Below, in pieces: positions 1 to 64,000 of a stretch of DNA of 64,000 bases. The notes under the pieces are model-generated. The model ran no database searches. It was not told the DNA's origin and saw nothing but the letters and a program-made list of their open reading frames with translations. The stretch covers positions 224,001-288,000 of the forward strand of contig CAVYES010000007.1 of NCBI GenBank assembly GCA_963767735.1, written 5' to 3'. This DNA is from Candidatus Bathyarchaeota archaeon (GTDB lineage: Archaea > Thermoproteota > Bathyarchaeia > Bathyarchaeales > Bathycorpusculaceae). The translations under genes were made by a program, and so were the position numbers. Each line of letters opens with the position of its first letter. Position 1 is the stretch's first letter.

Positions 1-907
1 GCTTCCTTTGGCCGTCGCGACGGCGGTATTGGTCTGTTAGCATACTGACCTGTTGGTTTTTCACTTTGGCGATTGGTAAGCCATTTATTGATTTGAAAGT
101 GTCTCGTCGGCTTGTGTGGCATTTGCGAACTTTTGTTCCTCTGTGAACTATGGTGGCAATGTCCGAGATGGTTTCATGCATGGCTAAACCTACCTCGGCG
201 AATGGTCCTTCACCAGCGGCTTTTACTGCGCCGATAAGGTTTGTTGCTGCGTCGCTGCTTGGCCGGTCACTGGAACGTTGTGCGCCGACAATGATAACAG
301 GGACAGGCAGGTTCTGCAGTGCGAAGCTCAATGCAGCTGAAGTGTAAGCCATCGTGTCTGTACCATGCGCTATCACCACACCGTCCACGCCTGCTGCTAT
401 ACGTTTAGCCACGGTTTCGGCAAGTTCTTTCCAATGGTTCTGAGTGATATTTTCACTGTATAAGCTGAAAACTATTTCTGTGTCAACTTTAGCGATGTCT
501 GAAAGTTCAGGTACAACACCGTATAAGTCGCTTGCAGAAATTGCTGAGCGAACAGCCCCTGTTCGATAGTCAACGCGGCTGGCTATTGTTCCGCCAGTGC
601 TCATTATAATGATATGGGGCAAAGCCGGGTTCTGTTTTGGCAGTGGCGGCGAGGCGAAGGCGGGTTTTGAGCCTTTCCCGATTTTTTCAATTTTAACTTC
701 GGATGTTACACGGATGCCGATGTTGTAGCCGCTTTTCATTTTGACGATAACGACTGTGCCTTCGCCAAGTTCAGAGCGAGGGATGAGTATGCCTTCGTAT
801 ATTTTGCCTTTGCTGGTGACTCGTATGATGTCTCCAACGTCGCAGTCTGCCGTTTTTAGGGCTTGAAGTGCTGAGCCCTTATAACCTGAATTTTCAAGTT
901 GACTCAT
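1..907 (-). CDS. gatD: Glu-tRNA(Gln) amidotransferase subunit D (partial, runs off window start)
   Basis: Not in ORF track. Manual translation from ATG at 907 gives MSQLENSGYKGSALQALK...IVKMKSGYNIG...IMSTGGTIASRVDYRTGAV...HGTDTMAYTSAALSF...GAQRSSDRPSSDA, i.e. asparaginase-fold motifs plus the GatD N-terminal domain. Overlaps the elp3 stop. Confidence 0.93.
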   Translation of the reverse strand, partial: MSQLENSGYKGSALQALKTADCDVGDIIRVTSKGKIYEGILIPRSELGEGTVVIVKMKSGYNIGIRVTSEVKIEKIGKGSKPAFASPPLPKQNPALPHIIIMSTGGTIASRVDYRTGAVRSAISASDLYGVVPELSDIAKVDTEIVFSLYSENITQNHWKELAETVAKRIAAGVDGVVIAHGTDTMAYTSAALSFALQNLPVPVIIVGAQRSSDRPSSDAATNLIGAVKAAGEGPFAEVGLAMHETISDIATIVHRGTKVRKCHTSRRDTFKSINGLPIAKVKNQQVSMLTDQYRRRDGQRK

Positions 908-2504
908 GGGGATTCTCCAGTTTTTTGGATACGTAAACGCCATCGTGTTCGTACCCGAAACGCATGTAATACCTTCTTGTTCCTAATGCACTGATAACTA
1001 AAAGCTTTTTGACACCAAAATCCTCGCGGGCGATGCGTTCAGCTTCCTTAAGCAGGTCTGCGCCAAAACCCCTATGCTGCCACGCTTCCGCAGAGTGTTT
1101 ACCCACTGGCACGAGTGGACCGTAAACGTGAAGTTCCCTTACAATGGCAGATGCAGTAGCAATAATTTCTGGCCTGTGAGCTTTTGGAGATGGAACTCGC
1201 AGTCGCAAATAGCCAAGTAAGATGTCGTGTTCCTTTTCTTCGGCTGAAATGAAGACTTCTTTGCCTTGTGAAGCGTCGTAGCAAATGGATTGTATTGTGA
1301 CTTTTTCCATGTCGGGCTTCACATGGTCGACTTCCATTCTGTGCCCAACCTCTCGGCATCGAATACATTGGCATTTGCCGCCTTGCTCCTTGAGCTTTTC
1401 ATTTGCGAGTTGGCGTAGATTGCTCTTTTTCACGCCAGCCAAGATAAGCCCTGCAGGGATGTCCCTTTGGACACGCATGACTCTTATCCACGGCGGTATG
1501 AATTTTTTGATTTCAGCGATTAGTGCCGCTGCTTGTTCAGTTGTGTAAGGCACGTATGTACCCTTCAGGTACCACTCGTTAGCTTTTGTACCCGCTATGC
1601 ATAGGCACGGGTAAATTTTTATCATGTCCGGTTTGAAAGCTGAGTCTGTAAAAACCCGTTTGAATGCGGCTAGGTCTTTTTGCGGGTTAGAGCCTGGCAT
1701 TCCAGGCATTAAGTGGTAAACAATTTTGAGCCCTGAGTCTTTGGCGATTCGTGTTGCCTCTTGCACATCGGCCACGGTGTGTGTTCTGCCAACTAAACGG
1801 TAAATTTGGTCGTCCGGGTTTTGCACCCCGAGTTCAATGCGGGTAACTCCCATGTCAAGCATTGCATCTATGTGCGGTTGTTTTGCCCAGTCGGGACGCG
1901 TCTCGACGGTTATGCCTACGTTGCGGGTTTTGCTTGTTTCAGCGTTTGCTTTTGCCTCCTCCAAGTTTGCCGAGGTTTTGCCTGTTATGGCATCTAAGCA
2001 GCGTTGAATAAACCAGGTTTGATACTCTACTGGTGTAGCGGGGAAGGTTCCTCCCATGATTATTAGCTCGATTTTGTCAATTTTGTGTCCAATTGCTGAG
2101 AGTTGATCGATGCGGCTTCTGACCTGCATGTAGGGGTCGAAGCTGTTTTGGGTTCCGCGCATGGCTGCTGGTTCATATCCCGTGTAACTTTGCGGGCTTC
2201 CTTGTGCTGGTCCTCCAGGGCAGTAAGCGCACGGTTCAGGCTGTGGGCACGGATAAGGTTTAGTCATTGTGGCGACCACAGTTACACCCGAGATTGTGCG
2301 CGTGGTTTTTCTACGCAAAACAGGTAAAAGACGCTTCGTTTCCTTTGGAGTTAAAAGGCTAATTAAATCGGAGTTTGACGGAACTTCTTCCAATTGATAT
2401 TTGCCAGCGGTTTTTATTTTAAGACGGTTTACATCATCACAAGTTGGTTGAGGCATATCCATTAGCATGTTTATAATTTCTCGAAGGGCATTTTCGTTTT
2501 TCAA
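894..2504 (-). CDS. elp3: Elp3 tRNA uridine(34) acetyltransferase (radical SAM + KAT)
   Basis: Cys motif CPQPEPCAYCPGG, QSYTGYEPA, MGGTF, ETRPD, RVQRDIP, CIRCRE and C-terminal GNAT (RELHVYG...QHRGFG). Confidence 0.95.
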   Translation of the reverse strand: MKNENALREIINMLMDMPQPTCDDVNRLKIKTAGKYQLEEVPSNSDLISLLTPKETKRLLPVLRRKTTRTISGVTVVATMTKPYPCPQPEPCAYCPGGPAQGSPQSYTGYEPAAMRGTQNSFDPYMQVRSRIDQLSAIGHKIDKIELIIMGGTFPATPVEYQTWFIQRCLDAITGKTSANLEEAKANAETSKTRNVGITVETRPDWAKQPHIDAMLDMGVTRIELGVQNPDDQIYRLVGRTHTVADVQEATRIAKDSGLKIVYHLMPGMPGSNPQKDLAAFKRVFTDSAFKPDMIKIYPCLCIAGTKANEWYLKGTYVPYTTEQAAALIAEIKKFIPPWIRVMRVQRDIPAGLILAGVKKSNLRQLANEKLKEQGGKCQCIRCREVGHRMEVDHVKPDMEKVTIQSICYDASQGKEVFISAEEKEHDILLGYLRLRVPSPKAHRPEIIATASAIVRELHVYGPLVPVGKHSAEAWQHRGFGADLLKEAERIAREDFGVKKLLVISALGTRRYYMRFGYEHDGVYVSKKLENPHEST

Positions 2505-2597
2505 GGTTTACCAAAATAAGGTTCAGTTAAGTAATAAATAAACTACACTAACGTGAAATGATGTTTAAGACTTGAAAAACAGTTTTGCTCCTTGCGC

Positions 2598-2759
2598 TTA
2601 CATCCAGTTTTGGCCTGCTTTCCTTTGCAGAATCACACGTTTTTCGTAGTTGCGTCTGCTTCGGTTTTTTGGGCTTGGCGCTGTTTTTGGCGTCGCCTGG
2701 ATTTTGGGCGTTTGAGAGCGAACTTTTCCAGCTTTCGATAAAGATCCGTGAGTTGGCAT
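2598..2759 (-). CDS. rps30e: 30S ribosomal protein S30e
   Basis: 53-aa ORF below the track cutoff: [53 protein letters not shown], with the HGSL-K-AGKVR-QTPK eS30 signature. Confidence 0.95.
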
Positions 2760-3211
2760 TTAATGCACCTTGCACATAAAGCATTAATGTCACACTTAAA
2801 CCTTACCAATTGGGATTAGCAGTTAACTCTTAGAAGATAAAGCGACCTCTTCTAGATTTCATTAAGGCTACCTTAGCGTTAGCGGTGCAATTTAGTTCCA
2901 TAATCGTCAGTTCTCCAGATACGGCTTAGTTAAGGATGCAAAAAAAATTGAAAACGTTCCATCAAAGAAACAAACAAAAAAATTTTAACCAATGCGCTCG
3001 TTCTAACTTATAGCACGGTCGTTCGAAAGCTTAGGCTTAAATCGATAGCTGCTATTTAGGGAGTTTAGTTAAGGCATTAAGCCTTAATGGAACATGAAAC
3101 GGCTGATATTTATGAGCGAAAAGAAGAAAAAAACCTTGCTTAACGCCAAGGTAAGATTTAAAGTGACCTTAATAGAAGCAAAGTCTGTTTTAAGCAACGG
3201 AGTCAATTTTT

Positions 3212-4354
3212 ATGCATTATTTTAGGATAAGCTTTAGCTCTTTAGCTTTGACAATCATTTTAGGTCTCAGCCTATTAAGCGTAACTTCATTGGCTTCTGC
3301 CAGCTTAGCCTCATATAACAACGTGCAAATAAACATCCAAACCTCAAACATACAAGCGGGCTACTTTACAGTCTCAGCGTTCAACATGACGGGTTTCCAG
3401 GAATCCTCAGTCCAAACTTATTATCCCGCAGCCTCCTTTGAACTTCCAAGCGGACAATACATTTTCACAGTCACCGCTAACAACCAAACCGACTCGAACG
3501 CTCCAGTTCCCGTACCACTCGGAGCCCTATCAAGCAGTAGTGGAAGCTCCTCAAGCACTCCAGCAGTGCCTATCCCTGAAGCTCCTTCAATCGAATACGG
3601 ATACTCAGTACAGCAAATCTCCAGCTCAACAAGCATTGCAATCACAACTCAAAACGTTTCTTCATTCCCAACAAATACCTTGACAATTCAAGTCCTCTAT
3701 GCCAACGGAACTGCAGCCGCAGATGCATCCGTTTCAGCCTCCACCATTGGATCCTTCTACTATTGGGGCTACGAATCCAACGTCATAACTTGGACCACAA
3801 CTGGACCTGACGGTTATGCAACCCTCGTCACACCTGTTGCTCCAGAGCAAATTGACGCGTGGAGCTGGCTACCCCTAAACCTTACCGGTATCATAGCGCC
3901 GCAAGTCATTGTCGCAGGCGAACCCATAAACGTGACTGGACCCATGGAGCCAGCCTACATCGGAGTTGCAGGCTCAACGATGATTGTTCCCCCACAAACA
4001 ACGTCAACAATCACGATGGTCACACAACAGCAAAACTACTGGGAAACTCCATACGCAGGCACCGCATCACCGGAAGCAAGTTCAGCATCAGGCGCTTCAA
4101 GCTCGGGTTCATCAGTTGGACCCAATGCAATCCCCGCTTCGGTGTATGCCCAGCAGCAAGGAAACCCGGCACTTCAGGTGACTCAAACGCCAACACCAAC
4201 TCCCCCAAGTATTTCCACAGCCAGTGGAAACATGCTATTCCTAACTTTAATCGCCATTATCGTGGCAGGAGTCGTAGTGGCAAGCGCAGTAATCGTCACA
4301 AGAACCAAAAGAAAACAGCAGCAGTCAAGCGCGTCGCGCGTGGAATTTCCTTAA
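3212..4354 (+). CDS. Secreted, C-terminally membrane-anchored Ser/Thr-rich surface protein (hypothetical)
   Basis: N-terminal signal peptide, beta-rich body, several N-x-S/T sequons, S/T/P linker, C-terminal TM helix followed by RTKRK. Confidence 0.7.
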   Translation: MHYFRISFSSLALTIILGLSLLSVTSLASASLASYNNVQINIQTSNIQAGYFTVSAFNMTGFQESSVQTYYPAASFELPSGQYIFTVTANNQTDSNAPVPVPLGALSSSSGSSSSTPAVPIPEAPSIEYGYSVQQISSSTSIAITTQNVSSFPTNTLTIQVLYANGTAAADASVSASTIGSFYYWGYESNVITWTTTGPDGYATLVTPVAPEQIDAWSWLPLNLTGIIAPQVIVAGEPINVTGPMEPAYIGVAGSTMIVPPQTTSTITMVTQQQNYWETPYAGTASPEASSASGASSSGSSVGPNAIPASVYAQQQGNPALQVTQTPTPTPPSISTASGNMLFLTLIAIIVAGVVVASAVIVTRTKRKQQQSSASRVEFP

Positions 4355-4745
4355 GCGCACAATTAAACGTTAAACTCTAAATTCAACCCCATAAGCATGT
4401 GGGCAAACAACAACGTTTAACCAAGACCCAACGCCTATTTTTATTGCCTCGCCAAAATTGAGCACCCATAACGACGGACTTAACAGAGGAACGCAAGAAA
4501 CACAAATCTTGCACCTATGACGAGTGAGTTCTACCCAATTATGGAACAGGTGAGGTGCGGGCCAAAAAAAGTCCCATGCCGAGAGAACTTAGCCAAGCAA
4601 AAAGCAACGCTCAGCGATGCGGTTAAGTGTTAGGTTACATGGGAGACAAACAGCCCGCAAAAAAGTGTTGCCTCAAGGTCATTTTTTAACTTAAGGTTTT
4701 TACAAAAAAAGGAGCTTCAGTTATTGTTTCAATCATTTGATTATT

Positions 4746-5891
4746 TTAGCTAGTCGATAAATGTTGTCCGTTGAATGTTATGGATTGGATTGTGTTTTCA
4801 TCTATCTGAACTACGCTGGATGGTAGAGGTACATATTCTAAGGTTGGTGAGAGTTTTTGTCCGTCATGTATGACCCACCAGAGGAACTGGACCTCAGCTG
4901 TAGCTTGAGCATGAGTCATTCCTGGCACTACATCTAGTTCCTTATACACCAGCAAATAAGTGAAACTGACTATAGGATACGCTTGTGGCTCTGGAGCATT
5001 AAGGAGGTTGACGTTTGCCCAGCTTTGATCGCCCGCTGGCAAACCACTGGAGGCAACTGATTGCACTGCATCCTGTATAGAACTGAGAGATGGCAAAATC
5101 CAGTTGCCCGAAGGATTCTGAACTGCCGCAACAGTCATGTTATTCTGCAGTGCGTAAGCAAGTTCAACATACCCGACCATATATGGGGTTCCCTGCACAA
5201 CCGATGCAACTCCTGGGTTCCCTTGTGCGCCGACTCCGATGGGCCAAGCTACTGTTTTGCCCTGTCCAATTGAACTGTTCCAAGCACTGCTTGAGGCGCT
5301 GAGGTATCCAGTGAAGATGAATGTTGTCCCTGATCCGTCAGACCTGTGTACTATCTGTATTGGTTGGGCCGGAAGCGTAGTGTTTTGGTTTAGGCTTTGT
5401 ATTTCGGGGTCATTCCACATGGTTACTATGCCTTGAAAGATGTCAGCTATGACTTTACCAGTAAGATGCAGCCCAGTTGGGATACCGGGCAGGTTGTATG
5501 CTATTGTGACTGCTCCGATAGTTTCTGGGATATGAAGTGCATTTGGGGCTTGTGCCATCTCTGCGGCGTTTAAGGGGGCATCTGACGCGGCGAAATCTAC
5601 CGTTTTACTTTCAAAATCGGTTACTCCTGCTCCGCTGCCTACGCCGTCGTAATTAATTTGAACCCCTGGCTGAACTTGCGCGGTGTACTGATTTATCATT
5701 GCAGTAAGTAGAGGCTGAGGAAACGTTGCTCCAGCAGCATCCAGGGTTATTGATTTCTGTGTTGTGGACTGCGAGTTTGAGTTGGATGCGGTCTGGCTTA
5801 AATATCCGCTCGCCATGACGCTGGCGATTACGATTACTATTGCGATGACGGCGATGATGATTGTGTATTTAGTTTTCATTTTATTTTGCAT
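4746..5891 (-). CDS. pstS: Phosphate ABC transporter substrate-binding protein PstS
   Basis: AGATFP, GVGSGAG, DFAASDAPL, HRSDGSGTT and YPIVSFTY motifs; N-terminal membrane anchor. Confidence 0.93.
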   Translation of the reverse strand: MQNKMKTKYTIIIAVIAIVIVIASVMASGYLSQTASNSNSQSTTQKSITLDAAGATFPQPLLTAMINQYTAQVQPGVQINYDGVGSGAGVTDFESKTVDFAASDAPLNAAEMAQAPNALHIPETIGAVTIAYNLPGIPTGLHLTGKVIADIFQGIVTMWNDPEIQSLNQNTTLPAQPIQIVHRSDGSGTTFIFTGYLSASSSAWNSSIGQGKTVAWPIGVGAQGNPGVASVVQGTPYMVGYVELAYALQNNMTVAAVQNPSGNWILPSLSSIQDAVQSVASSGLPAGDQSWANVNLLNAPEPQAYPIVSFTYLLVYKELDVVPGMTHAQATAEVQFLWWVIHDGQKLSPTLEYVPLPSSVVQIDENTIQSITFNGQHLSTS

Positions 5892-5934
5892 CCTATCATG
5901 AAACTTAATACTGAAGACATATTATACCGCTTGT

Positions 5935-5956
5935 ATAAGTAACTTATCTATATAGA
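5935..5956. promoter_or_regulatory. Two abutting palindromes in the divergent pstS/kinase promoter (candidate operator)
   Basis: ATAAGT-A-ACTTAT (5935-5947) and TCTATATAGA (5947-5956), about 45-65 bp upstream of pstS. Confidence 0.3.
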
Positions 5957-6105
5957 CTAAATTAACTTAGTGTATTCTAAGTCCAACCCAAAAATATGAA
6001 TCAAAAATTTGGTTCATGGAAGCATAAACAGTTAATATCCATATTTGCTAATCAATTTTGAATCATTTACAGTTATCCTCAAATACACGTCCATAGGAAT
6101 CGGAA

Positions 6106-7932
6106 ATGAAAATCAGCATCAAAACAGTAATTGCTCTACTAGCCACAACGCTATGCTTAATCTTAATTCTTAACTTTGTCTCTAATTCGGTCATACAATC
6201 CAACTTTTCAAAAATAGAACAAGACCAAGTTACGCAGACCATAGGAACAACTCAGGCTGCAGTAATAAACATGGTTTCTGCGATGGACAGCGAACTGGTA
6301 ACCTGGTCCCAACTTAACAGCACTTACGAATTTATCAAAAATCTAAATAGCGAATATCAACAGACATATCTAACGATTTCTTCACTCTCAAACCTCGGAG
6401 TAAACTTTGCATTTTTCCTAAATTCAAATGGCAATTTCGTTACTGGCATGGGTCTAAACCTAACGACTATGCAGCCGATGCAAATTCCGCAAGACATCAT
6501 AACACAAATATCCACTGACAATTTGATTTGGAATTTAAAAAGCGTAGGTAGCGACATAAGAGGTTTTATCTTGACGGAAGAAGGGCCATTGATGCTAGCT
6601 TCAAGACCCGTCCTGATGACCAATGGAGCAGGACCCGCAAGAGGCGTTCTGATTTTTGCCACATACTACAATTCTAACGAAATTAAAAAGCTAACATACA
6701 TAATGAATCTCCCAATGTCTCTTGAGACTATCGCCAGTTGGGAAAAAGAAAATAACATTCAAAATTCAACCCTCTCCGCATCCTACATCATACCGGTGAA
6801 TCAACAATACATCACAGGTTATGACATAATTGACGACATAAAAGGACAACCCATATTGGCCGTTGGGGCAACAATGCCAAGAACCGTTTACGATCAAGGA
6901 TTAGCTACAGTAAGTTACATAGATCAAGTCCTTTTAGTTGCTGGAATTATATTCAGCGCTATCATAGTGTTGCTCTTAGAATTTGCCATACTCAGACGGT
7001 TAGGTAAACTCACAAACATTGCGAGTAAACTGGGAAAGCGAGAAAACCCATCTCAAGAGTTACCAGTTTCTGGAAACGACGAAATAACATGGTTAACTTT
7101 GTCATTCAACGGGCTGCTTCAGGAGATACAAAGTCAAAGTCTTAAGCTTCAAAAATCGGAAAGAATGTCGGGGATCGGTGAGCTCGCGAGGCAGATTGGG
7201 CATGACTTACGCAACCCTTTAACAAGCACCAAATATGCCACATATTATTTGAGGCAGAAAGGAAATAAGTGTACTAATGAAGAAAGAGAAAAAATGCTTA
7301 ATATTATTGAAGGTGACATAAAGCGCTCCGACAAAATCATAAACGACCTTATAGAATACTCAAGCGACATAAACCTGGAAATCGAGAAGTGCTCACCCAA
7401 ATCACTTTTGAGAGGTGCTATGCTAAAGCTTCAAGTTCCCGAGCGCATCAAAGTGGAAAATCATACTTTAGATGAGCCGATGATGTTAGCTGATGTCAGC
7501 AAAATCGAGAGAGTTTTCATGCTAATCATTAAAAATGCCATAGAAGCAATGCCTAAAGGCGGAACACTTGAAATACGGAGCACTAAAGAAGACTCAAAGG
7601 AACAGATCACTTTCATTGATACAGGAGAAGGCATACCTGCAGAAATTCTACCGAAAATTTTCTCGCCTTTGCTTACCACAAAAGCGCAAGGAATGGGATT
7701 TAGCTTGGCAATTTGCAAACGTATAGTAGATAGTCACGGAGGCAAAATAGAAGCTGAAAGCGCTGCGGGCAAAGGAACCACAATTAAAATTACTTTGCCC
7801 ATAGAACCGAAAATAAATCAAGAAGACCAAAAAGCCCAGATATCTAAACCAGACCCCTTACTTCATTATAAAAGCCTCGAATCACAAGCCGCAGTCAACG
7901 AAGCTGCCTTTCAAGGAAAAAGAACTAATTAG
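6106..7932 (+). CDS. Membrane sensor histidine kinase (CHASE4-like extracellular domain, HAMP, HisKA, HATPase)
   Basis: Two TM segments, extracellular WSQLNSTYEF...MLASRPVL..G...GVLIF, HAMP GNDEITWL, H-box GHDLRNPL, N-box IKNAIEAM, G boxes DTGEGI / GMGFSL. Confidence 0.88.
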   Translation: MKISIKTVIALLATTLCLILILNFVSNSVIQSNFSKIEQDQVTQTIGTTQAAVINMVSAMDSELVTWSQLNSTYEFIKNLNSEYQQTYLTISSLSNLGVNFAFFLNSNGNFVTGMGLNLTTMQPMQIPQDIITQISTDNLIWNLKSVGSDIRGFILTEEGPLMLASRPVLMTNGAGPARGVLIFATYYNSNEIKKLTYIMNLPMSLETIASWEKENNIQNSTLSASYIIPVNQQYITGYDIIDDIKGQPILAVGATMPRTVYDQGLATVSYIDQVLLVAGIIFSAIIVLLLEFAILRRLGKLTNIASKLGKRENPSQELPVSGNDEITWLTLSFNGLLQEIQSQSLKLQKSERMSGIGELARQIGHDLRNPLTSTKYATYYLRQKGNKCTNEEREKMLNIIEGDIKRSDKIINDLIEYSSDINLEIEKCSPKSLLRGAMLKLQVPERIKVENHTLDEPMMLADVSKIERVFMLIIKNAIEAMPKGGTLEIRSTKEDSKEQITFIDTGEGIPAEILPKIFSPLLTTKAQGMGFSLAICKRIVDSHGGKIEAESAAGKGTTIKITLPIEPKINQEDQKAQISKPDPLLHYKSLESQAAVNEAAFQGKRTN

Positions 7933-8181
7933 TTATCAATTTAGACCCAAAGGAAAGATAAAATATTTTCGTTAGGTTAAAAAGTCAAGTTTTTTTTCCA
8001 TATGCCTGTAATCTGCTAGCCTATTTTGTGTTTCAGCCTTAGAAGGGAAGCTAAATCGCGATATTTTAAAAGCTCAATAGAAGAAGAAACTGGGAAAATG
8101 GTGCCTCGACTTCTTCCCCTACTAAGTCATAACTGTAAAGCTGGGCTCAATCTGCTAGTTGGTTGTGAAAGTGTTGTTTTT

Positions 8182-8883
8182 TTAAAGGTCTTTGTTTCCG
8201 ATTTGGTTATGATGAACGAAGTCTTCTATGTCGCGGCGTACTCTGAGGGTTTTGTTTGCGGTGGTTGGGTATCCTAGGCGGCATGTGTATGCGATTTTCA
8301 TGTATTCTGGGATTGCTAGAAGCTTTTTGAGTTCTGCTTCAACATGCGGTGCGGCAAAGGAACTGAGAATTTGTAAGCTAACTCCTAAAGCTTGTGCCAT
8401 TAGCCAGATGTTCTCCATAACGCAGCCTAAACTCATGAAGCCTAAAACGTCGCCTGCTGAAGCCGGTGTCCTCTTTCTCGAATCATATATCACTATTAGA
8501 AGCGTTGGGCTTCCTCTGATGGACTGAGTCAGCGGCATAGGCGTAGCTTGGCGGGCAGCCTCTGAAATTTTCGCTGGGTCTATCCACGCCGGCGGAAACA
8601 TTGAGCCCAAGATTCCAGTTTTCTTTTTCAAAAGCTCCTCTTTTGAGAAGGACAATTGTTCATAGTTTTCCCGCAGAAACTCTTCGGATATGCGTGATTT
8701 GATGTTTCCTATTTTTTCCAAAGCTACCTTGTCGTCTACAACGATTATTTCGAAGTTTTGCATGTTATGCGCTGTAGGCGCCCATCTTGCAGCCTCTAAA
8801 ATCTGTTTCAAGTCATCTTTGGGTACTGGACGGTTCGGGTCAAAGGGTACTCTTGAGGATTGTCTTTCTTGAATTATTTTCAA
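8182..8883 (-). CDS. Nitroreductase family flavoprotein
   Basis: ERQSSR, ILEAARWAPTAHNMQ, MENIWLMAQALG, C-terminal LGYP. Confidence 0.88.
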   Translation of the reverse strand: MKIIQERQSSRVPFDPNRPVPKDDLKQILEAARWAPTAHNMQNFEIIVVDDKVALEKIGNIKSRISEEFLRENYEQLSFSKEELLKKKTGILGSMFPPAWIDPAKISEAARQATPMPLTQSIRGSPTLLIVIYDSRKRTPASAGDVLGFMSLGCVMENIWLMAQALGVSLQILSSFAAPHVEAELKKLLAIPEYMKIAYTCRLGYPTTANKTLRVRRDIEDFVHHNQIGNKDL

Positions 8884-8897
8884 GATTTCACTCGTGT

Positions 8898-9911
8898 TTA
8901 TCCCTCGCTTACTTTCAAAACTGCTCGGAAATGAACTTTCGCAGACATCATCCGTTCAAAAGCTTCAGGGGCTTGCTCCAGCGGAAACACTTCCACCATG
9001 GGGACGACATGCGTTAAGACGCTAAAGTTCAGGGTGTCAGAGGCGTTTCCTCCAACCCAACCGCTCACAGACCTGACAGCGCGCATTAGCTGAACAGGCG
9101 AAATCTGCAGGGGATCATTGACGAAAGTGATGATTATCAATTGTCCGTTGCGGGCGAGCCCTCCGACAAGCTCTGATATTGCTTTGCTGTTTGGCGCGGT
9201 ACAAAAGATAGCTCGTGCTCCTCCAAGCTTAATTAATTCTTCTGCCGCATTCGCAGTATTCGCGTCGATGTAGATTTGAGCGCCAAGCCTTCCGGCTAAT
9301 GCTTCTTTTTCTTTGCCGCGAGATATAACCGCTGTTTTTAAGCCAAGCCTTACAGCGAACTGCAGTGCTAAATGACCTAATCCGCCTAAGCCATGTATTG
9401 CAATTAAGTCGCCACCTTGGACTCTGCTACTCTTCAATGCGCCCAGCGTGGTTGCGCCTGCACATAGAAGAGGCGCTGCTTCCACTGAACTTAGCTCGTC
9501 AGGAATAACAGAGAGCACATCCATTCGGGCAACCATGTACTCGGCGTATCCGCCGTCGGTTGAGATGCCCGTTGCCAAGGGGCTTTCGCAAGCCCAATAT
9601 TCACCTTTTAGGCATGATTTGCAGCGGAGACAATGTCCGCCGCGCCATCCTACACCCACTCTTTGTCCGATCTTCCAGTAATGAGACTCTGACCCTAATT
9701 TGGCGATGGTGCCGACAACTTCGTGACCAGGCGTCCTTGGGTACTGTAAACCGGGAAAATATCCTTGTTTGACGATTGCATCTCCGTGGCAGACTCCGCA
9801 GGCGTGAACCTTAAGAAGTACTTCATGTTCTTTTGGCTCCGGAATTTCTTTTTGAACCAACTTAAAATCTCCGCCAGGAGCACAAACTTGAATCGCTTTC
9901 ATTAATGGCAT
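8898..9911 (-). CDS. Zn-dependent (medium-chain) alcohol dehydrogenase
   Basis: CGVCHGD, PGHEVVG, structural Zn CxxCxxC...C, APLLCAG, GLGGLG. Likely start is the ATG at 9911; the track ORF extends to 9968. Confidence 0.92.
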   Translation of the reverse strand: MPLMKAIQVCAPGGDFKLVQKEIPEPKEHEVLLKVHACGVCHGDAIVKQGYFPGLQYPRTPGHEVVGTIAKLGSESHYWKIGQRVGVGWRGGHCLRCKSCLKGEYWACESPLATGISTDGGYAEYMVARMDVLSVIPDELSSVEAAPLLCAGATTLGALKSSRVQGGDLIAIHGLGGLGHLALQFAVRLGLKTAVISRGKEKEALAGRLGAQIYIDANTANAAEELIKLGGARAIFCTAPNSKAISELVGGLARNGQLIIITFVNDPLQISPVQLMRAVRSVSGWVGGNASDTLNFSVLTHVVPMVEVFPLEQAPEAFERMMSAKVHFRAVLKVSEG

Positions 9912-9994
9912 AAAATTCACCTTTGATTCTAATTTTACCCGTTGCCTATAAACATTATCAACATCCAAAAAAGGCAGCTTGCAGGTTTAATTTT

Positions 9995-12900
9995 TTAAGT
10001 CATTGGAAACTCTACAATGAATTGTGTGCCTTTTCCAATTTGGGTTTCAACGGACACTTTGCCGTTTAATGCTTCAGTCAGCTTCTTCACTATTGCCAAT
10101 CCGAGTCCTTGCCCTTTGGCTTTGGTTGTGAACAACGGGTTGAAAAGCTTGATTTTCACCTCTTCAGGTATCCCTGGGCCTGTATCTGTGACCGTGATTA
10201 CGACTGAGTTATTTTTGCAGGCGGCGGTTATGGCTATTTTTCCTCCTGTTGGCATGGCTTGTACAGCGTTTGAGGTCAAGTTTGTAAGTATTCTTTTCAG
10301 AAACAGCGGGTCGGTGTTTATTTTTGGAAAACCTGCTTCTATAAGGGAAGAAACTGCTATTGTCTCAGGGATAGTCACATTTAACAAAACATCTTGAACG
10401 GCTTTTTCAAGGTCTGTTTCCTGCAATTGAGGCTTGGCCGTTTTTGCATAGTCTTGGAGGTCTTGCACGATTTTGTTCACATAAGTTAACTGTTCTTCAA
10501 TGTAGCCTATGCTTTCTTTGACCTCTTCTTTCTCGGCGGAACTAGGCAACAATTCAAGGCTGGTTTTAGCCAAATATAGTTCGCCGGTAATAGATTGGAG
10601 TGGATTGCGTATATCATGTCCAACCATGCCTGCCGTTTCGCCGATGGCTGCAAGCCGTTCAGAGTCTTTAAGTTTTTTAGTTCGCTCTTCAACCAATGCT
10701 TCCAACTGTTCCGAGTACGTCTTTAACTCTTTTTCGTTTGCTTCCAACATCTCAAGCATTCTGCTGTTAGCTAAGGCAACCGAGGCAATTTCTCCAAAGG
10801 CCATTGCCATTTCGCGGTCGCGCTGGGTGAATCCTCCTGGTTTATTAGCTAACCCGATTACCCCGACCACTTTCTTTTCAATTGTCAATGGTGCAAACAA
10901 CACGTTGTCGAGCCGCACATGACCCATCGGCATGAATTTACAATATTCGCTTTGTAGAAAATCATTTTCAACCGCCGCTTCCCCAGATTTGTAGGCTTCG
11001 GCGCGAAGCCCTCGTATGGGCATAGGCAACGAAGGATCAACTGTACAAGGTCGCCCTCCTGAATCCAAGAACAGAACCTCGTTTTCTTTTCCATTTTTAC
11101 TTAAAAGGGCAACATAGCCTGCTGTTGCGCCGATTAATTCTTTGGCTCCGTCAAATATTGCTTTGGCAGAATTCTGAAATTCGTTGTTTTGAAGAACTGC
11201 CCTTGACGCTGTCAATAATGCCGAAACCTCAGAGCCACGTCGGTACGATTCGTTAAGAGAGCTGGATAAATCCTGCTGCATTTTTTTGCTCTCGGTAATG
11301 TCTCGGTTGCTGGCGCGGCGGCCTTTCCATTTGCCGTTGTCGCCGAAAGCAGCTTTACATGAATGCGAAATCCAACGTGTCTTTCCATCGCGGGTTACGA
11401 TTCGAAAATCAACGTCGTGTGTCTCTTCTGAACTCATCAAATCAAAATGTGAACCGACGATTGATTTATCTTCAGGGTGAACGATTCTTGTGAGAAGTTT
11501 GGAGTCTTTGATGAACTCGTTAGCATCGTAGCCCGTGATGCTTTTAACTGAAGGCGAAACATAAAGCATTTGCCCATCGGGTGCAATCCAGTACTCCCAA
11601 TCATACGCGAAGTCAGCGACCGTTCGAAACTTAACCTCGCTCTCTTGCAATGCTTCCTCAGCAATGGTTCTTGAAAGAGCTGATGCCAAACGGTCAGCTA
11701 TTCGCTCCCACATCTGAATCGTTTCAAGATTAAACATTCCCTTTCTCTTGTCATTTAGCTGAAGCAGCCCCAACCGGGTGTCTCCGATAGCCAAAGGAAT
11801 CAGCGCAACTGACTCGTACCCTTCGCGGTTGCAGCAGTTTCGCGTTTTTCCACGTGACTCAGCAGTTGTTGTGGCAAGAAGTAAAGTGGTATTGTTTGTC
11901 CAGAAGCTTCCTTTTTGGGTGAAGAAGTCTTTGCTTGGGTCAAATTTTCCCGATACAACGGCTCCGCACATGCATTCGATAATCGGGTTGCCTTTTGAAT
12001 CTCGGACAATGTATCCTGCATTGTCTCTTGCGCATATCTGGTTCTCAAGCCGGACATGTTCAGGCGGGAAACCTCTAGTCACATAATATGGATATTCATC
12101 TCCTTCTTTGAGCCTAATACCAACTGCTTCGCAACCAGACTGCTTCTGGAAGAAATTGGAAGCTGCCTTTACAAGCTCACGTGGGCTAGTAGTTGCATTG
12201 GCAATTCTTAGGAATTCAACCATTATATCGCGTTCGGCTTCCGCTTTCTTGCGCTCCGAAATGTCGCGGATGGCACTAACTCTTGCAGGGTACCCTTTGT
12301 AATCAATGGCCCTAGCACTTACTTCAATTGGGAAAACTGAGCCATCTTTTCTTAAAGCTAATTGCTCAAATGTGCCTTCAATCCCTTTCTGCTGCAATGC
12401 TTTGACATGGGCTCTTTGTTCGGGAGCGACAACATCCATATTATTTTTACCAATCAGTTCAGCTACTTCATACCCAAATAGCTTCGCGAATTGGTCGTTA
12501 GCATCTAAAATCTTTCCATCAGAGGTAAATACAATACCCTCAAAGGACGCCTTCGCCAAACTGGAAAACCGGTTCTCAGCCTCTTTTAGTTCTAACTCAG
12601 CTTTCTTGCTATCTGTAATATCCTCGAAGACTGCTGCAAAATAGCCTTTTGCGGGACAATAAACTGAAATTGATAGCCACATGCTTAAAGGCTTAAAGAA
12701 TACTTCAAACTTCTCTTTTTGACCTGTAAGCGCCACTCTTCCGTAAATTTCAAAAAGCTCAGGATTAGCGGCTTTGATTCCAGGTATCACCTCAGTTACT
12801 TTCTTTCCGACAACCATATCTTTTTTTAGACCTGTTATTCTTTCAAAAGCACTATTAATTTGAAGATAAACAAAGTCAACAGGCTTGCTTTTCTCATCGA

Positions 12901-15900
12901 ATATCATTTGGCAATAAGCAAAGCCGTCAATCATGTTAGAGAAAAGAGAGCTATATTCATCCTCGCTTTTCCTTAATGCTTCATCAGCTTTCTTGCGTTC
13001 AGTAATATCGCTAAACATTGCTATGTTAGATACGTGTTTTCCGTTATCGTCAAATAATGGTGAAGCGTTAACAGCTGCCCATAGAATAGAGCCATCTTTG
13101 CGCCGGAACTCTAATTCTTTATACTGAATCTGCTCATTTTCTAATCCTTTTCTCATCCGCGGAATTTGTCTTTTTTGTTCTTCTTCAGACATGAGGTCAA
13201 AGCTCGATTTCCTGAGAAGTTCATCGGTTGAGTAGCCAAACATTTGAGCTAGCCTGTTGTTAACAAAGATGTGGTTACCATCAGGTTTGGCGATGACTAT
13301 ACCTTCCGCAGATGTTTCAACAATTGTACGATACTTTTGCTCGTTTTCAGCTAACGCTTCTTCAGCTTTCTTGCGTTCGGAGATATCTTTCCAAATGGAT
13401 AATAAAGTCTCAACTTTACCATTAACGGCGAACTCAGGAACAATGACATATTGATAGCATTTCACGCCTTCTTTACTTGGAAATTCAAATTCGCCTTTTT
13501 GTTCCTTGCCAGTTTGAAAAACATTTTGGAGAATTTGGGTCCATGTTTCCGCGAATTTTTGAGGTAACGGTATTTCATGGTTTGTTTTGCCTACGAAATT
13601 CTTTGAAGTTAGTCCAGTGGTTTTTTCAAAAGCAGGATTGATGTACAAGTAGCGCAGGTTTCTATCAAGCCTTGCAATAATATCAGGAGAGTTTTCGGCA
13701 AGGGTCCTGTACTTTTTCTCTTCTCCTCGTAATTCATTTTCGTGCTTTTTCAATACATCGATATCTATGAAGGATAAAACGGCGCCGTCTATTTTGTTGT
13801 CTTCAGTTATGTAGGGTCGAACCCGCATTTCATAAGAGCGGCCCTTCTCATCGCTAACTTCCTTGTTCACTGCGTTAAGTGTTGTGATTACTTCTGAGAT
13901 GGTTTTCTCTAAATCAGGAACCGAAATGGCGAGATGCACATTAGATATTGGCAGCCCAGCGTCCGAAGCACCCAGATTCAGAATTTTTTGGGCCGAAGGC
14001 GTGAAAAGTCTAATTTTCAAGTTGCAATCCACCATTATTACGGCTGGATCAACGTTCCTGCTCAGGTTCGTTACGTTATCGTTTAGTCTTGCGAGGGCTT
14101 GATTTCGGTTCTTTAATTCGTCGTTCAGAGTGGTTAATTCTTCGTTGCTTGATTGGAGCTCTTCTTTAGCGGTTTCCAATTCCTCGTTTGTACTCTGAAG
14201 CTCCTCGTTGCTTGACTGGATTTCTTCCATGGCGGAGCTCAATTCCTCGTTGGTTGCCTCCTGAGTCTCAATAACCGTCTGCAAATACTGTTTGGAAGAT
14301 TCCAATTCTTCTTTAAGTTCGCGAATTTGACTGCTCTTAACGTTCTCGCGCCCTTCAGGCGTAGTTGAAAGCTCAATTGTCTGGCGTAGATGCGCAGCGG
14401 CTGAACTGACATCTTCAAACAATACAAGGAAGAAGGGCTCTTCGTATTGTTTTGCGCTCAGGGGCATTACCTGAATATTAATGGTCTTCGATTGGTCACC
14501 ATAATGAAAGCGTATTGCCTCTTCTTTGATGGATTTTTTCTCTTTTTTTGCTCTGTAAACTGCTGTTTGGACTTCTGGCCTCAACTCTTTCCGAATCATC
14601 TTTGCTACATTCAAACTTGCTTGCCCCGATTCGGGTGAAAGATAAGGCGTAACATTTCCGCGAAAAACAAGAATATCCAAGTTACTGTTTACCAGTAGTG
14701 CTGCAGGAACATATTCCGTTATAAGTAACTGGTCTACTTCCTCCCGTATGAGAGAAACTGAGTCTCTTTTTTCAGGCTCTTTAAGACCTGCTTTTCCAAC
14801 GTAAGGAACCCCAGCTGCAAAGCCGAAATTGACGCGGGGCTGACCCTTCTTTTTCGTGTAAATAAAACCCCTCTTGTTAACTGGTTCAAAAAGGGCGGTG
14901 GATTTGCCGATACTTTCAGATTCGCCCAGAATAAGAAAACCGTTTGGCTTCAATGCGTAATGCAGAATGGACACTATTCTTTCTTGAAGTTGCGTGTCAA
15001 AATAGATGAGCATGTTTCGGCAGCTGATGAGACTCAAGTTGGAGAAAGGGGGGTCCGCCGATAAGTCTTGTTTCGCAAATACGCATATGTCGCGAATGGA
15101 CTTTGTAATTTGATAGTTTCCGTTTGAGCTATTGAAGAATCGTTTTAGGCGATTCTCTGAGACGTTAGCTTCTATGCTCTTGGGGTATATTCCTTGTCGG
15201 GCTTTGTCAACGTTTTTTCCGTTTACATCAGTTCCGAAAATCTGAATTAGCACATCCCGCGTGTCTGTTTCTTCGAGGAATTCTTGAAGCGCGATGGCAA
15301 AGGAGTAAGCCTCTTCGCCTGTGGAGCAACCGGGAATCCACATTCTCAGCGGTTCTTTAGGCGACAGGTTTTTTAAAAGTTCAGGAAACAGTTTTTCCTT
15401 CAAAATCACGAAAGTGTCAGGTTCTCTAAAGAAGCTTGTTACGCCGATAAGCATGTCATCGAACAAGGCTTGCAGCTCAGCGGGATGTGTTCCTAAATAC
15501 TCAGCGTACTTCGTTATGTTGTCAACGTGGCTTATTACCATACGCCGAGTAACCCGCCTATTGACCACTGTTTCTTTGTAGTGAGTGAAATCTACGTTGA
15601 ATGTAGATTTTAACAGGGTGAAGATTCTTCTTAAACCCGTTTCTTTAGTGGTCTTCGGTTCCTGAGATACTATTTCAGCACGAACCAACTGAGGGTTCTT
15701 AGCGATTTTTGAAAGCTCTTTTGCAATCTTGTCAGGGTAAAGAACGAAATCGACGGCTTCAGCTGATATAGCGCTGTAAGGCATGCCCGCATATTGGGCG
15801 GACTCTGGATCCTGGGCAAAAGTGATTCCCCCCTCAGCTTTAACAGCTTTCAGCCCTTCGGTTCCGTCAGTACCCGTTCCCGAAAGCACAATCCCGATAG

Positions 15901-16354
15901 CTTGGGTTTTCCGTTCCACGGCAAGAGAACTTAAGAAAGCGTCAATTGGCCTTAGAGACTTACCCTTCGGGTTAAGCTTGAGAAAGCCATCCGCTAAAGT
16001 CATGGTTGACCCAGGCGGAATCACATAAACATAATTGGGTTCAACATGCATCCCATCCTCAACTTGGAAAACAAGCATTCTGGTGAATCTTGAAAGAATG
16101 TCAGTCAGCATGCTTTCCTGACCTGCTGCAAGATGTTGAATTATCACAAAAGCCAAACCTGTATCTACGGGCAAACTCTCAAGCAACACCTTAAACGCTT
16201 CTAAGCCGCCTGCAGAAGCACCAACTCCTACAATCGGGAATTCTTGAGGTAATTTACTTTCAGAAGAGACCTGCTTGTTCGAATCACTTTTTTTATTTTT
16301 ACTTGTAGCCAAAATGCAACGTCCAATAAGCCTGTTGTGTTCCTTGGTCTCCAA
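9995..16354 (-). CDS. CheB-CheR fusion with coiled coil, multiple PAS, two GAF and a histidine kinase
   Basis: CheB GASAGG/IIQH/LSGTGTDG; CheR TSFFRE, GCSTGEEAYS, CRNMLIYF; EELQS(T/S)NEEL heptads; repeated PAS ends DI(S/T)ERKKAE; H-box GHDIRNPL and GQGLGL. Confidence 0.92.
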   Translation of the reverse strand: METKEHNRLIGRCILATSKNKKSDSNKQVSSESKLPQEFPIVGVGASAGGLEAFKVLLESLPVDTGLAFVIIQHLAAGQESMLTDILSRFTRMLVFQVEDGMHVEPNYVYVIPPGSTMTLADGFLKLNPKGKSLRPIDAFLSSLAVERKTQAIGIVLSGTGTDGTEGLKAVKAEGGITFAQDPESAQYAGMPYSAISAEAVDFVLYPDKIAKELSKIAKNPQLVRAEIVSQEPKTTKETGLRRIFTLLKSTFNVDFTHYKETVVNRRVTRRMVISHVDNITKYAEYLGTHPAELQALFDDMLIGVTSFFREPDTFVILKEKLFPELLKNLSPKEPLRMWIPGCSTGEEAYSFAIALQEFLEETDTRDVLIQIFGTDVNGKNVDKARQGIYPKSIEANVSENRLKRFFNSSNGNYQITKSIRDICVFAKQDLSADPPFSNLSLISCRNMLIYFDTQLQERIVSILHYALKPNGFLILGESESIGKSTALFEPVNKRGFIYTKKKGQPRVNFGFAAGVPYVGKAGLKEPEKRDSVSLIREEVDQLLITEYVPAALLVNSNLDILVFRGNVTPYLSPESGQASLNVAKMIRKELRPEVQTAVYRAKKEKKSIKEEAIRFHYGDQSKTINIQVMPLSAKQYEEPFFLVLFEDVSSAAAHLRQTIELSTTPEGRENVKSSQIRELKEELESSKQYLQTVIETQEATNEELSSAMEEIQSSNEELQSTNEELETAKEELQSSNEELTTLNDELKNRNQALARLNDNVTNLSRNVDPAVIMVDCNLKIRLFTPSAQKILNLGASDAGLPISNVHLAISVPDLEKTISEVITTLNAVNKEVSDEKGRSYEMRVRPYITEDNKIDGAVLSFIDIDVLKKHENELRGEEKKYRTLAENSPDIIARLDRNLRYLYINPAFEKTTGLTSKNFVGKTNHEIPLPQKFAETWTQILQNVFQTGKEQKGEFEFPSKEGVKCYQYVIVPEFAVNGKVETLLSIWKDISERKKAEEALAENEQKYRTIVETSAEGIVIAKPDGNHIFVNNRLAQMFGYSTDELLRKSSFDLMSEEEQKRQIPRMRKGLENEQIQYKELEFRRKDGSILWAAVNASPLFDDNGKHVSNIAMFSDITERKKADEALRKSEDEYSSLFSNMIDGFAYCQMIFDEKSKPVDFVYLQINSAFERITGLKKDMVVGKKVTEVIPGIKAANPELFEIYGRVALTGQKEKFEVFFKPLSMWLSISVYCPAKGYFAAVFEDITDSKKAELELKEAENRFSSLAKASFEGIVFTSDGKILDANDQFAKLFGYEVAELIGKNNMDVVAPEQRAHVKALQQKGIEGTFEQLALRKDGSVFPIEVSARAIDYKGYPARVSAIRDISERKKAEAERDIMVEFLRIANATTSPRELVKAASNFFQKQSGCEAVGIRLKEGDEYPYYVTRGFPPEHVRLENQICARDNAGYIVRDSKGNPIIECMCGAVVSGKFDPSKDFFTQKGSFWTNNTTLLLATTTAESRGKTRNCCNREGYESVALIPLAIGDTRLGLLQLNDKRKGMFNLETIQMWERIADRLASALSRTIAEEALQESEVKFRTVADFAYDWEYWIAPDGQMLYVSPSVKSITGYDANEFIKDSKLLTRIVHPEDKSIVGSHFDLMSSEETHDVDFRIVTRDGKTRWISHSCKAAFGDNGKWKGRRASNRDITESKKMQQDLSSSLNESYRRGSEVSALLTASRAVLQNNEFQNSAKAIFDGAKELIGATAGYVALLSKNGKENEVLFLDSGGRPCTVDPSLPMPIRGLRAEAYKSGEAAVENDFLQSEYCKFMPMGHVRLDNVLFAPLTIEKKVVGVIGLANKPGGFTQRDREMAMAFGEIASVALANSRMLEMLEANEKELKTYSEQLEALVEERTKKLKDSERLAAIGETAGMVGHDIRNPLQSITGELYLAKTSLELLPSSAEKEEVKESIGYIEEQLTYVNKIVQDLQDYAKTAKPQLQETDLEKAVQDVLLNVTIPETIAVSSLIEAGFPKINTDPLFLKRILTNLTSNAVQAMPTGGKIAITAACKNNSVVITVTDTGPGIPEEVKIKLFNPLFTTKAKGQGLGLAIVKKLTEALNGKVSVETQIGKGTQFIVEFPMT

Positions 16355-16539
16355 AAATAAGTAACTAGCACAATTAATATGTTATCATCATTGAACTGAA
16401 CAAGCGGTCACGATTGCCGCCGGAACCAAAATAACCTAAATTTATCTTTGCTTAGAAAAAATTATGAAAAGAAAATTAATTGATACTTGCCAAAATTTTT
16501 GCTGGTCAGAACTTTAGTTTTGGCGGCAAGTATTAACAT

Positions 16540-16911
16540 GTGTGTGCTGCCACATTGGTAGTTGAATGTATTGAGGTTGAGGCGCTAGGAATATTGGAAA
16601 GAAAAACTAAAAGCTTTCATTTCCAAGAGATGAATTGGCTAATCAGTTTTCCCGATTCAGGAAATGAGGGAAGAAAATACCTCTGCTATTCAGTAGTGTT
16701 CAAAGATTGTAAGAGGGGAAACGTAAAGTCTCAAGTTAATTTAATGGATATTGTGGATGTTGCCGAGTTTGAAAAGAATTATCCTCACACGGTGGGTTTT
16801 TTCAAAGAACCAATCGATGAAAACGCAGATTTTAGCCCTAACTATCTAGAAATAAGAGTTATCAGGTGCATCGAAGAATTCTGGAAATTTTTAAACGATT
16901 TAGATATTTAG
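16540..16911 (+). CDS. Hypothetical protein
   Basis: Only sizeable ORF in the gap, protein-like composition; probable TTG start at 16594. Confidence 0.6.
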   Translation: MCAATLVVECIEVEALGILERKTKSFHFQEMNWLISFPDSGNEGRKYLCYSVVFKDCKRGNVKSQVNLMDIVDVAEFEKNYPHTVGFFKEPIDENADFSPNYLEIRVIRCIEEFWKFLNDLDI

Positions 16912-16973
16912 ATCACATTGCCATTGAGAAAAACGTGTGAAATTTTATGAATGGAATCTGTGCGAGATTAAGT

Positions 16974-19644
16974 TTAACGTGGCAGAGTCATGCACATGTT
17001 TATGGTGTATTCATCTATCGGTTTAGTTTCAAATCCTTTTTTGCAGCATAAATTAGTCATTTTTATGTTGGCGAGTGAAACGCAACTGTAAATAGTTTCT
17101 AATTTCAAGTCTTTAGCTATGTCAATAATGTAATCCATAAGTTTTGATCCTAATCCCAGCCCGTGCCACGAGTCGCTTACCATGATGGCAAATTCACCGT
17201 TTTTTCTTTCCGAATCAAGAATTAATCTTACTGCACCAATCATTCGCCGGTCATTTTGTAGCTTAGCGACGATGGCGATTTCTCGATCATAATCAAGGTT
17301 ACAGTACCGAGACAACGTGTCATGCGACATTTCTTTTATTATCTCAAAAAATCTGAACCTTACACTATCTTCAGACAAAGACTTAAACAGCTCATTAAAA
17401 CAGCGTTCATCCTCTGATTTGATTGGACGTAAAGCCACTTGAACACCATTTTTCAACGTTCGTTTGGTGACGTATTTTGTCGGATAAGGTGAAATCAACA
17501 AATGTTCATGATGATCAGCTGGCTCCCGCATAATTCTAGGCATATCGATAGTGATGTAGCCATCAACCACAAGAGGCCCACCGCTATTGACTATTAGAGG
17601 ATTTATGTCTATTTGTTTGATTTCGGGAAAATCAATAACAAGCTGGCAGAACTTTACCAGGATTTCTTCGATAATGCCTTTTTCGAAAGTGCCGGCACGT
17701 GAGGAACCATTGTTCCCGCTGAAATAACCTGCTTTTCTCTACTATTTGCCTGGCCAAAACCTGATTAAGCGGCGGAAAACCTACGCTTATGTCAAAGATT
17801 GTTTCAGGTGAATCTCCGCGGGTTCCAAAAATTATAGTTGAACCAAATTTATTGTTTTTCCTTAATCCCAAAAAAAGCTTGGTACAATTTTCTTGCATCT
17901 TTGGTTGAATAGCTATTCCTTGGAACTCGGCTAAGCTGCTGGAGTTAATTTTATCAACCATCTCCTTGAAAGCAATTGGCACATCGGAGGAAGAGTAAAC
18001 TTCACATGCGAACCCTTCACGCGTATTCTTAAACGTTGTTTGTGCATACAGCGCTTTCATAATAACTGGAAAGCCCAGTTCAGAGGCAAAAGCTAAGGCT
18101 TCATCAGTTGTCCTTGCGATGAGTGTTTTTATAGTGGGTATTTTGTAGGTTTCTAAGAAACAGAGAGACTCAGGTAGGCTAAGAATTTGCCTGCCCTCGC
18201 AAAACGCACGCCTTAAAGCTCCTTTAAGATGCGCTGAATCGCCTAAAACCATGGGTACCTCTTCTGGAGTTTGATACAGCAATTCCATGTTCCGAGTATA
18301 GGTATACATATTCATGAATGCTGCGACAGCTTCTTCGGGCGTTCTAAAAGCAGGTATGCCGCTGCGATTCAGCATTCTTCTGGCTTCTTGGCAATTGGTG
18401 TCTTCTCCCATTAACGCGACTAAAAGGGTTTTTCTTGTTTGATCAGCTAAATCAATTGCGGTTTGAGCTATGCTAGAAGGACTAGTGACTCCTTGAGGAG
18501 AATATATTACTAAAACGCTTCCGTCAGTTGGGTCTTCCAAGCAGACTTGCAGGGCACTTCTAAATCTTTCAGGCGTTGCTTCCTCAAGAATATCAACAGG
18601 GTTACAGGTACTGCAATAATGAGGCAAAATCCTTCGCAATGCACAATCCAAATCGTTACTCACTTGTGAAAGCCCGCCCCCTTTTAAGTGTAGTTGATCA
18701 GCAGCTAAAAGTCCAGGTCCACTAGCATTCGTAATTATCGTTAAGAAAGGACTACATGGATTTGGCTGCATCGACAAGGCTTTAGCACAATCAAAAAGTT
18801 CATTAATGGTATCTACGCGAACAATGCCAACGCGTCTAAACGCGGCATCATAAAGGTCGTCTTCGCTCAGTTGATTGATTTCCAAGAGAGGAAAATCAGG
18901 GCTTTTATTAAATCGACCTGCCTTGACGATGACAATGGGTTTGGTTCTGGCAAATCCTCTTGCCGCGCTCATGAAACTTCGAATATCCTTTATTTCCTCT
19001 ACATAGACCATGATAGCTCTTGTTTGAGGGTCTGCCCCAAAATACTCAATTAATTCACCTACGTTAACGTCAATCATGGTACCGATAGAGACAACTGCGC
19101 TGAGCCCAACTTTAGTTTCAGAAGACCAATCCAAAACCGATCCACAAAGCGCGCCACTTTGGGAGATAAAAGCAATTTTCCCAGGTATCGCTTTTTTGTC
19201 TCCAAAGGTCGCGTACAAGTTAGTTTTTGGTCTTATAACGCCTAAACTGTTTGGCCCTATTATCCGCACTCCATACGCGTTCTTGTATTCAAGAATCTGC
19301 CGTATAAGACTCCGACCAGTTTCATCATTTTCATTTAAACCAGCAGAAACAATAATTGCGCTTCGCACCCCAGATTTCCCGCACTCTTCAATAATCTGAG
19401 GAATCGTGTGTGCTGGAGTTGCAATGATTGCAAGATCGATCTTAGACGGAACCTTGTCAACGCTCGGGTAAGCAGCAACTCCTTGTACAGTTCGTTTAAA
19501 AGGGTTAACAGGAAAAATTAAACCTCGATATGACTCAATTAAGTTATGAAGTATTCTAGCGCCTAAGGAATCTTCGCCTTCACTGGCACCTATAACTGCG
19601 ATTGCTTTGGGATTAAAGAAGCAGCTAAGATTTTCCATTCCCAA
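16974..19644 (-). pseudogene. Pat/PatZ-type acyl-CoA-ligase-like + GNAT protein acetyltransferase, split by one +1 frameshift near 17675-17735
   Basis: ORFs 17632-19644 (CoA-binding and ATP-grasp) and 16974-17570 (GNAT) align colinearly with the intact paralog 34512-37193. IIEEILVKFCQLVIDFPEIKQIDINPL continues in the +1 frame. May be a sequencing error. Confidence 0.85.
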
Positions 19645-19814
19645 TACTAATTCCTCGTAAACTACGTCTTTAAGGTGAGTAGACAGGGGCGATTTAGTTC
19701 GATATACTTGACGTTGTTTATTCTCCGAAGTACATCGAATTTCTTCCTTATCGATGGTTGCTCATCGTGATTTTTTGCTGACTCGATGTTTGGCTGCTGT
19801 AGGTTTCATTTGGT

Positions 19815-21126
19815 CTAAGTTAAGTTGACTTTTACTACGTGTGTGGAGCACGAAATGCATGGGTCATAAGCTCTTACTAACATTTCCAGCGTTAATTCGA
19901 TTTCTTTTTGAGGTTTATCGATAATCTGCGGGAGAATAGCTTTCATGTCTAACTGAATGTTTCCGTGGTTTTGGTTGGTTGGGATTATGCAGTTGGCTTT
20001 TGTGCATATTCCTTTTTCGTTGTAGGTGTAATCATGGAATAAGTATGCCTCTGGGCACCTCTACTGCACCAACGCCGTTGCCGGCCTTCACTTTGATTTC
20101 GGGTTTATTGTAGTCTGGTTGAGATTGTAGACCTGCTGCTTCAAGTTCGTTTATTAGGCGTATCGTATCTTCTACGCTGTGGACTACTTCGACGAGTTGA
20201 GCAATACTGTTCATGAAGGGATTATAGCACATTGGCAAAAGATTGAACTTCTTAGCTGTTTCTTGAGCCATCGGAGATAATCTCTTGTAATTGTTGTTAA
20301 CCCTAGCTAAGGCACCAACCATATACGATTCACGATTATGCTTTGCCCATTTAGCTGTAGATTGCGGAATAATGTACTCATTTGTGAATGAGAGATATTC
20401 TTTTACCGGTGCAGCGCCAGTGTCTGATGAAACCAGTTTTCCGTCATAGAGCGCGTATTCACTTGGGTCAGTTAAAGAAATATATTCGGTTTCTCTTTTA
20501 AAGTCAGGTAACTTGCCAGCTAAGCTCTTATATAATTCAGCCACGGCTACAATGCTTGGAATAGAATCTTGCAGTTTCTTTCTGACCGACGCCAATTCTT
20601 TCATCGACGGGATTTTGGAGAAACCGCCCGGTATCAATCTTTGCGGATGCGTTGTTCTTCCACAGAGCAAGTTTGACATCTCATTTGCGGTTCTGTGAAG
20701 TTGAAGAACTATCTTAACCTCTGGAAGATTTGTAGACGCGAGAGGAATTACTGAACCTACACCCATCAAGTCAGGCAGAACGAGAAAGCCTAAATGTAAA
20801 ATGTGACTCTGCAGATTTTCCGCGTGTAATGCTAGCCTTCTAAGTTTTAGGTCTTGGTCACTTACAGTTATGCCCATGGCTGATTCTGTAGCTTTCAATG
20901 AAGCAAGCGTATGGCCAATTGAGCATATGCCGCATATGCGAGAGGTGATATGGTGTAGTTCATTCCAGGATCTTCCTACAACCATGGCTTCAAAGAACCT
21001 TGGCGCTTCCGGAATATTCCATTCACATTTTTCTATAAGTCCATTTCTAATATTCACATTGATGTTTCCGTGTCCTTCAACTCTTGTTACGTGATGGACA
21101 TCAACATCAACATTTGTTCCTTTCAT
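19815..21126 (-). CDS. hydA: Group 3b [NiFe]-hydrogenase (sulfhydrogenase-type) large subunit, with one +1 frameshift near 20040
   Basis: TRVEGHG and L1 RICGICSIGH. After VEVPRGIL the +1 frame reads FHDYTYNEKG...IPTNQN...VRAYDPCISCSTH-VVKVNLT* (TAG at 19815-17). ATG at 21126 overlaps the small-subunit stop. Confidence 0.9.
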
Positions 21127-21860
21127 CTTTTTGCCTCCTGCCAACCAAAATACAATTTAAACTTACTAATTGCATCATCAACTGTGAGACCATATTTTAT
21201 CAAAACTTCCTTGTGGGAATTCTCATTTGGATTGTCCACAAGACCTCGACACCCCCAACATATTGTTCCCTCATTTACACAGCACGAGTTGCAGCCAGCT
21301 CTAGTTACTGTTCCGACACAAAATTGACCGCGCTCGAAGGCGCATACGTTCTCGTTTTTCTTGCATTCAACGCAAACCGGGTAAGTTGTAATTTCCGGCT
21401 TCTTTCCCAGCAAGAGTGATTTGACAACGTGTAAGAAGTCTTCTTTGTCTATCGGACATCCATGAACGTAGGCATCAACGGGAATTACCGCATCTATCGG
21501 TCTTGCAGCGTAACTATCAAAGAGCTTCGCATTTTCGCCATACACAATTTTTTTGACGCTATCCAAATCTTTGTAGTTTTTAAGAGAGTTGATTCCGCCA
21601 ATTGTCGCGCATGATCCTATAGCAACAACGATTTTAGCGTTTTTTCTGATTGCTCTTAGTCGATCTTCGTCTTGTAACCTAGTGCAGGAGCCTTCAACAA
21701 AAGCTATGTCATAATTGTCGCTATGTTCTTTCATAACTTCTCTAAAGCTGACAACTTCAACTTGACCAAGAAGAGCTAAAATGTCTTCTTCGAGATTAGC
21801 TACTTGTAATTGGTCTCCTTCACAGCCTGCAAAATCAAAGAAAGCAACTTTAGGTTTCAT
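21123..21860 (-). CDS. hydD: Group 3b hydrogenase small (delta) subunit
   Basis: MKPKVAFFDFAGCEGDQLQ, VEGS, AIGSCATIGG, HGCP, VCVEC...C...C...TRAGC...CWGCRG; likely start ATG 21860. Confidence 0.88.
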   Translation of the reverse strand: MKPKVAFFDFAGCEGDQLQVANLEEDILALLGQVEVVSFREVMKEHSDNYDIAFVEGSCTRLQDEDRLRAIRKNAKIVVAIGSCATIGGINSLKNYKDLDSVKKIVYGENAKLFDSYAARPIDAVIPVDAYVHGCPIDKEDFLHVVKSLLLGKKPEITTYPVCVECKKNENVCAFERGQFCVGTVTRAGCNSCCVNEGTICWGCRGLVDNPNENSHKEVLIKYGLTVDDAISKFKLYFGWQEAKR

Positions 21861-21861
21861 T

Positions 21862-23787
21862 TTATAGAGCCTCCGGAACACCTTTTATTTTTGAATAATT
21901 AAAAACAGGACCGTCTTTACAGACGTAGATATGATTAATTTGGCAGTGACCGCACTTTCCGACACCGCATTTCATTCGTCTTTCAAGTGACATGATTATG
22001 TGATCATCGGGGACATTTCGTTTTTTCAGATCTGCAATCACAAATTTGTACATGACTGGAGGACCGCATAGTATCGATAGCGTCTTCTCTGGATCAAAAG
22101 AGACTTGAGGAATAAGCGTTGTGATTACACCTATGTTGCCGCTCCAAACTTCATTTTCAGGACACCAGTTTACTGTTGGTTTGAACTCAACATTTTCTTT
22201 GGACTCAATTGATGCCATTTCATCGCTAAAAAGCAGTTCCTTTGGCTCTTTACACCCGTAAAGCAGATAGACGCGACCATAGTCTTGCCTGTTGCCTCCG
22301 TCAAGAACATAATTGATCAGGGATCTGAGGGGTGCTATACCAAGACCACCCGCTACGAATAATAGGTCTTTGCCCTTTAGAGAGTCAACATCAAATCCGT
22401 TACCAAATGGACCTCTGATTCCTATTTTATCACCAATATTAAGCTGGTGCAATTTTGTGGTGACATTTCCTAACTTGCGTACGCAAACTTCGAATGTTTC
22501 TTTTTTTGTCGGTGAAGAGGATAAGGATATTGGCGCCTCGCCTATTCCAAAAACGGAGACTTCGACAAATTGGCCTGGTTTGTGATTAAGTTCTGATCCG
22601 TCGTCTAGTTTGATTTCAAACAGTGTTTCCATCGAAGTCATCGGCACTTTCTTGATTATGGTCGCTAACTTTGGTACGAAATTTATGTCTTCTTCCGTTT
22701 GAATGTTAACGTTTGGTTGAGCAGCAAAAGTTGCTATTTGCTCTCCACTGCTTTTGCTTTCTTGATACATGTCATTGAAGAGGTTAACTGGATTCGCTAT
22801 ATCTGGGAGGCAGTTTGAAGAACATCGTCCACAGCCAACGCAAGAAATAAAACCGAAACGATCAAACAAGTACTTTCCTTTTTTGAAATACCGATGGCGG
22901 TACCGTGTAGGTCTTGTAGCACGGAAATTTTCGCCTGACGCAATTTTCGCAAAATCTTCCAGTAAACAGCCATCCCACGTTCTGAATTTCTCACCATGCT
23001 CTAAGGAAAGATCAGGGTTATCTTTAACATCAAAACAATAACATGTTGGACACACTAGAACGCATGAACCACAAGCTAAACATTTTTCAGAATGCTTTTC
23101 CCAAAAGCCACTTTTCCCATAACTGTCCTTTAGTAATTCAGGAATGAGTTCAGGCGGAAAATCAAAATTTTGCTGAGACATACCCATAACTTCTCTTTTT
23201 TTCTGCCCAGCAATTTGCATGTCACGCGCCAATGCGGGTGTTACGTTTTTTGCGTATTTGGATAATAATTCTTCTCCTTTTTGAGAGCCAACGTTTATTG
23301 CATATCTATTACCCAAGTCTGTAAGCATAAGATCATAGCCATAATCTATGGCAGCGGAACCCATGAAAGAAGAAAAATTCCATTTCGACATTTTTTGAAT
23401 GTTAATGCCTATTATTATTGCTGCGTCTCGTTTCTTAAAATATTGGGAATCAGACTTTGTTTCCCTAAATATTTCATCCATGTGAAGTAGGGCTACGATG
23501 TCGTAGGGGTGAACTCCCACAAGTACCATTGGCTTGGTTTCTTCTGGATTTTTAGCGGAAAATCCATCTGACAAGTCATAGGTGAATAAGGTTTCGCGTT
23601 GAGGAAAGAAATATTTTTTCGGAGGGAGCAATGTTACGTCATAGTCAAGACGTAATTCTTCGGCGGATTCGAGAGGCGCAAAAGCAAATTTGTTCCCTCT
23701 TGATTTAACGCCAATAACGTTAAAGGATTCATCTTTTATTAAAGCATCTATAAAATTCTGGAAATCTCCTTTAGATATAATTTTCAT
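21862..23787 (-). CDS. Fused group 3b hydrogenase beta (4Fe-4S, AsrA/HydB-like) + gamma (FAD/NAD(P)-binding, 2Fe-2S) subunits
   Basis: N-half PPKKYFFP, CLACGSCVLVCPTCYCF, CVGCGRCSSNC; C-half KPGQF, GEAPIS, RGPFGNGF, AGGLGIAP, CGPPVM, ERRMKCGVGKCGHC..VCKDGPVF. Likely start ATG 23787 (track ORF extends to 23820). Confidence 0.9.
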   Translation of the reverse strand: MKIISKGDFQNFIDALIKDESFNVIGVKSRGNKFAFAPLESAEELRLDYDVTLLPPKKYFFPQRETLFTYDLSDGFSAKNPEETKPMVLVGVHPYDIVALLHMDEIFRETKSDSQYFKKRDAAIIIGINIQKMSKWNFSSFMGSAAIDYGYDLMLTDLGNRYAINVGSQKGEELLSKYAKNVTPALARDMQIAGQKKREVMGMSQQNFDFPPELIPELLKDSYGKSGFWEKHSEKCLACGSCVLVCPTCYCFDVKDNPDLSLEHGEKFRTWDGCLLEDFAKIASGENFRATRPTRYRHRYFKKGKYLFDRFGFISCVGCGRCSSNCLPDIANPVNLFNDMYQESKSSGEQIATFAAQPNVNIQTEEDINFVPKLATIIKKVPMTSMETLFEIKLDDGSELNHKPGQFVEVSVFGIGEAPISLSSSPTKKETFEVCVRKLGNVTTKLHQLNIGDKIGIRGPFGNGFDVDSLKGKDLLFVAGGLGIAPLRSLINYVLDGGNRQDYGRVYLLYGCKEPKELLFSDEMASIESKENVEFKPTVNWCPENEVWSGNIGVITTLIPQVSFDPEKTLSILCGPPVMYKFVIADLKKRNVPDDHIIMSLERRMKCGVGKCGHCQINHIYVCKDGPVFNYSKIKGVPEAL

Positions 23788-23964
23788 GTTTGAGGAACCC
23801 CGAAGAGATTTTGTTAGCATAACTGATGGGGATACATTTAACCTTTATGGAATAAATTCTCAAAATTAACATTTCTTCACTGTACATACTGTATATATTC
23901 ACATATAAGGCATTTTGACTATTTTACTTGACACAGCGCTAGCTTGATACATTTAACAGCCATA

Positions 23965-23979
23965 ATAAAACCGTTTTAT
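23965..23979. promoter_or_regulatory. 15-bp palindrome ATAAAAC-C-GTTTTAT upstream of the hydrogenase operon
   Basis: Perfect 7-bp arms. The 13-bp core ATAAAACCGTTTT recurs at 37843-37855, upstream of a RAM-domain gene. Confidence 0.4.
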
Positions 23980-24046
23980 CAGGCTCTTCGTTAGCAAAGC
24001 TATCCATTTTCATTTCTTAAAGCGTTAAGGTCTAACATAACTTCCT

Positions 24047-25030
24047 TTATTGTTCCGTCATCTTTCTTCTGAGGATTGATGACGGTAACGAGTACATATA
24101 GAAAGTTCCGATTGGATCTTTGATTTGGCTTATTAGATTCTCAACGTCTTCCTCAGTTTGATGCTCCTGTTCTTCTTCCAACCCGAGAATAGAGGCTAAC
24201 GCGCTAAGCATAGCTGCGCCCTGTTCTATCGAGTTCGGACAAGGCCCGCCGCATCCTGTGCAGGGCATGTCAACGGTCAAGCACTTAGCTTCGCATCCGC
24301 CGCGAGTTGCTGGTCCCATGCATATTATTCCCTGTTCAAGCAAGCACTTTTCCGGTTCAGGAGTCTTCTCATAAACGCGGTATATCTTTGAGATTCTTTT
24401 GTCTTCCTTTTTTCTTTGGCATTCGTCACACACAGACTTCAATGGTGCAAGCACCGAACCCTTTGGAGGCAGTGCATTTTTCGCTATGGCTTCAACGGCG
24501 TTCGCTATTAGTTTAACTGGAGGCGGACAGCCGGGAAGGTAGTAGTCCACCTCAACAGTCTGATCTAAAGTCTTCACAGTGTCGTAGAATTCTGGAAGCT
24601 TCAAGACGCCTTCTTTCACTTCAGTCTTGGTTTTTGGAAGCACTCTGTTTGGATTGGAGGTGGATTTGGTTTCCAAGTAGACCTTGTTGAAAATCTCTTT
24701 GCGATCATGGAGGTTTGCCAGTCCTGGTATGCACCCCTCTTGAGCGCAGGAGCCGAATGCTACAAGCGTCTTGGACTTTCGTCTCAGGAGTTTAGCCATG
24801 TGTTCTTGTTCTTCGCTTCTGACTGAACCGTTGAAGAAGCATATGTCTATGTATTTATCAGGCATGGCTTCGACGTCTTTGTACTTGACGTCCATGGCTA
24901 CAGGCCAGAACACTATGTCCGCTATTTGCACCACATCTAATATTTTCTCGTTTAAGTCCAACACTGCTATTTCGCAGCCGCCGCAACTTGCAGCCCAGTA
25001 GAAGCCCAGTTTCAATTTCTCTTTAGCCAT
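24047..25030 (-). CDS. mvhG: F420-non-reducing hydrogenase small subunit MvhG (group 3c)
   Basis: YWAASCGGCE, FWPVAMD, AFGSCA..GCIPGLANL, PGCPP, SVCDEC, CLLEQG..CMGPATRGGC...CTGCGG. Confidence 0.9.
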   Translation of the reverse strand: MAKEKLKLGFYWAASCGGCEIAVLDLNEKILDVVQIADIVFWPVAMDVKYKDVEAMPDKYIDICFFNGSVRSEEQEHMAKLLRRKSKTLVAFGSCAQEGCIPGLANLHDRKEIFNKVYLETKSTSNPNRVLPKTKTEVKEGVLKLPEFYDTVKTLDQTVEVDYYLPGCPPPVKLIANAVEAIAKNALPPKGSVLAPLKSVCDECQRKKEDKRISKIYRVYEKTPEPEKCLLEQGIICMGPATRGGCEAKCLTVDMPCTGCGGPCPNSIEQGAAMLSALASILGLEEEQEHQTEEDVENLISQIKDPIGTFYMYSLPSSILRRKMTEQ

Positions 25031-25043
25031 CTGTTTTTCCGCC

Positions 25044-25934
25044 TTAGCACACTTGCCTTAATATTTTTGAACAGTCAACTCGCAATTCATTGAAAGCTAA
25101 TTCATTAGGTGACATTCCCATTGCTAGGCCCAGCAATTGAGGATAATGCAGAATTGGAATACCGTAGACTTCATTGAACATCTTTTCAATACGCTGCTGA
25201 TTCGTGTCGTACATGATGTGACAGAACGGGCAGATCGTTATCATGGCTTGTGCATCTACTGCTTTGATGTGGGTCAACTTGTCCCTTGCCAACTGCAGGG
25301 CAACCTTGTCGCTCACTCCTACACTCGGGGCGCCACAGCATTCAGTTTCATCCATGTAATCCAGGCATGTGGCACCAGTCGCTTCGATCAGCTTTTTGAG
25401 TCCTGTGGGGTTTTCAGGGTCCTCGAACCCTACAATGTCTTTCGGCCTCAAAATGTGACAGCCGTTGTGCTCCGCAACCTTGACGTTCGATAGAGGTTTG
25501 ATCACTGAGCGTTTTATTTTTTCCAGGCCGATATCCTCGATCAGCACTTGCATCAGATGCTTCGAGTTCACCGTCCCCTTGAACTCTAAATTTGCCTCCT
25601 TCAAATTACTGTTTATTTCGTCACGCAGAGACTTATCCTGCTTCAGCATACTTTTGACCTTTCTCAAGGTTCCTGCGCAGCCTGGGCACAGTGTCAAAAT
25701 ATCCAAACCTTGCTGCTCTGCCAAAGACAAATTGCGTGCTGACAAGATGAGCATTGTTTCATGGCTGACGGGGTCTAATGGAAGCCCGCAGCAATTGAAC
25801 TCGGGCATTTCAACCAGTTCAACGCCAAGTTTAGCGAGCACTTTGCGTGCGGAAATCTCGTAAGCTGAAACGCGGTACGGGATAGCGCATCCAAGAAACA
25901 GGAGATACCTATGTTCGCCCATCTTACTCACCAT
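25044..25934 (-). CDS. hdrB: Heterodisulfide reductase subunit B
   Basis: Two CCG domains: FLGC, FNCCG, CPGC; HNGCH, ECCGA, CPFCH, HYPQLLGLAMG. Start may be ATG 25922. Confidence 0.92.
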   Translation of the reverse strand: MVSKMGEHRYLLFLGCAIPYRVSAYEISARKVLAKLGVELVEMPEFNCCGLPLDPVSHETMLILSARNLSLAEQQGLDILTLCPGCAGTLRKVKSMLKQDKSLRDEINSNLKEANLEFKGTVNSKHLMQVLIEDIGLEKIKRSVIKPLSNVKVAEHNGCHILRPKDIVGFEDPENPTGLKKLIEATGATCLDYMDETECCGAPSVGVSDKVALQLARDKLTHIKAVDAQAMITICPFCHIMYDTNQQRIEKMFNEVYGIPILHYPQLLGLAMGMSPNELAFNELRVDCSKILRQVC

Positions 25935-26439
25935 TCTTCTCGACGTGTTTCAGAAGGTGCACCCTTTGCAGAGTCTTCTTGATGCTTTCAGGATTGCTTT
26001 TAGGCAAAGGGGGAAGCCCCAGAATCTCGCGTTTCTTCAGCCTCAACTCCGGAATTTTGTATGCATAACCAGATTCCAGAATGCTTGCGCATTGGTCCTT
26101 GAATACCTGAGGCATGCAACCCTCTTGAGCCGCAAGATTTCTCAAGACACGAATGACACTTGCTACTTCAACGTCCTGAGGGCATCGGTCTGAGCACGTG
26201 AAGCATGCCGCGCAGAGCCATAAGGTGTCACTATGCAATACTCTTTCTCTTAGGCCAAGCTGGGTCATTCGAATTATCTGTCTGGGTCTGTAAGTGTCGC
26301 TGAACCTCGCGATGGGGCAATCTGACGTGCATGTTCCACATTGGAAACAGCGCATCAGCTTTTCACCACCCTGTATCTTTGAGATTTCATGTTTGAATTT
26401 AGGGTCAATTTCCGACTGTTTTATCGTTTCTGTTGTCAA
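25924..26439 (-). CDS. hdrC: Heterodisulfide reductase subunit C
   Basis: [12 protein letters not shown] and [16 protein letters not shown]; sits between mvhD and hdrB. Confidence 0.92.
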
Positions 26440-26873
26440 GTTTTTACCTCCTTAATCGTTAACGGGCTTGGTCCCAATTCCTTGATCTCTCTCACCATGT
26501 CACGGACTACGGCTGCGAATTTGTCTCCTTCGCTTGCGGAGATCCACTCCAACCTGACGCGTTTATTCTCAATACCGAACTCTTGTAGGACCTTTTTCAG
26601 AAGGGTTATCCTTCTTTTAGCTTTGAAATTTCCGTTGATGTAGTGGCAGTCTGAGGGCAAATGGCAACCTGCAATGAGCACGCCGTCGGCACCATCTTTG
26701 AAAGCTTTTAGGACAAAGGCTGGGTCAATTCTGCCACTGCACATTACTCGAACAATTACAATGTTCGGCGGATACTGGATCCTACTCACACCGGCTAGGT
26801 CCGCGCCTGCATAGCTACACCAGTTGCAGAGAAAACCGATTATCTTGGGTTCAAAACCGTCGGAGGCAGTCAT
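26436..26873 (-). CDS. mvhD: MvhD [2Fe-2S] subunit (standard length)
   Basis: [44 protein letters not shown]; ATG 26873 overlaps the hdrA stop (ATGA). Confidence 0.92.
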
Positions 26874-29800
26874 CGTTCTTCCTCCAGCAATGCAGCGTCG
26901 ATCTGTGCAAGAATTTCTTCGTTCGTGAAGTGCCCTAATGTAATGGCTTTGGTTGGACAGGCTGTGCCGCAGGAACCACACCCTTTGCATACTGCTTCTA
27001 ACACGTGCGCAACGGGCTTGCCGTTCTTAATTTGAATTTCAACCGCTCCATAGGGGCACAGATGCTCGCAAATCCTGCAGCCACTGCATAAATCTTCGAC
27101 CACACTTGCAATGGTTCCTTCCGTCTCAAGTGTTTTCTTCGAAAGCACCGTAGTGGCCCTGGACGCAGCTGCACATGCCTGAGCAATGCTCTCGTCTAAG
27201 TACTTTGGTGAGTGCGCCATACCACAGAGAAAGACTCCGTCCGTGGCAAAATCAACGGGTCTGAGCTTCATGTGCGCTTCCAAGAAGAACCCATCCTTCG
27301 TTAGGGGCACCTTCAGCATCTCTGCCAGGTGCTTGTTTCCGGGATTGGGAACCGTCGCTGCGCTTAAAACCACTAGGTCAGGTTCTAGTTCAACTTCCTG
27401 CTTTAAGACTGGGTCCCAGAAGACAGCCCTGAGCTTTCCGTTGTCTATTGTGATGCGTGGTTTTCTTTCCTCGTCGTAACTTATGAAAAGAGTGCCTTTC
27501 GCCGCCGACTCGCGGTAGAAGTCTTCCTTAAAACCGTAAGTTCTCATGTCCTTGTAAAGAATGTAGACCTCCGTTTCCGGGTCTGTTTCTTTGATTTTGA
27601 GAGCGTTTTTTGTGGCTTGTCCGCAGCATATTCGTGCGCAATTCGGTTTTTCCTTGTTTCTTGCTCCAACGCACTGGATCATCACTACGCTTTTGGCCTT
27701 GAATTGGCCTTTGGCGAGGGTTTTTTCCAGTTCGTGCTGCGTTATTATCCTTGGGTCTTCACCGTAGAGGTATTCTGTAGGCGTGTATTCCATGGCCCCT
27801 GTGGCTACGATAATTATTCCGTGTTCGAGTTCCTTCAGCATGTTTGGCTGCTTTATCTTGGACTTGAAGTTGCCTACGAACCCGTAGACGTCTAAGACCT
27901 CTGCCTCTGTGTAAATGTGAATGTTTTCGTTTTTCTTAACCTGCTCGATCAGCTCGTGGAGTTTCTTTTGGGGATCAGTCTTCTCCCCCAGCAGGTAATA
28001 GATGTTGCGCAGGTGACCGCCCAACTCCGGCTCCTTCTCGACAAGGTGTACTTCAAACCCTTGCTTGGCGAGCTCTAAGGCTGCAGTCATTCCTGAAACC
28101 CCGCCGCCTATGACTAAGCCAACTTGAGTGACGTTTATGAGTGGCTTCTTCAAAGGTTTCAAAAGGTTGGCCTTAGCGGTAATCGAACGCACGAGATCCT
28201 TGGCTTTCTTGGTTGCTTCTTTCGGTTGGTGCATGTGGACCCAGCTGCATTGGTCGCGGATGTTCGTCATTTCAAACAAGTACGGATTCAATCCAGCTTC
28301 CTGCACCGTTTCCTTGAATAGTGGTTCATGAGTTCGCGGAGTGCACGACGCCACAACGACACGGTTAAGCTTGTTCTGCACAATCTTTTCTTTGATGAGC
28401 TTCTGTGTGTCCTGCGAACACGTGTAAACGTTCGCTTCCGCATAAACAACGTTGGGCAAAGTCTTGGCGTACTCCACAACCTCGGGAACATTCACCACTC
28501 CGCCAATGTTGATTCCGCAGTGACAAATGAAGACGCCGATTCGAGGTGGCTCTCGAAGGACATCTCTTTCCGGCGGGTAACTTCGCGCTGTAACTTGAGT
28601 TCCTCTGGCGCTAGCGATTATGCTCATAGCTTTGGCTGCAGCCCCGCTTGCTTGCGCCACGCTCTCTGGGATGTCTTTAGGCGCGGAAAAAGCCCCGCAA
28701 ACGAATATGCCTGGTTTTGACGTGCTCATCGGGGCGAACGTTTGAGTTTCGCAAAAATTATATTGGTTAAGCTCAATTCCCAGAACGTCTGCGAGTTCTT
28801 CTATATTTTTCGGAGGAATGCATACCTATGGACAGGACTACCATGTCGAACTCTTCGTTCACGGGCGTTTCATCTTTGACGTAGTGAACAAAAAGATTAC
28901 CAGTGGCTGGGTCCTCGGTGACTGAACCTGCGCGTGAACGCATAAATCTTATGCCATACTCTTCTTCAGCACGGTTGCGATATTCGTCAAATTCCTTTCC
29001 ATACGAACGCATGTCCATGTAAAAAATTGATGCCGCGAGCGGCGTGGGCGTGTGCTCCTTTGCTATCACCGCTTCTTTGATCCCATACATGCAACAAGCT
29101 GCAGAACAATATTTGTTTCCAACCTTATAATCCCTTGAACCCACACACTGAACGAACGCAACTCTTTTCGGTATTTCACCGTCTGAGGGCCGCAAGACAA
29201 GCCCGCCGTAAGGTCCAGAAGCACTCAATATACGTTCGAATTCGATGCTGTTAACCACGTTTGGGTAGCGTCCGTACCCATATTCAGTTTTGAGCCTTGC
29301 GTCGAAAGGTTCGAAGCCCGGCGCGAGTATTATTGAGCCTACCCTCAGTTTGACTTGGCTGTCTTTCTGGTCATACTGAATTGCACCAGCCTTACAGACT
29401 TCCTCGCAAGTTCCGCATCCGATGCATTTTTCGCGGTCGATCAGGTACTTCAGCGGTACAGCCTGCGGATATTCAACGTAAACCGCGCCTTTCTGTCCGA
29501 GCCCTTCATTGAAAGAATCAACCGCTTCAATAGGACACTTCTGGGCGCACAGACCGCATCCGTTACACTTTTCCTCGATTATGAAACGGCTCTTTCGTCG
29601 AAGCCCAACTTCAAAGTTCCCGGCTTGGCCACTCAAATTCGCTATCTCAGCGTTCGTCAGGATTGTGATGTTCGGGTGTCTTCCGGTAGCCACAAGCTTG
29701 GGCGAAAGAATACACATTGAACAATCATTTGTAGGAAATGTCTTGTCAAGCTGGGCCATCACACCGCCGATGCTGGGTCCTTTATCTATAAGGTACACCC

Positions 29801-29891
29801 TGAACCCTGAATCAGCAAGGTCAAGTGAAGCCTGAATGCCCGCAACGCCGCCGCCAACAACCATTACCGCGCCGATTTTCTCGTCAACCAT
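26870..29891 (-). CDS. hdrA: Large tandem HdrA-like flavoprotein (~1000 aa, two FAD modules) with one +1 frameshift near 28818
   Basis: ORF 28773-29891 ([17 protein letters not shown], ferredoxin insert, QCVGSR) continues in the +1 frame as [36 protein letters not shown] into ORF 26870-28729 ([31 protein letters not shown]-terminal 2x4Fe-4S). Confidence 0.88.
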
Positions 29892-29897
29892 CTGCTA

Positions 29898-30668
29898 TTA
29901 CGCCTCCAAAGCCTTGTAGAAAGGCGTGTTCCCTTCAATGTGATCAACCGTAATCATGTTTCTTCTCCGCATTGCAACAATATGCTTGAGAACATCGCTC
30001 GGTTTCAGCTCGGTGGCCGCCGCCAGAGCCCTGATCGGCAACGAGTTGTTCCTCGTTAAAACATGAATCTTGTGACGCAGGAATTCGGCTTCAACTGCCT
30101 CGTCGAGAAGGTCCTCAAATTCCTCTTGAAGGACTTTTTCACCATAGACATTGCTTTTTTCGGTTAACTCCCTTTCCTTGCCAACTAGAACCCTTAGCCT
30201 GAAACCTGCAGCAACATCTATTGCAGCCGCAAGATTCTCAATCATCTTCGGGTCTGGTTTAGTTCCAGATAAGGGAGACGGACCCAGCTTCCTTATTCGT
30301 TCCGTAAATTGCGTCACTACTTGGGCGAATCTTTGGCCTTCCGATGCTGAAACCCATTCGAGTTCTAACCTTTCTGAACCCAAACCGCTCAGCGTCAACA
30401 GTTTTTTGAGCAGTTTAATTTTTTTCTCTTCATAAAGATTTCCTTCCGAGTAGTGGCAGTCGCCGGGGTGGCATCCCAAGACAATGACTCCGTCGGCGCC
30501 TTGGGCGAAAACTTGTAGAGGGATCACCGGGTCTATTCTTCCGCTACACATAACTCTTACCACTCGAATGTTAGAGGGATACTGAATTCTGCTTACACCG
30601 GCTAGGTCTGCGCCTGCATAACTGCACCAGTTGCAGAGAAAACCGATTATCTTGGGTTCGAATTCCAC
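29898..30668 (-). CDS. mvhD: MvhD with ~120-aa C-terminal extension (possible winged helix)
   Basis: MvhD motifs in the first ~135 aa, followed by RLRVLVGKERELTEKSNVYGE and LPIRALAAATELKPSDVLKHIVAMRRRNMITV. Confidence 0.85.
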   Translation of the reverse strand: MEFEPKIIGFLCNWCSYAGADLAGVSRIQYPSNIRVVRVMCSGRIDPVIPLQVFAQGADGVIVLGCHPGDCHYSEGNLYEEKKIKLLKKLLTLSGLGSERLELEWVSASEGQRFAQVVTQFTERIRKLGPSPLSGTKPDPKMIENLAAAIDVAAGFRLRVLVGKERELTEKSNVYGEKVLQEEFEDLLDEAVEAEFLRHKIHVLTRNNSLPIRALAAATELKPSDVLKHIVAMRRRNMITVDHIEGNTPFYKALEA

Positions 30669-30672
30669 TAAC

Positions 30673-32403
30673 TTAAGCCCCTCCTAGCGCAGACGTTGCT
30701 TCAGCGATAATTTGAGCGTCGCTGAAGTGCCGCATGTTAATGGCTTTTTCAGGGCAACTTGCGGAACACACTCCACAGCCCTTGCATAAAACATCGTTTA
30801 CCCTTGCAACTCCATGTTCATCCTTTCTTATGGCGCTGTACGTGCACAGCTTGACGCATGTGCCACATCCGGTGCATCTGGTCTCGTCAACACGAGCCGT
30901 TATTGCTTCGGTTCTAACTTTTCCTAGTGCTATAGGGATGCCTGCCCTCGATGCAGCAGCGTAGGCTTGAATGATGCTTTCGGGGACCGTTTTGGGTCCA
31001 TGCGCGGTTCCACATAAGAAAATGCCATCTGTCGCGAAATCGACGGGTCTGAGTTTAACGTGTGCTTCCAAGAAGAAGCCCTCTGCCCCTAACGGAACCT
31101 TCAGGAGCTTTGAAAGTTCGGTCGCGTCTTCCGATTTAACGAGTGGGGTGGATAACACTATGAGGTCGGGATCGAGCTCAAGTGCGTAGTTGCCCAAGAT
31201 GTCATGCACCTTAACTGAGAGTTTGCCGTTTGCGCCTGAACTCACCTTAGGTGGATTATCATCGTCGTATCTTATGAATTGCACGAAGTTATGTCTAGCC
31301 TTCTCATATTGCTCTTCGAAGTCCTTGCCGTACGCTTGCATGTCTCTGTAAAGTATTGAAACTTCGGAGTCTGGAAGCATTTCCTTGATTATCATGGCGT
31401 TTTTAAGTGCCATGGTGCAACATATTCGGGAGCAGTAGTTTCGTCCGCCCACTTTTCCTTCTCTCGCACCGACGCATTGAATCATAAGTATGTTCTTTGG
31501 CTTCCCAAGTTTTTCTTCTTTCATGAGTTTTTCAAGCTCAAGTTGGGTTATGACGTTCTTGTTTTCGCCATAGCAGTACATTCCGATGGGCTTAAAAACG
31601 TCGGCTCCTGTGGCAACCACTATCGTGCCAGCCTTGAGTTTTTCTTCGGTCCCCCAAAACGAGCCCTTCCAGAGGGGGGAGGGATTGATGTTGAGGGTTA
31701 CTTCGAAGTTTCCGATGAAACCATCAACACGCTTCACAGTAGAGGACGTATAGATTTTGATGTTTGGGTTTGAGCGCGCGGACTGGATGTATTCGCCAAG
31801 AACTTCTGAACTCAGCTTATCGCTGGGATACAGCCTGTATAGTTCGCATAGTTTCCCGCCGAGCTCTTGGTTTTTCTCTACTAAGTTCACATTAAAGCCT
31901 TGGTTGGCAAGGCTAATCGCCACCGTCATTCCTGAAACTCCGCCACCGATGACGAGTGCTGAAGGTTGAACCTCAATCTCAGGTTCCGTCTGAGGTTCGA
32001 GTAGTGCAGCCTTGGCGATAGCCATCTTGACCGTCTCTTTGGCTTTCTCCGTGGCCTTTTCGGGCTCTTTGGAATGCACCCAGCTGCATTGTTCACGAAT
32101 GTTTGCCATGTGAAACAGGTACTTATTCAGGTTGGCTTCTTCGCATGCAGCCCTAAAAAGTGGCTCGTGTGTTCTGGGAGTGCATGAAGCCACTACTAAT
32201 CTGTCAAGGTCATATTTCTTGATGGCCTTTTTAATCTTATACAGTCCTTCAGATGAGCATGTGTAAAGATTGCCTTCTGCATAGGCAACATTAGGCAGGG
32301 CTCTTGCGTACTCTACCACTGCGGGCACGTTTACGACGCCGCCTATGTTGACACCACAATGGCACACGAATACACCGATTCGCGGCTTAAGTTTGTCGCT
32401 CAA
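30673..32403 (-). CDS. hdrA: HdrA-like flavoprotein (N-terminal cluster domain + FAD + C-terminal ferredoxin)
   Basis: [68 protein letters not shown]. Confidence 0.9.
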   Translation of the reverse strand: MSDKLKPRIGVFVCHCGVNIGGVVNVPAVVEYARALPNVAYAEGNLYTCSSEGLYKIKKAIKKYDLDRLVVASCTPRTHEPLFRAACEEANLNKYLFHMANIREQCSWVHSKEPEKATEKAKETVKMAIAKAALLEPQTEPEIEVQPSALVIGGGVSGMTVAISLANQGFNVNLVEKNQELGGKLCELYRLYPSDKLSSEVLGEYIQSARSNPNIKIYTSSTVKRVDGFIGNFEVTLNINPSPLWKGSFWGTEEKLKAGTIVVATGADVFKPIGMYCYGENKNVITQLELEKLMKEEKLGKPKNILMIQCVGAREGKVGGRNYCSRICCTMALKNAMIIKEMLPDSEVSILYRDMQAYGKDFEEQYEKARHNFVQFIRYDDDNPPKVSSGANGKLSVKVHDILGNYALELDPDLIVLSTPLVKSEDATELSKLLKVPLGAEGFFLEAHVKLRPVDFATDGIFLCGTAHGPKTVPESIIQAYAAASRAGIPIALGKVRTEAITARVDETRCTGCGTCVKLCTYSAIRKDEHGVARVNDVLCKGCGVCSASCPEKAINMRHFSDAQIIAEATSALGGA

Positions 32404-33716
32404 TGTTTCAGCCCCTTTGACTTCAACGCGATGGTCTCTGCCGCTCTGGCAGCCGCTCCGCTGGCTTGGGCCACGCTCTCAGGTATGTCTTTGGGACTTT
32501 GGCAGTATCCGCAAATGTAAATCCCCGCGGAAGTTGTGTCCATGGGTGCCGTGAGCAGGTCCTTGGCTTTGAAGAAATTAGCCTCGTCAAGTTCTATTCC
32601 CATTTCTTCAGCGAGCCTCTTGTTTTCTGTCTTCGGGATCAAAGCGGGGCATAGCACAACTATGTCGGCATCAAGTGTTTTCATTTCGCAATTCTTTGTG
32701 TCTTCATAGTGGATCTGCAAATTCTTTGTAGCCTGTTCTTCAACTATGCTGCCTGGATGCGCTTTGATGTATTTCACACCGTATTCATCTCTTGCTCTGT
32801 CGACAAATTCCATGAAGCCTTTCCCCACCGCTCTCATGTCAATGTACATGATGTAAGGTTGAGTTTGCGGAGAGTGCTCTTTCACTAGAATTGACTCTTT
32901 AGAGGCATAAACGCAGCATACTGTAGAACAGAAAGGGAACCTGCCATGCAGGTTTCGTGAACCCACACACTGAACGAAAACGACGCTTCTAGGTTCTTTT
33001 CCGTCTGATGGACGGACAAGATGCCCTCCAGTTGGACCAGATGCGCATATTAATCTTTCGAACTCCATGGAAGTAAGCACATTTTGGAATCTGCCATAGC
33101 CGTACTCGCTGATAGCCGAGGGATCAAAAATGTCAAAGCCTGTGGCCAAGATTATTGAAGCTACATTCAAGTTTATTTCTTCAGGTTGTTGATTGTAGTC
33201 AATGGCATTCGACGGACAGACCTTCTGGCAGACACCGCAAATTTTTCGCGAAAAGTAAAGACAATGTTCTGCATCAATTGTGGCAACAAGAGGAACCGCT
33301 TGCTTAAACGGCATGTAAATAGCTTTCCTCTTTCCCAATCCCATGTCAAACTCGTTTGGAACCTTAACTGGGCACTTCTCCATGCAAGTGCCGCATCCTG
33401 TGCATTTGGAGAATTCTACGTAGCGGGGCTTTCGAAGGATTTTCACAATGAAATTTCCTTCTTCACCTTCAACATGATGGACTTCTGAGTATGTAAGTAG
33501 GCTGATGTTTGAGTGTCTGAGACACTCTATCATCTTTGGAGCAAGTATGCAAATGGAACAGTCCAAAGTTGGAAAGGTTTTGTCAAGCTGGGCCATACGT
33601 CCGCCAATGCTGGGAGTCTTTTCAATAAGATAGACTTTCGTGCCTCGATTGGCCAGGTCCAATGAGGCCTGAATGCCCGCGATTCCGCCTCCGACAACCA
33701 GAACCGACTTGGATAT
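32400..33716 (-). CDS. hdrA: HdrA-like flavoprotein (FAD + ferredoxin insert), apparent ATA start
   Basis: [42 protein letters not shown]. The frame extends upstream of the track TTG (33662) through SKSVLVVGGGIAGIQAS to ATA at 33716, preceded by an in-frame TAA and an AAGGGGG RBS-like run. Confidence 0.87.
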   Translation of the reverse strand: MSKSVLVVGGGIAGIQASLDLANRGTKVYLIEKTPSIGGRMAQLDKTFPTLDCSICILAPKMIECLRHSNISLLTYSEVHHVEGEEGNFIVKILRKPRYVEFSKCTGCGTCMEKCPVKVPNEFDMGLGKRKAIYMPFKQAVPLVATIDAEHCLYFSRKICGVCQKVCPSNAIDYNQQPEEINLNVASIILATGFDIFDPSAISEYGYGRFQNVLTSMEFERLICASGPTGGHLVRPSDGKEPRSVVFVQCVGSRNLHGRFPFCSTVCCVYASKESILVKEHSPQTQPYIMYIDMRAVGKGFMEFVDRARDEYGVKYIKAHPGSIVEEQATKNLQIHYEDTKNCEMKTLDADIVVLCPALIPKTENKRLAEEMGIELDEANFFKAKDLLTAPMDTTSAGIYICGYCQSPKDIPESVAQASGAAARAAETIALKSKGLKH

Positions 33717-33902
33717 GAGTTAGACCCCCTTATCTGTACTGGTGAACGAGTGTATTGTGTTTAAGGCTAAATATCTTGTGGTTACTATTTGTTTTTTCGA
33801 AGGTTATTGTGCCATCGACTAATTCCAAAGTCTCTTCCCACGTATGAAAATGGTGTACGAAAAATTAATAAATCCAGCATATGACGTATAAGTGGTGTTC
33901 AG

Positions 33903-34142
33903 ATGCCAGTGGCATATGTGCTGGCGAAAATTGAAGTCGGCCAAGAGAAGCAGGCGCTTGAAACAATAAGAAAACTAGATGGAGTCACGTCGATTACTTT
34001 TACCTATGGCATCTACGACCTACACGTCGAAATCAAGTTTGACACAATGGAAGAACTTGACGAATTCGTTTTCGAAAAAATACGTAAAGTCACGGGAATT
34101 AAAGAAACGGTGACCTTAGTGGTCCCATACAGGAGGGTATAA
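33903..34142 (+). CDS. Stand-alone Lrp/AsnC ligand-binding (RAM) domain protein
   Basis: AYVL..E.G, TYGIYDL..I...MEEL, IRKV.GI.ETVTL; no HTH. Confidence 0.85.
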   Translation: MPVAYVLAKIEVGQEKQALETIRKLDGVTSITFTYGIYDLHVEIKFDTMEELDEFVFEKIRKVTGIKETVTLVVPYRRV

Positions 34143-34143
34143 A

Positions 34144-34464
34144 ATGTCTATAATGAGTTGTCGAGAAATACACTTCAACCAATGTACCAGACCAGATCAA
34201 GTCGACGATTTAATCGACAACGTCAAACAAATAATTGAAGAGATGAAACTCCCCTCAACCTGCAACGTGAAGGTTTTTAAAAACGTATTTTCCTGCTGCG
34301 GGACAGGGGACCTTGAATTAATCTTGGAAGTCGTCGGACCAGACGAGGAAACACTGAAAGCTATTGACTTGAGAGCCACCTCCAGAGTCCTCGAATTCTG
34401 CGAGAAACAAGGCTACGGCATGGGCTATCACTCCCTCGGAAAATTAGAATTAATAGAAAAATAG
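34144..34464 (+). CDS. Small Cys-containing hypothetical protein
   Basis: Starts 1 nt after the RAM gene; 106 aa with six Cys including SCCG. Confidence 0.7.
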   Translation: MSIMSCREIHFNQCTRPDQVDDLIDNVKQIIEEMKLPSTCNVKVFKNVFSCCGTGDLELILEVVGPDEETLKAIDLRATSRVLEFCEKQGYGMGYHSLGKLELIEK

Positions 34465-34511
34465 CACATACCAAGAAGCTCTGCTACTGAGTGTCGTCTT
34501 CATGATAAATT

Positions 34512-37193
34512 TTACGATACATCAAGGGACACTATCAAGGTATCATCGTCGACTTTTTCGGCCTTGAATCCTATCCCATTACAAAGGTTCTGCATTTTGT
34601 AGTTATTAGCCATGACGTAACCGTATATTTTCTTCAGATGCTTATCCTTCGCCATTTTAATTAGGGAATCCATGAGCTTGAGGCCTAACCCAAATCCTTG
34701 CCATTGGTCACCGACTAAAACAGCGAACTCACCACTTTTTCCATCGGGGTCCATGATTAATCTTACAACACCAATTATTCGCCTGTTATCTTGAAGCTCC
34801 GCCACCAGGGCAATTTCTCTATCATAATCCAAATTACAGTATCTGGTCAATGTTTCATGAGAAAACTCTTTTATAATTTCAAAGAACCTGAAACGCATTG
34901 TTTCAGCTGAAAGTGATTTGAAAAGCTCGTTGAATCGGCCTTCATCTTCAGGTTTTATAGGCCGAAGCTGCACAATGGTTTCATTTTTCGCTTTCCAATT
35001 AGAGACATACTTGCTTGGATAAGGAGCGATAACAAGATGCTCATGAAAACCGATTTCTTGCTTTATACGTTTAGTGTCTAGGATAATACGTGCATCAACT
35101 GCAACGGCGCTATTTTTGTCCACAATCAAAGGGTTTACGTCAATCTCTTTGATCTCAGGAAAATCAATTACAAGTTGAGAAAACTTCACCAATATTTCCT
35201 CGATAACCTTGACATTCAAGGGAAGCTCCAATAAAGCTGCGTTCTTGTAGATAACTGTGTCCTCTATTAGCCTTCTTGCAAGCACCTGATTTAAAGGCGG
35301 GAAACCTATGCTTACATCCCTGTATAATTCGGCGTCCGTTCCACCCTTGCCAAAAATTATCACTGAACCGAACTGAGGGTCTTTTTTAGAGCCGACAAGC
35401 AATTCGTAGCCTTTATTGCGGACCATCGGCTGGATAGCTACGCCTTGAAACTCAATATTGCTGCCAAGGTTTTGTATTTTTTTAGCTAGTTCAACAAAGT
35501 TTGCTTGAACTTCCAACTTGGAGCATACGTTTAAGACCACCCCCTCTATTTTGGATTTATGTGAAGCCTGAGGGGACAAAACCTTCATAACCACTGGGAA
35601 CCCGATTTTGGAAGCTAAAACTTCAGCTTCACTAGGAGTATTAGCAACTATGGTCTTAACAGTCGGGATTTTATAAGCCTCTAAAAACCGAAGAGACTCA
35701 GATAAACCAAGAACTTGCTGCCCGTGACAGTAAGCTTGCTTTAAAATAGATTTAAGAACTGCTGAATTTGTTGGCTCCATATAAAGTTCTTCAGGGGTTT
35801 GGTAAAGAAGCTCCAAACCTTGGGTATAACGATACATGTACATAAATGTTGAAACAGCCTGTTCAGGCGCTGGAAAAGTTGGAATACCGTGACTTCGTAG
35901 AAACCTTCGAGCTTTTCGGCATCTTGAATCTTCACCCATTAAACAGGTAAGTATGGGTTTTTGTGTTTGCTTCGATAATTCTGTCACTGTTTTTGCTATA
36001 TCGAAAGGGTCGGCTGCTGTTTGAGGCGCATAGATCAGTAAAAAACCATTGCTATTTTGATCTTTCAGACAAGGTACCAGCACATCTTTGAACCTTGCCG
36101 GCGTAGCTTCCTCGAAAATGTCGATGGGGTTTGCAGTGCTACAATAAGGGGGCAGAACATGCTTTAAGGCTTGAATAGTTTCATTACTTAGCGGCGATAG
36201 TTTTCCACCTTTAGCGATAAGTTGGTCAGTAGCCATTATACCTGGCCCCCCAGCATTGGTAATAATTGCCAAGTTGGGTCCCGTAGGATTTGGCTGCATC
36301 GCCAATGCTTCTGCACAGTTAAATAAATCAATCATAGTTTCTACCCTGACTACTCCAGCACGCCTAAACGCCGAGTCATAAACAGCATCTTCTCCACCCA
36401 AAAATCCGCTATGAGAAAGAATCGGGATAACACTTTCCTGAAAACGACCAGCTTTGACAACTACTATAGGCTTAGTTCTGGCAAAGCCTCGTGCTGCGCT
36501 CATGAATTTCCTTGCGTTTTTCATCGACTCAATATACAAAACGATGCTTTTAGTTTGGGCATCGGCTCCAAAGTAATCTATTAAATCGCCAAAGTCCACA
36601 TCGAGCATTGAGCCTGTGGATACCACAGCGCTGAATCCAACTTGAGCTTCTGATGCCCAATCAAGTACGGAAGCACATAAAGCGGCACTTTGCGAGATAA
36701 AGGCGATTTTTCCAGAACTTGCTCTTTCATCTGCAAATGTAGCGGAAAGATTGACTTTCGGTCTGATAACACCGAAACTGTTGGGACCTATAATCCTCAT
36801 ACCATATTTCTTTTGGTATTCAAGGATTCGTTTTTCAATAAGAACACCTTCTTCACCGACTTCTATGAAACCTGCAGAACATATTATAATTCCAGAAACA
36901 CCAGCCGCACCGCATTCTTCAACGATCTGCGGCACGGTATGTGCTGGTGTGGCAATTATGGCTAGATCAATAGTCCGAGGGATTTTACTGATAGTTGGAT
37001 AAGCAGTTATTCCCTGCACCGTCTCTCTGAACGCGTTTACAGGGAAAACTGCACCTTTGTAACCTACTCCAATTAGATTCCTCAAAATTTTGGCGCCTAT
37101 GGAGCCTTCTCTTTCACTGGCGCCGATAACTGCTATCCTTTTAGGATTGAATATATTGTTAAGTTTTTCGATGCCCAACTTTAACCCCGCCAA
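34512..37193 (-). CDS. Pat-type bifunctional ADP-forming acyl-CoA-ligase-like protein / GNAT acetyltransferase (intact)
   Basis: AVIGAS, GPNSFG, SQSAAL, SHSG, TNAGGPG, NPIDI, ATP-grasp GFPVVMK..HKS, DPQFG, EIDVNPL, GNAT RPIKPED...DYDREIA...WQGFGLG. Confidence 0.92.
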   Translation of the reverse strand: MAGLKLGIEKLNNIFNPKRIAVIGASEREGSIGAKILRNLIGVGYKGAVFPVNAFRETVQGITAYPTISKIPRTIDLAIIATPAHTVPQIVEECGAAGVSGIIICSAGFIEVGEEGVLIEKRILEYQKKYGMRIIGPNSFGVIRPKVNLSATFADERASSGKIAFISQSAALCASVLDWASEAQVGFSAVVSTGSMLDVDFGDLIDYFGADAQTKSIVLYIESMKNARKFMSAARGFARTKPIVVVKAGRFQESVIPILSHSGFLGGEDAVYDSAFRRAGVVRVETMIDLFNCAEALAMQPNPTGPNLAIITNAGGPGIMATDQLIAKGGKLSPLSNETIQALKHVLPPYCSTANPIDIFEEATPARFKDVLVPCLKDQNSNGFLLIYAPQTAADPFDIAKTVTELSKQTQKPILTCLMGEDSRCRKARRFLRSHGIPTFPAPEQAVSTFMYMYRYTQGLELLYQTPEELYMEPTNSAVLKSILKQAYCHGQQVLGLSESLRFLEAYKIPTVKTIVANTPSEAEVLASKIGFPVVMKVLSPQASHKSKIEGVVLNVCSKLEVQANFVELAKKIQNLGSNIEFQGVAIQPMVRNKGYELLVGSKKDPQFGSVIIFGKGGTDAELYRDVSIGFPPLNQVLARRLIEDTVIYKNAALLELPLNVKVIEEILVKFSQLVIDFPEIKEIDVNPLIVDKNSAVAVDARIILDTKRIKQEIGFHEHLVIAPYPSKYVSNWKAKNETIVQLRPIKPEDEGRFNELFKSLSAETMRFRFFEIIKEFSHETLTRYCNLDYDREIALVAELQDNRRIIGVVRLIMDPDGKSGEFAVLVGDQWQGFGLGLKLMDSLIKMAKDKHLKKIYGYVMANNYKMQNLCNGIGFKAEKVDDDTLIVSLDVS

Positions 37194-37417
37194 TAAAGAA
37201 AGAAGCTGACCACTTATGTATAGGCAATAAGTCGTTTTAAAACTTGTTAGTTCCTACCGAAATTTACAGGCCATTTAAGGATCATTCGTTGAAATATGAC
37301 TGAGAAAAGCTACCAGCTATAAGAAGTAAAAATGTCTTATGGGGGAAGAGTAGAGAACTTTTATCTAACACATAAAAGATGTGTATCTATGCCTTTGAAA
37401 AGAGCGAGGGAACAAAA

Positions 37418-37800
37418 ATGGTAGAGGCCAAATACTGGAATAAAAAAATCGAAACCATACCTGCTGAAGAACTAAAAAGGTATCAACTTGAAAAATTAAG
37501 GGAACAGGTAAAACGATGCTACGAGAACAGCGCTTTTTATAAAAAAAACTTGACCGCATCGGGTTGAAACCTGAAAGCATACGCTCACCAGACGACCTTC
37601 AGAAAATTCCTTTCACAGTGAAGAACGATTTACGCGATACCTACCCGTTCGGCATGGTTGCTGCTAAATCTGACGAATAGTGGAGATTCATGCTTCAAGC
37701 GGTACGACTGGAAACCCGATAATTGGCGCTTACACAAAGAATGACATAGATGTTTGGCAAGAATTAATGGCGAGATCCATCTACACTGCAGGCGGAAGAG
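37418..37800 (+). pseudogene. paaK: Phenylacetate-CoA ligase (PaaK family) 5' fragment with two frameshifts
   Basis: MVEAKYWNKKIET...QLEKLR...YENSAFY / ..PFTVKNDLRDTYPFG / ..[21 protein letters not shown]; two 1-nt deletions in A runs (near 37545 and 37678); truncated at about codon 128. Confidence 0.88.
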
Positions 37801-37801
37801 G

Positions 37802-37834
37802 CCAACAGACAATGTAGATGAAGAGTACATTGAA
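37802..37834 (+). repeat. 33-bp inverted repeat of mgtA coding sequence (partner 38884-38916)
   Basis: CCAACAGACAATGTAGATGAAGAGTACATTGAA versus the reverse complement of 38884-38916, CCAACGGACAATGTAGATGAAGAGTACATTGAA; 32/33 identical; encodes [11 protein letters not shown]. Confidence 0.9.
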
Positions 37835-37905
37835 CAGTTAAAATAAAACCGTTTTTATGCCAAACTATTTAATTACCTTTGTATTTAATAAAATTAGGTG
37901 TTTGA

Positions 37906-38139
37906 ATGCCACGAGCGTATGTATTGTTTAATGTTGAATCAGGCTCAGAAGACGCCGTTCTAAAACAGCTTAGGAACTTAAGTAACGTCGAAGAAGCTTA
38001 CGTTTCCTATGGTGTATATGATCTGGTCATACGAATCAAAGCAGACACTATGGAAGAGTTGAAGGATTCAGTGACACACAAAATTCGCACAATCAAGCAA
38101 GTTCGGTCAACTTTAACTTTGATATTGATGGAAGAATAA
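37906..38139 (+). CDS. Stand-alone Lrp/AsnC ligand-binding (RAM) domain protein
   Basis: AYVLFNVESG, SYGVYDLVIRI...MEELK, IR.I..VRSTLTLI; GGTG RBS. Confidence 0.87.
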   Translation: MPRAYVLFNVESGSEDAVLKQLRNLSNVEEAYVSYGVYDLVIRIKADTMEELKDSVTHKIRTIKQVRSTLTLILMEE

Positions 38140-38153
38140 ACGCCTCAAACATA

Positions 38154-38180
38154 ATTTTTTATTTTTTTCTTTTATTCTTA
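38154..38180 (+). terminator. Oligo-T archaeal terminator candidate
   Basis: TTTTTT-A-TTTTTTT-C-TTT run just after the RAM gene stop. Confidence 0.45.
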
Positions 38181-38409
38181 ATTATTGGAATTTTATCTAA
38201 TTTTAATATCTGAAAGGATGCAATTTACGTATTTTTCGAGGCTACCTAAAAAGAATAAAACCTAACCCATCTAAGGGATTTGACCCTAAACATTGGACTA
38301 TAATCGAAAAATAAAAAGCCTAAAACTATTGAAGTTTTTAATCAAGGCGTTGACATAAATCGGCAAAATAAGAGACAATCATGTTCAGTCTTCAGCGGAA
38401 CAATGCAAG

Positions 38410-41007
38410 CTAATTGGTTTTTTGGCTAGCAGTTTTGGTTTTTTTGGGTACGTAGCTCTGTTCAAGGAGGTAAGCGTACCGTTTGATGAACCATTTTTTG
38501 ACAACTTCAACCAAGAACAAGTAGCCAGCTATTAGCCCAACGAGAGCTAAATAGAACGTCACAGGGGGAGGTGTAAATTTGAATACGGCGCCTAGCGGCG
38601 TGTAGGGCAGTGCGAACGCGACTGCTATGACGGACAAGCTGCTTATAACCAAATACCTGCCCGGCTTGCTCTTGTAAAATGGTGTTTTTCTGGTTCTTAA
38701 CACGAAAACCACAAATGTTTGCGTCGCGAGGGACTCGACAAACCAAGCAGTTTGAAAAACAGGAACTGAGGCTCTGAAAACCACCAACATTAAAAAGAAA
38801 GTTAAAAAATCGAAAATAGAGCTTACTGGTCCCATGATCACCATGAACCGTCTTATGTAGGAGATATCCAGTCTTTTCGGTTTTTCAATGTACTCTTCAT
38901 CTACATTGTCCGTTGGTATAGTCGCTTCCGAAAGATCGTAGAGAAGGTTGTTTAGGAGAATCTGAATAGCGGTCATAGGCAAGAAATTCAGGAATAAAGA
39001 TGCCCCAGCCACGCTAAACATAGTGCCGAAGTTTGAACTGACACCCATCATGATGTACTTCATGGTGTTGCCAAAGGTTTTTCTGCCTTCCAAAACCCCT
39101 TGATCAAGCACAGTTAAGTCAGGTCGTAGCAGTATAAGGTCTGCAGATTCTTTCGCAACGTCAACAGCGTTCTCCACCGATATGCCCACATCAGCCGTTT
39201 TCAGGGAGGGAGCATCGTTAATGCCGTCGCCCATATACCCCACTACATGCCCGTTAGACCGCAAAGCTTTGATGACTCTATCTTTTTGAGCGGGGTTCAC
39301 TCGGGCAAAAATATTGTTGTCCTCCACAATGCGGGCTAGGGCATCGTCTTGGAGTTGGGCAATCTCGTTTCCGAGAACGATTCCTTTTATGTTGAAGCCC
39401 AATTGTTCGCAGGTTGTTCTTGTGACTAGCTCGTTGTCGCCAGTGACTATTTTGAGTTCGACGCCGTCTCGGGCCAGCAGACGGATTGATTCCTTCGCGC
39501 TTTCTTTAGGTGGGTCAAGAAAGGACAGGAACCCCAGAAAAACCATGTCGGTTTCGTCGTCAATCGTGTAGTGTGTTTTGTCGTCTTTTACTTTCTTGTA
39601 TGCGACAGCTAAAACCCTGTAGCCTTCTTCACTGAGGGCGGTGTATTTCTGATCAAACTTGGTTTGACAAATATTTGTCAAGTCGGTTATGATTTCGTCG
39701 GTTTCACAGTAAGCGCAAGTCTTGAGGATTTCTTCGGGGGCTCCTTTGGATATTACGAGCCGTTGACCTTCATACTCAACCACTACCGAAACCCGTCGAC
39801 GAATAAAGTCAAAGGGTATCTCGTCAATTTTGTTGATGCCCGTCACGTCGAACTGCTTATATTGAACCACGGCGTCGTCCAGAGGACTTTTCAGTCCCGC
39901 CTCAAGAACACTGTTAAAGTAAGCATACATCAACACTTTCGGAGTTTCTTTTCCCTCTAAATCCTCGCACGCGTTTAGCGTGAGCTTGTTCTCGGTAAGC
40001 GTACCGGTTTTATCAGTGCATAAAACGTCCATATTGCCAAAGTTCTGAATAGAAGCTAACCGTTTTACGATAACGCCCTTTTGAGACATCGCTACGGCAC
40101 CTCTGGAAAGATTAATCGACATTATCATGGGCAAAAGCTCGGGCGTCAAGCCTACCGCAAGAGCAACTGCGAAAAGCAGCGAATCCAAAATGCTTCGAGA
40201 TCCAGCGTAGAAAAACGCGTTAACAAAAAAGACAAAAACCACAAGGAAAAGCGTGACCTCAGTCATTAACGCGCCAAACCGCCTGAGTCCCTTTTCAAAC
40301 TCTGTTTCAGGCGCCTTACTTACAAGTTCTTTGGCGATTCCACCGTATTGGGTTAAGCTCCCTGTCGTGACCACGACTGCGGTTCCGGTTCCGCTGACCA
40401 CCGAGGTTCCTAGGAAAACGTAGTTGTTCCAGCCTGTTAGCTCAGAGGTTGCGGTTGGAAGTGGATTAGCATTCTTTTCAACTGGGAACGCTTCTCCCGT
40501 TAACGCTGACTGGTTAAGGTTTAGGTCTTTCGCGCTGATTAATCTGCAGTCGGCGGGAACAAGGTCTCCAGCTATGAGATACACTATGTCGCCCGGTACG
40601 ACTTCTGAAAGCTTCACATCTTGTTTAATGCCGTCTCTGAGAACGGTTGCTTTTGTAGTGACTCTTTCTTTAAGCGCTTCGGCGGCGTTCTGAGCCTTAG
40701 TTTCCTGATACACGTCGAGAACAATGCTTAGAAGTACAATCGTGAAAATTATGATAGCGTCAGTATAATCCTTCACGAATCCGGAGATCAAAGCAGCAAT
40801 CAAAAGGATAAGCACAAGCGGATTTCTCAGGTGATAGAGAATCTCAACGAATCCCGTGCGTTTCTGCTTCTCAGCAAGCTCGTTAGGTCCGTACGTTGCA
40901 AGGCGGCTTTGAACTTCCTGCGAGGACAGCCCAGACTGGGACGTCTTAAGCTTAGCTAAAACTTCGTCAGCAGGCAGAGACAGAAGCTCTTGGTTATCCG
41001 CCATCAA
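38410..41007 (-). CDS. mgtA: Mg2+-importing P-type ATPase (P3B)
   Basis: LTGE, AVGLTPELLPM, DKTGTLT, PFDFIRRR, KGAPEE, TGDN, GDGINDAP, SSNFG, FQTAWFVES. Confidence 0.93.
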   Translation of the reverse strand: MMADNQELLSLPADEVLAKLKTSQSGLSSQEVQSRLATYGPNELAEKQKRTGFVEILYHLRNPLVLILLIAALISGFVKDYTDAIIIFTIVLLSIVLDVYQETKAQNAAEALKERVTTKATVLRDGIKQDVKLSEVVPGDIVYLIAGDLVPADCRLISAKDLNLNQSALTGEAFPVEKNANPLPTATSELTGWNNYVFLGTSVVSGTGTAVVVTTGSLTQYGGIAKELVSKAPETEFEKGLRRFGALMTEVTLFLVVFVFFVNAFFYAGSRSILDSLLFAVALAVGLTPELLPMIMSINLSRGAVAMSQKGVIVKRLASIQNFGNMDVLCTDKTGTLTENKLTLNACEDLEGKETPKVLMYAYFNSVLEAGLKSPLDDAVVQYKQFDVTGINKIDEIPFDFIRRRVSVVVEYEGQRLVISKGAPEEILKTCAYCETDEIITDLTNICQTKFDQKYTALSEEGYRVLAVAYKKVKDDKTHYTIDDETDMVFLGFLSFLDPPKESAKESIRLLARDGVELKIVTGDNELVTRTTCEQLGFNIKGIVLGNEIAQLQDDALARIVEDNNIFARVNPAQKDRVIKALRSNGHVVGYMGDGINDAPSLKTADVGISVENAVDVAKESADLILLRPDLTVLDQGVLEGRKTFGNTMKYIMMGVSSNFGTMFSVAGASLFLNFLPMTAIQILLNNLLYDLSEATIPTDNVDEEYIEKPKRLDISYIRRFMVIMGPVSSIFDFLTFFLMLVVFRASVPVFQTAWFVESLATQTFVVFVLRTRKTPFYKSKPGRYLVISSLSVIAVAFALPYTPLGAVFKFTPPPVTFYLALVGLIAGYLFLVEVVKKWFIKRYAYLLEQSYVPKKTKTASQKTN

Positions 41008-41294
41008 ATCAACCGCAAAGTAGTTAGGTAAAGAATATTTTTGGTGAACCTTTTAAACATTTAGCGCTGAGTTGGCATCATTGAAGCCACCTCAAAAAAC
41101 GCTCGATTCGTGGGTCTTTTCTCAGTCGTTTATTGCATTATATGCAGGTTAGTCTATTTTGTCCTCTTTCTATACTCTGTGGTTATCTGGTAAGAATTTG
41201 GTAAAGATTTGTGTGGAAATCTGGAAAATCGATTAATAGTTTTTACTCTCAGTTGAAGTTGAAAACTAAACAACAAAGAAGGGAGATATGAAGA

Positions 41295-41531
41295 ATGAAG
41301 CAATCACAGTTGTACGAAATGGATTTGACCAAAACAGGTGGAGACGGAGACTTCCAATGTCCAGGATGTGGAGCCGCAATATCGCCGGATGATTGTACCG
41401 AAGAGGCTTATTCCATATTAGAAGCAAAAGTTAATGATCAAGGTTTGGAGGAACTGGTGATTCGCTGCAACAAGTGTGCAAGTGAACTTCACTTGACTGG
41501 TTTTTCCCTCCTACAAAAGCTGCAGGACTAG
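41295..41531 (+). CDS. Small Zn-ribbon protein
   Basis: CPGC...CNKC pair; GGGAGA RBS. Confidence 0.75.
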   Translation: MKQSQLYEMDLTKTGGDGDFQCPGCGAAISPDDCTEEAYSILEAKVNDQGLEELVIRCNKCASELHLTGFSLLQKLQD

Positions 41532-41658
41532 ACGGTGAGAAACTTAGATGAGAAGGAAGGGACTCATGCTACCTTGCCCCACACATAATATTAACGTAAT
41601 AGTCCCATGGTGATAATGAGGAGTGGTCCCTTGGACTCCTGAGCACAACTGCTCGTTT

Positions 41659-42528
41659 CTACGAGGCCTGCTTAGAGAGGAACTTTGTGATTGCTGCGTT
41701 AGTGGCTCCTGGATTTTCAAAATGTGGAAAGTGTGCGGAGTTTGGAATTTTTGCAATCTGAATTTTTGGGATGTTTTTTGAAACTTCTTTTGCAATCGCA
41801 AACAAGGCTTTTGTGGTGTTCTCTCCGCTGATTAGTAATGTGGGCAGGGAGATTGCGTTGGCTTCTTTTTTTGTGAAGAGTGGAGGCTTCAGCGTCAGTT
41901 CTTTGATTGTTCCTGCGTTATTTAGCATCATTGACTTGATTGGGTCTGGGAGTTGACTTATCGCGTTTGGTTTTCCTTGAACACCGTCGAGAAATGCTTC
42001 AACTGCTTTTTTGTCGTTTCCTTGGTCAAGATATTTTAAGGCTGGATTGAGTGATTTGTTTAAGAAGTTTTGTGCCGCTAATGCGACGGAGGGTTTTATT
42101 AGCAAAAGAAATAATATTTCAAGGCGGTTTTGGGGATCTTTTACTATTAGACTGGGCACGTAGGGTTCTACTAATACTAGACTGCGAACAGTCTCCATAT
42201 GGGTATAAGCATAATAAAGAGCGACGAATGCGCCATATGAGTGTCCTATCAAATGCGTGGGTTTAGCATCCTTCACGCTGATGAATCTGCCGAGGTCCTC
42301 CGCGTTATTTGCGATTGTGCTGCTCGTGCAATCTTTGTTTGGGTTAGGGTAGGCACATCTTCTGCTGTAGCTTAATGTCCTGAAACTCTTTGACAAAACA
42401 TTCATCTGATTCTCCCATGCTCTATAATCAGTGGGAATTCCGTGAATAAGAATCACTGGTGGCCCGGACCCTTTTTCAGCAAAATTTAGCTTGATACCGT
42501 TAGCATCTACTGACTCTAGAAATGACAT
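41659..42528 (-). CDS. Alpha/beta hydrolase
   Basis: ILIHG, nucleophile GHSYG, PTLLISGE, C-terminal AHFPHFENP. Confidence 0.9.
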   Translation of the reverse strand: MSFLESVDANGIKLNFAEKGSGPPVILIHGIPTDYRAWENQMNVLSKSFRTLSYSRRCAYPNPNKDCTSSTIANNAEDLGRFISVKDAKPTHLIGHSYGAFVALYYAYTHMETVRSLVLVEPYVPSLIVKDPQNRLEILFLLLIKPSVALAAQNFLNKSLNPALKYLDQGNDKKAVEAFLDGVQGKPNAISQLPDPIKSMMLNNAGTIKELTLKPPLFTKKEANAISLPTLLISGENTTKALFAIAKEVSKNIPKIQIAKIPNSAHFPHFENPGATNAAITKFLSKQAS

Positions 42529-42859
42529 AAAATCCCTACTTAATCACTGATTGCATAGAGGTTAAAGTTTTTGGTATTTTTGTCCCAAAGGATACTGGCA
42601 GCTATTCTTTGGCTGTTTCGGTTTTTGTTTCCTCGTTTTTGTCTTTGAGTTTTGCGTGTGGGTATTTTTGCGGCAACTTTCGTTGAAGCTTGCTTTTTAA
42701 TTCTCCGAGCCTTAATCAATCTGTCTAAAGCAAACATAAAGACGCTTAAGCGGTCCTTACAGTAATTAAAAATTTTTAAGAGGATATGCAGTTAATCTAA
42801 TTCTCGCCGTTAACCTTAACTTGGGACATGCCATATTTTAGATAGCCAAAGGAGAGGTT

Positions 42860-44236
42860 TTGTTGAAGAAAACAAAGATCATATGCACCACGGGTCCAGC
42901 CAGCTCTTCTAAGCAAACGATTGAAAAAATGTTCCTGGCTGGCATGAACGGGGCAAGGATAAATACTGCTTATGGTAATCTTGCCCAATACCAATCCGTT
43001 ATCGAAACAGTGAGGGAAGTTGCGGATATCCCCATAATAATTGATATCAAAGGACCAGAAATTAGGATCAAGGCATCTCAACGAAAGGTCATTAGCAAAG
43101 GAGAAAATTTTGAAGTGGGCTTCGACGAGGAAGAAGTCTGTTTCAATCACGATTTCTATGACGAAATGGCGATTAATGACGAAGTATACATCGACAATGG
43201 AAAAATTAGAACGCACGTAGTCGAAAAGAAAGATCGAAAACTTCGGCTTCTAACCTTGGACAGCGGCGTCATAGAAGATGGAAAAGGAGTTAACATTCCA
43301 AATAAGCACCTTTCAGTTCCAACTTTCCCAGAGAGAGACTTGGAAATCATAAGCTTTGCAAAAAAACTCGATGTCGAATATGTTGCGCTTTCATTTACGC
43401 GGAATGCTGAAGACGTTAAAAACTTGTCTCAGACCAACGGTTTTGATGGCGGAATAATTGCTAAGATTGAGAACTTTGAGGGTGTTCAAAACGTCGAAGA
43501 GATTTTAGACGCCGCAAGTGGATTAATGGTTGCAAGAGGAGATTTAGGTGTCGAAATCGAACCTGAAAAGGTACCTTTGGTTCAGAAATCGCTCATCAAA
43601 TTATGCAACCAGAGGGGAAAACTTGTGGTCACTGCTACAGAGATGCTTGAATCAATGATTAATCAACCAAGCCCAACCAGAGCGGAAGTCAGCGATGTTG
43701 CAAACGCGATACTTGACGGGTCAGATGCCGTTATGCTTTCTGGGGAAACAGCGGTCGGTCAATATCCTGCGGATGCCGTTGAGATGATGACTCGTATAGC
43801 AAATGAAACCGAGAAAGCTGTTAAGAGCCACGTTGAAGAGACGGCTTACATCAATATTTCTGACACGGTAAGCAGGGCAATTCAGGATATTTGCGAGTGT
43901 ATGCCAATTCACAAAGTCATCACTTTAACGCGGTCAGGCTACACGGCCCGAATGATAGCTCGCTTCAAAATTGCACAGCCAATAATTGCCGTTACCCCTG
44001 AAATCAAAGTCAAAAAACAGCTGGAACTCATATTCGGCGTGTACCCAGTTCTGGTAAACTTCAGCGAAGAAAAAGACCGAATATCAGCAGTTGCAAATCA
44101 ACTTCATGAAATGCAACTTGTGGATGATGAAGAAACCGTCCTGTTTACCGCAGCCATGAGAACCACAATGAAACATGCCAGCAACGCCATAGAAATACAC
44201 AACATAAAAGAATTAAGAAAATTCGCGTCCTCCTGA
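42860..44236 (+). CDS. pyk: Pyruvate kinase
   Basis: KTKIICTTGPAS, DIKGPEIR, IAKIEN, MVARGDLGVE, ATEMLESM, PTRAEVSDVANAILDGSDAVMLSGETA. Confidence 0.96.
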   Translation: MLKKTKIICTTGPASSSKQTIEKMFLAGMNGARINTAYGNLAQYQSVIETVREVADIPIIIDIKGPEIRIKASQRKVISKGENFEVGFDEEEVCFNHDFYDEMAINDEVYIDNGKIRTHVVEKKDRKLRLLTLDSGVIEDGKGVNIPNKHLSVPTFPERDLEIISFAKKLDVEYVALSFTRNAEDVKNLSQTNGFDGGIIAKIENFEGVQNVEEILDAASGLMVARGDLGVEIEPEKVPLVQKSLIKLCNQRGKLVVTATEMLESMINQPSPTRAEVSDVANAILDGSDAVMLSGETAVGQYPADAVEMMTRIANETEKAVKSHVEETAYINISDTVSRAIQDICECMPIHKVITLTRSGYTARMIARFKIAQPIIAVTPEIKVKKQLELIFGVYPVLVNFSEEKDRISAVANQLHEMQLVDDEETVLFTAAMRTTMKHASNAIEIHNIKELRKFASS

Positions 44237-44239
44237 GGA

Positions 44240-44953
44240 ATGGACTTTTTTGGTGAAAATATATTGATCTGCAATCTGTTCGTCTTTAGGCACGCTGAAA
44301 CTACAGACAATAGCAACAGCATATTTTCGGGCTGGCGTGACCCAGATTTAACTCCAAAAGGACTTTTGCAGGCGCAAGATGTCGCTAAACAACTCGAGCA
44401 AGAGAAAATAGATTATGCGTTTACCTCACACCTTTTAAGAGCCAAAAACACTCTTGAAATTGTCCTAAAACCGCACCTTAACGTTCCTGTTTTCATGGAC
44501 GACCGACTAATTGAACGGTGCTATGGCACATTGCAGGGCAAAAGTAAGGTCGAACTCGCAGCCGAAAAACCCGAGTGGTTTGCCAAAATTCACCGCGGCT
44601 ACGATCTTGCGCCTCCTGAAGGTGAAAGCCTCAAGATGGTTGAAAGCCGCACTTTGCCCTTTATTGTGCAGCTAAAAAAGTGGCTTCAACAAAATCCAGG
44701 TAATGTGGCTATCTCTTGTCATGGCAACTCAATGCGCCCTATTCGACGAGCCTTCGAGAACCTGAGCCTTGAGCAGATGCTTAAGCTTGAGAACCCACAG
44801 GACCAAGCGTTGGAATATGCCCTTCAAATACAACACATCAAAGTTGACGAAGCTCAAGAACTCAGGATCGAAAAAGATTGGCAAAGCATTGTGGTCCCCT
44901 CTTCGGTAAAGTTAGCAACGGACCCACGAAACCCTTTGAAGCAGTACTATTAA
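44240..44953 (+). CDS. gpmA: Cofactor-dependent phosphoglycerate mutase (histidine phosphatase family)
   Basis: RHAET..N..FSGW.D..LT, L.RA..T, L.ER.YG.LQG, PPEGESL, HGNSMR; follows pyk directly. Confidence 0.82.
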   Translation: MDFFGENILICNLFVFRHAETTDNSNSIFSGWRDPDLTPKGLLQAQDVAKQLEQEKIDYAFTSHLLRAKNTLEIVLKPHLNVPVFMDDRLIERCYGTLQGKSKVELAAEKPEWFAKIHRGYDLAPPEGESLKMVESRTLPFIVQLKKWLQQNPGNVAISCHGNSMRPIRRAFENLSLEQMLKLENPQDQALEYALQIQHIKVDEAQELRIEKDWQSIVVPSSVKLATDPRNPLKQYY

Positions 44954-45003
44954 GTCTAATCAAGGTTTTCGGGTGTGCTTGATCAGAAAGGTTTTGACTA
45001 TGC

Positions 45004-46776
45004 CTAAAGGTAGGCATCTGTGGCGTACTTTCGCATCATTCGATGGGTATTGAAGTAATAGGCGACTTTACCGATAGAGTTTCTCATCATGCTAATCCAA
45101 TCGTCGCGTTGCTGATAGAATTTTGGAATTATGAGGTATTCCAGTTTATTGTATAGGTCGCCAAGTTCTCTTTTTCTTTTTTCTTCGTCACTTATCTCTT
45201 GATCAGGGGAGGGACCTATCGCCCAACCCGTGAGACCTTCCACGCAGCCCTCTATCCACCATCCGTCTAAAACGCTGAAGTTGATCACGCCATTGTGTGC
45301 CGCCTTCATACCGCTAGTTCCAGAAGCTTCAAAAGGTGGTAGGGGAGTGTTCAGCCAAATATCTGCACCTGACACCAGTTTCCCGGCCATCTCCATTGAG
45401 TAGTTTTCAAGATAAACTATATCAATTTCGTTTTTCAACTGAGCAATGCAATCGTATATTTCTTTGATTAACTGCTTGCCCATCTCATCGTGTGGATGTG
45501 CTTTTCCTGCAAAAACGAGTTGAATTCGCCCTTGCATCTGAATTTCTCGAAGCTTTTCAAGGTCCGAAAAAATCATTGCAGCTCTCTTGTATTCTGTAGC
45601 TCTTCTTGCAAACGCTATTGTGAGAGTGTTGACATCCATTTGGGTCGATGTTTTCACATGGATAAAATCTAGCAAGTCTTGCTTTGCTTTAAGGTGAGCT
45701 TCCCACAATTCTTCGTCTGGAATGGTGTCGACTCTTACTAGGAGTTCAGGTTCATTTGCCCATCGACGAACGTACTTGTCAAATAGCGCTTTGAAGTAGA
45801 GGCAAGTCCAAGTGTATGAGTGAACGCCATTTGTTATTTCTTGTATGTGATATCCCGGAAACAATTTTCTGGAATACTCCATGTGCGCTTCTGTCACCCC
45901 GTTAGTGTATTTGCTCAAGTTTAGAGCCAGAAGTGTCATGTTCAACTTGTCATATCCACCATACTCTTTCAAGATTTCCACAGGCATTTCGGTTTCTAGA
46001 ACTTCCGAAAGCATATCATATGAAAATTTGTCAAAGGCAGCAGCCACCGGAGTATGGGTAGTGAAGACACAGAGGTTTTTTACTTTGTCAGCGTTCAAAT
46101 CGTTATTCTTTAACAGTTCAAGGGTTAGTAGACTGCTGTGACCCTCGTTCATGTGATATTTCTTAACATTAATTTTTAACGCTTCAAGGATGCGTATTCC
46201 GCCTATTCCCAAAACTATTTCCTGCTTTAACCTGTATTTTTCGTCGCCCCCATAAAGAAAATCAGTAATTCCCCTATCCTCCTGGGTATTGCCCTCAACG
46301 TCGGTTGTAAGGAACAGTACGGGAATTGTTCCGCCTGCCAGGCTCTCTTGCGCATAGACCCAAACGCCTATTTTGACGTCTCGCCCAGAAATTTTTACGG
46401 TTGCAGTTTCTGGCAACAGCTTCATGAACATTGAAGGATCCCATTCTTCGGGATACTCAATTTGCCGACCGTCAGGAGTTATTTTCTGCTTAAGATAACC
46501 TTTTTTGCTAACTAAGGTCACGGCAACTAACGGAATTCTCAAATCTGCACTTGACCTAATCACGTCACCAGCCAGAACACCTAGTCCGCCGCTGTAAGTT
46601 GGCACGTCAGAGTTTATGCCGATTTCCATGGAGAAGTAAGCAATTTTGGCGCCGTCGATGAAACTGCTCATGCAGTATTCACTGTCAAAATAATATTGCT
46701 TAGACAAAAAATTCGTGGTAAACTGAGCTTTAGATGGATCTAAAGGCATTCCACAAACAGGATCTCTAACAGACAT
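45004..46776 (-). CDS. glgP: Alpha-glucan (glycogen) phosphorylase with N-terminal YHS/TRASH domain
   Basis: MSVRDPVCGM...YYFDSEYC followed by IAYFSMEIG, YSGGLGVLAGD, HMNEGH, FTTHTP, ITNGVH, ARR..YKR, AGKAHP and the PLP motif EASGTSGMK; likely start ATG 46776. Confidence 0.92.
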   Translation of the reverse strand: MSVRDPVCGMPLDPSKAQFTTNFLSKQYYFDSEYCMSSFIDGAKIAYFSMEIGINSDVPTYSGGLGVLAGDVIRSSADLRIPLVAVTLVSKKGYLKQKITPDGRQIEYPEEWDPSMFMKLLPETATVKISGRDVKIGVWVYAQESLAGGTIPVLFLTTDVEGNTQEDRGITDFLYGGDEKYRLKQEIVLGIGGIRILEALKINVKKYHMNEGHSSLLTLELLKNNDLNADKVKNLCVFTTHTPVAAAFDKFSYDMLSEVLETEMPVEILKEYGGYDKLNMTLLALNLSKYTNGVTEAHMEYSRKLFPGYHIQEITNGVHSYTWTCLYFKALFDKYVRRWANEPELLVRVDTIPDEELWEAHLKAKQDLLDFIHVKTSTQMDVNTLTIAFARRATEYKRAAMIFSDLEKLREIQMQGRIQLVFAGKAHPHDEMGKQLIKEIYDCIAQLKNEIDIVYLENYSMEMAGKLVSGADIWLNTPLPPFEASGTSGMKAAHNGVINFSVLDGWWIEGCVEGLTGWAIGPSPDQEISDEEKRKRELGDLYNKLEYLIIPKFYQQRDDWISMMRNSIGKVAYYFNTHRMMRKYATDAYL

Positions 46777-46972
46777 AAAACCGAACTCCCGTAATGAGGA
46801 AGTGCCGTTTTCACACATAATTAGTTTCCGCTCAAACAATAACACGACTCATCGACCCCAAGAGAAGTGACCTCTTTGGTCGTCATCATTTTAGAGGTAA
46901 AATCTTTAGCTTTTAACGACCCAGCAAATTATCAGACTTGTAGTGTTATTGAATCGGAAATTTAAGTGCTAA

Positions 46973-48169
46973 CTATTCGACGCTGCAGACCTGGGCTGGT
47001 GAAGCAAGCTTCTTTAAGTCATCGGCGCCGTCAGCGTATCCTGAAGCAACCAATACGTCACCTGCTTGGATTTTTGAGTCTGCTCGAGGACGCAAACATC
47101 CCTCGCCTCTTTTAATCACTAAAACCCACATGCCGGTTTCTTCATGCACGCGAGCTTCTTTAAGAGTCTTGTTTACAAGCGGAGAATCCGCAGTAACACA
47201 AGCTTGGGCAACTGTTTCCTCTGCTTCTTTAATTGTTAGCTTCAAAATTGGGTGCGGTTCAATACCTCTTAGAACAACCTCAGCTATATCCGCAGCTGCA
47301 TCAGCGATTTTTTCTGTTGCTACACCTAACCGAATTAAACCTAGAAACCCGGAGGCTTCTTCTTTTTTGAAATCGCTGGTTAAAGCAAGCAATTCGAAAT
47401 CGGTGTGCATTTGGTCCATGCGTTCTTCAAGGTGCTCGACTTCTTCGGCTAGTTCCTTACTGTTTAACAGAAGCGAAGAATAAGCCAAATCCAACATTAA
47501 CTCGGATGTGTCCTTGAGCTCTACGAACCTTGAAACAATTTCCTCGAATTTTGCGCGTTCTTCAACGCCTAATTTTGCAAGTTCGCCTTCAGCTAAATCT
47601 TTAAATTTTTCAATGCCTAACGATGTACCACGAGTAATTAGGATGTCGCCTTGCAAAACTCTTTCTGTGCCCTCTGGGTCGAGTATCCAATCTTTATTTC
47701 GTCGGATAGCAATAATATCAACGCCCATTTTCGCAGCCAAATCCAATTCATCTATACTTTTGTTGAGAATCGTTGAATTGGCTTTTACGGTCACTTTCAT
47801 TAAGCGTTCTTCTACTTTTTCAAAGATTTCGCCAACTATAGGGTGAATGCCAATGTTACGGGTAACTATCGCTGCTATGTCGGCAGCAGCATCTGAAATT
47901 TTATCGGTGGAAGAAGCTACTTTGGAGATACCAACCAATGCCTCTGCATCTTTAGGATCTCTTGAAACAACCATTAATTCCATATTTAAAAGGTACGCCA
48001 ACGTATCTACTCGGCTTTCAAGCGCAAGAACGTCTTCAGCAAGGTCTTTGTCATTATACAAAGCTGCAGAATAGGCTAAGTCAATCATTAGTTCAGATAG
48101 ATTTTTCATTTCGAGTAAAAGCTCTCTGACGGGGATAGGTTTGTATTCTATCCTTTCAAACTTAGGCAT
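46973..48169 (-). CDS. Tandem PhoU-like + TrkA-C (RCK_C) protein
   Basis: Two repeats of MKNLSELMIDLAYSA / LKDTSELMLDLAYSS, each followed by TrkA-C (GVDIIAIRR..GDILI; GMWVLVIKR..GDVLV). Confidence 0.85.
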   Translation of the reverse strand: MPKFERIEYKPIPVRELLLEMKNLSELMIDLAYSAALYNDKDLAEDVLALESRVDTLAYLLNMELMVVSRDPKDAEALVGISKVASSTDKISDAAADIAAIVTRNIGIHPIVGEIFEKVEERLMKVTVKANSTILNKSIDELDLAAKMGVDIIAIRRNKDWILDPEGTERVLQGDILITRGTSLGIEKFKDLAEGELAKLGVEERAKFEEIVSRFVELKDTSELMLDLAYSSLLLNSKELAEEVEHLEERMDQMHTDFELLALTSDFKKEEASGFLGLIRLGVATEKIADAAADIAEVVLRGIEPHPILKLTIKEAEETVAQACVTADSPLVNKTLKEARVHEETGMWVLVIKRGEGCLRPRADSKIQAGDVLVASGYADGADDLKKLASPAQVCSVE

Positions 48170-48228
48170 ATACTATAGGTCGCTCCATAATAAAATATGG
48201 CTGTGAATTATTTAAAAATACTCTCAAG

Positions 48229-49455
48229 CTACCTGATTAGAAGTAAAGCTAACAGTAAAGCTGATGAGGTCACTATGGTTGCTAATGACGTTTCAAGTGG
48301 GATAACAAAATTATCAGGATTCAAGCCTCTTTTGAATGTTAATATCGCGATACCGAAAGATAAAAGCACTATACCTGTGACGCCAATTATGTTAGATAAC
48401 CAAATTATTATCATAAAATTAAGCACGCTTGATAGTGGAAATACACGGTTAATTGCTAGAGATATTAGGGCTAAAACGGTGGATATTAAAAGTGAGGCTG
48501 TCCATGCGCTGGTTATGTTTTTGGTATGGTTTTTTATCGAAGAGAAAGAGGGCTTGAGTAAACCTAAAGCGAGCTTAGTATTAGCGGTGGAGCCTACAAC
48601 TGAGCCGACATTACTTACCATGTTAATTAAGGCTGGATAAATAGTGTAAATTTCTTTCTGGTTTTTTGCAGCATTACTTATTCCTTTAAAAACGGTTCCC
48701 GTTAGGGTTAGAATTACGGATACAAACATTAGCATAATGAGGGATTCCTTTATGGTTCTCAGGAATTCGGGTTCCTGCTTGTCTTGCAATACCAGATATA
48801 GAACGAGAAACACGTGTGTAAGACCGATAGCTAGAATCACTAATTTGCCGAAAAATGGCAAAAAGAAAAACAAGTTTAACACCCCGATATAACAGAGGGT
48901 TATGAAAATGATGGCTGCCGTAGAAATTATTGGATAAACTACGATGTCAGGGTCTAATCCTCGTTTGAAAGAAACGAAAGCAACCTTGATCGTTATTAAA
49001 GAAAAAAGCAGACCTATCGCTAATGTTGAAACCAAGACTGCTACTATAGCTGGGAAATCAGCCACAGTAATGCCCAAGAGCAAGTAACCGAAAAGAAAAG
49101 AAATTAAGCTAACCGTAAGGCTTGTTACTAAAGTTAATACAATTACGGCATGAATTAGTTTATGGAAGCTATTTGTATTTCCAGAAAAACGAGGGTGAAT
49201 CGTGCCAAGACGCAAGGCCGTGCTTAAGCGGCCACTAAGTAAACCGTTAATTATTCTTAAACTTATCAGCGCTGGATAAAGAGCAAAGGCCCAAGGTGAG
49301 AGCCTGAAAACATTAAGTTGGTAAGCAATAAGAAAACCGGCAATTAATCCAGCTATGTCAAATGAGTAAGCTAACGCTGTCTCCTTGAACATTCCCCAGA
49401 AATTTCCATAAAGGCTGTCATTTGAAATTCTGGTTGACCTCCTAAAGTTCGTCAA
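48229..49455 (-). CDS. mgtE: MgtE-family divalent cation transporter (duplicated membrane domain, archaeal type)
   Basis: About 12 TM helices; SGRLSTALRLG, GLDPDIVVYPI, GLNPDNFVIPLETS. Confidence 0.82.
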   Translation of the reverse strand: MTNFRRSTRISNDSLYGNFWGMFKETALAYSFDIAGLIAGFLIAYQLNVFRLSPWAFALYPALISLRIINGLLSGRLSTALRLGTIHPRFSGNTNSFHKLIHAVIVLTLVTSLTVSLISFLFGYLLLGITVADFPAIVAVLVSTLAIGLLFSLITIKVAFVSFKRGLDPDIVVYPIISTAAIIFITLCYIGVLNLFFFLPFFGKLVILAIGLTHVFLVLYLVLQDKQEPEFLRTIKESLIMLMFVSVILTLTGTVFKGISNAAKNQKEIYTIYPALINMVSNVGSVVGSTANTKLALGLLKPSFSSIKNHTKNITSAWTASLLISTVLALISLAINRVFPLSSVLNFMIIIWLSNIIGVTGIVLLSFGIAILTFKRGLNPDNFVIPLETSLATIVTSSALLLALLLIR

Positions 49456-49591
49456 AAAGGAGTTTTTTTATGGGTAATCTGAGAAAATTATTGGTTAAGG
49501 TAAGATTGGAATTAAAGTGTCTTTTAATTGTATTCAAAGCTGCTGCTATGTGAGCATATTTAGGATTTGCTGATTTGTGGACTCCCGTCAT
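49442..49591 (-). CDS. Short upstream ORF (49 aa) overlapping the mgtE start
   Basis: MTGVHKSANPKYAHIAAALNTIKRHFNSNLTLTNNFLRLPIKKLLFDEL*; GTGATGG upstream and TATTTAAG at 49698-49705. Confidence 0.35.
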   Translation of the reverse strand: MTGVHKSANPKYAHIAAALNTIKRHFNSNLTLTNNFLRLPIKKLLFDEL

Positions 49592-49878
49592 GTTTAATCG
49601 CCATCACGATTTTGTTTGGCGGTCCACGGTCCAAGTAGCGATGGGGCTGCCAAAGCCGTTTTAACTGCCAATTAACGTTTTTGGAAGGGAGCTATGTCTT
49701 AAATAGTTTCTGTCGCAGCCAATTTTCGGCTAAAAGGCTTTTCTTAGTAGAGCTGATCCGAAAACACCGATGCTTTATTTTATTTGACATTTCTTCTCGA
49801 CTTTGCCCTCGTATTGCAAGGAACTGTTTTTAAATATGATGTTTCTGGTAATGATAGAACGATTTCACTCTTGGCCGA

Positions 49879-52800
49879 GTGAGCACTGGCGAGAGACCCG
49901 TGGCAAATGGAGTTCAACCCAATCCAGAAATATTCACCGTAAAAGAAAACGTGCCATTAGCGCAGCCTCCCGTAACCTCAGAAGAAGTTTTGACTCTGCC
50001 AACAGACGAGTTATTATCTCGACTTGGAACTTCATCTCAGGGTTTAAGCTCCCAAGAAGCAGAACAGAATCTAAATATTTATGGCACGAACGAATTAGCA
50101 CGAAAGAGGAAACGTTCGGGTATCGTCAGTTTTCTACTTCATTTCAAAAGCCCCCTGATTATCATACTTTTGTTTGCGGCTGGGCTTGCTGGCGCAACTG
50201 GCGATGTTGCAGACTTTAGTATAATAGTTGTAATCGTGTTAATCAGCGTCATTATTGATCATTATCAAGAATCCAAAGCAGAAAACGCTGCTGAACTTCT
50301 CAAAGAAAAAGTAAGTACGACAGCCACCGTGCTTCGTGATAAAATTAAGACAGAGCTTAAACTTTCTCAAATAGTTCCCGGCGACATAGTTTACCTCTCA
50401 GCTGGAGATATCGTACCCGCAGATTCGAGAATAATTACCGGTAAAGATCTTTTCATAAATCAAAGCAGTTTAACTGGTGAATCGTTCCCTGTTGAAAAGA
50501 CAGCCAACAAATTAGAGTCAATAAACATAGCGTATAGTTCGATTACTGAATGGAACAATTATCTGTTCATGGGCACTTCGGTTGTAAGTGGCAGCGCAAC
50601 GGCAGTCGTTGCGAGAACTGGTGGCTCCACAGAATACGGAAAAATCGCTAAGAAACTCGTTGCAAAGCCCCCAGAAACAGAATTTGAGCGCGGCGTAAAA
50701 GGGTTCAGTTACCTTATCATGCAGGTCACGTTCGTATTGATTATCTTTGTTTTTATTGTGCTTGCTCTGTTTCACAGAGGGATAGTTGAATCGCTTCTTT
50801 TCTCAGCTGCCTTGGCAGTAGGGTTGACCCCAGAACTTCTACCGATGATCATCACGATGAACCTTTCTAAGGGCGCTGTAAACATGTCAAAAAAAGGCGT
50901 AATAGTGAAACATCTGCCGTCCATAGAAAATTTCGGCAGCATGAACGTTTTATGCACGGATAAAACAGGAACTCTGACGGAAAACCGCATATCGCTTGTG
51001 CTGCATGTTGATTCAGAAGGCAATGATGATGATAAGGTGTTTTTGTATTCTTATTTGAACAGCTATTATGAAACTGGACTGAAAAGCCCTCTTGACGAGG
51101 CAATCCTATCGCATAAAGAGATTAAAGTTGAGGGTTTCCAAAAAATCGATGAAGTCCCATTTGATTTTGTCCGAAGACGCGTTTCTGTTGTGGTTGAACA
51201 GGAAAGAGAAAGATTCTTCATAGCAAAGGGTGCTCCAGAAGATATACTGAAAATCTCAAATTACTGCGAAATAGGCGGTATCATTCAGGATATTAGTGAA
51301 GAACTGCGGAAAAAGATTGAGCAAAAATACTTTGACCTGAGCGCTGAAGGCTTAAGAGCCTTGGGTGTAGCATACAAAAAACTCAGGGAAGACAAAGCCG
51401 TCTACTCGGTTAACGATGAAAACGACATGGTGTTTCTGGGCTTCGTCGCTTTCCTTGACCCTCCAAAAGAAACAACAAAAGAGTCACTTCGACTACTTGC
51501 CAAAGAGGGAATAGAACTAAAGATCTTAACTGGCGACAACGAGCTAGTTACCAGAAAAGTTTGTGAACAACTTGGTTTCGAGATTAAAGGGGTTGTTCTC
51601 GGAAATGACATGATCCAAATGCACGATGACGCCTTAGCTCGAGTTGTGGAAGAAGCCAACGTATTCGCACGCGTAACTCCAGTACAAAAAGACCGCATAA
51701 TTAATTTGTTGAAAAGCAATGGTCATGTTGTTGGCTTCATGGGCGACGGCATTAACGATGCTCCTTCCCTGAAAACATCGGATGTGGGCGTTTCCGTTAA
51801 CAACGCTGTGGATGTCGCGAAAGAATCAGCAGATATTATACTTCTAGAAAACGACTTGACAGTACTAGCTGAAGGTGTTATCGAGGGAAGAAAAACCTTC
51901 GGCAACACCATGAAATACGTAATGATGGGAATTAGCTCAAACTTCGGCAACATGTTCAGCGTTGCGGGTGCAGCATTATTTTTGCCCTTCCTGCCAATGT
52001 TACCCATACAAATTTTGTTAAACAATCTACTGTATACGCTCTCGCAAACAACAATAGCTACAGATAATGTTGATGAAGAATACATTGAGCGCCCCAAAAG
52101 ATGGGATATTTCCTTCATCAGAAACTTCATGGTGGTGGAGGGTCCATTGAGCTCGATTTTTGATTATGCCACGTTCTTTACGATGGCTTTTGTGTTTGGT
52201 GTTCCTATCACTGCCGCTGCTGGCGCGGGTCTTTCGCCAAAAACGCTCGCAAACCTGCAATCGCAATTCCAAACTGCATGGTTCGTAGAATCACTTTGTA
52301 CGCAAACTTTGGTTGTGTTCGTTATTCGTACGAGGCAGTCGCCGTTCTGGAAAAGCAAACCCGGGAAGTATCTGATGATAAGCTGCTTCTCAGTGGTTGC
52401 TTCAGCCTTCATAATACCCTACACGCCGTTGGGTCCAGTGTTCAAATTCGCGCCGCCTCCACCGTTATTCTACGCCTTCCTAGCGCTCTTTATCGTTGTC
52501 TACCTGTTCCTGGCCGAATTTGTTAAGAGATGGTTCTACAGACGGCATGCTTTCAGAATTGAGCAGGCGTTGGTTCCGAAAAGAAAAACCCTCTATCTGA
52601 GCAAGAGTGCACAGTTAGTGCAGGATGTAGCTGCCGTGGTATGTTTGCGTGAAGAGAACGAGATTTCTTTTGATTCTCTAATTGAAGACTTATCAAGAAG
52701 TCTAAGCTACCCCATTGATTCAGACCGTGTATATCAGAGCCTGCAGTATCTTCGTCGTGGAGGATTAATCGATGTTGATTGGCACAGTCGAAGAATCAAA

Positions 52801-52962
52801 AGGTCAGCGTCTATCAAAGAGTACATCACAAAACGCGTCGCAACCAGCCCAACATGGACGTTGGCATATGATGATTGGCTCCGCATATACAGGGCAATTC
52901 AAGACAAATACGGCAAAACCAACCCTGACTTCCAAGAACTTTTCTTGCCAAGGCAACGTTAG
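49879..52962 (+). CDS. mgtA: Mg2+-importing P-type ATPase (P3B) with ~120-aa C-terminal extension
   Basis: Same P3B motifs as 38410-41007 (PELLPM, DKTGTLT, GDGINDAP, SSNFGN), plus a tail ISFDSLIEDLSRS...VYQSLQYLRRGGLIDVDW. Confidence 0.92.
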   Translation: MSTGERPVANGVQPNPEIFTVKENVPLAQPPVTSEEVLTLPTDELLSRLGTSSQGLSSQEAEQNLNIYGTNELARKRKRSGIVSFLLHFKSPLIIILLFAAGLAGATGDVADFSIIVVIVLISVIIDHYQESKAENAAELLKEKVSTTATVLRDKIKTELKLSQIVPGDIVYLSAGDIVPADSRIITGKDLFINQSSLTGESFPVEKTANKLESINIAYSSITEWNNYLFMGTSVVSGSATAVVARTGGSTEYGKIAKKLVAKPPETEFERGVKGFSYLIMQVTFVLIIFVFIVLALFHRGIVESLLFSAALAVGLTPELLPMIITMNLSKGAVNMSKKGVIVKHLPSIENFGSMNVLCTDKTGTLTENRISLVLHVDSEGNDDDKVFLYSYLNSYYETGLKSPLDEAILSHKEIKVEGFQKIDEVPFDFVRRRVSVVVEQERERFFIAKGAPEDILKISNYCEIGGIIQDISEELRKKIEQKYFDLSAEGLRALGVAYKKLREDKAVYSVNDENDMVFLGFVAFLDPPKETTKESLRLLAKEGIELKILTGDNELVTRKVCEQLGFEIKGVVLGNDMIQMHDDALARVVEEANVFARVTPVQKDRIINLLKSNGHVVGFMGDGINDAPSLKTSDVGVSVNNAVDVAKESADIILLENDLTVLAEGVIEGRKTFGNTMKYVMMGISSNFGNMFSVAGAALFLPFLPMLPIQILLNNLLYTLSQTTIATDNVDEEYIERPKRWDISFIRNFMVVEGPLSSIFDYATFFTMAFVFGVPITAAAGAGLSPKTLANLQSQFQTAWFVESLCTQTLVVFVIRTRQSPFWKSKPGKYLMISCFSVVASAFIIPYTPLGPVFKFAPPPPLFYAFLALFIVVYLFLAEFVKRWFYRRHAFRIEQALVPKRKTLYLSKSAQLVQDVAAVVCLREENEISFDSLIEDLSRSLSYPIDSDRVYQSLQYLRRGGLIDVDWHSRRIKRSASIKEYITKRVATSPTWTLAYDDWLRIYRAIQDKYGKTNPDFQELFLPRQR

Positions 52963-53156
52963 AATCTGGTTTGGCGCTATCATACTCGCACGGCGCTATC
53001 AAGAGAAATCGCCTTGCAACGTGCGCTGACAAGATTTGCTGATGAAATATTCTGGGTTAACTGCGTTGTTGTAGAACTGCAACATTAGACTTTTCATGAA
53101 GCATAGAAACAGAGATAAAAATTACAAAAGAAAATTGTTTGTTCGGCGAGAGGTGT

Positions 53157-53285
53157 TTATTTCTTGCCTTTCGTGTGTTTTGCTGGAAGCGAAACCTGCT
53201 TTTTCTCTTTTCGTTTCATATCCTTTTCGCGTTGAAGTTTCTTATGTTGTTCAAGTCCTTCAGCTTTCTTTGCTTTCTTAGACAA
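53157..53285 (-). CDS. Small lysine-rich protein (42 aa)
   Basis: MSKKAKKAEGLEQHKKLQREKDMKRKEKKQVSLPAKHTKGKK; TTG start with AAGGTTGA RBS-like site; U-rich tract downstream. Confidence 0.6.
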   Translation of the reverse strand: MSKKAKKAEGLEQHKKLQREKDMKRKEKKQVSLPAKHTKGKK

Positions 53286-53523
53286 ATTTATCAACCTTTA
53301 CAAGCAGTATAATAAAACCTACTCTTAGACCTTACCCTCCCTTATATGCCCAAACAAAATGGCGAAAAGGAAAATAACGAGCTATACCAGAATTAACGCG
53401 AACCTGTACGGCTCAATGCTCACTTTTCTTTCTGACTCAAAAATTAATGCGCCCCTCAACGTGAATTCGGGTATTTTAAAGCATCAAACAATAAATAAAA
53501 GTTAATCAAATAGTAATTTTCAC

Positions 53524-54036
53524 GTGAAAACTATGCGGTTTGAATGCGGTGGCTGCAAGAAATCCTTTTCTGGTTCAGGCTTAGTTGTGTCTTCAACAAA
53601 TGGGGAAAAGAAGACTTACTGTGCGGATTGTTTTTGGGTGCTAAAGAAGGAATATGAAAAGAAGAAAACTTGTGAGGACTGCGGCTCCTTTGATGAGGAT
53701 TCATGCAAGAAGACTGGCAGAGCCTTGGTGCCTGTGAAGGCGGGGTTTAACACGTATTTTGTTCAGGCAGAAACCTGCAAAGACTTCTCCACCGAGAAAA
53801 AAGCAAATCCTGACAAAAAGAAAGATAAAGAATTAACCCCGGTGCAAAAAGAATCAGATGCCCTCATCAAGAACCTATCCAAGAAAGGACAAACCCTAAC
53901 CTACCACTGCTGCCACTGTGGAGCCCCCCTGAAAATCGGCGCAAAAGCAACCGAAATCCAAAAAACCTGCCCCAGATGCAAAGGCGACCTCGAAATTATT
54001 AACCTCTCCAAATTCATCAAACAACACCAATCATAA
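53524..54036 (+). CDS. Multi-Zn-finger hypothetical protein
   Basis: CGGC...CADC, CEDC...C...C and CCHC...CPRC motifs. Confidence 0.75.
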   Translation: MKTMRFECGGCKKSFSGSGLVVSSTNGEKKTYCADCFWVLKKEYEKKKTCEDCGSFDEDSCKKTGRALVPVKAGFNTYFVQAETCKDFSTEKKANPDKKKDKELTPVQKESDALIKNLSKKGQTLTYHCCHCGAPLKIGAKATEIQKTCPRCKGDLEIINLSKFIKQHQS

Positions 54037-54132
54037 AGACAAACCTAAAAACAGAAGTTCAAAGCTAACATATCAAAAGGAACAAAGCTACCCGTTTCAA
54101 CGAAAAAAATTTTAGCTTGCTAACTCTTCATA

Positions 54133-54687
54133 GTGATTGTGCCTGCCATGACCAAATGGTTTTCGAGATGGCTTTCGAGACGCTTCGTTCTTTCGGTAGT
54201 TATTATTTTCGTTTTGATATATGCGACAATGTATTTCTCTTCTGTTTTAGCGTATAATAACTCTTTTTCTCCTGCTGGAGTAGCCGCAGCCAACCAAACT
54301 TCACAAAATATTCAGCAGATACGGCAAACCGCCACTGGGTTAAGCATATTTGTTCATAATTTTGAAACAAGCATTTGGGTGATCATTCCTATTGGTTTTT
54401 TAGGTTTTTTTGTAGTGATATGGAACACTGGGCAAACCATTGGCAGGTTGGCTTATTCGGCGGGCTACAGTCCACTTGCATATTTAGGGAGCATCAGCGT
54501 TCCTGTGGGTCTTATTGAAATGTCGGCGTACTCGATTTTGGCTGCTGAAAGCCTCTACCTGACTTACCTGTGGTTTAGGGGCAGAAGCGTAAAAGAACGT
54601 TTACTGCATGACTCATGGAAAAGCGTTATTTTATATGTCGCAGTACTGTTGGTAGCGGCATATTTGGAAGCAGCATTGATTGCCTGA
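54133..54687 (+). CDS. SpoIIM/DUF95-like membrane protein
   Basis: IFVHN, NTG..IG, P.G.IE..A, C-terminal LLVAAYLEA. Confidence 0.72.
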   Translation: MIVPAMTKWFSRWLSRRFVLSVVIIFVLIYATMYFSSVLAYNNSFSPAGVAAANQTSQNIQQIRQTATGLSIFVHNFETSIWVIIPIGFLGFFVVIWNTGQTIGRLAYSAGYSPLAYLGSISVPVGLIEMSAYSILAAESLYLTYLWFRGRSVKERLLHDSWKSVILYVAVLLVAAYLEAALIA

Positions 54688-54855
54688 AGAGACCAGTCGA
54701 CGCCTAAACTCCCAGATTCACCGTTTTTCCACACCGCTTAAATTCAAAATTTATCAAGCGGCACATCTTCTGCTAAAAAGTCAAGTCCCGTAGAATTTAC
54801 ACCCATATAAGGGGCTTTTGCTTTGTATTGAAATATAAACGGAGCAAGAAACAAG

Positions 54856-56265
54856 ATGACGAATGTGCGCAAGGAAACAGACAGTCTCGGCGAAGTAGAT
54901 GTTCCTGCTGACAAACTCTGGGGTGCCCAAACCCAACGTTCACTGGAGCACTTCAGCATTGGCACGGACCTGGTTCCCCGTGAAATGATTTCTGCGTATG
55001 CAATATTGAAGAAAGCTGCTGCCCACGTGAACCATGCTGACGGACGGCTTGACGAGCAGCGTTGCAAGCTAATTGTTCAGGTCTGTGACGAGATTCTCGC
55101 TGGCAAGCATCATGACATGTTTCCGTTGCACGTTTGGATGACGGGAAGCGGCACACAGTTCAATATGAATGTGAACGAGGTAATCTCTAACCGCTGCTGC
55201 CAACTCGCCGGCACACCACTTGGAAGTAAGACTCCTGTTCACCCCAATGATCACGTCAATATGGCGCAGTCGTCAAACGACACATTTCCATCTGCAATGT
55301 GCATTGCGGCAGCCGTAAATGTAAAGGAGAAACTAATTCCCGCCGTGAAGGCGCTGCAGGACTCGATTTCGGCGAAAGCTGAGCAGTGGAAAGACATCAT
55401 CAAGATTGGCCGCACCCACATGCAGGATGCAACACCAATCACGCTCGGACAGGAATGGTCTGGGTATGCGGGCATGCTTGAGGACAATCTCAAAAGAATT
55501 GAAGATGCCCTGGACGGAGTCTACCGCCTCGCACTCGGCGGTACAGCAGTGGGCACAGGCATCAATTCGGAGCCCGGCTTCGGTGAAGCTGCTGCCAAAG
55601 AAATCGCCAAGCTCACTAGTCTGCCGTTTGTAAGCGCACCAAACAAATTCACGGTGCAGGGGGCGCATGATGATCTGGTACAGCTTTCCGGCACGCTACG
55701 TACGGTGGCTGTGTCTCTCTACAAGATAGCCAACGACATTAGGCTAATGTCATGTGGTCCCCGGGCAGGCTTTGCTGAATTATTGATCCCTGAAAACGAG
55801 CCAGGCTCATCAATTATGCCGGGCAAGGTAAACCCAACCCAGGCTGAGGCGCTGACCATGGTAGCCGTTCAGGTGATGGCGAACGATGTCGCTGTAGGCT
55901 TCGGAGGCGCTGGTGGTTATCTCGAAATGAACGTCTACAAGCCACTAATTATTTTCAATGTTAGCAACTCAATCACGATAATTGCCGACGGGTGCACGAA
56001 CTTCCGCAAGTTCCTCATCGAGGGAACACAGCCGAACCTGAAGAAGATTAAGGAGTACGTAGGCCGCTCATTGATGCTCGTGACAGCACTGGCTCCAGTG
56101 ATAGGCTATGATAAGGCATCAAAGATCGCACACTACGCAATGGACAATGACCTCACTTTGAAAGAGGCTGCACTAAAACTGGGCTTGGTAACAGAAGAAG
56201 AGTATGATCGCATCGTTGATCCGGCGAAAATGGTTAGACCATACATCGCAACAGACAAGCAATAA
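54856..56265 (+). CDS. fumC: Class II fumarate hydratase
   Basis: [42 protein letters not shown], signature [11 protein letters not shown]. Confidence 0.95.
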
Positions 56266-56351
56266 CAAGCTAGAACAGTTCAAGCAAATCCTTTACTAAC
56301 ACTAAGTCAATAATTTCATAGAGGCACCAAATTTTTAGGAAAGGTAATTGA

Positions 56352-57995
56352 ATGGATAATACCGGTAAGCGTGGAATAGAGTTACTTCGGGACCCTTTCC
56401 TCAATAAGTCTACTGGGTTTAACGAAGTCGAGAAAGAGAAGTTAGGTTTGGTTGGTCTCGTCCCCGATGTCACAGAAAACGAGGAGCTGCAACTTCAACG
56501 CGTCATGATGCAACTTGGCCACAAGAACACTGACCTTGATCGTTATATCTACCTTGTGAATTTACTTGACCACAACGAAACGCTCTTCTACAGAACCATC
56601 ATGTCTGATCCGGCACGCTTTCTACCAATAGTGTACGACCCAACCATCGGCGAGGCATGCCTCAAATTCGGCCATATCTACCGCCAGCCTCGAGGCATGT
56701 ATCTCTCAATTAAGCGCCGCGGCAAAGTGAAGGAGATCCTGAAGAACTGGTCACAGAAAGATATTCGGTTCATCTGCGTTACTGACGGCGGGAGAATCCT
56801 CGGTCTTGGAGACCTTGGGGCAAACGGCGCAGGAATCCCCATCGGCAAACTTGAACTATACACCGCTTGCGCCGGTGTCCCTCCGCAGTACCTGCTGCCA
56901 ATGTTCCTTGACGCGGGCACCAACAATGAGCAGTACCTACACGACCCCCTCTATCTAGGGTTACGTGAAACGCGTCCACCGACCGTGGATCTTTTCTCGT
57001 TTGTCGATGAGTTTGTCGAGGCGGTACAGGAGGTGTTTCCGAAGTGCTGCATCCACTTTGAAGATTGGACGGGAGTAGATGCGATACATCTGCTTCAGCG
57101 CTACCGCGACAAATATTGCGTCTATAACGACGATGTTCAAGGCACGGCTGCGATTGTACTTGCAGGCATGATTAACGCAACCAGGCTCAAGGACACAAAA
57201 CTCAAAGACGAGAAATACCTGTTCCTCGGCGCGGGCTCCGCTGGTATCGGTCTCGCCAACCTGCTGTGTTCGGCGCTCGTTACCCAAGGCATGTCACTTA
57301 CGGAGGCTCAGTCCCGGGTGTACATGTTTGACATTAACGGTCTGTTGGAGACGTCTCGCAAAGACCTCGTTGACTTTCAGAAGCCATATGCTCATCAGCA
57401 CGCGCCAACCCGAGATTTCCTTGCTGCTCTAGAGAGCATAAAGCCAACCACGATCATCGGCACCAGTACTGTTGGAGGAGCCTTCACACAAAAAGTCGTT
57501 GAGAGCATCTCGAGTATCAACGAACGACCTGTGATTCTTGCGTTGTCGAACCCGACCGAGCGTGCTGAATGCACTCCTGAGCAAGCCTACACCTGGTCAA
57601 AGGGCAAGGCAATCTATGCTGCCGGCGTGCAGTTTGCCCCAGTCAGCTACAACGGTCAGACGTTTCTGCCAGGTCAGGCCAACAACTTCTACATTTTCCC
57701 AGCGGTCGGTATGGCAATCTTCGCGACTCAAGCGAGCAGGGTTTCGGATGAGATGTTTATTGAAGCTGGACAGGCGGTTGCCGATCAGGTGCAACCTGAG
57801 TTGCTCAAGCAGGGCCTTCTGTACCCGTTGCAAGCGAACATTTTGGAGACCGAAATCCAGACCGCCGCACGAGTAGCAAAGCTTGTCTTCGACTCCGATT
57901 TGGCTAGGGTCGCTCGACCCGCCGATATGGTGGCTTTCATCCGTCAGCACGTCTATAAGCCAGAATACTCAAACGAAGCCCAGTTCGTTAAGTGA
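56352..57995 (+). CDS. maeA: Large-subunit NAD(P)-dependent malic enzyme (MaeA/SfcA type)
   Basis: PIVYDPT.G.AC, VTDG.RILGLGDLG, DPLYLG, FED, NDDVQGT, GAGSAG, LSNPT..AEC, GQANN.YIFP. Confidence 0.92.
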   Translation: MDNTGKRGIELLRDPFLNKSTGFNEVEKEKLGLVGLVPDVTENEELQLQRVMMQLGHKNTDLDRYIYLVNLLDHNETLFYRTIMSDPARFLPIVYDPTIGEACLKFGHIYRQPRGMYLSIKRRGKVKEILKNWSQKDIRFICVTDGGRILGLGDLGANGAGIPIGKLELYTACAGVPPQYLLPMFLDAGTNNEQYLHDPLYLGLRETRPPTVDLFSFVDEFVEAVQEVFPKCCIHFEDWTGVDAIHLLQRYRDKYCVYNDDVQGTAAIVLAGMINATRLKDTKLKDEKYLFLGAGSAGIGLANLLCSALVTQGMSLTEAQSRVYMFDINGLLETSRKDLVDFQKPYAHQHAPTRDFLAALESIKPTTIIGTSTVGGAFTQKVVESISSINERPVILALSNPTERAECTPEQAYTWSKGKAIYAAGVQFAPVSYNGQTFLPGQANNFYIFPAVGMAIFATQASRVSDEMFIEAGQAVADQVQPELLKQGLLYPLQANILETEIQTAARVAKLVFDSDLARVARPADMVAFIRQHVYKPEYSNEAQFVK

Positions 57996-58039
57996 AAGTT
58001 TTTATGTGCTGCGATTATGAATTTTTGGTGTGATACGAA

Positions 58040-58198
58040 ATGTCAAGTGAAATGGATAAAATTAAGAAAAGACTTGATGAGCTTGAAGCAAATGTAAAAA
58101 AGCATACTTCTACAGCGGCGCATGATGATAAGAAAAGAATTGACGAGTTAGATGCCCGAGTGAAAGCTTTAGAGGAAAAAGCCAAAAAGAAACTGTAA
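58040..58198 (+). CDS. Small coiled-coil protein (52 aa)
   Basis: MSSEMDKIKKRLDELEANVKKHTSTAAHDDKKRIDELDARVKALEEKAKKKL; GGTGTGA RBS; oligo-T tracts downstream. Confidence 0.7.
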   Translation: MSSEMDKIKKRLDELEANVKKHTSTAAHDDKKRIDELDARVKALEEKAKKKL

Positions 58199-58415
58199 TT
58201 CTCTTAAGCAGCTTTTTTCCCTCAAGTCCTTTTTTCTTGTATGAAATTTAATTCTTGAAGTGGGTGACTGCAATTTTTCTAAGAAATCACCTTCGAATTA
58301 GGGTACATCTTGCGTTTACTATCTCTTTCAGCGGCGAGCGCTTTCCAGAATGAAAACATATTAAGACTCAAAGAATTATTATGTAAATAGTTCAAGTTTT
58401 CAGCTGGTTTTTGTT

Positions 58416-58907
58416 ATGTCTTCAACTTCAATTGGTGACCAAGAAATCGACGATCTTAGTCATAAGATCATGAATGAAATTGAAAACAAAAGCTCAAAAG
58501 AGCTTGCCGGATCCGACGAAATGATAAAGATTCTGCATTTGACAGATATGCCTACGGCGAAAACGTTGCTTCAGCACGCAGACGAAGCAGCTACTGATGC
58601 CGAACGGATGGTGGGGAAAAAAGCTCTTGTAGAAGCGCTTCTGCAGTCTGTGTGGCATCAGAGATTGTATTTCATTGTTCGCTCAGTCATCATGGGCATA
58701 CTTGGGGCTTTGGTCACGCTTGTTTACTTTCTGATTTTCCACTCCTTAGACCTCATCTTGGAAATTCCCTTAGGCATATTTTCTTTCATATTTACATTGA
58801 CCGTCTCGCGATTGTTTGATGTGCAGATTGTCAAAGCAACGAGAATCATAGTTGAATTTTTAGTGAGCCATAAGCGTTTGATGGATTTTGTTCTAAGCCA
58901 CTTCTAA
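58416..58907 (+). CDS. Hypothetical membrane protein (2 C-terminal TM helices)
   Basis: Helical soluble N-half followed by two hydrophobic segments. Confidence 0.7.
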   Translation: MSSTSIGDQEIDDLSHKIMNEIENKSSKELAGSDEMIKILHLTDMPTAKTLLQHADEAATDAERMVGKKALVEALLQSVWHQRLYFIVRSVIMGILGALVTLVYFLIFHSLDLILEIPLGIFSFIFTLTVSRLFDVQIVKATRIIVEFLVSHKRLMDFVLSHF

Positions 58908-59066
58908 CGCCAGAAGTTACAAGCCATCATGGTCGCTAAACGCCTGACTGACTTTTGATGGTCAACAATTATATTCTGGTGATGGCCATTGACGCCCGTT
59001 ATCGAAAATCCTTCTTTAAAGGCAAGACGTTTTCGACAGGCTAATATGTGCGTCTCAGAATAAAAC

Positions 59067-60377
59067 ATGAATGTTGGGGTATTAAATTTGGTTTCTGAAA
59101 AAGTAACGCATTTTCATGGATGCCAGATAGCAACCACTAATTCCGTGAAACAGCACAAACTGAGGAAGCTCATAGCGTGGCTATCAGAAAAAGAGGGACG
59201 GGGAATGGAGTTCATCTCGTTATACATACGCCCGCGGACATCAATAGATGATATAGTCGCAAACCTCAAGTGCGAGTCTGATTCCGCCATAAAACCCGAA
59301 AGCGGCAGAGATGTTAAGAATCGCCTTCAAGACGCCGTCAAGAAAGTAATCCAGCGTCTAAAGTTGCAGAAAGAAATTCCAGAGAATGGGCTCGCGATAT
59401 TTGCTGGAACCTTCGCGGCGAACGATGCGGAAAAAGAATTAGTGAACATCGAAGAAATTGTTCCTCCAGAGCCAATTACCGCTTATCTTTACGAGGTTAA
59501 CGACCATTTCCGGTTAGAGCCGCTGAGGGAAATGCTTAGAAACCCAAAAGTTGTTGGATTCGTAGCCTTGGATTCAAAAGAGGCGAGCTTCGGGATACTT
59601 AATGGTGAACGCCTCGAATTACTCGAAAATATCACGTCGGGAATTATGGGAAAGACCGTAAAGGGCGGTCAGAGCCAAAGGAGGTACGAAAGAGAACGCG
59701 ACATGGAAATCGGATACTTTTTCCACAGAGTGGCGGAACATGCAACAAAAGCATTTCTCGAGAACCACAAAATAACGGCTCTGATAGTTGGAGGACCAGG
59801 CCAAACAAAAGAGAACTTCTTGAAGGGAGATTACCTTAATTACGAACTAAAGAACGCGCTTCTCAACACAGTTGATACACAATCCGCCGACAAAGAAGCG
59901 GTGAAAGAAATGCTAGACAAATCATCTGAGACACTGAAGAATATGTGCGCGCCAGAGGAGAAGATGATCGTGCAGCGCCTTCTGGCAGCAGTAGGCAAAC
60001 AAGACGGTTTGGCAATTTACGGACTAGATCCAGTGCTAAACGCGCTCAAGAATGGCGAAGTGGAAGTTGCTCTAGTGACAGATAATACAGACATGATTGA
60101 AATTGTCGCGATGTGCAAAATATGCGAACTGCCAATAACCAAGATAGTAAATAAGGCTATGAAGACTCAGGCAGTACAAGAATTGATATCGAGCCCATGC
60201 GAGAAGTGCAACGCGGCAGAATATGAGGTGGAGGAGAAGGACATAATAGATGTCCTAGAGGACGCGGCTTCACAGACAAACGCAAAGGTTGAGGTCATAT
60301 CAACAGAGTCGGAAGAAAAAGCTAAACTCAAAGCTTTAGGAGGCTTCGCCGCCCTCTTAAGATACAACCATGGGTAA
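59067..60377 (+). CDS. Peptide chain release factor aRF1 paralog with divergent N-domain
   Basis: ISLYI, PENGLAIF, PPEPI, KGGQSQRRYER, GGPG.TK..F, CxxC..CxxC minidomain, STESEE..L..LGGFAALLRY; probable TTG start 59088. Confidence 0.9.
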   Translation: MNVGVLNLVSEKVTHFHGCQIATTNSVKQHKLRKLIAWLSEKEGRGMEFISLYIRPRTSIDDIVANLKCESDSAIKPESGRDVKNRLQDAVKKVIQRLKLQKEIPENGLAIFAGTFAANDAEKELVNIEEIVPPEPITAYLYEVNDHFRLEPLREMLRNPKVVGFVALDSKEASFGILNGERLELLENITSGIMGKTVKGGQSQRRYERERDMEIGYFFHRVAEHATKAFLENHKITALIVGGPGQTKENFLKGDYLNYELKNALLNTVDTQSADKEAVKEMLDKSSETLKNMCAPEEKMIVQRLLAAVGKQDGLAIYGLDPVLNALKNGEVEVALVTDNTDMIEIVAMCKICELPITKIVNKAMKTQAVQELISSPCEKCNAAEYEVEEKDIIDVLEDAASQTNAKVEVISTESEEKAKLKALGGFAALLRYNHG

Positions 60378-60481
60378 AATGTTCCTATAAGCACATTATT
60401 TTTTGAAGCGCATCGGTTTAGCTCGCCAGCATATCCGTGGAAGCACAGGTGCCCCCAATTTTCGTACTGACCGAGCAGAGT

Positions 60482-60631
60482 CTAAGGTAATGATTGATTT
60501 TTTGGTTGCTCTTGTTTAATTGGTTCTTGGGCTGCGGTTTTTTGCTTTGTGATTTTTTCGAGGGTTAGTGACCAGTTGGTGAAGCAGTCCCACAGTAGGC
60601 TTGAGTCGGTTTGGTCTTGGTTGTTACTCAT
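60482..60631 (-). CDS. Small ORF (49 aa) translationally coupled to the dienelactone hydrolase
   Basis: ATGA overlap with the DLH stop; MSNNQDQTDSSLLWDCFTNWSLTLEKITKQKTAAQEPIKQEQPKNQSLP. Confidence 0.5.
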   Translation of the reverse strand: MSNNQDQTDSSLLWDCFTNWSLTLEKITKQKTAAQEPIKQEQPKNQSLP

Positions 60632-61437
60632 TGAGTCGCCTTTAGGTATTTGTTGAAGAATGCTAAAGTCATGGTCCAGGCGTCTTCGGCTGCGGGTTTG
60701 TTGTATGAGGGTCTGTTCTCGTTGAAGAAGGCGTGTTGTGTTCCTTGGTAGATTTTCATTTGAAAGGTTTTTTTGTATTTAATCATGCTTTCTAATAGGG
60801 CAGTGACGCCGCTGGTTATTCTTTGGTCCTCCCCAGCGTAGATTCCAAATACAGGTCCTTCAATTTTGGCAACTGCTTCGAGTGGTTTCGGGTTTGCGCC
60901 ATAAAAGGGAACCACAGCTTTAAATGGGTACATAGTTGCAAGCTGGTAAGATAATCCGCCGCCGAGGCAGAAACCCGTGATTCCGAGACTTTCAGGTTCC
61001 ACAGTTTCTATAGTTTTGGCGTAGTTTATGGTGCAGAGTAGGTCTTGAGCCATTATTTTTTCGGCGTTTTCTCTGCCCGTAAAGAAAAAGTTTACTACTT
61101 TCTGGTCGTTTTCAGGCAAGGTCTTCATTAAGCTCTCGATTGCGTTTGGGTCGCCTCGTTTTTCTGGGGGAATCTGCCAAATACTCATCATGGCTTTCTC
61201 GATTGCTTGCTCAGTCATTAGGTCTTTCTGTCGGCTGAAGAGATGCGGGGCTATACTCACAAAACCCTGTTGTGCATATCTGTTTGCGACACCCTTAATC
61301 TGCTCGTTAAGGCCCCATGCTTCGTGGACAACGATGACGGCGGGCAGCCGACCGCCAGTTTCTGGAGCAGCAACATAAGCTAACATGCCAGAGCCATCAG
61401 AACACTCAACCGTTACAGTTCGACTTGAGAACTTCAT
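60628..61437 (-). CDS. Dienelactone hydrolase family protein
   Basis: VVHEAWGLN, nucleophile GFCLGG, FYG, GED, HAFFN. Confidence 0.92.
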   Translation of the reverse strand: MKFSSRTVTVECSDGSGMLAYVAAPETGGRLPAVIVVHEAWGLNEQIKGVANRYAQQGFVSIAPHLFSRQKDLMTEQAIEKAMMSIWQIPPEKRGDPNAIESLMKTLPENDQKVVNFFFTGRENAEKIMAQDLLCTINYAKTIETVEPESLGITGFCLGGGLSYQLATMYPFKAVVPFYGANPKPLEAVAKIEGPVFGIYAGEDQRITSGVTALLESMIKYKKTFQMKIYQGTQHAFFNENRPSYNKPAAEDAWTMTLAFFNKYLKATQ

Positions 61438-61846
61438 AATAAATCAATATTATCATAGCAAAAGTCACTATTTAATCGTTCTGACAGAATGCGCAGGTGC
61501 TGATTTGTTCCTAAACCGTGAAGGCGGATTTTAGAGGCTGAAAATCGGGTTATCTATCGAGGATTTGGTAAAGATTTGAGTCTAAATCGGGAAAATCAAT
61601 TAATACTCTTCGCGCTCAAAAGGTTCAAAACTGAATCGAAGGCGCATAAAGAACAAGCAAACACAAGTGTCCATATTGGATTGACCAAAATAGGCGGAAG
61701 CGGAACGCGCTTTTTCTTTGACCATCCCGCACACATAGTCAAATTCAATAGCCATTGCGTATTGACATAGACTAACATGTGTGCTTTGCGAACGTTGAAG
61801 AGAATCTTGAAAAGGGTGTGGCAGCAAGGAGAGGAACAAAGAAGAA

Positions 61847-62122
61847 ATGAAAGCTGAAAACAGTTATGTAACTACTATAACTTCGTTTATTCACAAGCAC
61901 TTAAGAAGAGGACTCAAATACGCCCTTGTAGGTACATCTGGATTTCTCATGGATGTGGGAATATTGTATGCTCTCACCCAATACGGTCACATATGGTACA
62001 TTACTTCAGAGGTGCTCGCGACGCTGGTTACCTTCGTCACAAACTATTTTTTCAACACCTACTGGACTTACAGAGACGCCATGAAGAAACTGTACGCTAA
62101 AAACGCCAACGCCCAGAATTAA
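61847..62122 (+). CDS. GtrA-family small membrane protein
   Basis: KYALVG..G...D, NYFFN..WT(Y/F). Confidence 0.75.
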   Translation: MKAENSYVTTITSFIHKHLRRGLKYALVGTSGFLMDVGILYALTQYGHIWYITSEVLATLVTFVTNYFFNTYWTYRDAMKKLYAKNANAQN

Positions 62123-62216
62123 ACGTAAAGATGAAAAGAATGAAGCAAAACCGAATAATTACGGAGCATGAGAAATCGCAAGCTGGTTCAATTTTAAGGG
62201 GGAATAACCTATTCAA

Positions 62217-62669
62217 TTGAGAAAGCTTGCGGCGTTGGTTCTGATCATATTTATTGTTGCGGGCAGCATAGGCGCCGTTCTGATTTTAAGCAAAAAACCT
62301 CCTTCTTTGCCTCCAATGGCTCATTCGGTTCAGATAGTGAATGGGACAGCCACGGTTAACGCCAGTGCATATATCGATTACGTCTTCTCTATTCCTCCGG
62401 GTTCCTCAAGTATTCATGTTTCAGGAAACTTTACGGTACAAGCCAGCCGCGGTAGCGGCATCATTGTTTACATTTTTGACAGCACCAACTTTGACGATTA
62501 TGAAACAGGAGCTTACTTCGGCGCACTCTACCAAAGCTCACAAACTACAACAGCCCTAATCAGCTCCAACCTTGACTCAAACGGAACCTACTACATCGTC
62601 CTCGACAACACGTTATCTACGGCTGCTCAGACCGTGAATATACAAGCCAATGCCACCTACTACACGTAA
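62217..62669 (+). CDS. Membrane-anchored beta-sandwich (GOLD/emp24-like) secreted protein
   Basis: N-terminal TM, VSGNFTV, I.VYIFD..NF, GTYYIVLDN. Confidence 0.7.
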   Translation: MRKLAALVLIIFIVAGSIGAVLILSKKPPSLPPMAHSVQIVNGTATVNASAYIDYVFSIPPGSSSIHVSGNFTVQASRGSGIIVYIFDSTNFDDYETGAYFGALYQSSQTTTALISSNLDSNGTYYIVLDNTLSTAAQTVNIQANATYYT

Positions 62670-63143
62670 AGAAAAGGAACTAAGATAGAATAGCTCTCAT
62701 TAAAATTAAAAAAGACCTTTCACTTCCACTTGATTTTAGATATGGTCAACATAAGCGCCTGAAGACACATTCCGTTTTTCATGGCGCTCCAAACTAGATT
62801 TTTGCTTTTTTTCATTTCTATTTTTTTGCATAAATTGCTGCATCATTTCACATCTCCTCTGTCAGTTTCAAGTTTTCAACTTCATCTAAGAAGAAAGATT
62901 ATTAATCGATATTCCAGATTTGCACTCAAATCTTTACCAAATTCTTACCAGATAAGCACCCACTCTAAGAAAAAGAACAAGCGCAACATCGGTCCCCAAC
63001 TATAGGGCTAATGCTATAGTTCAAACTCTCTCAAGGCGCCACGGGTTTAGCACTTAAAAGCTCAAGCCATAATCAAAATGAAGAATAGTTTTTGATATAT
63101 TCTATTGCTGAAATATGCCTTTAATTCTTAGTGCCAGTTTCTC

Positions 63144-63392
63144 TTGTTGAGGAGAAATCTTCAAAGGTTTTGGGGAAGGCTTCTGATTGCAATGTCAGAA
63201 TTTGATAACCTTATAAAACTGTTGGAGCATCAGGGCTTCGTACTCTGGAAACGTAAAATGACCAAAGATTCTGTATTGGTGAAATTGGCAAGTATCAAAC
63301 CTGGAAAGAGCGAAGTGATTTCTCTTCGATTTGACAAAATACAAGCAGAATCAGCAAAAATCAAAAATCACATCTTTTATGGCTACGATTAA
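63144..63392 (+). CDS. Hypothetical small protein
   Basis: ORF with a probable internal start at MSEFDNLIK; no recognised motif. Confidence 0.45.
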   Translation: MLRRNLQRFWGRLLIAMSEFDNLIKLLEHQGFVLWKRKMTKDSVLVKLASIKPGKSEVISLRFDKIQAESAKIKNHIFYGYD

Positions 63393-63450
63393 AAAATCAT
63401 AACTCAACCTAAGAACAGAGAAGTTTAATGTTCTAAATTAGAAATTGAAG

Positions 63451-63497
63451 CAGGCCCGATGGGATTTGAACCCATGACTTTCAGCTCAGAAGGCTGA
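63451..63497 (-). tRNA. tRNA-Arg(TCT) 3' fragment (incomplete; probable att-site remnant)
   Basis: Minus strand TCAGC-CTTCTGA-GCTGA anticodon arm, AAGTC variable loop, ATGGG-TTCAAAT-CCCAT T-arm, CGGGCCTG 3' acceptor strand; no complementary 5' acceptor strand or D-arm upstream. Confidence 0.85.
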
Positions 63498-63519
63498 ATT
63501 TCTCTACAAAATGTCTTAT

Positions 63520-63901
63520 TTAGATGACAAATTCTACGCCTTCTAATTTTTCGAACCATTTGTCCCCAGTTAGAAATTTCACTTTATTTTTTAGTGCAAG
63601 ATAATATCCGAGGGCGGCAGCGTAAGATATGTTGCGACCTTTTTTCTTAAGCTTCAACTTTAGCTTCATTGAACCTTCAATATCGGCTACCCCAAAGTCA
63701 ATGACATATTTAGCGAACACTTTGACTACCTGAGATGCGGCTTTTGCGCCATGAACCTCGAGAGTGCGATAATATATTTCCATTAAATTCAACTTAGTTA
63801 ATAAACCGTCATTTTCTTCAAAAAAACCTGTATTTTGGTTTATCACTAAGATATTCAAGGACGGCATAGCTATCATAGAAAAACCTCGCAGTTTTATGCA
63901 A
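63520..63901 (-). pseudogene. vapC: VapC/PIN-domain toxin, frameshifted
   Basis: RFFYDSYAVLEYL in one frame; NLMEIYY...ISYAAALGY...LTGD..F in another; shift in the T run near 63825; the conserved Asp of SYAD reads Ala. Confidence 0.75.
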
Positions 63902-64000
63902 ATCATTTAAAACGTGCTGACAAATACAGCCAGCCATTCACACTCTTCATTTGAAGTTTAGGAGTTTTGTTAAGGATTATTGCGCCTGGTTTCTCTTTAG

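Follow-up and report, generated by a model that had tools for sequence, protein, structure and literature searches.

A divergent aRF1-type gene in the window (the whole 64,000-nucleotide stretch of Candidatus Bathyarchaeota archaeon DNA that was analysed; Table 1) encodes a lineage-specific accessory protein that branched off from classical aRF1, coexists with a normal aRF1 in the same genome and has lost all three decoding motifs. The best reading of its sequence, which we favour only tentatively, is that it acts as an accessory, codon-independent A-site factor hydrolysing peptidyl-tRNA on stalled ribosomes. The first-pass annotation had proposed a second aRF1-type factor that is retained by selection, varies in its N-domain motifs and does not signal a change of the genetic code, all of which stood up to analysis; its further expectation, that the clade conserves GGQ, did not.

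The gene is an intact 436-aa open reading frame with an ATG start and a TAA stop. The NCBIfam model TIGR03676 (aRF1_eRF1) covers nearly its full length (residues 29-434, profile positions 2-402 of 403; 362.6 bits, E 2.3e-108, cut-off 234.7), and all three Pfam eRF1 domains are matched, the eRF1_1 domain with 35.9 bits vs. 83 bits for the canonical aRF1 of the same genome. The closest solved relative, Halobacterium aRF1 (4af1, E 6.8e-54), is also the best fold match of an AlphaFold2 model (pLDDT 83.9; TM 0.69/0.73 over 423 columns), while Balon and Pelota structures match this model more weakly (Balon-type TM 0.36-0.47). Reading frame, profile matches and residue alignments thus agree on a full-length aRF1-type protein that has GGQ and a Zn ribbon and has lost its decoding motifs, as initially described.

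Table 1 Features of the divergent aRF1 paralog, with coordinates counted from the first nucleotide of the window.
Feature	Residues	Coordinates	Strand	Basis
Whole gene, divergent aRF1 paralog		59067..60377	+	ORF, TIGR03676, Pfam eRF1_1/2/3, AlphaFold2 model
Paralog-specific N-terminal extension, xEKxTHFxxCQxATxNSV	1-27	59067..59147	+	Conserved in 18/18 paralogs
N domain, eRF1_1 fold, three decoding motifs lost	28-160	59148..59546	+	Pfam 35.9 bits
GRGMEF, GTx position, T to M (aRF1: G-x-G-T-x-L)	44-49	59196..59213	+	Alignment
SDSAIKP, former TASNIKS loop, changed loop length	71-77	59277..59297	+	Alignment
YEVNDHF, former YxCxxxF, C to V, Y and F kept	142-148	59490..59510	+	Alignment
M domain, eRF1_2	161-294	59547..59948	+	Pfam 111.8 bits
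GGQSQ, catalytic loop tip; family pattern GGxSQRR	200-204	59664..59678	+	Alignment
C domain, eRF1_3 and inserted Zn ribbon	295-436	59949..60374	+	Pfam 67.3 bits
Zn ribbon CxxC...CxxC	C350, C353, C378, C381	60114..60209	+	Invariant in 18/18 paralogs
LGGFAALLRY, C-terminal aRF1/Pelota motif	424-433	60336..60365	+	Alignment

A search of the genome for a second factor recovered a canonical aRF1 on another contig (G000:C5:330107-331333; 519.5 bits against TIGR03676), which carries SHTE, TASNIKS, YRCDSRF and GGQ and to which the paralog is ~38% identical; the gene in the window is thus not the housekeeping copy. In a quick maximum-likelihood tree, the paralog clade falls among classical aRF1s, outside the canonical clade of its own order, and groups with the NIKS-bearing representatives P0005 and P0030 (SH-aLRT 100). 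A tree joining the paralog clade to the aRF1s of its own order was not rejected by an AU test (p 0.147, delta lnL 29.2). Intein-bearing close relatives, of which hmmalign aligned just the C-terminal parts, were left out of the tree.

Motif calls were made on residue-by-residue alignments of 18 paralogs with 30 canonical relatives, and of a larger set of 75 paralogs with 19 canonical sequences. At the position of the GTx threonine, which is T in 18 and S in one of the 19 canonical sequences, the 75 paralogs have K (25), M (21), R (12), T (8), L (6) or other residues (3). The NIK motif is absent from the alignment of all 18 paralog orthologs, among which the former NIKS loop differs in length by up to 8 residues. 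The cysteine of YxCxxxF, present in 30/30 canonical relatives, is V in 17 orthologs and L in one, and the former motif has been replaced in the paralogs by a new consensus, x-V-[DN]-[DN]-H-F-x-L-E-P-L. Variation of the N-domain motifs within the clade had been predicted.

The paralogs share an N-terminal extension that is mostly gap in canonical aRF1s and whose C19 is invariant (75/75 paralogs); it is modelled as a strand (residues 12-16) and a helix (18-21) at pLDDT 55-78. Since most orthologs begin near residue 8-10 of the window copy, the true start may be a TTG at codon 8 of the window reading frame. Further paralog-specific invariant residues are C294 and K418, the latter at a position where 19/19 canonical sequences have G. 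In the Zn ribbon, 94 paralog and canonical rows agree fully at C350 and C378, and to at least 90% at C353 and C381. The C-terminal motif is one for which conservation in aRF1 and Dom34 is reported in part of PMC2613156.

The catalytic loop of the window copy reads GKTVKGGQSQRRYER, with GGQ at residues 200-202. Across the 18 paralogs this loop is free of indels, and G200, G201, S203, Q204, R205 and R206 are invariant, within the invariant stretch GGxSQRRYERER. The third position of GGQ is S in 52, Q in 26, A in one and E in one of 80 loci, which were fetched with patterns that favoured Q and S; in the 75 aligned paralogs it is S in 46, Q in 28 and A in one, while Q204 is present in 75/75 and all have GG[QSAE]SQ. 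On the family tree, the position switched between Q and non-Q at least 3-6 times. The claim that the clade conserves GGQ hence fails literally, since about two thirds of orthologs have S instead of Q and single ones have A or E, and "keeps GGQ" is true of the window copy but describes a minority state among its orthologs. The constrained element in the clade is GG together with the Q two residues downstream (GGxSQ). This pattern is not a specific signature, because some canonical aRF1s likewise have Q at +2 (2 of the 19 aligned, and 8 of the NIKS-bearing representatives). Replacement of the family hallmark, the Q of GGQ, in 54 of 80 orthologous loci is an observation that speaks against hydrolysis, and may just as well indicate that selection acts on something other than catalysis. 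In vitro, release activity reportedly survives most changes of the GGQ glutamine, a result that Shaw and Green in 2007 and Seit-Nebi in 2001 are said to have obtained. As catalysis is ascribed, in portions of PMC6742477 and PMC3467058, to the backbone amide of this glutamine and not to its side chain, Ser at the third position need not abolish hydrolysis.

The paralog family is under purifying selection and is selectively kept. In the 14 closest pairs, dN/dS is 0.18-0.24 for the paralog and 0.026-0.055 for the canonical aRF1 of the same genome pairs, and each domain of the paralog stays below 0.35 (N 0.15-0.34, M 0.08-0.28, C 0.12-0.32). Regional omega, estimated from 11 pooled pairs that are not independent, is highest in the former NIKS loop (residues 69-86; 0.35, with indels), falls to 0.11 at the C terminus (393-433) and is lowest in the GG loop (188-212; 0.08). 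Constraint is therefore concentrated on the loop reaching the peptidyl-transferase centre and on the C-terminal motif.

The paralog is present in 22 of the 41 sampled genomes of the genus and in 16 of 24 in a smaller sample of that genus, sometimes as two copies per genome, with few orthologs in sister genera and none found in the sampled genomes of other orders of the class. The gene was fetched from at least 80 species-level genomes, out of 166 matching stretches, and occurs in many peat and soil Bathyarchaeia. A hand tally of rounded sizes gives mean genome sizes of ~2.6 Mb for carriers vs. 2.2 Mb for non-carriers, the same trend as that reported in part of PMC12626013, where second aRF1 copies are found in "4.3% of sampled genomes" of archaea and aRF1 copy number rises with genome size. 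Methanosarcina, with its aRF1-1/aRF1-2 pair, similarly has a second aRF1 gene in addition to the housekeeping copy. The relevant portion of PMC12626013 ascribes this second copy to a lineage-specific duplication, states that functions were not investigated and, unlike what we see in the paralog, describes no loss of decoding motifs. An operon partner was rejected, as none of the neighbours is conserved in 19 loci: other ORF families recur in at most 3, barring antisense frames inside the gene.

Starting from the observed paralogy, motif loss, constraint pattern and distribution, we propose that the three-domain, tRNA-like aRF1 body would still enter the ribosomal A site, probably delivered by aEF1-alpha like aRF1 and Pelota. 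Stop codons would no longer be readable, since none of the recognition elements (GTx threonine, NIKS, YxCxxxF cysteine) is left and the NIKS loop drifts freely. The likely targets would be stalled ribosomes and those whose A site is empty or abnormal, on which hydrolysis would proceed irrespective of the codon, making this a putative rescue-type release factor, ArfB/ICT1- or Vms1-like in action, built from aRF1. Because selection acts most strongly on the GG loop and the C-terminal motif, hydrolysis appears the most likely activity. In part of Burroughs and Aravind 2019 (PMC6514570), active hydrolases are predicted from a loop of fixed length with conserved Q and arginine residues, and the paralog loop has all of these features (Q204, no indels, invariant R205 and R206). 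A GTPase dedicated to the paralog was rejected, since the search of the genome gave a single EF-1-alpha-class gene and other matches of at most 71 bits.

Among alternative explanations, the least probable is a decaying duplicate without function. The protein sequence of the paralog does evolve ~2.6x faster than that of the canonical copy (105 genome pairs), it is missing from 19/41 genomes of the genus, and three copies elsewhere are broken (G009:C280 by an in-frame TAG and a frameshift, G199 by a TAA, G403 by a TGA and a TAA), from which it follows that the gene is dispensable. However, dN/dS is ~0.2 in every domain, 95 columns are invariant among 18 orthologs and all 80 fetched species-representative loci (78 plus L068 and L071) have open frames, in line with the earlier view that this is not a decaying copy. 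Also very improbable is the other branch of the first-pass proposal, a release factor with altered codon specificity that would read a subset of stops, or a sense codon or context. The full aRF1 architecture and the GGQ of the window copy would suit such a factor, and ciliate eRF1 variants with a changed NIKS are reported, in part of PMC2613156, to shift specificity. Yet the would-be decoding loop is hypervariable and indel-rich even among close orthologs, differing in sequence and length at 52-84% identity, which a fixed surface for codon reading would not allow; at the GTx position, too, the residue is K, M, R, T or L, and a canonical, omnipotent-type aRF1 is present in the genome. Furthermore, all three stops are in use, both across the genome (1031 frames of at least 300 aa: TAA 550, TGA 257, TAG 224) and in the window (frames of at least 200 aa: TAA 15, TGA 10, TAG 7), and PylS, PylB and PylD profiles gave sub-threshold matches at most in the genome. 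Pyrrolysine use or another code change is thus not indicated and was rejected, consistent with the first-pass judgement.

A non-catalytic A-site factor, which like Pelota would prime ribosomes for splitting by ABCE1 or like Balon would keep idle ribosomes parked, is a more serious rival, although we consider it unlikely. The clade can dispense with the catalytic Gln (S, A or E in place of Q), the accessory, patchy distribution is typical of stress factors, and both Pelota and Balon, whose structures the paralog model matches more weakly, have the aeRF1 fold without NIKS or GGQ and bind the A site whatever the codon (PMC10901736 and PMC6514570, each in part). In non-catalytic relatives, however, the loop is described in a section of PMC6514570 as poorly conserved and variable in length, whereas no segment of the paralog is more constrained than the GG loop, with GG, Q204 and the arginines invariant; Balon-type NCBIfam models also fall far under their cut-offs (NF052289, 37.6 vs. 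320; NF052288, 25.9 vs. 480), and carrier genomes already have Pelota. A regulatory competitor, binding aEF1-alpha and/or the A site and modulating termination or read-through, or else acting off the ribosome, is an improbable further option. It would fit the retained M and C domains, which contact aEF1-alpha in aRF1 (part of PMC3467058), the paralog-specific invariant C19, C294 and K418, and the dispensability of the gene, but nothing supports it specifically, no partner gene is linked across the 19 loci, and an invariant GG loop would be needless for a mere competitor. In A. pernix aRF1, residues contacting aEF1-alpha include K290, L293, A294, W354 and Y257 (PMC3467058).

Replacement of Pelota by the paralog was ruled out. 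Pelota scores over its cut-off in 35 of 41 relatives, paralog carriers included, so that the paralog adds to Pelota and does not replace it. In the source assembly, Pelota was found neither by profile nor by tblastn with a same-genus Pelota, but synteny with G003 and G018 breaks off where contig C1 ends, ~1.8 kb short of their Pelota genes, and its absence represents an assembly gap, not a loss.

Compared with known systems, the paralog shares with classical aRF1/eRF1 (TIGR03676; PDB 4af1, 3agk, 1dt9) the three domains, the Zn ribbon, the GG loop, the Arg-rich helix and the C-terminal GGxAAxLRY. It differs from them in the lost GTx threonine, NIKS and YxCxxxF cysteine, at sites that vary within the clade, in a GGQ whose Q is not conserved, in its new conserved N-terminal extension, in a ~4-5x faster evolution by dN/dS, and in being accessory, not universal. 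GGxSQ is reported in part of Burroughs and Aravind 2019 (PMC6514570) for the Vms1-like aVLRF-1 and acVLRF-1, which are predicted there to hydrolyse peptidyl-tRNA codon-independently in rescue. The same paper describes aVLRF-1 without the C-terminal Pelota-type domain and with a coiled-coil N-terminal extension, and acVLRF-1 without the codon-recognition domain, whereas the paralog keeps all classical domains, eRF1_1 included. VLRF-1 kinship was ruled out, since the Pfam acVLRF1 profile scores the paralogs (40-46 bits; 46.2 for the window copy) no better than canonical aRF1 (40.7 bits) and the tree places them among classical aRF1s; judged from sequence, the GGxSQ resemblance is convergent. Pelota/Dom34 likewise belongs to the aeRF1 superfamily and acts in the A site without regard to the codon. 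Its model TIGR00111 matches the common M and C domains of the paralog (residues 158-341; 67.6 bits, cut-off 177.65), but the N domain of Pelota is Sm-like and a GG(Q) loop is missing, in contrast to the eRF1_1-type N domain and strongly conserved GG loop seen here. The bacterial hibernation factors Balon/baeRF-1 resemble the paralog in being accessory genes of aeRF1 architecture without NIKS (PMC10901736, in part); Balon lacks the GGQ loop and has inserts of its own, while the paralog retains the GG loop. ArfB/ICT1, a stand-alone, codon-independent GGQ hydrolase for stalled ribosomes (PMC8012679, in part), offers a functional analogy alone. Its fold, a bacterial RF-PH domain with a C-terminal tail that probes the mRNA channel, is unrelated to that of the paralog, and there is no homology.

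Archaeal rescue of stalled ribosomes proceeds through Pelota and ABCE1, and the nascent chain is not cut from its tRNA. Hydrolytic, codon-independent rescue is carried out by ArfB/ICT1 in bacteria and mitochondria and by Vms1 in eukaryotes; an archaeal factor of this kind is a prediction only, for a subset (aVLRF-1). If codon-independent hydrolysis is indeed its role, the paralog would be an archaeal counterpart of ArfB/ICT1 and Vms1. A bolder scenario, possible although doubtful, is that the catalytic Gln effectively moved by two residues, from GGQ to GGxSQ, that the decoding surface was replaced by an N-terminal element with an invariant Cys, and that this would be the first archaeal stand-alone, codon-independent hydrolase derived from a complete classical aRF1, the donor perhaps being Nitrososphaerota-like and the gene then spreading as an accessory among peat and soil Bathyarchaeia. 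As its catalytic loop occurs naturally with GGQ, GGS, GGA or GGE and is otherwise identical, the family is well suited to asking whether an aRF1 body acts without codon reading, and how much weight the side chain of the GGQ glutamine carries in an archaeo-eukaryotic factor. It also holds a practical warning for annotation: paralogs devoid of codon motifs pass the TIGR03676 equivalog cut-off for aRF-1, and are annotated as "peptide chain release factor 1".

The window protein matches the NCBIfam aRF-1 equivalog TIGR03676 end to end (E 2.3e-108, 362.6 bits, cut-off 234.7) as well as all three Pfam eRF1 domains, and its closest solved structure is Halobacterium aRF1 (4af1, E 6.8e-54). An AlphaFold2 model based on an alignment of 94 sequences (mean pLDDT 83.9) also ranked 4af1 first (TM 0.69/0.73), followed by eRF1 structures, with Balon and Pelota lower down. 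Alignments recovered each altered motif where the first-pass annotation had placed it. That annotation had also proposed that this is not the housekeeping aRF1, and a second copy was indeed found on contig C5 of the same genome (3.04 Mb, 10 contigs, 95% complete), scoring 519.5 bits against TIGR03676, carrying SHTE, TASNIKS, YRCDSRF, and GGQ, and sharing ~38% identity with the window protein. The window gene is a paralog beside a canonical aRF1.

Coordinates and motifs of the divergent aRF1 gene and of other features discussed in the text
Feature	Position	Strand	Description
Divergent aRF1 gene	59067..60377	+	unbroken 436-codon frame, ATG start, TAA stop
GRGMEF	residues 44-49		replaces G-x-G-T-x-L of aRF1
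SDSAIKP	residues 71-77		replaces TASNIKS of aRF1
YEVNDHF	residues 142-148		replaces YxCxxxF of aRF1
GGQ	residues 200-202		embedded in GKTVKGGQSQRRYER
Codon 202	59670-59672		Q (CAR) or S (mostly TCR) in paralog family
Zn ribbon			CxxC...CxxC, present
LGGFAALLRY			C-terminal motif
Ordinary window genes	46973-57995, 60628-61437		PhoU/TrkA-C protein, MgtE-type transporter, P-type cation ATPase, SpoIIM-like membrane protein, class II fumarase, malic enzyme, dienelactone hydrolase
ORFs of window	53524-54036, 58416-58907, 62217-62669		no Pfam match
Canonical aRF1, own genome	C5:330107-331333		second aRF1
EF-1-alpha, own genome	C7:70680-71967		window's contig, outside window; split by frameshift
Pelota-like short ORFs	G001:C4:276257-276937, G019:C75:21941-22609, G003:C1:953135-953812		examples from related genomes

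The neighbors of the gene encode fumarase, malic enzyme, and dienelactone hydrolase, plus an unannotated ORF of 163 aa, and across 19 loci no ORF family other than the paralog itself occurred in more than three. In a first draw of genomes, a second copy of the paralog type (315-387 bits) was detected in 16 of 24 members of the same genus and in none of 16 genomes from other families of the order. A class-wide scan of 401 genomes with the window protein as query, from whose tables carriers were tallied, revealed a clean gap, with matches either ≥55% or ≤42% identical. The former were carried by 22 of the 41 genus members scanned, by three sister genera (4/12, 2/2, and 1/3 genomes, the last copy having an in-frame TAA), and by two genomes from a single genus in a different family (internal TGA and TAA in one copy); none occurred in other orders of the class. 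A pattern scan of species-representative genomes yielded 166 related stretches, and all 80 loci fetched from these (including L068 and L071) had open frames; related loci are labeled as Candidatus Bathyarchaeota/Bathyarchaeia MAGs of peat, bog, palsa, and soil. Several genomes encode two paralog copies, and one (G009) has a third, on contig C280, with an in-frame TAG and a frameshift. Within the genus, carriers average ~2.6 Mb and non-carriers ~2.2 Mb, a hand tally of rounded sizes from genomes that are kin and thus non-independent.

The paralog evolves faster than the canonical gene, with a median protein distance ratio of 2.6 between the same genome pairs (105 pairs) and Nei-Gojobori dN/dS of 0.18-0.24 across the 14 closest paralog pairs vs. 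0.026-0.055 for canonical copies of the same genomes. Decay, for which a dN/dS near 1 had been put forward as the mark, is the least probable explanation and indeed highly improbable: disrupted copies do exist, but the ratio stays well under 1 in every domain. When pooled over 11 close, non-independent pairs, its lowest values were 0.08, in both the GG-loop region (residues 188-212) and helix alpha-1, and 0.11 at the C terminus, and its highest was 0.35, in the former NIKS loop (residues 69-86), whose length differs by up to 8 residues among 18 orthologs. The GTx threonine is retained in just 8 of 75 paralogs, and none of 18 orthologs keeps the YxCxxxF cysteine, which is replaced by V or L. 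Paralog-specific features include a new N-terminal extension (xEKxTHFxxCQxATxNSV, with invariant C19), modeled with an extra strand, and the invariant C294 and K418, the latter replacing a G found in 19/19 canonical sequences.

The first-pass annotation described GGQ as kept, which is true of the window copy but not of most orthologs: GG is followed by S at 52 of the 80 fetched loci, by Q at 26, and by A and E at one each, although rarer states may be under-counted since one of the two fetch patterns admitted only Q or S. The metagenomic representative P0001 likewise has E. Around this position the loop is free of indels, and all 75 paralogs carry GGxSQRR, in which GG, the next Ser, a Gln at +2 from the classical position, and then RRYERER never vary. 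In a FastTree phylogeny of these 75 sequences, residue 202 changes state at least six times, three of them forced by well-supported branches, and each Q-to-S change takes two nucleotide substitutions (CAR to TCR). The alternation at codon 202, counted at least 3-6 times, could have passed through A (GCG) and E, both of them rare, or possibly reflect recombination between copies in two-copy genomes. The +2 Gln recalls the GGxSQ reported for VLRF-1 factors (PMC6514570), but this resemblance is convergent rather than kinship, because some canonical aRF1s have it too (2/19 in one alignment) and paralogs fit the Pfam acVLRF1 model no better (40-46 bits) than a canonical aRF1 does (40.7 bits).

[quoted passage not shown] In aRF1, contacts with aEF1-alpha are described as made by the M and C domains, not by the N domain (PMC3467058), and delivery by aEF1-alpha is plausible here because these are the best preserved domains of the paralog. 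Codon-specific recognition appears very unlikely, since GTx, NIKS, and YxC are gone and the loop at the N-domain tip drifts freely. Altered codon specificity, one of two functions initially proposed, is accordingly disfavored as very improbable; a genome-wide code change was already considered not indicated, in agreement with the use of all three stops across 1031 long frames (TAA 550, TGA 257, TAG 224) and with our failure to find pyrrolysine machinery in the genome. The other proposal, a codon-independent, rescue-type peptidyl-tRNA hydrolase, is the reading we tentatively favor, because the strongest selection falls on the loop reaching the peptidyl-transferase center. A conserved Gln, fixed loop length, and conserved arginines have been argued to mark active peptidyl hydrolases, with drifting loops in non-catalytic relatives such as Dom34 and most baeRF-1 (Burroughs and Aravind 2019, PMC6514570), and the glutamine of GGQ has been described as acting in catalysis through its backbone amide (PMC6742477, PMC3467058). 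As the main rival, the protein would occupy the A site without catalysis, to assist splitting or to act in hibernation like Balon, which would fit a clade in which the classical Gln is dispensable but sits poorly with so tightly conserved a loop; we regard it as unlikely yet a serious contender, and a regulatory competitor as a good deal less probable.

In a quick IQ-TREE phylogeny of 73 sequences, paralogs formed one clade (SH-aLRT 100) grouping with two NIKS-bearing representatives, P0005 and P0030 (SH-aLRT 100), and not with canonical aRF1s of their own order. Their nearest NIKS-bearing sequences (38-47% identity) are P0005 and the intein-bearing representatives P0002-P0004, P0007, P0010, and P0012, with members of the P0012 cluster labeled Nitrososphaerota archaeon. 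This grouping and these labels suggest that the gene was acquired from outside, but a tree joining paralogs with own-order aRF1s was not rejected by an AU test (p 0.147), so that both origins are compatible with the data. The intein-bearing aRF1s reach 666-1452 aa through one or two intein-like insertions at the functional motifs themselves, separating Y-x from the C of YxCxxxF and immediately following GGQ. The housekeeping copy has also changed in the genus: its GTx loop reads EG[SN]HTEL in 16/16 canonical aRF1s (L001 1471..2742 and relatives) vs. GRGTEL in 14/14 from other families of the order, while paralogs keep a GRG-like form.

Pelota is absent from the assembly, but its loss was rejected as an explanation. 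Contig C1 ends (first ~400 bases) while still syntenic with relatives in which Pelota follows ~1.8 kb past this point (L155 in G018, L156 in G003), carrier relatives do possess Pelota, and the absence is an assembly gap. Many genomes of the genus have an ORF of ~240-255 aa located 25-35 kb from Pelota and weakly similar to its M and C domains (E 1e-7 to 1e-11), which may represent a third, truncated aeRF1-superfamily member and was not seen in this genome. No second EF-1-alpha-like GTPase was found in the genome, and the single EF-1-alpha gene is interrupted after ...GELKS, just before LEMHH..., by a one-base (+1) frameshift (L157/L158). G018, G013, G003, and G014 have an unbroken gene, and that of G004 is split at another site. 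The frameshift most likely stems from an indel of the assembly, a warning that frameshift errors are present in it.

NIKS and YxCxxxF were reported as universal in sampled a/eRF1, except for ciliates and a YxT variant (Atkinson et al. 2008, PMC2613156), and two aRF1 copies in 4.3% of sampled archaeal genomes (n = 81; 2025 PNAS paper, PMC12626013). We found no description of the paralog clade in literature on aRF1 paralogs, aeRF1/baeRF1/VLRF1, Methanosarcina/pyrrolysine, or Bathyarchaeia release factors, where supplementary tables may list it. Public data include other odd aRF1-like proteins (P0020, P0056, P0075, P0026, P0114, P0129, and P0144): some bear NIKS with GGW or GGF in place of GGQ, one labeled aRF-1 of [Eubacterium] cellulosolvens has GGE without NIKS, and a separate clade keeps GGQ with NIKS and YxC missing.
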